Program-made: the position numbers and the translations under genes | Assembly (NCBI GenBank): GCA_964057225.1 | Contig: OZ059899.1 | Span: 11,532,001 to 11,596,000, forward strand | From: Auanema rhodensis | Lineage: Eukaryota > Animalia > Nematoda | DNA length: 64,000 nt | Direction of reading: 5' to 3' | Notes under the pieces: model-generated | What the model was told of the DNA's origin: nothing | The model's database searches: none | Seen by the model: only the letters and a program-made list of their open reading frames with translations | Shown here: one piece after another, positions 1 to 64,000 of the stretch | How positions within the stretch are numbered: the first letter of the stretch is position 1 | Layout: every line of letters begins with the position of its first letter

Positions 1-1440
1 CATTGGGACACATCAAAGACCATTCCTGATCTCTTTCAACCCTTTTCATGAAAAGATCAGGGATCCATAGGGCATAAAACAAATCTCTAGCACGTTCCTC
101 TTCTGGTCCAGTGTTTCTGCGAAGGGCAACAAAACTAAAATGTTACAGTTAACAAAAAACTCAAATTTTTATAATTTACTCGAAGATGTCCGCGTGCCAT
201 GGCTCGAGATAGATGGCGAATGCACCTGGTCTCTTATTACCTCCTTGATCAACATAACGAGCAGTATTATTGAAAACACGAAGCATTGGAACCAATCCAT
301 TCGAAGTACCATTAGTCTTCAAAATTGAATTAAAATTTAAGAGAATATTAAAAGTCTTCCCTTACCCCATTAATCAAGGAACCAGTTGCACGAATCTTAT
401 GAACATTCAATCCTATTCCTCCAGCGCTTTTAGAAATCAAAGCACACTGTTTGAGCGTGTCATATATACCTTGAATTGAATCTTCACACATAGTGAGCAA
501 GAAACAAGAGGACATCTGTGGTCTAAATTGTAGGCAATATTTTTTAGTAACTTAACAACATTCCTTATTACCTGACGGTACCAGAGTTGAAAAGAGTTGG
601 CGAAGCATGAGTGAAGAATCTTTCGCTCATGAGATTGTAGGTTTCAACAGCACTATCAATATCTACTCCATGAATTCCGACAGCTACTCTCATAAGCATA
701 TGCTGTGGACGTTCAACCACCTGAGAAGTGAATAAATCACCGATAAAAGTATAAAAAAACTTACTTCTTTGTTAATTTTCAAAAGATAAGAGCGTTCGAG
801 TGTTTTGAATCCAAAATAAGAATAAGAGAAGTCGCGATCATAGACAATAGCAGAGTTTAAACGCTGAAATAATTCAAGTCTATATAGCATCACTAAGCGT
901 ATTATACATCAGCATTTTTCATAATAATATCGTAAGTTTCTTTGCTGATCATAGGAGCATGTTTATCAGTATGCTCGGTGCGGAAATTATACAGACGTTC
1001 CATGACTTCTGAGAAGACCTAAATTCAACTATAATCATAGTTGTTCTAAAATAACCAACTTTGTTAGTTTTTTTATGCAAATTGGACACAGCAATTCGAG
1101 CAGCAAGAATGGCATAATCAGGATGTTGTGTAGTCATCGAGGCAGCAGTTTCAGCAGCTAAGTTATCTAACTCTGTGGTTGAAACTCCTTTATAAAGACC
1201 ACCAATAACTTTCATAGTGACAAGAACCTAATCACAAAATAGTATATACAATTATATTATTATTTACTTACAGGGTCAACATAATCCATGTTTAAGTTGT
1301 AAGAAAGCTTAATCATACGAGCAGTGATTTTATCAAAGTGAACAATTTCTTTTCTTCCATCTAATATTATTTAAGTTATGAAAAAATAAACAAAAATAAT
1401 TACCTCTCTTCACTACGTAAGTGCTGTTCATGCGCTGCAT
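1..1440 (-). CDS. rnr-1: Ribonucleotide reductase large subunit (RRM1), multi-exon, 3' part runs off the window
   Basis: Starts [12 protein letters not shown] at 1440; exons encode ATP-cone [90 protein letters not shown]. Confidence 0.97.
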
Positions 1441-1697
1441 GGTTAGTTTCTATAAATATGAAAAAGTTATTCAAATTGCAAAGTCAAAAAAAACGAGAAA
1501 GAATAATAGCAAAAAATCATTCAAACAAATAATAATTAAAGAAACATGTCTCTTTAACTTTAGAGCTTGTGACCAGCTAAATCAACAACTGTTGCTAGGG
1601 TCTCCCAATTAGACACAAAGAGCAGTAGAAGAAAGCCTAGAGCCATCCTCTAGATTGCAATATTGAACACAATGAACAACTCAGCAAGCAGCAAAAT

Positions 1698-1730
1698 TTT
1701 TGAAAAACATTTTCGCGCGCGCGCGAGAAT
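1698..1730. promoter_or_regulatory. E2F-type site (TTTTCGCGCGCGCGCGAGAA) next to a CHR-like TTTGAA, upstream of rnr-1
   Basis: TTTGAA at 1699-1704 and near-palindromic TTTCGCGC.. at 1710-1729, ~270 nt upstream of an S-phase gene. Confidence 0.6.
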
Positions 1731-2236
1731 CAGTGCATGATTTGTGAACAGGGCCATGTGGCCAACTTTGACCTCCATTTAATGGTAATGAATTAGTTGA
1801 TGAAGTAAGCAAATTATTATGCAAATCTAATGCTTACCTCTCGCAATTTTCTGAGGGCCTGAACATCTGTGTGCATGTTTATACGAATGGTTTCTGATCG
1901 TAAATAAATAGCAAAAGGAACTTTGTTTTCGAGCACGCCATAAAGTTACGTCTTTCAATGTCATTGTGCCAGGTGTTAATATTCTTGGAACATATAATAT
2001 AATTTGGTTTCTGTATTCGCCAAGTAATGTAATCATTTTTACTCAACTGTCCTATAATAGTTTTTTGGTTTTCCGTTTTGAGAGCTAGTGTTGTTACTTC
2101 ATGAGATAAGGAGTTATAAAAGTTCCCTAAGGCAAACTGATTTCTGCTCATGAACTATTTACAGCAGTGAGATTAATTCTGTCATTAATATGTTTGAATA
2201 TTTATTAAAGACTAGAAGTAATACTAATTACAATAA

Positions 2237-4028
2237 TTATGCGGCCAATTTTATTTCAAGATTTGGCTTGTCCATATTGTCAGGTGGAGACATTGCTAAC
2301 GATAATGTGGCCATCTTAAAGGTCAAAATGGCATTAGGTTGTTTTCGCTTTCTATTGACTCACCGTCTTCTCAGCGTTTTTCTGAATATTATATATGACT
2401 AAACTTTCACTGCCTCTTCTATTAGCACAATAAAGTCCTCGTTTTTCACATTCGTTCTCAAAGTCAGAACATTGCACTTGCGGACATCGCTTTACAGTAC
2501 AGATCTAAAGATACCCTAAGTATTATAACACTTTATTAGTCAATTGCCAACCTGTGAGAGGGGTAACCCAGTGTGTTCATCGGGAACGTGACTCAGCCAT
2601 TTCTAAAAAAAGAGACTTTATGTAACGCTAGACGGAAAATGGTTTTTTAATGATAAGATCCATTATCAGTTATGATTAGTGAACTTAGAATCAGAGATTT
2701 CTTGATTTAAATTATGACCGAGAAAATTTTCGAAAAGTGCGCGATAATACCGGTCTTTCACAGAGAAATGGCTATCATTTACAATCAATGTGCTCACGGA
2801 AAACGGTTGCATTTAAAATTAAGATTAATTACCTGCGTGTAGTGGCAGACCATTTTTGTCGAAACAGAGCATTGATCCAACAATAAAATTGGGAAGTTTC
2901 CTTCATTTGCAAATCGTTGCAATGTTTGATCACCCAATTGAAGAGCCGGGCGTGCTTTACGTTTGAAGGAGCTGCGTCCAAATTTGACGGCGTCAACGGT
3001 GATGCGTCGCATCAGAGTCGGATTAAGTTGTTCAATATGGCTATCAGTTAAACTCAATGGACTCATATTGAAGCAATTTTGAATCTATAATGCATATATT
3101 AATGCTCGAATTGATATTATAAATTTACTTCTAATTCTTTTAGAGATTTGGAGACTAAAGCCAATAGCTTATGTAAAGTAAGTGAATTTGTATGATGCAT
3201 ATCTATTTGAATCAGAGATAGACTATGCAAAACTGATAAATCCGTTTCGGATAACTGGAATCTCAAAAAATTTATGAAGTCATCCGTTAAAGCTGTTTTC
3301 TGTAATAAGCGTTTTGTATCAGGAAACCATTTGTATTTTGCTCACGGTTATCACTAAACGTTGAATTGCAAACCGCTTAAAAGCACAACGAAGATCAACG
3401 CAGTTCTGAACTTCAGATTGAGTAAGGGAAATACTCCTAGATTGCTGACGATCATAATCAACCCATCGTAGTTCAAGCCCTCCTTTCTTGGTACCTTGAA
3501 TAATCAGACGCGAAACCTGAATATTCATGAAAGGTTTGTACATCAAGTAGTTTTTTTTACATTAAGAACTGGTAAAGGTTTCTTAGTTTGAATATGCTCA
3601 GCCATGCATTTCCATCGTCTAGAAACTTCTCGGCATTGTAACAGTGTTTTACCATCGACTTCCTTGAGAATTTGATGCAAAATCTCAGGGGGAATCATCT
3701 AGATAAAAAAAAAAGTATTAATCACTAAACGTGATAATACCTCAACAGGAGACAGGTGTACGATAGTTGTTGGTTCTTTAGAAGGTTCCGAAAAGAACCA
3801 ATCGCTTAAATATTTCCATACTTTCCAGCTGTCAGAAATTCTTCTGCTTTCATTGAATTTATTCTCTAAGCTGTAATCAAGAATTGATTGGCTTCAACAG
3901 TATAATTTGTGAACAAATCAATAAATGTCAAAAACTCACACTGATCCTTTGTATTCTTTACGAAAATCCAACTGTGGTTTTTGCTGAACTCCAGGGAAGC
4001 TTACTTTCCTGGTAATTATCTGCACCAT
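2237..4028 (-). CDS. F-box domain protein (nematode-type), multi-exon
   Basis: ATG at 4028 after a TTCAG acceptor; F-box-like PPEILHQILKEVDGKTLLQCREVSRRWKCMAE at ~3600-3700; last exons ICTVKRCPQVQC.. and ..KPNLEIKLAA* join in frame; internal exons not all traced. Confidence 0.7.
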
Positions 4029-6325
4029 TTCACTGAATTACAAATCATGTAGACAAAAAAAAACGACACATAATATAAACACGCGATGAAAAACGAAACA
4101 AGAATCATCGAGTAAAATTGTTACTCATTAATCTATGATTTTAAAAACAGAACTAAGATCTAGGTAAAAGAAACAACTATTCGTCGATACTTTTACTCGT
4201 AAGTTCTAGATTGAAAACAACGAAGGACATGTAGTGGAGAAGACATGATCATAAGCAAAACATGAGAAGATACGAATTAAACGATTTCTGAAGAAGAAAA
4301 AGAAAAGGGAGAAATTGAACGCACTATCTGATGAAAGACGTCACTGTGACTTTCAAAAGTTGTACACGACATTAAAATCGTGCAGATTGTGGTCTTAATA
4401 AAGATATGTGATAAAAGAAGAATAAGAGCTGTACATGTCGATAGTCATGTTCAATTGAGACAAGTTTTAATGCCTTATACGGATGAAAAAAAGTTTTTGC
4501 AAGAAACAAAAAATTTGTTGAAATGATTTTTGAGTAAGAATTTGAAAATGAAATTAAAGATTATCGGTCATTTATATAAGATGTGGCGCAAAACACACAC
4601 TGTAAAGTTATAATAAACTGACTAAAAATAGTAAAATTTGAAAATGAAACGTCATTTTACTCTAAATTTATTAGTTATTAAGTGGAATATTGGTCAACAT
4701 AGTACTTATTATGTTACATAGATCAAAGTGACGAGGTATGAAGTAAACGTGTATTGATTCTTTGGATTAAGATATTGTTTATAAATATCCAAAGTTTCAA
4801 AACAGGATGGAAAAGAAGCTAACAATTTTTGATTTGATTTGATTTGAACTTGAAGATAAAAATGAACATAAGCATGAATACCAGTTATATCCAAATTTCA
4901 GGAATATATTAGTAGAGTAAAAGTAGCACGGGGGATGTGAGAAAACGAAAACAACTGATAGCGGCAGTCGTTTCCAAACACAATGTGGTAATCTTTCGAA
5001 CCAAGTATTTGCTTCATACCTTTGAAAATTTTCATGTTTTTTTCTCAAGAAAAGTGAGGAATAAAAACAGGATAGCCTATCTACTGGTCCAACATGTTCA
5101 CACGTTGTAACAAAATTCACCAGAAGGCATGCACGACAGTTGTAACGACAGTGGCTAAAATAGAACAGCTGGGAAGGACAAGCATGCTTATTTCACGTGA
5201 ACATAAAGTGCTTTCTTAATTACTTACTCTAGAACGACTAAGACCAACGATAAGAAAAAAGGGCAAATGCGCAAGTATTGATTACAGCGTATTGAGGTTA
5301 AACGAATAGACATCGTAAGATTACTGAAAAGGTAGATTTTTCGAAGATAAAGTCTGTTTCTCGATCAATAGCTTTTGCAGAAAAAAGACAGAGTTTTATC
5401 AGCACATAGGCAACATGTCAATTTCGTGAATTTCACGTGAATGGCGCCTGCATAGCAGCATACATCATTGTCAAACCAATATATGATCCCAGTGATTGCT
5501 TTCCATCGCAAACGAATTTCTAGAGAGATTTCCCACCCATAACCACTATCGTTATCTTCTGTATTATAGAGAAATTATAGATATATAATCAAAAATCTGC
5601 AATATTTATTTCCTACGCATATAAAAATCTATTGTGAGTTACTATGTACATCAGACTCATCCTTATTTGAAGACAAGAATGGGAACCATAAGTTTTTACC
5701 TGAAAGTTCTGATTAAAACAAGTTTTTCAATCAGAAATCAAACCATATTTCTGTCGCTCACGTACTAAAACTGTTTTTTCCTCTCTGTATGTGTTGAATT
5801 GTTCTTCTGTCATAGTAAGATAGAGATAGACCTAATGGAAGGAAAATAAGGAAATATAAGTTGACATGATTTTTACAGAATGTAATACAGGTCCAACCAT
5901 AGCTGACGAACATAAAACAAAAACTGCCCAAAGGTGAGCATGGGGATAACGTAATAAAAATCGTCTATAATAGAATTATTTGTTTTTCATGTGTTCATTT
6001 CTTTATAATCTCACCTGACAAAAGCCGGTGGAAAACGTTTACTTTGCTGATAATAGGTTGCTCGTGTTCTTGTTGCATTCAATAACATTCGTGTTGTATG
6101 TAAAAATGCCATATCTTAAACATAACGAGATAGATAATACAAATAAACAAAAGAAATAGTACGCATAGGCCTTTAGCGATGTAACCCAAAAGAATCTAAT
6201 GATCATATCTATCTTCTTTATATAGAATTGTAACAAAATTTAACAGTAAATTGAACAAAAATAACAATTGAAGCCAACAAAATCCTAAAGTTATCACGTC
6301 ATCTTCAACAGGTTCTCACGAACGT

Positions 6326-9300
6326 TCATACTCTAAGATACACCCAAACGGCATCAATTCCTTCTCCAATTTGAGTAACTTCTTTATAATACTGATTTTC
6401 CGGTAAGGGGAAGCGACATGCAAGTAAATTTGAACCAGATTTCATTTCAGAAAGCTTTGGTACGAGATCTTGCATCTGAATGTTATAATTGAATATTTAT
6501 TAAGTAATTTACTGTCTCCAACCAAGCTTTCAGCTCCAAAAATAACGGCAGTATTATATTGAGTTAAATCGGTTTTAAATATATCCTTTCTAAAAAATTA
6601 GTTTGGAACTCCATCCAAAAATATCATCAAGATCTAACCTATGAAACTTGGCCTTTTTCCTCAATCCTTGCTTTGTGGCTACATACTTTGAATAAGCCAC
6701 GAGAATTGAATTTAGCTCTACTCCTGTGCTTTCAAAACCCTCGTTCGCACATTGTAAAACCTGGAAAGTTTTTAGTAATATTCGGTTCCCTTTGATATTT
6801 TTCAGCAAGTTGGAATACAGTTGACCAGCCAAGACCGAATAGGCAGATTATACAAATGACCCGGATCAAATTCACCGAAAAGATAATAACTAGGCAAAAC
6901 CCCATACAAATTGCGAAAAAACGTGTCGTCGAACTTTGCTTCATATAATACTTTGAACAAAAAAAATACAGCTAATTAAAGTCATGGAAGAGTTTAGACT
7001 AGAATTTTCTACAGAGGAATGAGCAAATACAATTTATATATGATTTTGAGAAAGAGAATAACTGAATTTGATGTTGGAATGAGAAACCATGAGATGAACA
7101 ACAACTATTGCACACATATACACATGGAAGTGAAATTGATAAACAGCTCTGAACTCGAATGCAAAACGAATAAAACATTTTTCGAATAAAATTTTAGTCC
7201 TACTTAGGAAATTACTTAATATGGAAATCTAATAAAAACATAATCTATACTGGCTATTGAGGCGTCTCGACAAGTGTGACTGTTGCATTATATGGTTGGC
7301 TTGAAGCTACCAGACGATTGAATCTCGTCTTCCTCAGCAGTTGCCTTGTCGACTTCTGTGTCTTTTTCTGCTTCTTCTGTCTTTCCGCCAGATCAAGTCC
7401 TCGATGCGTCACTCCATCCGCTAAATCCATTTTTGCTTGTAGCGAATCTAGATCTCCTTTCCTAATTGGTTTGACGGAGATATCTCGAACGGCACGGAAC
7501 TGACCGCAATTATTGACATGCTCATTTTCCAAGCGGAAATAGTTCCAAACGAATCGACGAAATACTTCGGCAGGGGCAGTGACGGTTGTTAAGAAGTCCG
7601 AATCAAGAGTCCAAGCTTCTCCAAGTGAAACGTTGAGAACCCATGCAAGACGAAGAACAAAGTCTTGAACGATCGCAGCATAATAGTACCATTTACTACC
7701 GTAGATCATTTCTTCTCGTAAAAATGGTGCGTCTTTAGGAGCACGAGGATCAATAAGACCCCAGTCCATGAAAATATCCCAAAGGAATGTGTAAGTGAAT
7801 GAAAATATGTAACTAGCAATCCATATGTAGAAAAATGGTGATGTTACGTTAGGGTTATTCTTCTCAGCCCATTTGTTAAGTGCTCCACAAATGACGACAA
7901 TGTAAGTAGTTGAGTATTTTCCAGCGTTAACCAAATGCGGATGAACTCGTTTGGTATCACGATAACGACGCAGACATTGCATGAAACGAACAGTGGCAGG
8001 TATTATTGAGACAAAGGACCGAACGCCTGACACAGACATACACATATCCTTTCCTGTACTCATATCCACTCGGCCCCACGGCACAGATCCAGTAGTTGAA
8101 TTGATTACTCGGACGGCTAAGAAGTTGTCCGTGTCGTAGTTAACTTCTGTTGAGTAGAAGCACAAGAAGTACTGCAGATCAAGAAATGCTGTGGATAACG
8201 AATTCATTTGATCTCCAAGCCAGAAATCGGTGAAGGTGACGAAGTGCAAGGGTGCAGTAAAACAATTATAGCAGTGCTTTATCAGCCAGAAGCGTGAGCT
8301 GCCGTGGAATATCGACGTTGGCTTACTGAAGGGATTGAACAGAATCAGGAAGCAAAGTATCATCAGTACGAGTGGTGGTAAAAATGGTGGTATATGAAGT
8401 AGATGTGCATATAAGTAGGCTAATACAGCTACGGACCATAGCATTATCATGAAGCTGGCAATTTGCATAAGCGTCTGATACGTTAAATGATTCCTAGGAT
8501 CAACTTCGAAAATGAGTACGTGATTGACTCCGGCTCCGGCCCATCCGGCCATATTCACTCCGCACAGAAAGATTGACAGAAAAAGAAGGAATGGTCCTCG
8601 GAAAAGACGAACGGCGACCCATTTTGGTTCATTTTCTCGTGGTGCAGATCCAAGCCATGAAAAGAAAATGCCAACTAGTAGAATTATGCTAGCACCCATG
8701 AACAATCCTAGAGAGAAAGTTGTAATGGGCTTTTGCTTTTCAGAAAGCGGTGGAACCTTCAACCTTTTCATTCCAGCTTGACGATTTCCTCCTTCCAAAT
8801 CATTAATTACAGAAGTTTCGACATTAGTTATAAGTGTTTCAATTTCGCGATTTAGAAAGAAAGAGCTTTTCTCCACTTTAGTAATTCTCCAATCCAATCC
8901 TCGTTCATTTCCTGTTAGCTTGTCATGTTTCTTCAAAATCTTACGGAAACCTGTGGCATTCAACTGTTGATAGTTCTGAACCAGAACTAACGATAGGTAG
9001 AATTCCGAAAAAGCTAATTTGAGTTGTTGATCAGTCTTGCTCGTTTCTTTCCCCAATTTATCTTGACCACCAAATCGGCGTCGAAGTCGGTTGGTTGGTT
9101 CCTGCCTTTTTTCCAAAACTTCCTTGAATGTATGAAGCTCAGATTGAAGTTCATGATATTTTCCTTGAGCTTCAGCGATCTTTTGTGAGAAAAACAAGTT
9201 GATTTTGGTCAGCTCATTATCACAAGTGATGAAAAATTTCTCGTCCATCTGAGAAATATGCTCTTCGCGGCGATCTTCTTCTGTAGGAATTTGCATCATG

Positions 9301-9640
9301 TTGTCGTATAAAAGATTTTTCATTGCTTCATAGTCAATATATTGCTTCCGCCATTCCGGTGTTAAATGGCTGGCCAACTGCTCTCCAAACTTCATCTGAA
9401 AAATCAAATTTCAAATAAACTCACAACACGCCCGTCTCCAGATCCCAGATCAATAAGCGGACCTTTAGTTTTGGTCTGCACTATGGCTTGCTTGACATTA
9501 GCCAACTGATTTGGGGTCGCAGGAACATAAGGAATGCAAACACGACGTAGGGCTGGCGTAACAAATGGAATTGCGGCCATGGAAATGCCAAGAGCCGTGG
9601 CGCCTGCTACACCGGCGATAAGCATTCCGCTCATGCCCAT
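6326..9640 (-). CDS. ATPSCKMT: FAM173-family mitochondrial lysine methyltransferase (ATPSCKMT/ANTKMT-like); exons 9640-9425, 6760-6639, 6589-6523, 6475-6326
   Basis: N-terminal TM plus PALRRVCIPYVPAT and motif I LIDLGSGDGRV in exon 1; continues in phase 0 as VLQCANEGFESTGVELNSILVAYSK..DIFKTDL..VIFGAESLM..LLACRFPLP..GEGIDAVWVY*; all GT-AG. Confidence 0.93.
7254..9395 (-). CDS. XPR1: XPR1/SYG1 SPX-EXS phosphate exporter, single coding exon (713 aa from MKFG), nested in intron 1 of the methyltransferase
   Basis: MKFGEQLASHLTPEWRKQYIDYEAMK SPX start, LNATGFRKILKKHDK, DFWLGDQMNS, EVFRRFVWNYFRLENEHVNNCGQFRAVRDI; TTTTCAG directly before the ATG at 9395. Confidence 0.97.
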   Translation of the reverse strand: MKFGEQLASHLTPEWRKQYIDYEAMKNLLYDNMMQIPTEEDRREEHISQMDEKFFITCDNELTKINLFFSQKIAEAQGKYHELQSELHTFKEVLEKRQEPTNRLRRRFGGQDKLGKETSKTDQQLKLAFSEFYLSLVLVQNYQQLNATGFRKILKKHDKLTGNERGLDWRITKVEKSSFFLNREIETLITNVETSVINDLEGGNRQAGMKRLKVPPLSEKQKPITTFSLGLFMGASIILLVGIFFSWLGSAPRENEPKWVAVRLFRGPFLLFLSIFLCGVNMAGWAGAGVNHVLIFEVDPRNHLTYQTLMQIASFMIMLWSVAVLAYLYAHLLHIPPFLPPLVLMILCFLILFNPFSKPTSIFHGSSRFWLIKHCYNCFTAPLHFVTFTDFWLGDQMNSLSTAFLDLQYFLCFYSTEVNYDTDNFLAVRVINSTTGSVPWGRVDMSTGKDMCMSVSGVRSFVSIIPATVRFMQCLRRYRDTKRVHPHLVNAGKYSTTYIVVICGALNKWAEKNNPNVTSPFFYIWIASYIFSFTYTFLWDIFMDWGLIDPRAPKDAPFLREEMIYGSKWYYYAAIVQDFVLRLAWVLNVSLGEAWTLDSDFLTTVTAPAEVFRRFVWNYFRLENEHVNNCGQFRAVRDISVKPIRKGDLDSLQAKMDLADGVTHRGLDLAERQKKQKKTQKSTRQLLRKTRFNRLVASSQPYNATVTLVETPQ

Positions 9641-9756
9641 GCTGAAACACCACGGCTCATAGGCATTTAAAAGAAAAAAACAAAAAGAAAAAGCTAATAA
9701 AAAGTAAATAAGCTATACGACTACGGACACACAACTCAAAGACAATTTTGACTCAC

Positions 9757-9852
9757 CTTGATAGTTTATACTCAGGAATCAAAACGAAGAAGGAGAAATT
9801 ATACGAATTAATAAAACTTGATGATTTCAATTCATAAAAGTTTGATCTAACA
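9757..9852 (-). other. Putative non-coding leader exon shared by the methyltransferase and XPR1
   Basis: Bounded on the minus strand by TTTTCAG (9859-9853) and AAG|GTGAGT (donor 9756-9751); contains only a Met-Asn-stop uORF. Confidence 0.6.
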
Positions 9853-10125
9853 CTGAAAATAAAAAAAATTTACAAAGTTTTCAATACTAAATGTAAAAGT
9901 AGCAAAACCGAAATGCAACCGAATCATTCAAAAAACTCGTAAAGATCATGTTATAAGCAAGGTTCACGGACACTAGTAATATGTCAACAATATTTGATAC
10001 TGACCCGAATCACGTGCTCACTTTTTGCTATCTAGAGAAGCTAATTTAACATTTCAACTTTTATTTAGAAAAACAGAACTTTTTTTTATTAATGTTATGC
10101 AAGTTGAAATATTCATTTCCAGAAA

Positions 10126-10812
10126 ATGTTGGCAAAATACGTAGCTAGAGCAGTTGCTTCATCTAGCAGAACTTCTCTTAGATTATTGTCTTCTAGTAAT
10201 GTTATTAGATCTGCAGGTAGTACTATTTTTTATGAGAATATGGAGCTTCATATATCTCATTTTAGCTTCTCCTGTTGCTGATGGTGCTCCAGCCCCAACT
10301 CCATCTGATGATAGACAAGTGTCCGCCAAAGTTTCAAGCTTAGTAGAAGAAATTGCAAACTTGAGTCTTCTTGATGTTTGTTCTGCTAATCTTTTCTATT
10401 CATGAAATGTCATTCAGGTATCTGATCTTAATTGGGCTCTCAAGAAACGTCTTAATATTCCTGATCAGCCTATGATGGCTCCAGGAATGATGATGGCAGC
10501 TGCTCCTGCTGCCGCTCCCGCTGAGGCTGCCGCTGATGACGTTCCACAGAAACTTACCTTCACAGTTAAATTGACTAAGTTCGATGATACCAAAAAAATT
10601 GCTCTTATCAAAGAGATCCGATCAGCTATTCCAGGGCTTAACCTTGTTCAGGCTAAAAAGGTATGAGCAAATCGATCTAGTTTATAGCTATAAAAATGTT
10701 TCAGTTTGTGGAAACTGCACCAGTTGTTGTTAAGGAAGATATGGGTAAAGGAGAGGCTGATGAATTAAAGGCATTGTTAGAAAAAGCTGGAGCAACCATC
10801 GAAATTGTTTAA
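10126..10812 (+). CDS. mrpl-12: Mitochondrial ribosomal protein L12 (bL12m)
   Basis: LVEEIANLSLLDVSDLNWALKKRLNI, FTVKLTKFDDTKKIALIKEIR..GLNLVQAKKFVE, LEKAGATIEIV*. Confidence 0.95.
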
Positions 10813-11158
10813 GAATCATCTACGTATATAATTGAAAATGAACAAGGTTGATCTTTTTGTTTTTAATCTTCTAGCAAGCAAGTTCATTACTTCGATTGAC
10901 ACGTTGTTTAGCCTAGATGAATTTGTAATAGCCATATAGTAACGTGAATTTTGTTATTATAGATTTGTTGTTGTTTTTATTAAATATTTTACATTCTCCA
11001 AATCAGCTCTATAACCTTTGAAGATTCCTCAAATAGGGGGGGGGGAAGGAAAAAAAATCAATATTTATTATACGTTTCTGGAGATGAACTAAATTACTCC
11101 GAGATAAGAATCATACCACCTCTTTCTTCTGCGAGATTCAAAAATAGCCGTACGACGG

Positions 11159-12479
11159 ATGACTATGCTTTTGAAGTTATATGACGACGTTGTATTAGTA
11201 TTCCTATATAATTTTGTTTTTATATATTTTATTATAAAAACATTTGTTTTTATTCCGGTAAGCTTATTATGTTTTAAAGATAGATTAATTTGGTTATCTT
11301 TAAATTTTTCTAGAACCTCGTAGCTATTCAAGAGGATCCTTATGTGTCAGGTGATTTCTTCAGATCTTTAGCAAGCATAGTTGTATATGATAACAAGCAA
11401 GCTCGGAAACTACAGACAGTAATTTATTTTTTAAATCCAATTAGGAGCTCCGATTTCACTATTTTCACATATCGTCTCTTTTCAGACTTATGAAATACAA
11501 AATGGCTCCATAATCTTCATTCAACCTTCATTGCTTTGGGCTATGGAAGCATTTCAAAAACGTAACAAGCATTCATATATACTTCTTACACATGACGATG
11601 ATCTTTCTGTGCCATCGTCTTACACTAATATTTTAAAGTATTAAGCAACTAAAAAACAATAATGTTAGAAGTCAAAATTCAGTGATAAATACCTAATAAG
11701 ATGGTTCGGTCAAAATATCGATATGTATCATCCAAAGTTAGAAGGGATTCCCATTGGAATAGCAAATCATCATTGGGTTCATGGAAATCAAAGGCGTTTG
11801 ATAAATATACAAAAACATAAAATGTAATATACTTGAAATAGTAAACTGAAAAGCGGTTATTTTATTCTTTAGGAATTTCACAGAACGTTTTCATGGATTG
11901 TTTGTAGGATACATGGCAGCCACAGACACCAAGAGAATGCCACTGAAAAACCATTTTTGTTCGGAATCGAATGACTGGACCTTTTGCGTGTACGTCGTTA
12001 AAGTTCAGCAGTATCAATTCGAAAGCTTTCCAGGGAAAGACGTACCTCTGTACAAGAATACCTGATCAAGATAGCTACTGTGCAATTTGTTTTGTCGCCT
12101 AGAGGGAATGGCTTAGATTGTCACAGAACGTATGTTGATCACATAAATTTTATTCTATCCTTTAAACTGTTTTGCAATAATTCTGATTTCAGTTGGGAAT
12201 CTATTGCAATGGGAGCAATTCCAGTTGTTGAGAGTAGTACCTTAGATCCAATGCTAGAAACAGAAAATGTGCTTATCATCAACTCCTTTTTGAATGTTAG
12301 CTTTTTTTCGTTTTTAGAAAATTGCGTATGATGACAACTGAAAAAATTTGCTTTAGATGACCAAAAAAACTCTGATGGATGCAGCAAAAGACTTTCAAGA
12401 TAAGCCACGGCCTAATCGAAAGCTGTATAGAAACTACTGGCGAAGAAGAATTAGAAGTTTTCAAATTGTAACTGGATAA
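11159..12479 (+). CDS. Exostosin/GT47-like glycosyltransferase with N-terminal signal anchor, about 8 exons
   Basis: Spliced product MTMLLKLYDDVVLVFLYNFVFIYFII..DPYVSGDFFRSLA..YILLTHDDDLSVP..RWFGQNIDMYHPKLEGIPIGIAN..FVLSPRGNGLDCHRTWESIAMGAIPVV..KLYRNYWRRRI. Confidence 0.85.
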
Positions 12480-12666
12480 TCAATTGTGCTTATTATCAGT
12501 AATTAATTTTCTCAATAATAATACTTGTTTTAGTTGTTGAAAGGATAGCGTGCTCTATTGTCAATTTTATTAGTTTATTAAAAGATGATTATTCATACTG
12601 AAAATTAACAAGATTTTTAAAATTTGTTTTTAATATTGTAGGTTTTAAATGTTAAACTAAAAGCTA

Positions 12667-14166
12667 ATGGACGTCCCCATTATTATTCACAATAGGATTA
12701 ACCATAGTAGAATACAAACACATGTCGAAATAAAAGAAGACGATACTGTAATTAACAAAGTTGAAACTCGTTTTATTAAAAAATTTAACATAGATTGGAA
12801 CTGTGGAACAGCGTTTATCCGATAAGATTAAAATACCTCATGATCAATTGAATATTTTGCTTTGTGGAAAAGTACTAGAGCAAAATACGTCAATTAAAGA
12901 CTTGTTGCTCGGCCCTACTACGCAAGTTTACTGAATCTGGATAATTAGCACATTTTAAAACGTTTAGTTGTCTTGTCGCACTTGCTATAGAACAGAAAAA
13001 GGATTCAACTTTGAAAAGTGAATCGTTGGTTCGTTCTACACCTGCTATAGGATCTTTCTATGTATGGTGCAAGACTTGTTCTGATATACAAAGAGGAAAA
13101 CTTCGTGTATTTTGTCTTTCCTGCAATTCTACAGCTGTAGTTGTTGAATCCGATCCTACTGGATGGGACGATGTTCTAAAGAGGTAAAATAAATTTTTAT
13201 AAGCCAATTTAAAACAATGCTTGTTTTAGTAAGCGTATTCGAGTATACTGTGAAGAATGTGACGAGCAAAGATATGCTTCTTTCAAATTTAAATGTGTTT
13301 CATGTAGTGAAGTTGACTTATATTATCGTAACAAATCTTATAAGTAGGTTTGCAGACTTGTGCTCCATTAAGCCAAATTCGTGGAAATTGGGACAAGTCT
13401 GAATGTTGCATATGCTTAGACGATAGTCAGCTTTTTGTCTTTGATTTCGGATGCAATCACTCGATTTGTCGATCCTGTTTCTTAGAGTATTCTACTTCTT
13501 GTCTTAAAGAATCTAAATTCTTATTTCAACATCCTTTTGGTTACACTTTATCCTGCCCTAGCCTTAATTGTAATCGTTAGTATCATATTCCTCAACAAAT
13601 TCGAAAAATGTGAACTTCAGAATGCCTGAGAGATGTTCATCATTTACGCATTATGGGGTCGGAAAAGTACAAACAATACCAGTGTATCGCTACAGAAAAA
13701 TTAATTGCTTTGGATGAGCAAGGTAGCTTAAATACATTTATGGCGAAATATAGAGTATATTTCTAGGATTTTTTTGTCCATATCCTAACTGTGGTTACTC
13801 GTTTATTTGGGAAAACAGTGAGGGGCGTATGATATCTTGCCCCGAATGTCTGAAACAATTTTGCAGGTTTGATGATGGCTAATATCATTACTGATTAAAA
13901 TATTTAAAGGATTTGTATAGAAATAGAATGTATTTGCTTTTCTGAAGATACAACCAAAGAAACAATAGCAGCTACCACCAAGTCGGTTCTTTCTTAATAA
14001 TAATGACTCTTGAATTTGTTCCAGGAAATGTCCCGGCTGCGACAGTAACACTGAGCGCAGTGGAGGATGTGCTCACATGCAATGTACATCTTGTAAGCTA
14101 CACTGGTGTTACAGATGTGTGAAACCTTGGACAGAAGAATGTCAATTTGATCACTGGTTTGATTGA
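12667..14166 (+). CDS. pdr-1: Parkin RBR E3 ubiquitin ligase
   Basis: Ubl domain, RING0 GSFYVWCKTCSDIQRGKLRVFC, RING1 CCICLDD..GCNHSICRSC, RING2 KCPGCDSNTERSGGCAHMQC..WCYRCVKPWTEECQFDHWFD*. Confidence 0.95.
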
Positions 14167-14309
14167 ATTTCATTTTTTACCTTTTGCTCAAATATTTCTT
14201 ATATATATGTAAAAAAGTTTTATAACAACATTTAATTTTAACAATAAAAGTGGGTAACAGTGAAAATCAACAATAACAATTTTGAAACAACATCGTTAAT
14301 TAAACGGCC

Positions 14310-16389
14310 TTATGCAGAAGTTGTTTTCTTTTGTTTCTCGATTGTAGCCCTTTTTGTTTTTAGCTTTAAGGCTTCATTTCTATTTCTCTTCATAGTAGTC
14401 TTCATACTATGATATACACGTTGATGCTTCTTAGGGATCATCATTTCTCTCATCTTATTCTCAGCTCCCTATAAATTATTGATTACTACATCATTAAGTT
14501 TACTAGTTTACCTTCTGGTTCAACTCAAGTTGCTTGTTCTTCTTGTGCATCTTTCCTAATTCCGCGCGCATGCCCTTAACTTCTTCCTTAGTTTCCTTGA
14601 CCTTCTTCTTAGTGTTAGTGTTAGCAACAGAAGGCTCACTTGATACCAAAGATTCAACATCTATAACATAAAATAAATAATGCACAGTTGAAAAAATGAT
14701 AACCTTTTCCAAGACTGCGGAGTTCTTCGAGACGTTCAATCGGAATATAGTCTCCTGGTTTCTCCTTGGTGAATGGAGAGAAATGTGGAGGCAAAGCAAC
14801 TCCTGGCATGTATCTGAACATATATATTTAATGCAATGTTTATACGAAAGTCCTCACTTATCTAGGGGGAGTTTTCTTCTTGCGTTTAAAGAATCAAATA
14901 TCCATTGAGGTTGGACGTATTTTCTGAATAAAATAATATTTTTTTGAATAAGGAAAATAAATAAACCTGTTAACATCAATATTCTGGAGTGGACGATCAA
15001 TGATCTGATGGGTGATGGAACGATTCGTAAGGTCAATTGGATTAGGTCCGTCTTCCCATCCAACAGTGCCACCACTATTGCGGATAATAAGAGTTAAGGC
15101 TTCCCTTGGAACTTCACGATTCAAATAGAATACACATCCTTTGAACAAATTTCTGAGATAAAATGTTGTATTATGATAATACACCAACAAATTACTTGAT
15201 TGATTTGATTTCTTGTAGTTTCTCGGCAAGGGCATTATCCTCATCATCAAACAATTCAAGCTGTTCCTCATCAGTTCTTTCTTCATGATCTGATCGCTTA
15301 GCAATTGGCTTGGCCAAGCTATAGATTTTCTCAATAATCTCCTCATCGTCACCTACAGTTAAACTTAATTTAAAATTTTCATACAGCAATGAAACCTTCT
15401 ACTGTTGTACTTCCAGTTTGAATTTGTGGTGGATAATGCAATCCAGTCATAGAGAAAAGTCTAAAGTTAACAAATCCAAGCATAGCTACATAAAATTCAG
15501 CAAATGTGACCTGAAGATGTTTAATATTAATAATGATATTCAGATATATCTCACCATAACAGAAAAATCTACATCAGTAACATGTGGCAAACCTCTATCG
15601 TGAGGTACAAGCCATGTAATTTTTTCACCACAAATTTCAGCTTGGTAGTAGATACCCTAAAAAGAAATGAGAATGCAAGTAAAGAAAAATATGAATAATA
15701 CCTTGATAGATATAAATACATTTCTTAAAGACTGAGACTCGATAATATAGTGCATAAACTCGGCAGTTAAACGGCGGCAATCAGAAATGAGGTCTTCTTT
15801 CAAAAGTTTAGTATGTGGAAGCGTTGAAAACACAAAACACAACGAGAGAGCATCGTCTAAGTCGCGTAGAGCAGAAGCAAAAGTAGGATATCTAAAAGGA
15901 TTTTATTTTCTTCAACAGAACAAAAAACTAACCTTTCCTTGACAATACGGTCAAGATTATACACTGGCTTCTGATTATACAGATTTTTCACCTTGGACTC
16001 CTCTTTTTTAGCTTTAAAGTGATTAAGTTTGCGGAGAAAAACCTAAAAAAAAATGAATTTGTTTGGAAAATGGCAGAAATAATAACCTTATATTCTCGGA
16101 ATTTATTAATAATAGGCTCATGAGCAAGAAAGTTGATGTCTTTTCTGAAATAGAAAACTCTGCTTTCAGTGGAACCCTTGTTGGCCTTCTTCTTATGTGC
16201 AGGCTCATGAGGATAGATACCCTGAACAAAGCTAAAATGAGCAAAAAAAGTTTACATTCAAACTACCTTTAATATGCATAATCTTCTAAAATCTTTCAAA
16301 GACAGCTGTAGCTTTTTAATGGCTTGTCTGCGTGAAATATAATTAACAGCAGCTCCTGCCTCATATTTTGGCTTAACTCGTACCTTCAT
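14310..16389 (-). CDS. lpd-7: Pescadillo/NOP7 (PES1) ribosome biogenesis factor
   Basis: [88 protein letters not shown]. Confidence 0.96.
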
Positions 16390-16889
16390 CCTTGAAACAA
16401 AAATATTTTATTACTACATCAAAACGGAATATTAAACAAAAGCATTTAATTATGAAAATAACAAAACTTCGTATAATTTACGTAAAAAATTTTAAAATTT
16501 CAAGAGTTGTTGTTTTGGTATACATAATTATGGGCGTGGCTACTATTGAAACCGGGGCGCAGTCTATTTTTCCCCTTTAAGACCCTTTTCCTGTTGCAAT
16601 GAGGCTGCACATCAACTCTATTAAACACGTTGATACGCAACTGTTCAATTTTCATTTAGAAATTTTAAGTTTTCGCCATGTTCCAGAGTTTTGTGTTGTT
16701 ACTCTTCTTATTAGTTTTTACGCTTAAAACTGTGTATTTTGATGCAATATGTGTCGAGTAGCTTGGTATTAAGAGTTTAGAGCTGTATAAGATTGTCATT
16801 ATGCATTACATTTTAATTAAGCCTTGTTTTTAATTTGCTTGGAAAATGTTCTCATTTTATATTTACTCATTCGAGCTATTCAGGTAATC

Positions 16890-17593
16890 ATGAAGGTCGT
16901 CGAATCTGTCGACAAAGTAGTCTTCCCAGACAATGTCTCCTTCACCGTAAAGAACCGTATCGTTCGCGTTAAGGGACCAAGAGGAGAGCTTGTCCGTGAC
17001 TTCCGTCACCTTCATATGGAGGTAATATTTATAGATATAATATTTATATTCTAAATATTATTTATAGATGGAGCGTTCTGGAAAGAATACCCTCCGTATC
17101 CGCAAGTGGTTCGGTAACCGCAAGGAAATTGCTGCTATCCGTACTTGCTGCTCTCATGTTAATAACATGGTTAAGGGAGTCACCCTTGGATACCGTTACA
17201 AGATGCGTTCCGTATACGCCCATTTCCCCATTAATGTAACCCTTCAAGATGGAAACCGTACCGTTGAGGTATATTTTGTCTTTTTTTCTTCTGTTATTGA
17301 AAAAGTTTAGATCAGAAATTTCCTCGGAGAGAAGATCATCCGTAAAGTCCCACTCCCAGATGGTGTTACTGCCGTTATCTCCACCGCCCAAAAGGACGAA
17401 TTGATTGTCGAGGGTAACGACATTCAGAAAGTCTCTCAAGCTGGTAAGCACAAATTTTTTTTTCACAGGTTTTATATTGAATATTATAGCTGCTCGCATC
17501 CAACAGTCCACCACTGTTAAGGAGAAGGATATCCGTAAGTTCCTTGACGGTATCTACGTTTCTGAGAAGACCACCATTGTTCAAACAGACTAA
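16890..17593 (+). CDS. rpl-9: 60S ribosomal protein L9 (uL6)
   Basis: [46 protein letters not shown]. Confidence 0.98.
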
Positions 17594-17663
17594 GTATTTA
17601 CCTCGTTGTTGATAAATTTGTTATTATCAAATTTTTATTGTTACATTACATTGAAATACGTAT

Positions 17664-19646
<1,983 letters not shown>

Positions 19647-21663
19647 ATTTCAATAAGTTTCTTTCTTAAAATTTAGTAGATGAAAAAAAAGTATAATGAT
19701 CAAAAAAATGATAACTGAATGATTGAGATGTATTTAAAGGGGTGAAATCAAAGTGATAGCAGTGTTTGATATAATGAGGTTAAAGTGAGAAGATAAGATC
19801 AACTATTAACTTTCTTGGAAGTCATGTTAAAAGAAAACATTGATATTTTATGGATATAGTTCATTAGACGAAAAACAGACAAATAGATAAGAATAGAAGG
19901 TGATAACAAGATAACCCGAAAACAAATTTGGTTACCATAAGCTGGCAAAAAAGCTACATAATCTTTATCTTGCAAAATATTTAAAAATGTTTTAGAACTT
20001 TGAAGGCTGAATACAGCATACAGCTATCAGAGCTTAACTAACTTGTAATATATCTCTAGTCTTTAACAAAAAAAAGTCATTGTCATCATCACTATAGAGA
20101 AGAGAGATCAAAATTTCAAAAAAAAACATAAGATAGGATAACGTGACATGATGCTATGTTACATGATGATACCTCGCTGTGAAGAAAAAATGCGAAGAAA
20201 TCTTTGAAAAAATTGGGCAGAAATGCAAAATGATAGATAAAGTAAGAAAATAGCATAAGAGAATTGAATGAGGCGCATCATACGATCAACAACTGTCTAA
20301 CAAACGGTGATTTTTTATATAGAAAATGAGCAGTAAGCCAGAGGTCAGTCTAGTGTAATGGCAAGGGCATAAAAAGCAGATGAATCTAACTTGAACAGTC
20401 ATCAGCTCAGAGTTTCTTATCATCTCTTTTCTCTCCTTTACTATTGTTGAGGATAAAAATTGCAGAAAGAAGAAGACAAAGTAATTGATTTCCACACTTT
20501 AAGTATATGCTTTTTCTTGCAAATAAATTCAGACTGCTTCTGTTTTCCGAAACAATTGAAACTGAAGTAGGAACAAAAAAAATACTTTGAAAACATATAA
20601 AATGGATTATTTTGCTTAGCAAATTTGTTATTATACACCAGTCACAGTCTAAAGTTGAACATGTGATATTCATAACTGGATGAATCGAATGAAAGTAAAA
20701 AAACCAAAATATCATGATGATAGTTTGTATTTCCTAAAAAGATGTGTATTAATATTTGTTTGATTCATTAAAAAATAAATTTCTATCATTTCAACCATTG
20801 GGCAACGTAGAAGTTAGAGTTTGTACATCTTATTGTAATCAAGTACTCCAAAGAAAACTCAGTTAAATTTAATCTGAACTATTCATTATTATCAGTTGCA
20901 TATGATTTATTTTGCAGCGTATTATTTACATTATTTCACTTTCCTTATTCTATTTTTAACAATTTTATATTTAATCTTGTTCATTTCAGGTCATAGCTTT
21001 TAATAAATTGAAAAATTGATTATTTGATAAGCTAAATTTATTTAAAATGGAAAAATCATAAAACTAATTTAGCAAATGCGATGAGAGAAATTAATGTCTA
21101 AAATTTTTTGCACTAGTTATACTTTTTGAGTTGAATTTTTTTAAAAATTCAACAGCCTCCATGCAAAAAAAACTTAAAAAAAAAACAATATTTTGCCACC
21201 ATCACAGTTTTTAATACGATAGTAATTTCAATCATAATTATATGTAAAATTATATTCATATTATATATGAGTAGGAAACTATTGTTCCTTTCCAATTGAG
21301 ATCGTGAACATTCCCTCGAGATTCAGAAAACAAAAATTTTTAAAATTGCTAATGCTCATCTTAAACGGCTATGTATTTCCTTAAAATGTTAATAAGACCT
21401 AATAGCATTTCACACTGCCTAAGGATATGGATAACTGGAAAACATTTACTATTAGTGCAAATCTTAAAAATCAGTTGAAACGAAATTATACATCCTCACT
21501 GTCATTCTCACTGCTTAATAAATTTCTCAATAATTTGAGTATAAAGTATTTATATATTTTAAACACTAGACAATCATTTGTATTAAAAAGTGTAAAAAAC
21601 CTGATACACCCCTACATAGAAATGCATTTAGACTAAGAACAGCGAGATCGAATCATGAATAAT

Positions 21664-22960
21664 TTATATCTTTTTTGTTTTTGAAAGACTGTCATAAACA
21701 GAAAAAGCTTGAGCAACCATTGAACTAGGATCACTTAAGTTAGCAGGTAAAACAACTGTGTTTGAAGTTTTTGCTAGATTTCCGAAAGCATGCACATATT
21801 GTTCAGCAATAGCTAATGTAGCAGCATTATTACCTTCCTGAAAAACGAGAAATTTTATATTGAAAAACAAAACATTGTTACCTCCTCTCTAAGAGCTGAA
21901 GCAATGTGTTCAATCGCTTTAGCACGTGCTTCAGCATTGATCCTTAAAGCCTCCGCTTGACCACGAGCAACATTAATCTAGGATTTTCATAAAATACCAG
22001 CACTTTTCACCAATGTACCTGCTCAGCTTCCTTTGCCTCAGAAGCAAGAATAGCAGATTGCTTCTCTCCTTCAGCACGATTTATCGCAGCAACTCTGTGG
22101 CCTTCGGATTCAAGGATTGCGGCCCTCTTTTTTCGTTCAGCTTCAACTTGCATTTGCATAGCTTCTTGAATCTTCACTGGCATATGCATATCACCTAAAC
22201 CAAAACCAATTGTGAATCTAATATCCGTTAAACATACGTATTTCATATCTCATACAAGTGATACCCCAAGGCTCCGCAGCTTTATTAATAGCAGAAACGA
22301 TAGCAAAATTTAACTGCTCTCTCTCTTTGAAAACAGTATCGAGACTAATTTTTCCTACCTGTAATGTTTCATTTAATGTTAAAATTTACGAGAACTAACT
22401 TCAGAACGCATGGTTGTTTGTGCCAATTGCGTTACAGCGAATTCTGGATCATCAACACCATAAGATGCCTTAAAAACTACTTGAAAAAAAATATCGAATC
22501 TTTCAGTCACCTTATAGGGATCAAATACTCGAAGATACAAAACACCATCTAGCTGAACCTGTACGTTATCTAGAGTAATAGCCCCTTGCTGAGGTATTTC
22601 AATAGCAATTTCCTTCAAGCTTTGAACAAATTTGATTCTATCTATAACAGGTATAAGAAAATTGATACCCTGAAATGTACAATTTTAATCCATGATTCTG
22701 TGTTTTTGTAAAAAATTACCGGTTCAAGAATCTTATAGAACTTTCCCATTCTCTCAACAACCCAGGCTTCCTGTTGTGGAACGAAATTGACGACAGTATT
22801 TGTTGCATGAGATTCTCGGACATTTTGAACAGCAGGAGCTAATGATCTGTAAAATTCTTCGAAATCACACATGTATCTTATGCCATGAAATATTATATTT
22901 AAACCTTGAATTGAGTAGCACCTTGTTTATACTGTTCAACCTTCCTAGTGACAACGACAT
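21664..22960 (-). CDS. stl-1: Stomatin-like protein 2 (STOML2, mitochondrial SPFH)
   Basis: FVPQQEAWVVERMGKF, AVTQLAQTTMRSEVGK, MQMQVEAERKKRAAILESEG, AEQYVHAFGNLAK. Confidence 0.96.
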
Positions 22961-23223
22961 TCTGCAAAGTTATGATTAAATAACAATTTTAATTTAAGAA
23001 GTTTAGCATATTAAAAAATAATGATAAAAACTTCTACTTCAACTGAAAATTTATATGCAATTGCATTATCAACAAATATATTCATGCGTACATATTTTCG
23101 ATTAGACGATTTTTAACTTTTCTTAAAGTTAGATTAAGATAATATTTTTATATTTCTGCTTATAATCATTTCCCTTTGTTCTGTTAAATAATTCTTTATT
23201 TTTCAATTTCAAATTTTTAGCTA

Positions 23224-24180
23224 ATGGGTAAAGTTAAAAAAACAGCGAAGTTTGCTACCCGTATTGCAACTGGTAAGCTGATCAAGAAAACTGATAATAG
23301 AATGTAAGCTATTTCAATGCCCCATACAGATTCATTATATAACACTTTGGTTGTGGAGTTGTGGATATGAATCCTCTTTTTAAAATTGTAAATGAATATT
23401 TTTGTAGAAAAGAGGAAAATCGAGTGGTTCGTCCAAAAAAGGAAGATGAAAATGCTGTTAAACTCATCGAAGCGTTAGTTTGATTTTGTAGTTTTTTTAT
23501 TTTCTTTCTTTTTAGTCCTAAGATCTCATCAGCTATGTTTATGAAGTTCAACACTCAACTTGGTCCTCCTTTCCATGTGTTGATAGATACCAACTTTGTA
23601 AATTTCGCTGTTAAAAACAGAATGGATGTCATGACAGGATTTATGGACTGTTTGTATGCGAAAAGTAAGTTGAAACAATTTAAAAAAAAATATGTTTGAT
23701 GTTTAGCTATTCCTTATGTTACTGATTGCGTTATGGCTGAATTAGAAAAAGCCGGAAGGAGATTCAAGATAGCTTTGAAAGTTGTTAAAGATCCCCGATT
23801 TCAACGCTTAAAGTGCGATCATAAAGGAACATATGCTGATGACTGCCTTGTACAAAGAGTTACTCAGGTAAATAGAAATCTTTATTACAGTAAATATTTA
23901 ACATAACTATTTATTACTGAACTTAATTCAAATCCTGTTCTCATAATTCATGACAAGAAAATTTTTTATATGAAATAAAAGCTAAAAATTGAATGTTTAT
24001 ATGATGAGTATCCTGGTTTTATTTGGCATTTTACAGCATAAATGTTATATTGTGGCAACGTGTGATCGAGACCTGAAAAGAAGAATTAGAAAAATTCCTG
24101 GAGTTCCAATCATGTATATAGCTGGCCACAGATTTTCGATCGAAAGAATGCCGGATGCTTTTGGGGCCCCGCAAAATTAG
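23224..24180 (+). CDS. FCF1: rRNA-processing PIN nuclease FCF1/UTP24
   Basis: [66 protein letters not shown]. Confidence 0.96.
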
Positions 24181-24211
24181 TAAAATTATAAATTACCAGT
24201 TTTGTTTCCTA

Positions 24212-26923
24212 TTAAGCATATAAGCCTAAGCGATATACTTTTGTTGCGAGGAATGAATGCAGAATAAACACTATAGGTTTGGCCGAAGTCATTAAGTCCA
24301 TCTCCTAGAATGTTATATTTGAAAAAATTGTTTTTATTTGTTGATGTTGTTGTTGGATAAATTTCTTGTTACTACTAAATATGAATTATATTCCGTTTGA
24401 GCTTATATACCAAAATGTTCGAGGTAAATACCCTTTATCTACTTTTTTGAAGTTTACAAATTCATGAAAACATTGATTTCATTATTTCTATAATTATATT
24501 CTTTAACTTCCAATTACTTGTTCAACGTTGAAAGTAGGCTTAATTTTCAAAGAGCTTAATCTCATCACGTTAAAACATGTTTGACAATTTTTTCTTTGGC
24601 TGTTTAGTAACAATTCTATCATAGCTTTAACTAATTAACAAAACCTTTCTCTCGTTCGATAATTTAAATAGCATTTTCAGACATGCTTGGAAACCTATTA
24701 TATATTAATATAGTCAGAATTTATGCTTCATCTGTTTTCAGTACAAAAGTACTTTCATCATCCTATCTGCAAGCTTAATTTGGAGATGTATAGCAGTATA
24801 TTAAATATAAATTAGGTATTTTTGTTATGGAATAGCATAATCACGTCAGTAATTATGAAGAATTCTATTTACGAACCTGCTCTCCCTGTGGTGGGCCAAA
24901 GTCAATCCAAAGAAAACGTCCTCCGTCATCTCCAGTTGCGCGAATTGATTCAAATGGATGTTGCCATATGACCTATAGTAAATAATAGGAAATTATTATT
25001 ATTTTATATTTGAACCTCTCCGTTGGCCCCATACATAGATATACCCATGTCAATGTTTATGACTAATTCACAATTATCACCTCTCCAAACACAGGGTGCA
25101 GATATCTGTGTTTCTACCGATGTTATATCATTAAGTATATTGTTTTCCTCACCTGTCCTGTATCTGTACACGCTTCATAACTACCTAAAACTAAGGCTCT
25201 TACCCATCGAGCCAAATCAGCATGCGTTTCTACTCTAAGGGTATGCGATCTAACACCATGCTGTGTTCCAGTTCTAATTCTCAACGAGATAGTATCTGAT
25301 AAACCTAAAAAAATTATATATTACTATTTCAATATATTGTTAGTGAACCTTTCATTATCGGTACTGATCGCGAAGTTGTTTGTACTACTCTAGTTGCAAC
25401 TAAAGGTCGACTTAATCTAGGCTCGGCCCATTCGGATTTTAGCTGAGGAACCGCATCATAAAACAAAAGTTCATTTTGTGTTAAAGTTATAAATCGGGGT
25501 TTCCAAACAGTCACGCTTTCTTCAGTTATCTGATGAATTTAAGTTTAGGTGAAATCCAATGTATTCGCTTACCTGCTCAGCTACCCACCCCATTCGACGC
25601 ACTTGCGGATGTCCACCAAGCATCAAGTTCACCTTAAGATTTGAATTGATAGCTTTTTGATAGACTTGGAAAACCAAGTATCTTAATTAAAACTTACTTG
25701 TGCTAATGCTTGAGTGAGCAGGGCATTGGTACATCCATGAACAGCTTCAAACCACGAATCTGCTTCCATAGCAGAAGAGCATCGAAAAGCTAATGAATAT
25801 CTTCCTGATGGGCTTCTCATCTAGAATGAATGCTAGTATATTTTATGTAATTCTTATATTCATTGATTTATCTCAGCTTTTGATTTATGGTTGTTTTTAT
25901 CCAAGATTTTTTGTCTTATAAACATAACATCAATTTTTAAATTATTTGGTTTATGGATGGATGAGAAATTTGAAAAGCTAAATGTAATTTTTACTTCAAA
26001 TATTCGGCTTTCAGCATCGGCATCGATACCAGCTCGGGCGACATATGCCAACTTTAGTCCAATAGTTCTTATTCTGTCTCGTACTTCGTCATCCCAATCT
26101 ATTCTTTCCACAATATTATCTCGTTTCATATGTTCATCTCGTTTGTATTGTACTAAAAAAACAATTTAATTTCCTCTTCGATTATCTTACACATTTTTCA
26201 ATTCGAACAGTATTGCTTTTCAGGCTTACCATGTAAATCTACGACTCTTCCAGCTCGTTTCAATGCTCTAACAGCATCGTCATGAGTAGCATCAACTAAA
26301 CTATCTCCGTTTACAGCTAGAATAGCATCACCCACGAATAATTCGCCTGTTTGATCAGCTGCCATACCCTTGAAGATTTTACTGAAATCATTTAAATAAC
26401 AGCACTTACGAGATAGCATGCTCTTGATTTGACACTATCGTGATTTAAACCAATGTAATGTCTTACCTGATTATTATTGGCATGTTGTTGTCACGACCTC
26501 CTTTAATACTAATGCCTAAACCATTTCCATCATACTTCACTACTCTGACTGTTCGCTTTTCTGACTCCAAATCTTGGCTGTAGTCATTATCAATTGTCTA
26601 TAAATGGCTGTGGTAACACGAAATACTTTACTATTCAGGGCTTATTATGCTATTTTCCTTATAAAATATGAATGCTAGAGAGTGGAATTGTGAATGCTTT
26701 TCTTCAATGCTTATTTAAACCCTCCCCCTCTAGGAACATTCAATAGTCCATATGGTGTAAAATATTGAACGAAATTATTTGAGATATTATTCTCGAGATA
26801 TAGAAAAGAAGAAGCAAATCTTTCTACCTGTAATGTGATTGCCGTTGGATCTAATGTTGCATGTACACGATGCCATTGTTGTAAGAGGAGTACATCAAGA
26901 AGTCCGCTGCGAATCGCTGCCAT
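24212..26923 (-). CDS. stn-1: Alpha/beta-type syntrophin (split PH, PDZ, PH2, SU)
   Basis: [17 protein letters not shown](I)[26 protein letters not shown]; last exon 24304-24212 [30 protein letters not shown]. Confidence 0.92.
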
Positions 26924-28048
26924 CTGAAGACAAGCTTTGAACTACAACGACAAAAGGCCGTTTGTCTAAGAGACTGAGTTGTGACCAACTAGCTTGTGGA
27001 TGCTTCTGGCTCTCTGCGTGTCTGTTTCGTTTTGGTCTGGCTGGCCACTCTTTGAGCCTCCAGCTCAAAAGTGTATGGGCTAGCAGTCCTCTCTATCCTC
27101 TATTTCTTTCTTCTCGGTCTTTGCTTCTCTGCTCCTAACCCAAGGCAGTTTAGCTAGTTGTGTATGTATCTTTTTTCCTCTCCTGTTCATATTTTCTCTC
27201 CCTTGTCTGTTTTTCTTTAGATCCTCTCATAGTTTAGGGTTTCTCTAAGCTCATATTGCGATGTTCGTCTTGGTCCGTTGTTTCATTCCTCTTCTACCCT
27301 TCAAATCAATGACAGCTGATTATCTTTTGTTCCTATAACATACATTAACCATATTTCCTTATGGAGGTACGTGGTGTTCTAATGTTGTTTGCTTGTTTAG
27401 CCACACTTGATCCGTCAAAATAATGTTTTTTTTTGTTATTTCTCTTTAAACGATTCTATTTAGAATTGCAAAGATTTCGTTTTTCGATTAGACTAATATG
27501 TTGACGTTTGATAATATATTACCACGTACAACAAGTCTCATTTATGAGATCCCTCAATATTTGATGTTCACAACATCATATATAATTATACTAATGTAAT
27601 CATAACTGACAAATGGGATTGTGAAGTCAGTTTAAACATTTTATTAAATATCTCATTCAGAAAACAAGCAGAATTCACTGTTTTTCCAAAAGTTAATTTT
27701 TCATCTTGTTCGGAACGATATTTTAATGAGAGTAAGATATAATATTGAGTTTGTTTTGCTAGTTATTTTTCTTTGAGATACTTTTTTGAATGTTCAAAAC
27801 TCACTGTAATTTTCTAAATTTCACACGTTTCAATAATTGTGCTGCTACTCCACTGTACAACATATCATATTCTAATCCAATCACCAACACATTAATATAC
27901 ATACAAAACTTTCTATCTCTAAAATTCTTTGGAATATTTCAGATTTTAAAGAGAAATATTCATCTCTTTTTCAGATATGTCGTTAGAAACTAAACAATAT
28001 AGATAAAGTTCTGTTATTGCATTGGACCCTGCTTCTCTATGCTACTAG

Positions 28049-28286
28049 ATGTGCCAGCCACCTCGTATCGATCAGCTGCCGCTCAACTCTGTTGTGTTAG
28101 TTTCGGGCATCTGAAGTAAAAGGATCACGAGTTTCTTGTCGGTTCAACCTTGTACATAGCTTTTCCATGAAGATGTCTCGATTGAAAGCGAAACTAATCA
28201 GAGAAAGTGTAAACAAACGTTATGGCAACTCCAATGTCATGGCCCAATTACACCTGAAGCTTGAGTCGGCACAAAAGGCTGCATAA
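28049..28286 (+). CDS. Candidate two-exon small ORF (57 aa), function unknown
   Basis: Exons 28049-28095 and 28160-28286 with a 64-nt GT-AG intron give MCQPPRIDQLPLNSVVFSMKMSRLKAKLIRESVNKRYGNSNVMAQLHLKLESAQKAA*; coincides with a GC-richer patch. Confidence 0.45.
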
Positions 28287-28643
28287 GGGGCTTCGGGTTG
28301 AAAATGTTCTTAAAACCTTGCTATAATCAAATTTTCCTTTAATTTATTCAGAATGTAATTTATTCTGTAAATTATTTTTATCACGATATGAACAAATTGC
28401 TCTTTGTTTTTTTCATATTATTATCGTTTCTTATCATATTATAATTTTATCTAATAATTTTTCTCATTTCATAAACAATGCCTTATATCATTCACGTTTC
28501 TCATTAATGATCTTATTTCTTGATTGTAATTTTAAAGGCATTTATTCTTCAATTTCAAGGCTTAGTTCGATCATTCGTTTTAAAAATTGATTATTTCCAA
28601 CAAATTTGTTGTTTTTACAGTTCTAGTCGGAATACGGGTGTTC

Positions 28644-30106
28644 ATGGAGCTCACTGGTTTTCGCCATCAGGTACTTGATTCATTTATACTAATATGTAAT
28701 CAGCGAGTTAAAGGTTGGGGGCCACTTTGGGCTTTTGCAGTGTGCTGGGCACGTCGCAAAACCAATCAACAGGCGAGAAATGGAGTTTTATGAGCTCATG
28801 GGAGACAATATTCGACAGTTTGCTCCTGAGTATTGTGGTTAGTATTTTCAAAACAATATACACTTCTTAATTATATGATTCAGGCCAAGTCCGTGTGTGT
28901 GCTACAGTTGATGAAGATGGCGATTTACATCTTGTAACTGATTCACCATTGATTTGTCACCCCGAGCCGTCCACTGTAAGTTGCAAAGTTTTTTCTAAAT
29001 GTTTTTCACTATGCATTTTGGAACTATTATGTTAGTCCTGAATGAATTGCTTTCAGTTTCGAAAAGAAACCATGGCTATGTCATTTCGCGTTGGGAAAGG
29101 GGGTAGAGTGGAAGTAGATTTAGACAAACCAAGCAACCATTGGGCAGCTACGTGTCAGAGTAAAGTATGTCTACTTATATTTTATTTAGCAATATAAACA
29201 CTTTAGGTTGTACAAAAACTGTTAGAAGGTTCATGTTCGCGTTTTATACTTTTAGAGAATGTAGTAGCATCATATTCGAGACCTTGCATTTTAGATTTGA
29301 AAATAGGAACTAGGTTTGTCAACAACATCTTAAAGAAAATTCAGGCATGCTTTTAGGCAGCATGGTGATGATGCCTCTGAGTCGAAGCGGCATCGGCAGC
29401 TTCGCAAATGTCGGGAATCAACTAGTGCTTCTCTTGGAGTTCGAATAGTTGGCATGCAATTATATGAACCAAAAACTAAAGTAATACTCTTTGCAATATT
29501 TATTTCATCTTATTTTTTTTCTTTTAGTCATATTCTTTTGTCGATAAACAGGAAGGACGACGAATAGATCAAACTCAATTTAGAATGTACATGCAAAAGT
29601 TTGTGAGATATTGCGGAAATTCTCGAGCTGCTAAATTACGCCAAAGGTATCCTGAGTTGCTATCCTACTTCAGCAAAACATTATCTTTTTCAGATTACGA
29701 GCCCTTCGTGAAGTTCTTTTGGATGCTCCTGGTTATCGATTTTTCTCTTCCTCAATTCTTGTAGCGTTTGACGCTGATGCTCAGGTTAGAGTAAGACAAA
29801 GCTGTTTTATACTTTTTATTCAATTATATTAGGACAGTAGTTTTGAGGATGCTATTCGGGTGATAATGATAGATTTTGCACATTCAACTTTTACTGGATT
29901 TTTCAACGTAATCCCCAGATTTTTAAAAAATCAAGCTCTAATATCAATTTCAGGATTCGGTTTATGATGGCCCTGACGATGGTTGTCTGCTTGGCATTGA
30001 CAGTATTTTAGCGGCTATTGATATAGCTCCAGCATCACTGTCCGTGCCGACTGTTCAATCAGTTGCAGCTGTTGCATTAACTGATTCAACGTTTCCGGAT
30101 GTTTAA
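28644..30106 (+). CDS. IP6K: Inositol hexakisphosphate kinase
   Basis: [16 protein letters not shown], signature [47 protein letters not shown]. Confidence 0.93.
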
Positions 30107-30757
30107 GAACTTTTAATAATATTAAACTATGAGCTTTACTGGAAAACATATTTTCCGAGCTTGTGCTGTTATTTGTAAATATGGTCTTTCAGCTGCCTAA
30201 TATAGATTTCCTACTTATATGCTTGAATCTCTTTAATTTTCAAATACTAAAAAGGCCCTTCTTCGTGATCACTTCATATTGCCTTGTCTCTGCTCATAGA
30301 GATCGTACTGACACATATCATATGTATATTCACATAGTTTTTACTAGAAGTTTTCTCTAGATAATATAGTGCGTGTATTGAAATCAACTCATATCCAATC
30401 ATGTTTTTCTTCCTGTCGACTTCTTGCATTACTCAAGATTATGTTCACCCCCCGCCCTTTCACGTGACTTTGAAATAGTATCTTACACGTTCTCTAGGAT
30501 TTACTCGTAAAGTCTTTATTTTAAAAAAATCCTGTAAAATAAAAATATATACATTTATTATTACTATCTGATTATAACCCAAACAATTTCAAAAGAATAT
30601 GTTATTAAGATACCCGGTTATCTAAAGATAACAATATGATGCCAACATCGGAAATCAATATGAAATGTAATAGAGGCCCTTAGGCTAATTAGACCGCTTA
30701 TCCGCTCAAAACAGTATAAGAAGTAGAAATGGTCGTTTTTCATATAAAACAGAATAT

Positions 30758-32250
30758 TCACGCTTCAGTATCTTCGGTATCTAGTAGCTTGTGGGTTGAG
30801 TCGTCATTTATTTTTGATAGGTGTGATCTATAATAATGATTTAAAATAAAAGTATCAGAAAAAGACATAGGAATAAAGAATTGCTTAACATCATTAACAA
30901 AAATCTCAAAAAAATAATGGGAACCGAACAAAAATGAAACGAAAAACAAATCAAACCTTTGTCTTCTGCGAGTAAAAGCGTGCAATAACATTCCAGTGAA
31001 ACAAAGAATTAATCCTACACTGTTCATATAACTCAATTTATCATTATTTATAAGATGAGCTAATAATAAAGTTGTAATTTCCTGAAATATTGAAATTATT
31101 TAAAAATAACTGTATGTAACAAAAACCTTAACAATCCCAAAAATATTCAGAGTAATTCCTGAAGTATTAACAAGAAGAAGATATTCTAAAACCGAAATAT
31201 GGAATTTTTAACTTGAAATGAAAAACTCAAACCTGAAAGTTCCATGCAAAATGCTAACAAGCCTCCAATTGCAATTAATAATAAAATTTTGTATGGCGCT
31301 TCTACCCCATTATAGAAAAATACAGTTTCGTATGATAAACTAGGGCCTTAAAAATAATAAGTAATATAATCTGAGAATATTCATTTAAACCTTCAAAAAC
31401 TAAAACTAGTGGTATAATAGGAATAAACATCCATGGCTGAACATGGGCTACCATATCCAATGGGTTTCTCACAGCATGCTCGTCTCTTTGCATGACAAGC
31501 TGGGAAACAGTCCATCTATATATATTTAATCGTTTAAACAAGTGCGTGATAATCAAAACATACCTAATACCGGTACATGAAGCAGCCAATTCCACAAGAA
31601 GTAATCCTGTGAAATCAAGTTGAGCACTTTGCCAAGTGAAAAGAAATAAACCCATGGCTATGAAGCCAGCTTCTACTCCCAAAGATGTTCGCCATCTAGA
31701 TTTCATAATTGATTTTTAAAAAAATTCAAGATTCAACCTTTCTAATCTTAAAAGAAGAGAAAAGGCGACGATGAACAGAATTGAACTGGATTTCGCCATA
31801 GTATACAAGCTTACTGTAACATATTCAAGGGCCCAATTGGATAAGCCAATATCCAAGGAGGCGCAAATTCCAATAGGTGCAAGCCATCTAACATATGAGA
31901 AAAATAATAATTGCTAAACACAAAACAACAAACATACCGTACTTGTTCACGAATAGATAACCTGAGTCGCCGTGGATTACAACATTCGTATATTGATCGC
32001 ACACCAAGGGCAGACAACCATTTCAAAAGATAATGTCCACTTACTACAAGGAGTGGTAACTTGTAATTCTGAACAATTAAATAAATATATTGCAGTACTG
32101 GTTAACAGACTTTGATGAACCATTTCTGATAAAATGTCAATCCAATTGACAATGTGTAGTATAATAAAACTATTGCTAAAACTTTCCAAACCATCTTTGA
32201 ATATTTACAGTACGGTATAAGTTAAAATCTCAGACCACAAAAATTGACAT
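30758..32250 (-). CDS. SLC35C2: SLC35C2-like nucleotide-sugar transporter
   Basis: YYTLSIGLTFYQKW, ASLDIGLSNWALEYVT..LYTMAKSSSILFIVAFSLLLRLE, NPLDMVAHVQPWM, TSGITLNIFGIVKE. Confidence 0.9.
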
Positions 32251-32851
32251 CTGAAAAGCAACAGCTTTGGTAATCAAATGTAAAAAAGTCAAAAAATCAA
32301 TCATTCAAGATTTGTTGGTTTTATTTAATTGGAAACAAATGACACGAAAGTGGAACGACAAGAACAGTTCTTTATAATGATGTAGAAATAGATAGCTGAA
32401 TATAACCTAATTCGAATGAAGTTGAAATTTTAAATTTTTTTCACAAACTTTGATTAAATTGCAAGATTTCTCAATAAAAATGAGCTATGCATATATTGTT
32501 ATGTTTTTTAATAACAACTAGCACCATCAATTAAAAAAAAACAGCGGGAGGAGTGTTTAATATTATTGTTGATCAGAGTATATTATACAAATGTTCATAT
32601 ATATTTATATAGATTTAAGAATTTAAAAGTAAATATCTTTATATTTATGAATTATACGCTTTAGGGGTCCACGTGAGGTGTTAAGAAAACAACGTATTAG
32701 TTGTTGTCCTACATTTTGCGTACTATTTTTTGATGCATTTTCAGTTACACGCTTGCTGCTTTTCAAAACTTATAATGCATAAAACGCTTTTGGTGGAAAA
32801 TTAAAACAACTTTTATATTTTACAGACATTTTTGAAGTCCTTAGGGACTTA

Positions 32852-35504
32852 ATGCCTAGAAGAATAGACAATAGGTGAAGGACTTCCTTCTAACTCATTC
32901 TTATTCATGTTACTTTTAGCATAGATGATTTTATTGTAAACGATGATGAAGAGACGGTAGCATCTGATAACAGCTCAGGTGCTTTCTTATCAAATATTTA
33001 AAATATTGAAGTATATCTTTAGATATTTTGTCCTTGGACGATTTTGATTTTTCTTATACACCTTCTGGTTTGGAATCTCATACTCAAGCCAGTACTGCTT
33101 CATATCACTCCCCAGTACACAATATAGGTGTTGAAATATAAATATCGTATTTGAAATCAATAATTGATAGATGATGATCTGGACGATAATGTGATTACAC
33201 AGACACCACAGGACAGTAGAAGATCATCCCTGGTTCGTACTCGAAATACTACTCCACCTGCTTTACCTCAATCGGGAAATAATTCTTCTGATCAGCCTGA
33301 AGTATTGCATGTTTCTCCACCTCCCATCCCCGATCCAGTTCCGGCTCCCATGGAAATCCCCCAAAATAATAATCATGAAGAATCTTCACCACCCAATCCA
33401 ACAGTGATCACATTGGATGATGTTGTTTTCAGAATTTTTTTAAAAACTTTTATCAGCTATTGCTCAGGACCCTAGCGGTAGTCCAGTTCGTAAACGAAGG
33501 CGCGTGATCATAGATGATGACGATGAAGCTGGGTTTGTGATTTATCCCACGTTTTTCGTGATTTTTCATATTTCCTTTAAAGACCTAGCACAGCGCCTGA
33601 GAAGCCTGCTCCTGTTGTCGAAGAAGAAGAAGATGATGGCTGCACCATTTGTTATGAAGTAGAAGAATATTTGTTGCTTGTATTAACATTTCCTTAAATA
33701 GGATTTTTCCAACTGTGGTGACCATCGTTTAGTATCACTAAAATGTGGTCATTTTTTTGGGAATTCGTGTATATCTCGATGGATTCGCGGAGAGGGGAGA
33801 TCTGCTACATGCCCTTCTTGTAAAGCGAAGGCAACTGTAAAAGACATTCGAGTCCATTATTGTAAAGCTTTTAAGGTTCCATCTTACTTCATGCTTTTCT
33901 TTTTATTGGATTTGTTTCAGATTACAGACACTACAGAGCTAGAAGAATTAAAACAAACAAAAGTTTTACAAGAAAGAAGAATAGCAGAGCTTGAGCTTGA
34001 AGTAGCTAAACAACAAAGAATAGTTTCTGAGCTACAAAATAAAATGAAACAGAAGTAAGCATTGTGGATATATTGCGAAACAGTTGTATTTCAGTGTCCC
34101 ATCTTCTTTATCGGTTACAAGAAGAGCTGGAAAGATAGTGTTAACGGCATTAACAAAAATTTTACTAACTAAAGAATCTTCAGGATGTGGGTTCTACATA
34201 GATAATTCTTATAATCCCTTCCGTTTAGATGCTAGAGCTTTCGATTTTGACGGGTCAAATTTAGTTGTTGGTGTTAAAAATGCTGGGAATTTATTTTCAC
34301 CGTTCGCTTTACGGACTATTGGATGGGTATTACATATTCAATGTATCTAATTTTAAAAATATGTTTAGAATAATAATTCTTTCCAAGCAAGAGATGCTAG
34401 ACCATGTCATTCTAGTCGTACACGTGTAGTATGTTTTTCACCATTCCAACCCAATTTACTTCTTACAGGTTATTTATTAACGTTATTAACTTTAATATTT
34501 CTTCATAATAATTGTTTTTATCTTGGGAGATTATTATAGGTGGCGAAGATAAATGCGCAATTATACATTATTTCGCAGAAAAACGCGAAAAAAAGAAATA
34601 TAAAATGCCTTATGACAAGCAAGTTTGGTCTGGATGTTGGGTTTCTGATGATAAGGTAAGTACGAATTTGGATATCAAATAACATATATATTCAGATAGC
34701 TGTAGGCTGTAATGATGGACGTGTATGGGAATATGATCTCCGTTCCGATTCTACAGAACCAACGAGAGATATGACTCAAGGTGTTGGACTAATGCCCATA
34801 ATATTCGTATCGTATGATATATGTTGATGAACGATTTTCTATTATACTATTCTTTTAGGTCAGATCCTCGACTCGGTGTTCTACTAGTAGCATCTTTTAA
34901 AACATTTGTTGCCTTTCGAAATGATAGAGCATTCCCTCTTGTAACTTGCGCAAGTATGCGATTTAAAGAAGTTATTTCATTAAAAATTGCATTCAGATGG
35001 TGAAACCATACGTAGTGTATCATGGGATGAGAGTTCTTTGTATTTTATGCTTTCGTTTAAAGCTCCTTCCGGTTTCATCCATCGGTTATATAAATTAGAT
35101 GTGGAGGAGAACGGAGAAATGGTTAATATAAATAGTTGAATTACTTCTTAATTTGGCCATTGTTCAGATAACTTGTGTCGAAAAAGATGTTTGGGATAAC
35201 ACAAAAGCATTCAAATGCTCAACTTTTTGGTATAACTGTCTGTTTTCTACTGAAAGTGGACTTTTTGCTGTTATATTTAATGAAGACGAACAGCGTTTAG
35301 AATGTTTTGACTGGTCCAGAAAACGAACTACTGTAAGCATATTCCTACAGCTTTTGAACATTTTTTTTATAGGTAATGATATCTTTCACCATGGGTAATC
35401 CTTCGATGATGCAGGCTGTTCCTGGCCCTGATTCTAGAGGAAAAGTCATTTTCATACTCACCGAACGCTCAATGTTTGCTTTAGACTTTAAACTTTCAGA
35501 TTGA
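32852..35504 (+). CDS. RFWD3: RFWD3-like RING - coiled-coil - WD40 E3 ligase
   Basis: Disordered N-terminus, RING CTICYEDFSNCGDHRLVSLKCGHFFGNSCISRWIRG..CPSCK, coiled coil, WD repeats (VWSGCW, GCNDGRVWEYDLR). Confidence 0.85.
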
Positions 35505-38157
35505 CAGTTTTTATTGACTTGTTTAGAAATTGTTTTAACAAAAATGTAAAAATAACTTAATTTTTCGCGTTTTGACCAAATGAATTTTTTACTCGGTTTC
35601 TCTCCTCTTTTCTCAACAAATATACGAATATGCATTTAGCTCTGTGCCCTGAGGCTTTCCAGAAATATGTATTCTTAATAGATGCCACACTGAATTAGTG
35701 CCTCAGATTTTCTTTTACGTATTCTGAACATTATTTTTGAAGTTTTCTACGGCTTTGCTCGACTTGTAATTATATGCTTGTGTGCCTTCAGAGATCTCAG
35801 TATTGTTTGTGACTTTTTTTCAAGGATTTTTTTATAAATATCATAATATCTTTATTGGAGTATATATTCTGTATTAAAAGAATTTATATTTTTTATAATA
35901 GAGGGTCTCATTATTTTGCCCAAAATTGTTGAATAATGCCAGTTGTTTGCCCAGCTTCAGCTTCGTTGATTCGAATGTTTCTCATGAAATCCATTTATAT
36001 TATGTTTGTTCTTTTTGAATTTATTTGACCTTATTTGCCGAAATATGCAAACTTACATATCCGAATTTGTTTCTCATTCTATTTTCATTACATTAACTAC
36101 AGAAAAGGATAATTATATAGTTTCAGCAACGTATTCGAATCATAGTTTCACGCTTCCGTGGCTCCGCCTCGGCGAACACTCTTACGAATTTGACAGTTAG
36201 TTTAAGAAAAAATAAATCTTTTTATTATTATTGAAATGTAAACAAAATGTTTTGTTATGAATAAAACATTTTAAAAGATAGAATAAAGCTGTCAATTATA
36301 ATATTTGAAAATATTGCTTCATGTAAAGCAGCAAAAAACTTATTCAAATAGAAAACTTCTTTTTTTTTGCAGAATATTTCACCCTAACATTGTTTCTTTT
36401 TTAAAGAAAACCTAACTGAATATATTCATGAAAAAACAGTTTACACATTGTTTTTACATTTAAATAAAGAAGAATTTAACCGCCTATTCTCACTATATTC
36501 TCAGCTTTAACTATTCCACCCTGTTAAAATTTTGACGCCAAATGGTTTCGATAGATTCCAGTCCCACCCCCCACTCATCCACATCACTTTTTTCCGTTTC
36601 AATATTTTTGAAGAAGAATATATTTTGAAAATCTGTCGTTATTTTGATTTTTCATTCAAATAAATATGTTTTTATACCAATATTAAACTATATAATTTCT
36701 ATTTTATTAAAACTTATTTTACCTATTTGTATGTATAATAGAAATTTTTAAATTATTCTTTAGTTTGGAGCTAACATTGGGAAAATTAATGAGCGAGGCT
36801 ATACATCTTTAACTTCTATTTGATCTGAAAATTATTAAATTCATCTATGAACACGAAAATAATACTGTCCCACTACTCAAAATCTTTTCCTCATATTTCT
36901 GATTATGTACGATCCAGTGTGTGAAGATTGAGAGAACTTTCATTGTTTGTATGGTCATCAATGGTTTTATATAACTAAACAACTACTATTATAGTAAATT
37001 ATGGTATAAATGTATAAATTCATATTCGATGCTTTAATCATTTAAAGTCATAGAGTAAATATTGGGTTAGGCTGCTCAAACTTCTCAGGTTTCGACTTGC
37101 AAATGAATTTTTTTCAGTTTGGAGTATTTTGTTGCCGCAGGGCAACGTTTAACTTTTCTCAAATTATAGAATCTGGCATTATTGTTTCATTTTTTACTTT
37201 TTAGCTTTCATTATATAGTTATATAATTATGTATTCATATGGCTTTGTGAGAATACAAACCGAGAAAAGATGATGTTGCTAATAACATTAGGTTAATGGG
37301 TTGAAAATTTCAAAAATAGCGACTGGTGGTAGACTGAAAAGACGGCATTCAGATTCTACAAAGCTTCCTTCCACGATTTTTTAACTTTACCGAACCGTGA
37401 AAAAAAGCAAAACATTTCGCAAATCTCTCTCTCTCTCTCTTTCCTACTCTCTTACTCTCTTCGCCTTCCTATCCATAGCTTTTCTCTTCTTGTAGCTTTC
37501 CTCATCTCTACTTGTTCAATTCTTCCTTCTTCCCTCGTTTGTTAAAAGTCTCAAATTGAATTATCTCCGAATAGAATTTGGTAAAAGCGTTCAGTAAAAG
37601 AAAAAAATTGTATGTATGTATATGTATATCTTAACAAACATGAACAAGCTTTGTGTTTATTTCCAATTCAGTTTATATCCAATGATAATGCAAAGAAATC
37701 TGGTAGAAACTACGTACACTTACACCATCTTCATGCTTTAATTTAAAAAAAAGCCGAAGATTTGGTTGTTCTTTTTACTTTTTTTCAAAAATCTCAGAAA
37801 TCAGCATAAAATAAATTTAAAAATTACCAACTTCTGGAGAAGTAAATGAATTTTTAAGAATTTACGTAATTTCCATGTACTATCTTGAAGCTCTGTCTTC
37901 CAAAATTATTTTGTATTACCAACTTTAGACACAAGTATGCATAGTAAAATATATTATATTTCATTAACAATACACTTGATTGTTAAGTTTTAATATAAAT
38001 AAAAATTATAATTTTAGTGATATATCCGTCTTGGTAACTTTGAGTTATGCGTATTCGTTCATACATATATTCTGGTTATGTTAGAACGAACTGTTTTCTG
38101 TAATCCCTGCCGATTCTTCCTTTGTACATCTCTCCCTATCTCCCCAGTCAAGTTTCT

Positions 38158-38264
<107 letters not shown>

Positions 38265-38690
38265 GTCTCCTTCTTGTACATCTTATATCTAATTTTTTTT
38301 GTTTCTCACTATAAATTCTAGAATCTCTCTGTCAAAATTCATTTTTTCTTAACAGATCTCTTATTTTTATTTTCAGCCTCATCTCTTTTCAAATCTGCAT
38401 ATTCACTGTAGATCATTTTTAAAGTTTTGATCTATTCTGCTTTTTCGTTCCAGCCAGTTATGGCTTCTTCCTATTATGTCTGAAAACTAATCAAAATTCC
38501 ATTTTTCATTTTTTTGTATGTTTCTTTCATTTTCCCTTTTTTCACAATTCTATTCTCTCACATCAGTAACACATGTGGGACGCATGATTCGACAAGCATT
38601 AAGGATTTTATATTGTAAGCTAGTCAATGTGCACATATATGTATCTATCTATCTATCTAAATATATAAATATATAAAAAAACTATCTAGA

Positions 38691-38695
<5 letters not shown>

Positions 38696-38758
<63 letters not shown>
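38696..38758. repeat. (TA)n microsatellite, about 31 units
   Basis: Perfect dinucleotide run. Confidence 0.98.
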
Positions 38759-38760
<2 letters not shown>

Positions 38761-41700
38761 AAATCTATTTTTCAAGGTTAAAGGAGGTTTAAAATAGTTT
38801 TGAATCCTGAAAAAGAGTTTATACACATGCACACACAAACACACACAAACACACATACAACCTACCTGAGTCACTTAAGCGTAATCTCAAACCTATTAGT
38901 TAAGGCTGAGAGTAAAATGTGTATCATTTTGAAGAAAACAAGAACAAAAATAATTATTTCCTTTTTTAAATTGCATCATGTTCCTTTTAACTTCCATCAG
39001 AATTTTATGGATTTGGGGCTCAGCTGCAACAGTAAATATAATCACATTATCATGTAGTCGTAATAGTAAGTAAGCACACACACACATCCCTCTCTCTCTC
39101 TCTCTCTCTCTTTCTCTTTCTCTCTCTTTCTCTCTGTCACATATTTAAATTGAACTTATTATTTGTTTTTCTTTCATTTAATTTTAAACGAAACACTTTT
39201 GTTATTTTAAAAATTATTTAAATAACTTTTAATATTTAAAGTTTATATTAAAGGAAATGATTTAACATTTCATTTCTTAATAAGATATCACATTTTTTAA
39301 AAATTTTATTATATAAACTTATAATAAAAATAAAAATACGGAATCAAACAAATATATATATATCAAAAAGGATCATATGTCAATATAGATATATACATAA
39401 TATACATATATCTACATAAATTTGTATGTACATATGCATGTTTTGAACCAATTGGTATTGAAATCATGAGAATTCACGAAATTTATTATTGAAATGCCAT
39501 CAGAATTTATGGAGAAACAACGACAAGTAATGAATCAACTAGTGACTGTTGCCAACTTTGATACTGCGCCCGCTTAGGCAAGGGGCTATTGGTCAGAAAA
39601 ATCTCGCCGTTTCCGTTTTGTCTCGTTTTCCACTCAAGAACTTGTCAGCACAGCGTGTCATTCAATCGGGTTTTAGAAAAGATCTACGGATGAGAGGAAG
39701 AATTGCAGAGTGGGGAAAGGGGTTAAACTGAAGAAGAAGATAGCTTCAGTTGAGATCCAGTCAGAAGCTCAATGCTCATATGTGTGTGTGTCACGCGGAG
39801 TATGTAGACATCGTCTCCGTTCAACACAATTGTATTATTTCTTTACGTCGAAAGAAACTTTTCCAATTTGTCGTTTCTTGTCATCTCTTCATTTTGCCCA
39901 TCTATATAACTTGCTTGGCTCACTGATTTAGGTGAACATTTTAAACTAAGCTAATCTCCTTTGTTTTTCAAAAGTCTACTATTCTTAGCTCCACTGTTTG
40001 GCTATTCCTACAGTTTTGTCATTTCTATTGCCCATCTGAAGTATTTTTAAACTTTTTTCTACTCAAATTTGCTTTATTAAATTGTTTTTAAAGATTAAAG
40101 AGACGTTTTAATCCAACACAATTCGATATTTGCTATCGAATTAATTATTTTTTTATAAGCAATAAGTTTTTAGACCTTTAAATTTGTTTTAGTTTTCTGC
40201 AAAAAAAAAAACAAAAAAATTGTAAAAAACATTTGTTTTCATATGCTGACGCCGTAGATGGCTTGATTTTGAAACCAGTGAGCAAAAGAGAAAGAAAAAG
40301 AAAAATGTCCGATTGAAGTTTAACATCAGTCACCATCAGCCACATCAACTCATTCTTTTCTTCTTCGACATCCTTCCGGTTGTCTAAGTTTGTCCTTTGG
40401 CAATCGCTCGCCGAACATATCGTTCCCACATCTCTTTCTCCATGTTTTCAATCTTGCTCTTTCATGAGCATATTAAGCGGGCTTAATACATTATGTTTTG
40501 TTTCTTTCATAGTTTCTCTAATGTCGAAGTACCTTTTACATTTATAAATTTCACATTTTGATTTTCATGCTGTATATCTCACAAGAGGGCATCAAATGGC
40601 TCGTCGGGCTTTCGATCAAATTAGCTTTACTCTTCACTTTTCTGTCTTTTCCACATTCACAGCCCTCTCTTCCTTCTATCTGTGTCCTCCGCCTCTCATA
40701 CTTGTTCACTCTCTCAAATGCCTATTCTTGTCGTTAGAAAGCAGTTCTTTAAATTCCAACAAAAAATAGAAAAAGAACTTAAGTTGAACCTTATCACGAT
40801 ATCTTGTGTTATAAGTTGTCATTAGGCGTTTCAGTTCTTTCAAAATCTCTTCGCATGCAACTACAGAATTCTATACATTTTTTTATTTTGTTTTCAAAAT
40901 TTCGGTCGTTATCCTCAAGCTCGCAGCTCGAGCAATTCCATTGAAGACACATGCTAATCAACTTTTTTTTATGTGTTGCACAGTTTTTTTTGGAGCTTAT
41001 TGTATTGTTTAAATGTTTTTAAATCGATTATATAGATAATTTCATAGCTTTTACATATTTTTAAAACTCTGACTAACAGATTCAATGATGTTTCGCTAAC
41101 TGAAAATCTTGTACGCTTCAAAGATTTTGCATATTTTTTCTATTGCAAGACAAAAAAGTATTGTCTTTCATCTTCGAATAAAGAAACGAAAGCTAATACA
41201 GAAAAAGGCTAGCATATATTCAAAAGAAGTAGAACAAATGATTTTGAAATATTAATATTTTTCAAGGCCATTGAATTTCAAATCATCATCATCTCTTTTG
41301 ATTCGTGAAATATGAAGTTATTTCACCATAATCATTATTATCATCAATATCATAATCTATTACTATTACTACTATTACTATTATTACTACCTCTTATATC
41401 AATATTTCTACTGATTTTACTATTCTCAGTCTCTGATTTTCATTTCCTTTTTTTAATTTCAAAATTATAAGCTTTTCAATGTTTTTAAACTGTATAAATC
41501 TCATTAAATAAATGATTATTTTTAAGTAAAGCTTAGCCAATAATACAAACTTTATGACATGTGGAGGTTTCTATGTCTTATTACCCTAGTAATTCATCAT
41601 TACTATTGTTTTATTCAGCCTTTTACTTCTATTATATATATATATATATATATTCGTACATTATGCAAAAAATATTTTAAAATTAGGTATATGTTCAGAT

Positions 41701-42317
41701 GTCCTCCTCTCATTTTCTACAAATATTTTATATTCTCTCATTTCTTCTACTATATCATACTTTTTAATAGCCTTTTTTATATATTACTCATCATCTGTTT
41801 TTGCTTCTAAATTGACTGGTTCATGGGCAAATGGTAGCATATACTGATGCTCGAATGAAGTTGATGTCGTTTTTCTTTTTAATTCTCTTTTTCTCTTATT
41901 CTTCTCATTCCTCCATTACTCCCTATTATCGACAGCAAGGAAGAGAGGAAGGGAGTAAGCGAGAGAGGGAGGTAGAGAGGTATTGAGGTAGAGAGAGGTA
42001 GGCAGAGAGAAAGAAAAAGAGAAAGAGAAGGAAAGGAGAACAATGAGGAGGAATAGCAGGAGAGGAAAAGGAGGAGTAGGAAGAGGTGTGCTTGCCCCAG
42101 AACAGTTTTCATACATCAGTGGCGATATTATATTGTTGTTGATTGTATCACCTGAGAGACATAAGAGATTTTGAATTTGTTTTGTTTTGTTATTGTAAGC
42201 CTTTCCTCTCTTTCTTCTTGTCTTCTTCCTCCGAGCTGCATCAATTTGAGGCATTATTGCAAACCTTTCCTATTTTTTGATCAGGGCTACCACCACAACA
42301 ATTCATATTGGCTTCTG

Positions 42318-43668
42318 ATGCGCCGCTCAGGCACTGGCTGCTGCTCAGTTTTACGTGATTGCTGGCGGTCTCCATCACCATCTACATCAAATGAATCGTC
42401 TGACAAAAAGAAGAAAATATCATCATGTTATGCTCCATTACCTAGTGCTTTACAACTATCACCAACTCATAAATCATCAGGTAAAATCAACCATCTAAAC
42501 CATCACATCCGATCACTAACCATGCACATACACATCTAGCTAAACATCCATATGTATATGTACATACACATATCTATATAGATAGATAGATTGATAGCTT
42601 TTGTACATATTTGAGTTCTTCAAAACCTTATTTAGAAGCAAAATTTCATCAAATACGAATATAGTTCATTGGTTAAACTGAATATCTTTATCAATTACTT
42701 ATTCTTATTAGATAGTTTATTGGATTTTGCGATTCAAGCTTGTACTCAGGTTTCTCATGAAACGACTAATTCAGTTATGTCTTCACTAATTCTCTTTTCT
42801 ATCTTCCTTTATACTTCAAAGCTCTGTTTCGGGCTATTCCTCTTTGGCATTTCCATCAAACATATTTCAAGTTGAATATCATGCTTGAATCAAGTTGTGT
42901 CTCATCTTGTTTGAATCTCCTATAGCTCATATCACACATTTGACTGTTTCCAAAGACAATTCATGAAAGTTTCAATATCAGAAAAGTGAATAAGAGTTGT
43001 ATCTTTAATTGCTTATAAACATATAAACATCTTTCTTTTATCAGTTTTCACATATTTTCTAAATATCAATGGTTTTAATCCTTTTTACTTCTCTAAATTT
43101 GAATTCAAATATGTTTCTTTGGATATTTTGGATTTCGAGATCTAGTTGTTAAAAATTAAAAAGAAGAAGAAAAGATGATCAAATTTAAGCTTTCAACTAA
43201 CAGCTCTGAATAAAATGGCCTTCTGTTCGGACAGACTTAATTGCCATCCGGACTCGGTCGTTTCGCAGGAAGTTTGTTCAGACCCCAACTAGCTACCATT
43301 ACATATGACAACAACTTGTCTATGTTGAAATAGGGAAGAGGGAGAAACTAACAAAATAAAGAGAGAGAGAGTGAAAGAGGGTGAATGAATGAAGGAAGCG
43401 AGAAGTTGTGACAATCAGAGAAATAAAGAGAGAAAAACAAGCCGATTTATGAAAACACAAAGTATAATACTTGATGAAATGAATTTATTGTATGTCCTAT
43501 GGTCCACCCCTTGACCAGAACAATAACGACAGTAGAGAAGGAGCAAAAGAGCAAGCTAGACACAAGTGTTATCTTGTCTTGAGCTTCATTAAATATAATT
43601 TATACAAATTTCAATAAAACAAATCAATTTTCTTGTTTTAATATATATTTGTATTTCATTTTTATTGT

Positions 43669-43729
<61 letters not shown>

Positions 43730-45306
43730 GAGAAAGAGATAAACATATTGAAAGTAAAAGAAAGCAAAGTATTGGATGAGTCTGAGCAAAGGAATGAAGC
43801 AAGCAGATTGGTGATTTGAACACTAGATGACTAAACACACATGGTAAAGTGGAATTGTGGGACTTATAAGAAAAATACTATTGAATGCTTGAGTATAATG
43901 ATTGCTAGTTCTATAGCTATCATTGATGAGCTTTTATTGACTTTCTACTCAAATCATATATTGACTTGATTGTGAATGAAACATCATTTTTATTTTTCTT
44001 TTATCTTTTCTTTTTTAAATTAAAAATTGCCAACAAATTATTACTTTTTACAACCAAAATATGTATGAATAATCTGAATATGTTGTCGGTTTTTTTCATT
44101 TTTTTTAAAAAAAAAAAGAAAAAAAAACAATTTGAACGTTTATGGTTATATGTGTAGTATTGTTATCCTTTCATTTATTTTCAAATTCTTTAGTTATAAC
44201 ACAAAAAAAAAATAAAATTCTGAGATATAAGAGAGAAGTAAATTATATTTTATATTCGAAGATTGTCATTATTTTCGAATGATATAATTTGTCTAATCTT
44301 CTATAATTTTTGTTTGAACATAAAAAATAACACAAAATTCTTGTTTTAACTATAAGGAGAGTTAGAGGGAGAGAGAGAGAGAGAGAGAAAGACAGAGACA
44401 GACAGACAGAGAAACACATTATTCATCCTTCGGAACATGGTATGTGAGAAATGAAAGTTAGGGTTCATCGAAACGAAAAAGGACTAATTATATAGAAACA
44501 ATTTTGTAATTATATGTAATGAATTACTTGAAACTGAATAATTTATTGAAGTTTGTTGGCATTTTTTGAAAAGATATACGAAGCAAATGACGATGAAGAA
44601 GAAGACAAAGTAGAAGACTAAGAAGAGATTCTGTCCTTTTTGTGAAATGTTGTCTATCAAAAGACTTGACTAAAGAATTATATATTCTAAAAGAGACAAT
44701 TGTAGTTCTTTCTATGTATATAGTAAGTAGAAAAGAAGTATTAAGTATTTCCTTTATTAAAATCTTCTTATTGTATAAATAATTATTTAAATTTGATAAA
44801 TAACTAACTAACTATATGCATATAGTTAAATATAAATTTCTTTTAAATATTCTTTTTAAAAAACTTTTTTTTAATACTTCCTTATGCTTTATTTACATAT
44901 TTAACGTTTTTATGTTGTAAATGTCTTAATAATACTGTGTGAAAATGAAAAAATATCAGTTGTTCTCTCTAAGTTTTGAGTGAATGAGTTGAATGTTGTG
45001 ATGAATGGAGAGAAAAGATAGAAATATTTCTTCAAAATAATGAATAAAGATGATGATTTTGATAAATTAAAATGTATACAAGGTATGTTATACATGTATT
45101 TACATATGTTTGTTTGAAACAAGATATAAAGAAATAGATAAAATTGATTTTAGTGTTGAAAACATTGAAAAACTGAAATGAAGTAAAAGCAGTAAAAGAA
45201 TGAAATGATGAGGAGCATGAAATCGTTTAGAACACAAGAGACAGACACTATTAGAAAGAGAAATTTTGAAAGAGAAAAGAAGCAAAAAGAAATAGATCTT
45301 AAAGAG

Positions 45307-45380
<74 letters not shown>

Positions 45381-47021
45381 AAGAGGAGGTAGGGGGAGAG
45401 AGATAGGAGAAAGAAAAGAAGGATAAATCAACAATCGGATATCATCTAGCTCACTCTTTTTCTTGTCTTTTTATCTTTCTCTCTCTAACTTATTTATGTT
45501 ATATCATTGTGACCTCGCTTGCTCCTCAACTTCTTTCTCTATTATATCAAGCTACCACAATAATGCTCAAACATTTCTTTATTTTTATTTTTTTTTGATT
45601 TTCATTTTATTATTTCTTGTTTAAACATATTTAAGAAAAATAGAGCATATTTTAGTTTTTATAAATAAATTTATTTTACCTTTTTCTTAATTTTTTGGAT
45701 ATTTATTTCATAATATAAGTAAAATTATTATTAAATATTATTTGAATATATATTAAACTAAACTATATACATATGGTATATTATACAAATTTTTGATAAA
45801 AATCTTAATTTTTTTGTTTATTTGCAGTTTTCTCAATTTGCATTTTGATTTTATCACAAAAAAGTTGAAAAATGCTGAGAATAGGAGAAACATCATAGAA
45901 TATGATTACTTCTTCTTCTTCTTCTTCTTCTTGTCTTATCAGTTATTATTTATCTAATTATATCATATCATATATCATAAAGATATTTAAACTTTTAAAT
46001 ACTCGTATAATCTGATGATTTTTCATTTTCTATTTTGTTATAAAGAATATTGAATGAATGATACTTAATACTATATTTGTAAGGAAAAATTGATTTAAAT
46101 TGCTTTGATGCTATCACCATCCATCATGTTTCATCAATAATTTTTAAAAAATTTTTATTTTTATTATTTAAAAACCAAAAAAAAAAAAATTTATAATTAT
46201 TCTTACAGAATATCTATTGATTAATCTATCATAATCTCTAATTTTATTATTCGTTTACTATTTTGTTAAAAAAATTATTTTTTAGCGCATAATTTGAATA
46301 ATTGAATCATCTCAGATGAGGATCAGTTATAAAAGTTATAAGTTAACAACGTTATGAATGTTGTAACCAACAAAAAAGCTAAAAATGGTATAATTATTTG
46401 AAAAAAAAAAGAAAAAAACAACATTTTATCATCTTGTATAATTGATTTCAAGCATTTCAGTCGATGCGACGACACGTCCAGTGACACTTCTTCGACGAAA
46501 TGAATCATCATCGAGTTCTCGTGAGCGTTCATTCGATACAACAGCCGCTGTTGCCACCATAGAAAAGTATGTTTATATAAATTTTAAAGAATCATATGTG
46601 TTTCTTTGAAGAATATCATTAATTATATTAAATTGTAGAAACAAAAAAGAAAAATAATTTATATAAAAAGAAAATTTATTACATATAATTAATAATTTGT
46701 TTTTTAAAAAATACAAAAAAACAACTGAAATAACTTGTCTGGCAATTGAATAGCTTTTATCTTGTTTCTGCTATCGTTTCACAATTATTATTATCAACAG
46801 CATCAGCTGAAAGAACAATTTCCGTTCCAAAATTCTGATGACTACGATGAATGTACATTTTATACTATTTTAAGTTTATAAAGGGAAACTATAAAGAGGA
46901 AAAAAGGGGGGAAAGGAAAGGAAGAGAATAACGAAAAGATACATAAATGAAGTGAAAGAGCGTAATAGGGTAAAGACAGAAATAGAGAGAGAGGAAGAGA
47001 GAGAGGGAGAGAGAAAGAGAT

Positions 47022-47062
<41 letters not shown>

Positions 47063-50000
47063 AATTTTGTTTTGGCGTATATTCTTTCTCAAAGTTTTTT
47101 TTTCTCATAAAAATAAAATACCAATCATATTCCTAATTAACTTCTTTTTATTTAAACAAATTGAATTTTATCAAAGAAAAATTAGAAAAAAGGAAAAACT
47201 TGAGTACTTTGCTTCAGCTTGCGTGTCATCTGAATATAAATATTACATTTATGAATTTGAAAAGAAAATTCTTTTTCTAACACTTTTCCGTCGGCTAGAA
47301 AAAGGTTTTATTTTCTATTTTTCACTTCAATTCCTATGAAAAGAAATGAAAAATGCAATAACCTTGATACTAATGTTTTCTAAAATACCTTTAAGTTTGT
47401 GTGTGGTGCCTGCATACGAAAATAATTTTAAGCAGATTAATTTTTTTTTCTTTGATTTTGATTCTTCTTTTCCCTCCTTATCTCCAACGTTTTTCCTCTT
47501 CTTTTCAAGCTTCTTCTTGTAATTTTTGTGAAAATTTTGATTTTTTGACTCCAAGTGACATACATTCCTTTTTTTATTTTTTTTACAAAATCAAGAGAGT
47601 TATCCTCATTTATCTATATTTATCTGCTCGTTATATTCGATAAGATAATCGGGTATGAAGGCTTCCTATACAACGATTTCGAAGCTTCTGCCTCGTTTGA
47701 TTCTTCATCTTACTCTTTTTATATCAATAATATTTCTCTTGCCTGTCAACATTATTTTCATCATCACACTCTTAACACCCATTTTCTCTACTTCCTCTTC
47801 AATCCCATCTTTATCTCCTCTTCGTTCTCATCCTGCTTCTCATCCAACTACGTCGCCATGGGAACCACAGCTAGCGAGTGCACGAAAAAGCATTGGCAAT
47901 TGATGTCCAGATGAAGAAGACGTAATTCCTCCGCTAGTTGCAAACATTTTTACTTTCATCTATATCTTTACACTGATTTTCGACTATAGAACATTGAAAA
48001 TCAAATATATTTCATTCATATGCCACATTCTTCTAATCTCTTCTTTCATTTTTCATAATTTCATTAGTCTTTTAGAGTCACTGAGACTAAAACATCGTTA
48101 AAACCAAGTAAAATTCTTTATTGAAATTCTCTTTTGAAACTTCGGTGACCCATATTCAAGAAGAAAATCATAAAATCATGATAGTTGGAGATACATTTGG
48201 TTTTTACCAATTAGTTCTGAGGAAACATTCATGCAGGTACTTGTTTGAAAATGATGAAATACCAATAATCATAACAAATCAAATAAAATTTGAATTCTAA
48301 CTATATGTTCTTAACTATATTGTTTCAGACTTCGTTATATACTTCATCAATTAAATAGCGGTCAATTGCCATTAGAAGATCTCAAAAGAAATATCGAATA
48401 TGCAGCTTTGGTGTTGGAAACAGCTTATATGGATGAGACTAGGTAATACATATCTGTAACACTTGAGTATGAAACTTTAAAAATCTCTCTATATATAGCC
48501 ATATATCTATGTTTATTTCAATATTTTCAGACGAATATGTGATGAAGATGATGACCTAGCTGAAGTTACTCCAGAAACCGTGCCTGATGAGGTTCAATTC
48601 TTACAGAAATCAATCCCAAATATATCTTATTTTTTTCCAGGTACGAGAGTGGTTAGCCGCTACATTCACTCGTCAGAATGCTGGTAAAAAACGCGAGAAG
48701 CCTAAGTTCAAATCAGTAGCCAATGCCATTCGAACCGGCATATTCTTTGATAAGTGAGTTTCGTTTATGACAAAGTTCTAGTAGAAGAATCGCAAGAATT
48801 AAATGAAGATACTGAGCTCTCTTACAAGTTTCAAAAATATATTTTTACTGGAAAAAAAAAAGAAGAAAATTATTAATTCTAGTATAAAAAATTGTGTTGT
48901 TGTCTTTCTCATGTTGTTTTCAAGACATCAAATCTAGCTTAAAATGCCATCAAAGCGGGATTTATTGGAGACTTTGACTAAAAGAAGAAGATTTAAAGCT
49001 CTTTCATTATGTAAATGATCAAAATAGGAGCCCAGAACCTATGAGAAAGGGGTCCTTATGTTTTGGTTATAATTATAATTTGAAAAATACAAGAGTAGCG
49101 TTACTTACTTTGGAATTTAGTGCTTGTTTGCTGTGTTATATCTATCTTTTTCTGTTAATTTTCCAATCTTTTCTTCTTTAATATACATATATAGATAGAA
49201 ATAATAACTATTATAGTTTCTTTATTAAATATTTTATTCTTATAGAAATAATTAATTAATTAAGAATTAATTCTCTTTTTACTTTATCTTTATCATTTCC
49301 TGTTTGCGTGTGTTTGCACCGCTCAACTGAAACATACAATATGCCGCCCTTTCATTATCTAGTTCCAGGTTATTCCGTAAGCAGCAGACTGTACAATGTC
49401 CGATTCCACAAGAAATCTCTGATCTATTACGGGCAAGTTTTTCTATTTCATTTCATATACTTTCTAAATATTTCCCCTCTTTCTCTTCTGTTTAACTTTA
49501 TTGTCTTACCTAAGCTTGTAAAGCTGCGCCCAACCTCAGTACACACGGGGTTAAGCCTAAGCTGAAGCCGTAGGCTTTACTTAAGCTCTCAGCTGTTGTG
49601 TAGTAGCACAAACTGTTGTACAATGGCACCAATTATTATTTTGATAAAGCCTAATATGTTATTACTTTAGGATGTAAATACGTGGTCCTTTGATCCATTC
49701 CATCTTAACGAGGTATCCGAGGGTCATGCCTTGAAGTTTGTCGGTTTTGAGCTGTTTAATCGATACGGGTTTATGGATCGTTTTAAGGTAAAATCACGAG
49801 TAATCATTGTGATAATTTGATTTTTTTCTTTTAAAGATTCCTCTCACAGCCCTGGAAAACTATTTGTTAGCATTAGAAGCAGGATACAGCAAACATAATA
49901 ATCCATATCATAACGTTATTCATGCTGCAGATGTAACTCAGTCATCACACTTCATGCTCAGCCAAACTGGACTTGCTGTACTTAACTATCCATATAATCA

Positions 50001-51177
50001 ACTTATTTTTAAACAACTTTTTCTAGAATAGCCTAGGAGATTTGGAATTGCTGGCTGTCCTTTTTGGAGCTTTAATACATGATTATGAACACACGGGACA
50101 TACAAATAATTTCCATATTCAATCTGGGTATATTTAATTTCTTTAATTTTATTAATTTGTTATTAACTATTTCAGATCAAATTTTGCTTTATTGTATAAT
50201 GATCGCAGCGTACTTGAAAATCATCATGTCTCATCTTGTTTCCGATTAATGAAAGATGACGACAAAAATATTTTTGCTCATTTAACACGTGATGAATTCA
50301 GGTATTCATTCACTGATTATATCATATAAATTAAATTTATAACTAATATTTTCTAGAGAACTTCGTAATATGGTCATAGAAATTGTATTGGCGACTGATA
50401 TGTCAACGCATTTTGTGCAAATCAAAACTATGAAGAATATGCTGAGTTTGCCTGAAGGGTATTCAATTAATTATTTAATATTATATCATATAAATTATAT
50501 TTAAGAATTGATAAAAACAAGGCTTTATGTTTGATTGTTCATGCTTGTGATATATCACATCCATCTAAGCCATGGCAGTTGCATGAACGTTGGACTGAAG
50601 GAGTTTTAGAAGAATTCTTCAGACAGGGTGACCTGGAGTCATCTATGGGCTTACCATATTCACCTCTATGTGATCGACATACTGTACATGTAGCTGATAG
50701 TCAAATTGGCTTTATCGACTTCATTGTCGAGCCAACGATGGTCGTTTGCGGAGAACTTTTAACGAAAATGGTTGAACCTCTTGTATCATTGCCTCCTTCT
50801 GACTCACTCTTTCCTCCAAATGGAGATCAGAATGAAAGTACAAGTCCAAGCAATGCTTTATCACCTCTGCCAGATATGTAAGAATGCTCACGAACTTCTT
50901 CAAAAACTTCAAGTTCAACTTCATTTCAGGCGTAACTCATCAACAACACCCAACTCAATACGCAGGCTTCCTTTGAATTATTGCGGTAAATTAGAAATTC
51001 CAACACCATGGATGAAGTTTTTACATGAAAATAAAGCAAATTGGAAAGACCGAGCAGCAAAAGGTAGCCCATAAATAGCATAATTAAGTCATTCTTTCTA
51101 TAATTTAAGAAGAAGAAGAACGAAAAAAACAAGAAAGTAAAGAAAATGGAGAAGTTAAAGCCAATGGAGATAAGTAG
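42318..51177 (+). CDS. pde-1: Ca2+/calmodulin-dependent cyclic nucleotide phosphodiesterase PDE1
   Basis: Exons 42318-42480, ~46461-46566 and 48330 onward join in phase; VPDEVREWLAATFTRQ, KPKFKSVANAIRTGIF, NPYHNVIHAADV, IHDYEHTGHTNNF, YNDRSVLENHH, HACDISHPSK; the 5' exon assignment is less certain. Confidence 0.93.
45310..45376. repeat. (AG)n microsatellite in a pde-1 intron
   Basis: Perfect dinucleotide run. Confidence 0.97.
47852..47865 (+). promoter_or_regulatory. X-box (RFX/DAF-19 site) inside a pde-1 intron
   Basis: GTCGCCATGGGAAC matches GTHNYY-AT-RRNAAC. Confidence 0.6.
49511..49622 (+). ncRNA. Candidate structured intronic RNA element carrying TAAGCCTAAGC
   Basis: Several nested complementary segments in a GC-richer patch within a GC-AG intron of pde-1; identity unproven. 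Confidence 0.25.
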
Positions 51178-53525
51178 TTGAATATGTGTGATAATCTTAT
51201 TCATTGGTCTCATATTTTCAATTATTTCTTTAATGTGATAAAAAACATAAAAGATGAGATATAAGACGTATTTTAAAATTTTTTTTTCCATTTGATCTTC
51301 CCTTCTGATGAGTATTCTTGCTTAATTCAATTGTTTTTATTAAGATTTGACTTAGTTATATGATATATACATATAATATTATTAATACAAAATATGTACA
51401 TGTAAACAACAACAACAACAACAACATCATTCTAGCAATATGTTTATGTATGTTTATGTCTGTTACAACTTATTTCTCTATTGAAATATGAAGATTTTTT
51501 CTTAGATTTTTCATTTTTAAAATAAAACAAAACTGTATTTCTTCTAATTTTTCTTTTTTTTTGATTTATTTCTCTCAATAATTCATATATTAGTTTAAAG
51601 ATTTTTTTAATATTTGAAGCTAATCAATAAGGTTTAAACAAAAATTAAAATAGGAAAGAGTTTTCTAATCTTCAATACAACTGTTTTTAAAAAAAAAACA
51701 TTCTGGTGTTTCAATATTGTACATAATAAATATTAATTATAATACTATTTATATAAATATATATTTATAAATAAAAATAAAGAGAAAATGAGTACAAAGA
51801 GACATTTTTGTTTTTGTTTCCTTAATTTTAAACAGAAAAATACTTCAATTACATATCAAGGTTTCGTTGTTTTCCCCTTTTGAATATAAAAAAAAAGAAA
51901 GAAAAACATCTACAAATTGTTGTATTGATTATAAAATTATTTGATTAGATACTGTAGAATCTTTGAAAAGTTTTTAAATAATTTTCAATCAAAAAATTTG
52001 AAAAAAAAAACAGTTTAATCTTCTTTATTTTCAAATATTATGATTTGATTTTGGTATAACTAACTAACTAACTAAATAAATAAATGTTGAATAGAAGACA
52101 ATTTTGAAATAACTTAGTTTTTGAGAAATGAATAGTCTAATTTTCTATAAAACTGCAGCATTTTTTCCATATAATTATGTATCTATTCAAATATTTTAAC
52201 TTATATGTGTATGTACATATATATATATAACCAAAATATCTACTAACTATTTTGACAACATGTCATAGAATATAGTTAACTGACTAACTAACTGACTAAC
52301 TAATAGATAATTTCTATATTATCCATATCTTCTGAAAAGTTATTGAGGATGAATATCCAGTACTCATGTGTGTGTGTGTGTCTACAATCATTTCGTATCG
52401 TCTATGTCTTCTTCTTAACTCATTGAGATTCATTACGAATTTTAAAAATTAATTTGAAAAGCGATGGTCCCTTTAGATCGTGTTTTTGCTATTATAAGTC
52501 TTGATGCTAGTCAATTAATTCGAAATAAAATGAATAAAATCTCTGATGAGTACAGATTAGCCCGAAATGTTTAATGAGAAAAGTGTAACTTGAACTCAAT
52601 ATAGATAATGTCCCGAGAGGAAACAAGTTCTGATTCAGATAATTTTCATCTTCTTCCTCGTTTTTCTTGAAATCTTAGGTTAGCATTTCACTTTCCTTTC
52701 TTTTTTATCTTGAAACTTAAAAAAATAATCTCATAATAGCAGCATATTCAGCATAAGTTGGTTAGGTTATTTAAGATTGAACTATGATGTGTCTGTAGAT
52801 CAGTGAAATCGAAGATTAACATGTATATTGAAAACTCTGGAAAATCTGAATTATTTCTCTGTTTAAAACCAATTTTATAAATTATTATTAAATTGAAATG
52901 AAAAAAGACAGATTTTGATCTTCGAAGTATGTTGAACTGGGATTTGAAAAACTCTGACTTGATGATGATGAAGGTCAATTTGAAACACTAGCAACCGTTG
53001 ACAGTTACATCTGTTCTTCAAACTATAGAATAGACAACCTGAGTGTCATTCACTCTCAAATCGTTCACAGTTTTGCCGAGATTGACAGAGATAGAAAGGG
53101 AGAGGAAGAGGATGAAAACGAATGATGAGAATTGAAGAAATGAAAGCTCAAAGCAAAATGCAAATCAGATTCTACTGTCATCATAGCAAAAGCTGGATGA
53201 TTCATTTCCATTTGTCATTTTATGGCCAACGAGATAGGTTGATTTCCAGCAATATGTCTCGAAATTTAGGAAAACGCCAATTGAAAGCCCATTCATTGTC
53301 TTGTTGAACAGAGAAAAGCAGAATCCTCAATTAAACGTCTTTGACATTTACACACACAATTCTCTTCTAGAAGAATAGTAGGACAGCTGAAAAATAGATT
53401 TGAATGACACAAATCTTATCTGAACCTTACTGCTTGTACTGTACAAGGAAAAGATTTCTTTTGAATGCTTTTATTGCTCGCCATCATTAATTCAACCTAA
53501 AGGGGAAATAAAGAGAAAGAGAGAG

Positions 53526-53530
<5 letters not shown>

Positions 53531-53576
<46 letters not shown>

Positions 53577-53595
53577 AAGAGAGAGAGAGAGAGAG
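53531..53595. repeat. (GA)n microsatellite, interrupted
   Basis: Dinucleotide run. Confidence 0.95.
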
Positions 53596-56242
53596 GATAG
53601 GTGATCAATTGTGAGAAAGCGATTAATTACATAAAATGATTACATGTAGTACATTCTTTATTACATGTAATAATATATTCAAACACATCTTCTCACAAAA
53701 AATAAACCAAAAAACTCTTTTCTTCATCTGCTAATCTCCTGCATCATGTTTAAAGCATAAGTTGATGGATATACCTGCCATGCTCTTCGTTAATCTTACT
53801 ACACTTCATTTCCTTCTCTGATGTTACTACTTTTGCTTTAGTGGTTTGTGGTAGAACAAGAAATTAATTACTGAAACTAGGCTGTTCAAGCTTTTTAGGC
53901 TTTCTCTTTTGATACTATTCACGCGGTGATTCAATTTCATTCATTGTTGAGACCTCCATTAAAATCTGCAATCTTCTAAACTTACACTTGTTTCCCTTTA
54001 AACTATACGGTATAATTCTTTATTCCGAAAATAACAAAATTTAATTAAAAAATGAACAAAAGTAAAGTTAACTATATAAGGATAATGCTCACAATTCCCC
54101 CATAGTTTTATTGAACGAAACCGAGAATTATAAAAGAAGTGAACTTCTTCTTCATTTTCAAAATAATAAGATAATATCTGTAATTTTATGTTGTAAGTCT
54201 CAAGCTTTTTGATCTCAAACTCTACGTAAGCTCCAGCTTTTTAGATGATTTTATAACCAGCTGATCAAATACATATACCCATATCAGAAGCATATTATTC
54301 AAATATTGATATAATGACAATTTTTGACTTGAAGTATGTATATGAGAGTGGCAAGAGTAGGAGAGAAAGTCGGAAAATGAGAGACTTTTCCACCTATTAT
54401 TTGAAAAAACTCATCCATAACCTCCCTCGACAAGCATAAGTTGACTGTATCAATTACAACCTCCAACCTTTTCTTCTTTTACTACTTACAGTGTCCACCA
54501 CCCCTCTTCTTCCTACTTCTCCACATTAACATCATTCAATGGTACTCTTTCCCTCGTTTCAAGCTTGTGATCATAAAATTATTCCAGCATAATGCGGTAG
54601 AATCAAAAATATTCTCAGACCCAAAACCATAAACAGCTTGTTGTCAATCACGTACCACATCAATACAAGGTTAATTGCCTTTAGACGTTTCCCTTTTGCT
54701 ACATATAGCCAACACCTCCAGATACACTTGATGTCATAGATGATTTGAAAATGAGAAGAGAAAAGCGAAAAAACTGAAAGAAAAAATGAAAAAAAGAAAT
54801 TGAAATCGAATGTCTTTACTTGATGACTACATATAACTGTGAGATTATGTCCTTGCAACACCTATTATGTATGTTTCATGCAGAGTTCTTTATACTTCAG
54901 CATTTCTTCGTCCGTATCATCTTGGTCTCATTATTGCAATGAAATAACAAATTTATTTTTACAAAAACACATCTTCTTATTGAATATATTGTAAATTCAA
55001 TTGTATAGAAAACTGCGGATAAATAAAAAAAATTTTGAATTAACTTACTTTGAAATCTGTAGAATGTACATTCCACACACATAATTTCAATAAAAATTTA
55101 TAATAAACAACATGAGATAAAGATTGAATTGAAGGATCTTTGCAGATGAAGAAGAAGAAGAAGAAGAAGAAGAAGCAACAGCTTCAATTTGCTAGAATCT
55201 TTCTTTGAAAAGATTTCTTTTCTCATATCAAAACCATGCTCATCAATGGTTTTCATAGTATAAGTAAATCTACTTCAAACATTTTCTTTTTCAATTACAT
55301 CACTTCACATACAATCTCTCTTTTCCTCTCTTCCTTTCTCTCAATCTCTTAGGTTTCATTGCCCAACTTATTTCCATTCTCTTATGGCTTTCTATACTTT
55401 CATTATGATATTTGATGTCAAGAAAAAGAGACAAAGAGAGAGAGAGAGAAAGAGAGAGTGATATAGAGAGAGAGAGAGAGTGGGGAAAGTGAGACAAACG
55501 TCTTCATGATCTCATAGTCACTTTGTCTATCTTTCTATTCTCGGTCATATTGGATGATGTTTCTTCCGAAATGGCTTTCTGGCTGCTATCTCAGCATTTG
55601 GTATTGAAACTAACCTTAGAAGTAGGTCCTCTGATGTAAAATTTCATTAAACAAGGATCGTATTTCAGACTTTTCAGCTCACAAAATGAAAACTCACTTT
55701 GTGCCTTTCTTGGATTTCTCTTGAATGATGTTGTGTCTGTTAGTGTCTCTCTGTGTCTATTCCGTTATAATTTATAATAAAAAAATTTAAAAAAATGCTT
55801 CATCAAATACAATAAAAACTTATTAAAGTTTACAAAAATACGTCATCGAATTCTATAATTTGTATGATATGAGCGAGAAAAATGATCTAAACTGGAACAA
55901 AGAATTTCTGTATATCATGTTCCTTACTGCTTTGAAATGAAACATACAACATAATTTTCAAATAATTGTTGAAAGAAACACGTAATATCTACGACTAATA
56001 TATAATAATAATAATATTTTAAATAATTAATTATGTATTACAATGATGGCTTTTGTAATAATTGCACAACAAACTTAAGTTGTAGAAAAAGTTTATAAAG
56101 AGGTGAACATGAAAATGAAACAGATGATACGGAGGATCACACGGATATCAAGTGTTGGATGTACAAAGAGAACAGAACAACATACTTATTGAGATAACTG
56201 AGAGATTGAAAGAGTATTTTCAAATTAAAAAAAAGGAAAATA

Positions 56243-56245
<3 letters not shown>

Positions 56246-56285
<40 letters not shown>
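56246..56285. repeat. (GA)n microsatellite
   Basis: Dinucleotide run. Confidence 0.95.
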
Positions 56286-56289
<4 letters not shown>

Positions 56290-57052
56290 GAATTCAAAGA
56301 AAACATTGAAAAGAAGAAGAAGGATTAGTACATCTTCACAACTCTTTGGAATATATTTGGAATGTTTTATGTCTCATCAGGAATAAAATGAAATAATATA
56401 TATATATATTAATATTATATAATGAGAAACACAAAAAAATGCAAATTCGGAGAAATGAAGGCATTTAAATACAATTTGAATAATTAAAATAGTTAAGAAG
56501 TATATAAATAAAAGTTTGAGATCAATATAAAACCATTAATGAGTTAAGATGTAAAGTTACTTCATTTTTGGGAGAATAAGGAAACAGAGATGGTATAGAT
56601 GGTTAAAGCTATATTTTCCTAATTTATAAGTAAATTTCTTGATACAAATAAAGATCAATGAGAACATTAATGAGAATAGCTATGATGTACTGTAGATGTT
56701 AAAGTTTTACTATCGAAGAACTTTCTTCATATTAAGTTGTTTTGGTCCCTCACACAAGTTTATGATTCAAGAGGCTTTTTTTTCTTTTTCTTCTTCTTCT
56801 TCTTCTGTGGTTAACTATCAAATGCTACTACCATATTTGAATATATATATATAAGAGTTGTATGAAAAAAATATTATATAAAAAGAAGAGAATTAAAGAA
56901 GAAAATACAAGAGAGTTTAGAGATAAAAAGACGGAGAAGATCTCTGGGTGACCGGCTTTTTGCATCGGCAGATGGCCAAAGCAGGTGGTCATGCGCTACT
57001 TTGCATACCATGGCGGCCAATAGTATACAATCTCAGATGGTTACAGAGAGAA

Positions 57053-57056
<4 letters not shown>

Positions 57057-57100
<44 letters not shown>
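57057..57100. repeat. (AG)n microsatellite
   Basis: Dinucleotide run. Confidence 0.95.
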
Positions 57101-58575
57101 TTTTAAAGCGAAAATGAACAAGAAGACAACGACGATGACGACGACATGGATGACGATGAAGAGCGATAGGTGATGGATCAAAAGGATTTGTTACATACTG
57201 TTCACTGTTTTGCCTTTATTAACCAAAAGGAAAAATAGGTAATGACTTCAGATTACCAATCACATCATGATGATAGGTGATGGGAACTGCTGCTGTTGTT
57301 TGATATATTCAAATATAGTCAATGCAGATGTCAATCCATTTGTAGAAAGTTAAAGCCATCAAGTCTACTTTAAGGCTATCTGTGTCTTACATACGACAGA
57401 TGTTATTTGAATGGCAATCTCTTCAAAATCTACGCTATTTTCATATGTTATAGTAATCGTTATGGGAGTACTGTCGACACAATGACTTAAACTTTCTGTA
57501 ATTGAAAGTAGATTGAAGAGAGTGAGAAGGAAAGGGGAGAGAAAGAGAGAAGAATAGTAATGAGTAGAATATTAACAAAATACTTAAGAATGATGGGTAG
57601 CAGGTGTTATTTGCTACAGTAAAGAACTTTAAAGGAAAAAAGTTGGAGACAAAAGAACATAAGGTTGTATAGCTGTTATGTGTGTCTGTACGTGTGTGTG
57701 TGTGTGTGGGAGCTCATGTATGAGTATGAGATTCATACTTTGTTTCTATATGAAGTAGTAGTCCGATAGTTGACAGTATTACATAGTTTAAACATTCATC
57801 AGCATTTCTCATGATACGTTTGTTGAAGCAGAAGAAAGGGTTTCTGATTGAGAGAGAAGAAAGAGGGGAATAGGATGGGCAATAGGAATGGGAAGGGTTG
57901 AGAGAATACATAAAGTATATGAAAACCGTCTTCATCTTTAAACTACTCAATATGGTAACATCTGCAGAGACTAATAATTGGATTGCATGGCAGGACATCC
58001 AGCTGAGACTATTACAAAATACTTTAAGAGACAAGTTACCGCTAATGACCAAGTATAAGAAGTGCTTAGTAGAGGAAAATAGGAAATTAAGCTCAAGATT
58101 GAGATGATGATACATGTAGTTGATCCTCATCTGATCATATTGATAATGAAACTTAGAAAGTTAAAGAAGAAGAAGAAGATTAGTATAATAGTAAAGCAAC
58201 TTTACATCATCCTTCACAATAGAATATATGTAAATATATATTTAGATATATATAGTATATATATATGTAAAATGTACAATTCATCTCTACTTAATACAAG
58301 AAATAATAGAAAAAATGATTGAAATTATCTTATTACTACTTGAAGAGCCGCTTATATGAGATACATAGATGCACTCGACACATGGCTAAACCGTATGGTC
58401 GGCTTATAGCCATGCACGATAAGAGACAGACGAGTTGACGACAACGACTACTATGACACTACAACGATGCTATGGATTACGGTAGTGTTCAGCAATAGCG
58501 TTGTACGTCAAATAGCTGAGTCTCATCAGATGAGCCACTCTATGGACCACTTGTGGACCCGCATTTTCCAATGTT

Positions 58576-64000
<5,425 letters not shown>

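What the first reader, a model, noticed from the sequence alone, without database searches (positions are those of the whole stretch)
6326..9860. XPR1 nested on the same strand in the intron of a mitochondrial methyltransferase, with a shared leader exon: a candidate two-gene splicing switch
Seen: the methyltransferase is split right after its SAM-binding motif I (DLGSGDGRV|VLQCA) by a 2664-nt intron (9424-6761) containing the whole XPR1 ORF in the same orientation. Both ATGs sit directly behind TTTCAG acceptors (9642 and 9396), and one upstream donor AAG|GTGAGT (9756) closes a non-coding exon. Inference: one pre-mRNA yields either leader->methyltransferase (XPR1 excised) or leader->XPR1 with intronic polyadenylation. 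Known: this resembles the unc-17/cha-1 (VAChT/ChAT) locus; FAM173 enzymes methylate ATP synthase subunit c or ANT, and XPR1 exports phosphate. A reciprocal coupling of phosphate export to mitochondrial ATP-synthesis tuning is a hypothesis. From memory the C. elegans orthologues carry adjacent names (Y39A1A.21/.22), which would suggest conservation; unverified.
Basis: partly seen in the sequence, partly recalled or inferred. Interest (0 to 1): 0.88.

Follow-up and report, generated by a model that had tools for sequence, protein, structure and literature searches.

The report
XPR1 nested in methyltransferase, shared leader
In this nematode the phosphate exporter gene XPR1 sits inside an intron of the gene for a mitochondrial ATP-synthase methyltransferase. 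RNA from two other nematodes shows that one shared non-coding first exon is spliced to XPR1, so this is probably a second example of the "two genes, one leader" layout known from the worm cholinergic locus.

Summary
On the minus strand a 184-aa ATPSc-KMT/FAM173-type methyltransferase (exons M1 to M4) is split after DLGSGDGRV by a 2664-nt intron. That intron holds an intact, intronless 713-aa XPR1 gene (SPX+EXS). XPR1 starts 29 nt after the M1 donor. A 96-nt candidate leader exon lies upstream, with a TTTTCAG acceptor and an AAG|GTGAGT donor.

The layout is old. It is present in C. elegans (XPR1 = Y39A1A.22), Pristionchus, Cooperia, Meloidogyne and Dirofilaria, and probably in a nematode outside Rhabditida. 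Trichinella has no methyltransferase within 10 kb of XPR1.

RNA-derived public contigs support the leader model. In C. elegans, five contigs join an equivalent leader exon directly to the XPR1 ATG and skip M1. In M. hapla, three contigs do the same.

A new point is that some XPR1 RNAs are spliced on from their 3'UTR into M2.

Two things remain open:
- The leader-to-M1 junction was not observed.
- There is no RNA from the window species.

The metabolic coupling idea is untested. The locus is best filed as a new, unpublished member of the cha-1/unc-17 and unc-60 kind.

The parts
9757..9852 (-). Candidate shared non-coding leader exon (96 nt). It is preceded by a ttttcag acceptor (AG at 9854-9853) and closed by the donor AAG|GTGAGT (GT at 9756-9755). 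It contains a 2-codon uORF, ATGAATTGA, at 9835-9827.
   Evidence: Sequence. The donor octamer is rare in the window (3 per 128 kb). Positionally equivalent leader exons are spliced to XPR1 in C. elegans (L004 5519-5585) and M. hapla (L002, ending at 7422) RNA contigs. The 3' part shows weak sequence similarity to the candidate in relative L017.
9425..9641 (-). Methyltransferase exon M1. The ATG is at 9640 and the exon codes for 72 aa: an N-terminal hydrophobic anchor and SAM motif I, DLGSGDGRV. The acceptor is tttcag|C and the donor is GTT|GTGAGT.
   Evidence: M1 is 53-81% identical to M1 of the relatives whose loci were mapped by tblastn. The orthologous products carry Pfam PF27912 ATPSCKMT_N.
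9396..9424 (-). 29-nt spacer between the M1 donor and the XPR1 acceptor (gtgagt...tttcag). It contains an in-frame TGA at 9406-9404.
   Evidence: The spacer is also 29 nt in C. elegans, 31 nt in L013, 38 nt in Cooperia and 40 nt in M. hapla. C. elegans introns under about 40 nt are not excised (PMC4165533).
7254..9395 (-). XPR1 (SLC53A1) orthologue. It is an intronless 713-aa ORF with the stop TAG at 7256-7254.
   Evidence: Pfam EXS 8e-103 and SPX 3e-27. Full-length homology to nematode and animal XPR1. It is sister to Strongylida in the tree.
6761..7253 (-). XPR1 3' flank, which is also the rest of the host intron. It has no AATAAA, only TATAAA at 7038 and TATGAA at 6945. It holds only weak donor candidates, for example TAA|GTAATT at 7215.
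   Evidence: In C. elegans and M. hapla weak donors in this interval are spliced to M2 in some RNAs.
6639..6760 (-). Methyltransferase exon M2 (VLQCANEGF...), with the acceptor ctttccag.
   Evidence: The intron position is conserved in all mapped relatives.
6523..6589 (-). Methyltransferase exon M3.
6326..6475 (-). Methyltransferase exon M4, with the stop TGA at 6328-6326.
10126..10812 (+). Divergently transcribed mitochondrial ribosomal protein L7/L12 (mrpl-12) gene. Its ATG lies 273 nt from the leader acceptor.
   Evidence: Pfam Ribosomal_L12 on two exons. The neighbour and its orientation are the same in C. elegans L004 and in L017.
5662..6112 (-). Orthologue of C. elegans Y39A1A.20 (function unknown). 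Its ATG is 214 nt downstream of the methyltransferase stop.
   Evidence: tblastn with P0128, E=4e-25. The order is the same in C. elegans, with a 233-nt spacing.

Best explanation
This is a compound locus that is conserved in nematodes: one transcription unit that makes two unrelated proteins.

Transcription starts next to the divergent mrpl-12 gene and yields a non-coding leader exon (9852-9757). The leader's strong donor can take one of two paths:
- (a) It joins the first acceptor (9642). The mRNA is then leader-M1-M2-M3-M4, encoding the ATP synthase subunit-c lysine methyltransferase (ATPSc-KMT/FAM173B orthologue). All of XPR1 is removed as part of the 2664-nt M1-M2 intron.
- (b) It skips M1 and joins the acceptor at 9396, directly in front of the XPR1 ATG. 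The result is an XPR1 mRNA.

M1 and XPR1 cannot be joined to each other. Only 29 nt separate the M1 donor from the XPR1 acceptor, which is below the roughly 40-nt minimum for nematode introns. The two coding units therefore behave as sterically enforced, mutually exclusive cassettes.

The XPR1 mRNA has two possible 3' ends. It either ends inside the host intron, or it is spliced from a weak 3'UTR donor to M2-M4, which then serve as 3'UTR.

Shown: the gene anatomy in the window, its conservation, and the leader-to-XPR1 and XPR1-3'UTR-to-M2 junctions in C. elegans and M. hapla RNA.

Inferred: that the window species uses the same junctions, that the leader also feeds M1, and that the choice is regulated.
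For: Window anatomy and splice signals.

Orthologous C. elegans locus L004. It has the same order (mrpl-12 divergent, leader, M1, 29-nt gap, XPR1, M2-4, Y39A1A.20), and the reference annotation has the 190-aa methyltransferase CDS spanning XPR1.

C. elegans RNA. Eight intron-less RNA contigs were recovered. L005, L008, L009, L010 and L011 join ...GAATAAAG (leader, L004 5519-5585, donor AAG|GTGGGT) directly to ATGAAGTTC of XPR1. L005 was seen in 5 samples, and L008 has 6 further similar places. No contig shows SL1, and none has the 29-nt spacer removed.

M. hapla RNA. L003, L021 and L022 join a leader exon ending at L002 7422 (GAG|GTATTT, 230 nt upstream of the methyltransferase ATG) to an acceptor 40 nt after the M1 donor.

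3'UTR-to-M2 junctions: C. elegans L011 and M. hapla L003.

Nesting elsewhere. Nesting is annotated or mapped in Pristionchus, M. hapla, Cooperia, Dirofilaria and L017. In the short contig L013 the M1 end and the start of M2 flank XPR1 directly. It is also implied by M1+XPR1(+M2-4) fusion predictions in more than 20 species.

Background. The minimal intron is about 40 nt, and shorter spacers enforce mutual exclusion in C. elegans (PMC4165533). The C. elegans ATPSc-KMT orthologue is an active enzyme, so the split ORF is joined in vivo (PMC9006661).
Against: There is no RNA from the window species.

The leader-to-M1 junction was not seen in any species. I could not reference the C. elegans methyltransferase protein to fetch its mRNA contigs.

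M1 could instead be SL1 trans-spliced from transcripts that start downstream of the leader.

De Bruijn contigs can hide minor isoforms such as SL-spliced XPR1. Contigs L006, L007 and L026 run unspliced from M1 into XPR1.

The short spacer is not universal: it is 144 nt in L017, about 200 nt in Pristionchus and 3.3 kb in Dirofilaria. Steric exclusion therefore cannot be the whole mechanism everywhere.

The window has no strong donor in the XPR1 3' flank and no canonical AATAAA there. Its XPR1 3' end is undefined.
Confidence: 0.68

Rival explanations
1. Ordinary nested gene with trans-splicing. XPR1 is expressed from transcripts that start at the shared promoter or inside M1, and it is SL1/SL2 trans-spliced at the TTTCAG|ATG acceptor (9396). 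The upstream GTGAGT is not used for XPR1 in this species. Coupling to the methyltransferase is then only passive, through outron versus intron competition.
For: TTTCAG immediately before an ATG is the typical nematode trans-splice acceptor. Contigs L006, L007 and L026 show RNA running from M1 through the spacer into XPR1, as an outron-containing precursor would. M. hapla L023 starts exactly at the acceptor.
Against: None of 8 C. elegans contigs and none of 9 M. hapla contigs carries a spliced-leader sequence on XPR1. Eight of the 17 carry the cis leader. The window has the same leader-exon signals at the equivalent place. By established knowledge (cited from memory), an upstream donor in the same pre-mRNA normally converts a trans-splice acceptor into a cis acceptor in C. 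elegans.
Confidence: 0.2
2. Two independently transcribed genes that merely overlap. XPR1 has its own promoter within M1 and the spacer. The nesting is a frozen accident with no splicing choice, and the upstream exon belongs to the methyltransferase only.
For: In Dirofilaria and in L019 there are 3.3 kb and 1.1 kb between M1 and XPR1, which is room for a promoter. Nested genes are hard to separate once formed, so conservation alone does not prove function.
Against: In the window only 29 nt separate M1 from XPR1. Leader-to-XPR1 junctions are observed in two distant species.
Confidence: 0.08
3. A fusion protein, M1 anchor + XPR1 (+ M2-4), as predicted in many public nematode annotations.
For: M1 ends in phase 0 and the XPR1 ATG follows its acceptor directly, so a joined product would be in frame. 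More than 20 database entries are such fusions.
Against: The 29-nt spacer is below the minimal intron size and carries an in-frame TGA, so read-through stops. XPR1 ends with its own stop codon. No RNA contig has the spacer removed. Where the spacer is 40 nt or longer, a joined frame hits a stop at or just after the XPR1 ATG (L017, Pristionchus, Dirofilaria) or within about 13 codons, before the ATG (M. hapla). These frames were read.
Confidence: 0.03

Closest known systems
C. elegans cholinergic locus cha-1/unc-17 (ChAT/VAChT)
   Same: [quoted passage not shown] One gene lies, on the same strand, inside the first intron of the other, so alternative splicing of one pre-mRNA gives two unrelated proteins (PMC3875643).
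   Different: In the window locus the host has a coding exon (M1) between the leader and the nested gene. M1 and the nested gene lie 29 nt apart, so steric exclusion is possible. The nested mRNA can be spliced on into the host's downstream exons. The two products have no established common pathway.
C. elegans unc-60 (ADF/cofilin A and B)
   Same: One first exon is followed by two serial alternative gene bodies that are chosen in a switch-like way (PMC3875643 and PMC3469465).
   Different: The unc-60 products are paralogues, and the shared exon carries the start codon. In the window locus the products are unrelated and the shared exon is non-coding.
Sterically enforced mutually exclusive exons in C. 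elegans (egl-15 5B/5A, let-2 9/10)
   Same: The intervening segment is shorter than the roughly 40-nt minimal intron (14 and 30 nt there, 29 nt here), so the two units cannot be joined (PMC4165533).
   Different: Those are homologous cassette exons of one protein. Here one 'cassette' is a complete 713-aa gene with its own start and stop.
C. elegans Y39A1A.22 and the neighbouring ATPSCKMT_N gene (reference annotation)
   Same: It is the direct orthologue of the window locus. The gene order, the 29-nt spacer and the leader architecture are the same.
   Different: C. elegans XPR1 has one intron and the window copy has none. The host intron is about 4 kb in C. elegans and 2.7 kb here.

Membership tests
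Compound locus of the cha-1/unc-17 type | One gene lies wholly inside an intron of the other, on the same strand | tested here: met
   The XPR1 ORF 9395-7254 lies inside the methyltransferase intron 9424-6761. The same holds in at least 6 other nematodes.
Compound locus of the cha-1/unc-17 type | A common 5' non-coding exon is spliced to the nested gene | tested here: inconclusive
   The feature is met in the orthologous loci of C. elegans (5 RNA contigs) and M. hapla (3 RNA contigs). In the window only the sequence signals are present, and no RNA is available.
Compound locus of the cha-1/unc-17 type | The same exon is spliced to the host gene's next exon | not tested
   No RNA contig of the methyltransferase mRNA could be fetched. 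The junction is inferred from the conserved acceptor 1-9 nt before the M1 ATG in the window, C. elegans, M. hapla, Cooperia and L017.
Compound locus of the cha-1/unc-17 type | The two products act in one pathway | not testable with these tools
   One product exports phosphate and the other methylates ATP synthase subunit c. A link is conceivable but unsupported.
XPR1 / SLC53A1 phosphate exporter | An N-terminal SPX domain plus a C-terminal EXS membrane domain, with full-length similarity to animal XPR1 | tested here: met
   EXS 8e-103 and SPX 3e-27. Identity to non-nematode animal XPR1 (fish, amphioxus, molluscs, insects) is 46-49%, mostly over 93-98% of the length.
ATPSc-KMT (FAM173B) mitochondrial lysine methyltransferase | An N-terminal hydrophobic anchor (Pfam ATPSCKMT_N) followed by a seven-beta-strand SAM fold with motif I DxGxGxG | tested here: met
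   The window protein has DLGSGDGRV. M1 is 53-81% identical to the M1 exons of relatives whose products carry PF27912, and the Caenorhabditis M2-4 segments are about 75% identical to the window's. C. briggsae P0140 gives sub-threshold Methyltransf_31/25 hits. The local Pfam copy lacks PF27912, so the window protein itself was not scored.
ATPSc-KMT (FAM173B) mitochondrial lysine methyltransferase | Trimethylates Lys-43 of ATP synthase subunit c | not testable with these tools
   This is reported for the C. elegans orthologue expressed in human knockout cells (review PMC9006661). It has not been tested for the window protein.
Sterically enforced mutually exclusive splicing | The segment between the upstream unit's donor and the downstream unit's acceptor is shorter than the minimal intron (about 40 nt) | tested here: met
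   The spacer is 29 nt in the window and in C. elegans, 31 nt in L013 and 38 nt in Cooperia. The threshold comes from PMC4165533. The feature is not met in L017, Pristionchus or Dirofilaria.
Sterically enforced mutually exclusive splicing | No mRNA contains both units joined | tested here: inconclusive
   None of 17 RNA contigs from C. elegans and M. hapla has the spacer removed. Assembled contigs cannot exclude rare isoforms, and there is no RNA for the window species.
SL2-type operon | A downstream gene lies about 100-300 nt after the upstream gene's 3' end and is SL2 trans-spliced | not tested
   The Y39A1A.20 orthologue starts 214 nt after the methyltransferase stop. No RNA evidence was examined.

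The most novel reading that the evidence does not exclude
Across chromadorean nematodes, one transcription unit uses a single leader donor to choose between the first coding exon of the ATP-synthase methyltransferase and a complete XPR1 gene. A sub-minimal 29-nt spacer forbids joining the two. XPR1 mRNAs either end in the intron or carry the methyltransferase exons as a 3'UTR that may be sensitive to nonsense-mediated decay. The ratio of the two mRNAs is actively set by phosphate or energy status, so that phosphate export and ATP-synthase maturation are reciprocally tuned.
Probability: 0.15. Interest if true: 0.8.

Novelty: new member of a known kind. Interest (0 to 1): 0.55.

Why it matters
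It would be a further worked example of a rare gene architecture: two unrelated proteins made from one pre-mRNA by choice of acceptor. Only a few such loci are known (cha-1/unc-17, unc-60). This one has been conserved for a very long time across free-living and parasitic nematodes.

It offers a simple genetic system, available in C. elegans, to ask two questions. How does a leader donor choose between two acceptors 245 nt apart? Does a spacer under 40 nt enforce mutual exclusion between whole genes?

There is also a practical consequence. More than 20 public nematode annotations wrongly fuse XPR1 with methyltransferase exons, and these should be corrected.

Tried and rejected
- Exact look-ups of the window XPR1 and of C. 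briggsae P0006 found no contigs. The window species is not in the collections.
- The methyltransferase exons scanned singly against Pfam gave nothing.
- Two homology searches with M2-4 pieces did not return the C. elegans methyltransferase. Its mRNA contigs, and hence the leader-to-M1 junction, could not be fetched.
- Literature searches for Y39A1A.21/.22, XPR1+ATPSCKMT and xpr-1 found no description of the locus.
- A search for complementary elements flanking XPR1 found only short pairs that look like chance matches (14-30 nt).
- A donor scan of the XPR1 3' flank in the window found only weak candidates. There is no canonical AATAAA either.
- The fusion-protein reading was rejected (see rival explanations).
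Full report
**1. Observation**

Reading the minus strand and assembling the exons gives a 555-nt CDS. The exons are 9640-9425, 6760-6639, 6589-6523 and 6475-6326, and the product is 184 aa. It aligns from residue 1 to 183 with the split methyltransferase genes of Pristionchus fissidentatus and Meloidogyne hapla.

The first intron (9424-6761, 2664 nt) follows ...DLGSGDGRV. It contains one uninterrupted ORF, 9395-7254, of 713 aa. That ORF hits Pfam EXS at E=8e-103 and SPX at E=3e-27, and it shows full-length similarity to animal XPR1.

Both ATGs sit behind tttcag acceptors. Upstream there is a ttttcag acceptor (AG at 9854-9853) and, 96 nt later, the donor AAG|GTGAGT (9756). The octamer AGGTRAGT occurs only three times in both strands of the 64-kb window, so its presence in the 485-nt intergenic stretch is unlikely to be chance (about 0.01).

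**2. Context and organism**

Upstream and divergent lies a mitochondrial L7/L12 (mrpl-12) gene, on the plus strand from 10126. An orthologue of C. elegans Y39A1A.20 starts 214 nt downstream of the methyltransferase stop.

The same order is found on C. elegans chromosome III (L004): mrpl-12 (divergent), a methyltransferase CDS with ATPSCKMT_N spanning XPR1, then Y39A1A.20. The C. elegans XPR1 is Y39A1A.22.

The window species is not in the databases. On an XPR1 tree it is a clade V rhabditid, sister to Strongylida with support 80/93.

**3. Conservation of the nesting**

Separate, nested gene models exist for Pristionchus (L001), M. hapla (L002) and C. elegans.

tblastn maps M1 upstream of XPR1 and M2-4 downstream of it in Cooperia (L016), Dirofilaria (L014) and an unnamed relative (L017). 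In the short contig L013 the end of M1 and the start of M2 flank XPR1 directly. In L019, a nematode that branches outside Rhabditida in the tree, M1 lies 1.1 kb upstream of XPR1 and the contig ends before M2. Trichinella papuae has no methyltransferase exon within 10 kb of XPR1.

More than 20 public protein predictions from clades III, IV and V fuse M1, always ending in GDGRV, to MKFGEQ... of XPR1. Others fuse XPR1 to M2-4. These are independent traces of the same layout and are very probably annotation artefacts.

**4. RNA evidence from orthologous loci**

*C. elegans.* The XPR1 protein is carried by eight short public assembly contigs that lack the 595-nt XPR1 intron, so they derive from RNA.
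- Five of them (L005, L008, L009, L010, L011) join the sequence ...GAATAAAG directly to ATGAAGTTC of XPR1. That sequence is L004 5519-5585, an exon preceded by ttttcag and followed by AAG|GTGGGT, about 150 nt upstream of the methyltransferase ATG. M1 is skipped.
- L005 was found in 5 samples, and L008 has 6 further similar places.
- Two contigs (L006, L007) run unspliced from M1 through the spacer into XPR1.
- No contig shows a spliced leader, and none has the spacer removed.

*M. hapla.* The RNA contigs have nine or more XPR1 introns removed.
- Three contigs (L003, L021, L022) join a leader exon ending at L002 7422 (GAG|GTATTT) to an acceptor 40 nt after the M1 donor and about 80 nt before the XPR1 ATG.
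- One contig (L026) is unspliced from M1.

The window has the equivalent exon at the equivalent place.

**5. The 3' end**

C. elegans L011 joins a donor 9 nt past the XPR1 stop (GGGAG|GTTTAG) to the first base of M2. M. hapla L003 joins a donor 392 nt past the stop (GCTT|GTAATA) to M2 and continues through the spliced methyltransferase exons. Some XPR1 RNAs therefore share the host's 3' exons.

Most other contigs end within the host intron. Three M. hapla contigs end at the same base, 188 nt after the stop. This fits 3'-end formation there, but no poly(A) tail is visible.

In the window the 493-nt flank has no AATAAA (only TATAAA at 7038) and only weak donors. Its 3' end cannot be called.

**6. 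The spacer**

The M1 donor and the XPR1 acceptor are separated by:
- 29 nt in the window
- 29 nt in C. elegans
- 31 nt in L013
- 38 nt in Cooperia
- 40 nt in M. hapla
- 144 nt in L017
- about 200 nt in Pristionchus
- 3.3 kb in Dirofilaria

In C. elegans introns under about 40 nt are not excised, and such spacers enforce mutually exclusive exons (PMC4165533). In the window an in-frame TGA in the spacer also blocks read-through.

In the four loci with spacers of 29-38 nt the ATG directly follows the acceptor, so a joined product would be in frame but cannot be spliced. Where the spacer is 40 nt or longer, a joined frame would hit a stop at or just after the ATG, or within about 13 codons in M. 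hapla. This is my reading of the sequences. It rests on few, related species and is only suggestive.

**7. Identity of the products**

Non-vertebrate animals have a single FAM173 enzyme. The C. elegans orthologue methylates Lys-43 of human ATP synthase subunit c (review PMC9006661). The split ORF is therefore joined and functional in vivo. XPR1 is the animal SPX-EXS phosphate exporter.

**8. Interpretation**

The best reading is a single transcription unit of the form leader-(M1 or XPR1)-M2-M3-M4. It resembles cha-1/unc-17 and unc-60 (PMC3875643), with steric exclusion added in the short-spacer species.

Three things are not shown: leader-to-M1 splicing, use of these junctions in the window species, and any regulation or physiological coupling. 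Trans-splicing of XPR1 may coexist with the leader route.

No paper in the searchable library describes the locus. The nested models are, however, in the C. elegans reference annotation. I therefore rate it a new member of a known kind, of moderate interest.

Noticed in passing
window 5662-6112 (-): An orthologue of C. elegans Y39A1A.20 (113 aa, no Pfam family) starts 214 nt after the methyltransferase stop on the same strand. The spacing is 233 nt in C. elegans. Such spacing is typical of a downstream operon gene, so the compound locus may head an operon.
   Followed up: partly
window 10126-10812 (+): The mitochondrial ribosomal protein L7/L12 gene is divergent from the leader exon, 273 nt away. 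The arrangement is conserved in C. elegans and L017. It may be a bidirectional promoter for two mitochondrial-function genes plus XPR1.
   Followed up: partly
window 9827-9835 (-); L004 5540-5584: The leader exons contain upstream ORFs. The window has ATGAATTGA. C. elegans has a 14-codon uORF that ends 2 nt before the leader donor. The L017 candidate leader has two short uORFs. A shared uORF would act on both mRNAs.
   Followed up: no
L009 1-3 versus L004 5516-5518: The longest C. elegans leader contig starts AAG where the genome has CAG, just before the leader exon. This could be the last bases of an SL2-type leader or of a further exon, or simply an end-of-contig error. It remains unresolved.
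   Followed up: no
P0001-P0004, P0007, P0013, P0028, P0033, P0039, P0040, P0044, P0045, P0126-P0133 and others: Many public nematode 'XPR1' proteins of 780-970 aa are chimeric predictions. They contain methyltransferase exon 1 and/or exons 2-4, and sometimes the Y39A1A.20 orthologue as well.
   Followed up: yes
L014 2405-5183 and 12210-13391: In Dirofilaria immitis the annotation splits the methyltransferase into two separate genes on either side of XPR1. tblastn shows M1 at 4464-4685 and M2-4 at 12737-13385, so the gene is nested there too, with a 3.3-kb M1-XPR1 distance.
   Followed up: yes
window 11159-12479: Another first-stage note (s1-393745) flags a GT47/exostosin-like gene here as a possible horizontal transfer. 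I did not examine it.
   Followed up: no

Follow-up and report, generated by a model that had tools for sequence, protein, structure and literature searches.

The gene at positions 11159-12479 of the window, as we call the whole 64,000-nucleotide stretch of Auanema rhodensis DNA that was analyzed, raises two connected questions: to which glycosyltransferase family does it belong, and how did a nematode come by it? The first-pass annotation had proposed an exostosin-like enzyme of family GT47 that stems from an old horizontal transfer. We arrive at a different family and at a more complicated history. On balance, the locus is probably a functional, single-copy gene of CAZy family GT114 for a type II, inverting GT-B enzyme, with non-animal ancestry and a single entry into the nematodes before Plectida and Rhabditida split.

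An intron-bearing nematode gene and its neighbors

The gene lies on the plus strand and consists of eight exons, which join to 936 nt, or 311 codons and a stop. Exon 1 (11159..11257; 33 codons, phase 0) supplies the start codon and an N-terminal hydrophobic signal anchor, with the hydrophobic stretch at residues about 11-33 (11189-11257). Exon 2 (11314..11418; 35 codons) contains the PYVSGDFFR motif (VSGDFFR at 11344-11364), which opens the N-terminal, acceptor-side Rossmann-like domain, and is followed by exon 3 (11486..11637) with THDDD (11588-11602) inside LLTHDDD. Exon 4 (11683..11823; 141 nt) encodes the WFGQN...HPKLEGIPIGIAN block (11702-11767), exon 5 (11873..11989) Gly178 and Arg187, and exon 6 (12034..12129) the SPRGNGLDCHR motif (12095-12127). 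Exon 7 (12193..12295) finishes the Thr codon interrupted by intron 6 and continues with WES..GAIPVV, and exon 8 (12357..12479; 40 codons and the stop) ends the protein with a C-terminal helix and a conserved YW motif. The seven introns (11258-11313, 11419-11485, 11638-11682, 11824-11872, 11990-12033, 12130-12192 and 12296-12356, all on the plus strand) are spliceosomal. They measure 56, 67, 45, 49, 44, 63 and 61 nt, respectively, and every one has GT..AG borders and an acceptor rich in pyrimidines. The spliced, anchored protein of about 300 residues that had been claimed for the locus, with all its cited motifs, is thereby borne out.

Pfam searches with the eight exons taken singly gave nothing useful, because the exon pieces are too short. 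Full-length Pfam, structure and tree analyses were run on the Auanema sp. JU1783 protein CAI4221238.1, an orthologue that stood in as proxy for the window protein, and the window gene itself was compared exon by exon. The orthologue aligns in order to all eight exons and matches this locus alone in the 181-Mb genome; the gene is single copy. Together with 13 relatives it forms the family profile A1 of 293 positions, on which exons 2-8 fall in order at positions 26-291 (exon 2 at 26-51, exon 8 at 257-291). They score between 5 and 68 bits each, the best-conserved being exon 4 with 68 bits, and as sequence matches go, this ordered series is far above chance.

Conservation between the two Auanema species extends to exon 1, which is 64% identical, and over 254 codons amounts to 70% identity, with pN 0.195, pS 0.93 (saturated) and pN/pS 0.21. 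The positions of introns 1-6 are common to both genes, the exon map of Auanema sp. JU1783 having been taken from tblastn. Diploscapter pachys shares six intron positions with the window gene; one of its exons matches exon 4 in length and phase, and another, of 103 nt, has the phase of exon 7. Judged by this conservation, the locus is a real, conserved nematode gene that is probably transcribed and spliced.

The upstream neighbor is a gene for mitochondrial ribosomal protein L7/L12 (10126..10812, plus strand; Pfam Ribosomal_L12 on two exons), the stop of which lies 346 nt before the glycosyltransferase ATG on the same strand. The adjacency to L12 also holds in Auanema sp. JU1783. With the L12 gene on one side, a parkin gene on the other, seven introns and a contig of >11 Mb around it, the gene is integrated in the host chromosome and has host-type structure.

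Membership in GT114 and the claims of GT47 and RXYLT1

Family GT114 was defined in 2024 from one chlorovirus enzyme, the beta-xylosyltransferase A075L of PBCV-1 (PMC11571054). According to the same work, its relatives come from viruses, bacteria and a small number of protists and fungi; no animal is listed (PMC11571054). On sequence and on the modeled fold, the window protein belongs to this family. Against the PDB, profile A1 finds A075L at E 1e-48, with 169 bits over 211 positions (80-290). Exons 4 and 6 of the window gene, each used alone, also match A075L, and do so in order, exon 4 aligning to its residues 93-127; exon 3 alone and exon 7 alone found no relative in the PDB, and the 50-residue query from exon 3 found no viral one. 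The top PDB matches of exon 6 are designed beta-trefoils, which we ruled out as a short motif shared by chance.

The AF2 model of the orthologue (P0001, pLDDT 79) has a helix at residues 7-30 and a predicted GT-B fold of two Rossmann-like domains, which superposes on A075L. Foldseek matches the two at E 1e-11, and VIA-align against 8AVQ gives Z 15.1 with an rmsd of 3.8 A over 198 residues; the next structural match, EXT1/2, reaches Z 8.8. A075L (PDB 8ASA, 8AVQ, 8Q8I) and the worm protein share the two-domain GT-B architecture and have similar domain lengths, but are only about 24% identical. The viral enzyme is soluble; the worm protein carries a membrane anchor at its N-terminus and comes from a gene with seven introns.

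Residues with assigned roles in A075L (PMC11571054) are mostly in place. The last Asp of THDDD (residue 107, 11600-11602) aligns with the catalytic base Asp73. Arg187 (11934-11936) corresponds to the phosphate-binding Arg158, in a column that is invariant in profile A1; Asn230, Gly231 and Arg236 in exon 6 correspond to Asn202, Gly203 and the second phosphate ligand, Arg208, and Glu239 (12197-12199, exon 7) to the ribose-binding Glu211. The spacing of Arg187, Asn230-Gly231, Arg236 and Glu239 is identical to that in A075L. The uracil ligand Asn148, however, is not kept. The window protein has Gly178 (11907-11909) at this position, as does Auanema sp. JU1783; Diploscapter has Ala, and Plectus and the bacteria have Asn. 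This is a difference in the donor pocket and no bar to GT114 membership; the donor may be bound differently or less well.

The same substitution of Asn by Gly or Ala in the rhabditid copies is what would speak for a decaying relic, the enzyme of which is no longer active. Such decay is unlikely in view of a reading frame that is intact over eight exons, splice sites that are all canonical, the pN/pS of 0.21, the retention of the catalytic base, both Arg residues, Asn-Gly and Glu, and the persistence of the gene since before Auanema and Diploscapter split.

The assignment to GT47 had to be given up in favor of GT114. Pfam Exostosin_GT47 (PF03016) scores 19.8 bits on the Auanema sp. JU1783 orthologue, below the gathering cut-off of 33.4, and a six-frame scan of the genome with this model gave no match at the locus. 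Three genome loci do match it, one of them over the cut-off and all of them elsewhere, and these presumably include the true exostosin genes of the genome. Some clade members pass the PF03016 cut-off (Rozella with 36.3 and Pelomyxa with 40.9 bits). The Diploscapter and Plectus proteins carry the automatic UniProt name “Exostosin GT47 domain-containing”. The GT47 exostosins (EXT1/EXT2, C. elegans rib-1/rib-2) have a distantly related inverting GT-B fold and a C-terminal P.G....R..E motif similar to that of the worm protein, but the structural Z is only 8.8 and the worm protein has no GT64 domain. What did hold up is the view of the protein as a stand-alone “exostosin-like” type of microbes and giant viruses, unlike the animal EXT and rib proteins: its best PDB relative is A075L, and its relatives occur in 380 bacterial species and on 473 viral contigs.

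The locus could also be an ordinary, vertically inherited gene, namely a diverged orthologue of RXYLT1 (TMEM5), the ribitol xylosyltransferase of animals. RXYLT1 is a GT-B, type II membrane protein, as the worm protein is predicted to be, and a beta-xylosyltransferase like A075L. The RXYLT1_C model (PF24785) passes on the Auanema sp. JU1783 orthologue (30.3 versus 27 bits) and on the Plectus, rotifer and Pelomyxa members, yet in the six-frame genome scan it gave no match at the locus. On the orthologue, the match covers model positions 56-109 of 187, about 55 residues around the nucleotide-binding motif, so that the likeness comes down to a short motif just over the Pfam cut-off. Pfam found no RXYLT1 N-terminal domain on the orthologue, the 311 residues of the window protein are unlike RXYLT1 in length, the whole domain aligns with A075L instead (E 1e-48, Z 15.1), and the nearest full-length relatives are not RXYLT1 but bacterial proteins of about 40% identity. 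Given the short match, the missing N-terminal domain and the different length, we reject orthology to RXYLT1 as quite improbable.

Relatives and the origin of the gene

Chlamydiota and Dependentiae/Babeliales account for most of the best 80 among the 380 bacterial species with relatives, with identities of 31-41% and contigs of up to 2.6 Mb. Other carriers are found among Spirochaetes, Bacteroidetes, Saccharibacteria, Actinomycetes, Margulisbacteria and Proteobacteria, and the relatives on the 473 viral contigs are more distant. Among the matches listed, the only named animal homologues are those of nematodes (Auanema, Diploscapter, Plectus) and bdelloid rotifers, in searches that were word-indexed or 50%-clustered and leaky enough for the Diploscapter query to miss Auanema.

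Closest by score, at 31-42% identity over nearly the full length, are proteins from environmental Chlamydiota (Parachlamydiales, Waddliaceae, Rhabdochlamydiaceae) and from Dependentiae/Babeliales. Like the worm protein, they have an N-terminal hydrophobic segment, at about 290-300 residues, and they share the motif set YPYISGDTFR, THNSD, WFGQN...HPKL.PIPIG and SPRGNGLDCHRTWE, with THNSD where nematodes have THD.D. Their genes are intronless and often stand as tandem copies in same-strand clusters; on the neighbors of the bacterial copies, Pfam found one GT32-type transferase and otherwise no match. The eukaryotic relatives in bdelloid rotifers (Didymodactylos, Rotaria), Rozella allomycis and Pelomyxa schiedti are stand-alone proteins of about 290-400 residues, which are only 30-39% identical to the nematode ones. 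At least on eukaryote-like metagenome contigs, related copies have ORFs without interruption, unlike the nematode gene. Because the bacterial and other eukaryotic relatives already begin with a hydrophobic segment, the earlier suggestion that the gene acquired its signal anchor after transfer finds no support.

The trees place nematodes, bdelloid rotifers, Rozella and Pelomyxa in a eukaryote-only clade (97/94), which lies amid sequences of Chlamydiota and Dependentiae; the unrooted tree has a polytomy between this clade and the Chlamydiota/Dependentiae groups. Spirochaetes, Bacteroidetes, Saccharibacteria, Actinomycetes, Margulisbacteria and Proteobacteria branch outside the group of Chlamydiota/Dependentiae and eukaryotes. 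None of the best 22 viral sequences falls inside the eukaryote clade, and on this ground a giant-virus donor was rejected. In the tree of labeled sequences, the nematodes (Auanema, Diploscapter and Plectus) are monophyletic (97/93), and an AU test on the larger tree did not speak against their monophyly (p 0.49). Nematodes, rotifers and Rozella together form a clade (96/97), within which the best tree joins the rotifers with Rozella (97/92) and not with the nematodes; nematodes and rotifers as one clade were nevertheless not rejected (AU p 0.21).

By raw score alone, one might think of a bacterial gene that reached this species directly and recently, or of contamination of the assembly, as the best non-nematode matches of the orthologue are bacterial-type (166-167 bits, versus 147 for the best rotifer). 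Neither fits with seven spliceosomal introns and L12 and parkin neighbors in a contig of >11 Mb, with orthologues in other nematodes that have introns and synteny in common with the window gene, or with the monophyly of the nematode sequences. Introns, synteny and monophyly make both so improbable that we reject them.

A more serious contender is an ancient eukaryotic gene that dates back at least to the Amorphea ancestor, descended vertically to nematodes and rotifers and disappeared from nearly all other animals and fungi, with amoeba-associated bacteria and giant viruses having taken it from their eukaryotic hosts. The single, supported eukaryotic clade (97/94, and 96/97 for nematodes, rotifers and Rozella) agrees with it, and so do the main bacterial carriers, which are obligate intracellular symbionts of protists and whose proteins have the same length and a eukaryote-like N-terminal anchor. 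As the AU test leaves animal monophyly standing, descent from an older animal gene retains some probability. Against this history stand the 380 bacterial species, with many groups outside Chlamydiota/Dependentiae and eukaryotes, the many bacterial loci with tandem paralogues in operon-like clusters, and the joining of rotifers with Rozella in the best tree. Moreover, very few eukaryotes carry the gene, and these are scattered, so that vertical descent needs dozens of independent losses. Taken together, we consider this history rather improbable.

Ancient horizontal acquisition before the split of Plectida and Rhabditida is the most likely origin, with a direction and a source that we infer rather than observe directly. 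It would have come from a gene pool on which amoeba-associated bacteria, namely Chlamydiota and Dependentiae, draw together with a small number of microbial eukaryotes; after entry, the gene would have gained its spliceosomal introns, and purifying selection would have kept it in some lineages. The old horizontal transfer of the first-pass annotation is plausible to this extent, but not as a simple passage from bacterium to worm, in view of the position of the nematodes inside a eukaryote-only subclade and the AU result for animal monophyly. “Alien index” logic, which goes by best hits, is misleading for this gene, because bacteria score best and yet the tree groups it with other eukaryotes.

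Proposed activity and significance

The type II topology, compartment, donor and acceptor of the worm enzyme are features that we infer. The enzyme would presumably reside in the lumen of the Golgi. By homology to A075L, Asp107 in THDDD would deprotonate the acceptor hydroxyl, Arg187 and Arg236 would hold the diphosphate of the UDP-sugar and Glu239 its ribose, and the sugar would be transferred with inversion in a single SN2-like, metal-independent step. By analogy, the donor may be UDP-xylose as for A075L, which is uncertain because the Asn that contacts uracil is replaced by Gly. The acceptor-binding residues of A075L are not conserved in the worm protein, and the acceptor, possibly also the donor, would therefore differ. 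An unusual glycan as the product is speculation.

The nematode gene is no new kind of system. It does bring GT114 to animals: three nematode lineages have conserved copies with introns and under selection, and the rotifers have copies as well. An entry before the split of Plectida and Rhabditida, together with the shared introns, would make it a dated case among the few old foreign genes that free-living nematodes have kept, and Auanema is a genetically tractable host in which to ask what GT114 does in a cell. More tentatively, and with the odds somewhat against us, we suggest that the first animal GT114 enzymes are those of nematodes and bdelloid rotifers and that the worm enzyme adds a non-canonical sugar. 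If so, an enzyme domesticated >1 nematode order ago would add a possibly beta-linked pentose that is made by no canonical animal pathway, and the change from Asn to Gly in the uracil pocket of rhabditids would mark a donor switch. The eukaryote-only subclade would then be the trace of genes moving between protist-associated bacteria and several unrelated microscopic eukaryotes of the same habitats.

An eight-exon gene of the GT114 family

A clean + strand gene at 11159-12479 emerges when positions 10800-12900 are read and the frames and splice signals checked by script. Its eight exons (11159-11257, 11314-11418, 11486-11637, 11683-11823, 11873-11989, 12034-12129, 12193-12295 and 12357-12479) total 936 nt, or 311 codons and a stop; the first codes for hardly more than a hydrophobic N-terminal segment. 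All motifs quoted in the first-pass annotation are present, and so are the short host-style introns that it described: seven of 44-67 nt each, every one with GT..AG ends. The window has a G+C content of 33% and lies at 11.53-11.60 Mb on contig 7 of a 181 Mb assembly of 112 contigs. In the intergenic DNA about 100 nt upstream of the start codon, nine consecutive G precede an A-rich tract (11036-11058).

The gene was searched exon by exon. Pfam found nothing useful on single exons, which are too short, but exons 4 and 6 match, in order, residues 93-127 and 191-210 of the same PDB protein, A075L, the beta-xylosyltransferase of the chlorovirus PBCV-1. An exhaustive HMMER search with exon 4 gave 201 cluster representatives with E <= 0.001, led by P0001 (CAI4221238.1, Auanema sp. 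JU1783), which has 76% identity across exon 4. P0001, a 266-aa partial protein at a contig end, aligns in order to all eight exons (52-78% identity) and has no second site in the genome. This makes P0001 the orthologue of a gene present in one copy, and it served as the natural full-length proxy of that gene for Pfam, fold and trees.

The likeness to GT47/exostosin proteins noted at first pass holds at the level of the superfamily, not of GT47 proper. Pfam Exostosin_GT47 scores 19.8 bits on P0001, under the cut-off of 33.4, and the three genome loci that match this model (one above the cut-off) all lie away from the window gene. RXYLT1_C passes (30.3 bits, cut-off 27), with only about 55 of 187 model positions covered. 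A profile of P0001 and 13 relatives matches A075L with E 1e-48 over 211 positions. The AlphaFold model of P0001 (pLDDT 79) has A075L as its top Foldseek match (E 1e-11), and VIA-align superposes the two with Z 15.1 (rmsd 3.8 A, 198 residues), far above EXT1/EXT2 (Z 8.8) and generic GT-B enzymes. CAZy family GT114 dates from 2024 and has as its founder A075L, which had earlier been filed under GT47; the enzyme is a beta-xylosyltransferase that uses UDP-xylose, inverts the configuration and is independent of metal (PMC11571054). The paper on A075L is the only one that a full-text literature search found for GT114, and a search for work joining nematodes, horizontal transfer and exostosin-like genes found none. 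UniProt automatically names the Diploscapter and Plectus proteins 'Exostosin GT47 domain-containing protein'.

Active site and predicted function

In A075L, Asp73 acts as the catalytic base, and Asn148, Arg158, Asn202, Gly203, Arg208 and Glu211 bind the donor (PMC11571054). Mapped from the window exons through the profile, Asp73 corresponds to the last Asp of THDDD (11600-11602), Arg158 to Arg187 (11934-11936), Asn202-Gly203 and Arg208 to the N, G and R of GNGLDCHR (inside 12095-12127), and Glu211 to the E of a WE dipeptide past intron 6 (12197-12199), all on the + strand. These residues keep identical spacing in the two proteins. The one departure is the uracil contact Asn148, which is Gly178 here (11907-11909, +); this column holds Gly in both Auanema species, Ala in Diploscapter, and Asn in Plectus and the bacterial relatives. 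Judged from these residues, the window gene encodes a GT114 enzyme whose catalytic machinery is predicted to be intact and whose base pocket is altered.

By homology, the product is predicted to be a Golgi membrane protein whose lumenal catalytic domain, with Asp107 as base, would use a UDP-sugar as donor in an inverting sugar transfer. UDP-xylose is the sole donor known for GT114, but because Gly replaces Asn at the uracil-contact position, the donor here need not be UDP-xylose.

Relatives and phylogeny

Word-indexed searches (with P0001, the Diploscapter protein and a clade alignment) and cluster look-ups named the carriers. Among the matches listed are nematodes (Auanema sp. JU1783, Diploscapter pachys, Plectus sambesii), bdelloid rotifers (Didymodactylos, Rotaria, Adineta), other eukaryotes (Rozella allomycis, Pelomyxa schiedti, a nucleariid-type EukProt entry) and bacteria (Dependentiae/Babeliales, Chlamydiota, Margulisbacteria); a soil-type metagenome scaffold holds a Diploscapter-like fragment. 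No Caenorhabditis or parasitic-nematode protein is among these matches. Absence from other nematodes and animals is only suggested, since it was read among the matches listed and the word-indexed search is leaky: the Diploscapter query did not bring up Auanema. In an annotation of the rotifer Didymodactylos carnosus, P0110 and P0366 (3048-3088 aa) are very long EGF-like proteins with a GT114 domain fused on near the N-terminus. This fusion may be a gene-model artefact, since P0367, a 292-aa stand-alone GT114 protein, shares their 90% cluster.

A scan with one genome per bacterial or archaeal species found relatives in 380 genomes. The best 80 of the 380 are mostly Parachlamydiales, Waddliaceae, Rhabdochlamydiaceae and Dependentiae, 31-41% identical over nearly the whole protein, on contigs of up to 2.6 Mb and frequently in tandem. 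Several Dependentiae and Chlamydiota loci (among L011, L020, L022, L026, L028 and L055) carry two GT114 copies a few kb apart, some adjacent, within dense same-strand clusters of unknown ORFs; at L011, about 0.75 kb or one ORF further downstream, there is a transferase of the GT32 type (Gly_transf_sug/TcdA-like). More distant relatives occur on 473 IMG/VR contigs. The bacterial relatives, of about 290-300 aa, already begin with a hydrophobic segment, so the worm had no need to gain an anchor, contrary to what was proposed at first pass.

A FastTree overview (403-469 domain sequences) placed the worm genes beside Rozella and unlabelled sequences. In the main tree (IQ-TREE mixture model, 87 rows), a clade of 27 rows (support 97/94) takes in every nematode, rotifer, Rozella and Pelomyxa sequence, together with metagenome sequences whose contig neighbours are of eukaryote type (ELO, SNF, TFIIF-beta, EGF). 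It contains no labelled bacterium, and no virus after addition of the 22 best viral sequences. The clade joins a polytomy of Chlamydiota and Dependentiae groups that also includes Margulisbacteria and an Actinomycetes/Devosia/Burkholderiales group; Spirochaetes, Bacteroidetes, Saccharibacteria and one gammaproteobacterium branch outside. Raw scores are misleading here: outside nematodes, P0001 scores highest with bacterial-type sequences (166-167 bits), ahead of rotifers (147 bits) and Rozella (145 bits), whereas the tree groups the gene with eukaryotes.

On the 87-row tree, the AU test does not reject nematode monophyly (p 0.49). A second tree, limited to 48 rows of labelled sequences, recovers it at 97/93, groups Auanema with Diploscapter at 100/96 and unites the Plectus pair at 100/99. 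All nematode copies read THD.D where all others read THN.D. The 48-row tree makes nematodes sister to Rozella plus rotifers (97/92); a constraint that unites nematodes with rotifers lowers the log-likelihood by 14.9 units, and the AU test does not reject it (p 0.21).

Residence in the genome and origin

The gene follows a mitochondrial ribosomal protein L7/L12 gene (10126-10812, +) after 346 nt and precedes a parkin-type RBR E3 ligase gene (12667-13600, +; Pfam zf-RING_12 and zf-RING_14, parkin RING0 and RING1, on two exons). At the Auanema sp. JU1783 locus (L085), L12 (4990-5772) and the orthologue (from 6001) lie on the same strand 229 nt apart; judged from gene order and distance, the pair of genes in both species would fit an operon of nematode type. 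Introns 1-6 occupy identical positions in the two Auanema genes, and Diploscapter pachys has six intron positions in common, including those bounding the 141-nt and 103-nt exons, with equal phases. The Auanema genes are 70% identical (254 aligned codons), with pN 0.195, pS 0.93 (saturated) and pN/pS 0.21. On sequence comparison, neighbours, synteny, common introns and pN/pS all point to a gene that has long been resident and is kept by purifying selection.

Two Logan contigs carry uninterrupted relatives: a Plectus-like gene (SRR12417985, L087 2635-3786, 383 aa, 71% to P. sambesii) and a Plectus-sister gene (SRR15204656, L169 855-1931, 358 aa). Should these contigs prove genomic, the gain of the seven introns seen in rhabditids would postdate their separation from Plectida. 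Most likely, a single acquisition brought the gene into nematodes, ahead of the split between Plectida and Rhabditida; some free-living lineages retained it, and it acquired the introns common to Auanema and Diploscapter. Vertical descent from an early eukaryote would require very many losses and is the less economical account. Foreign origin is more economical because it is in bacteria and viruses that the family shows breadth and depth, and its eukaryote carriers are few, scattered and microscopic. The old horizontal transfer proposed at first pass is plausible as an ancient event, but not as a simple move from bacterium to worm; what had been observed was correct, and its interpretation is supported in part. 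An old foreign gene domesticated in nematodes, which is partly supported here, is a type of event already known; what is new is an animal member of the known enzyme family GT114.
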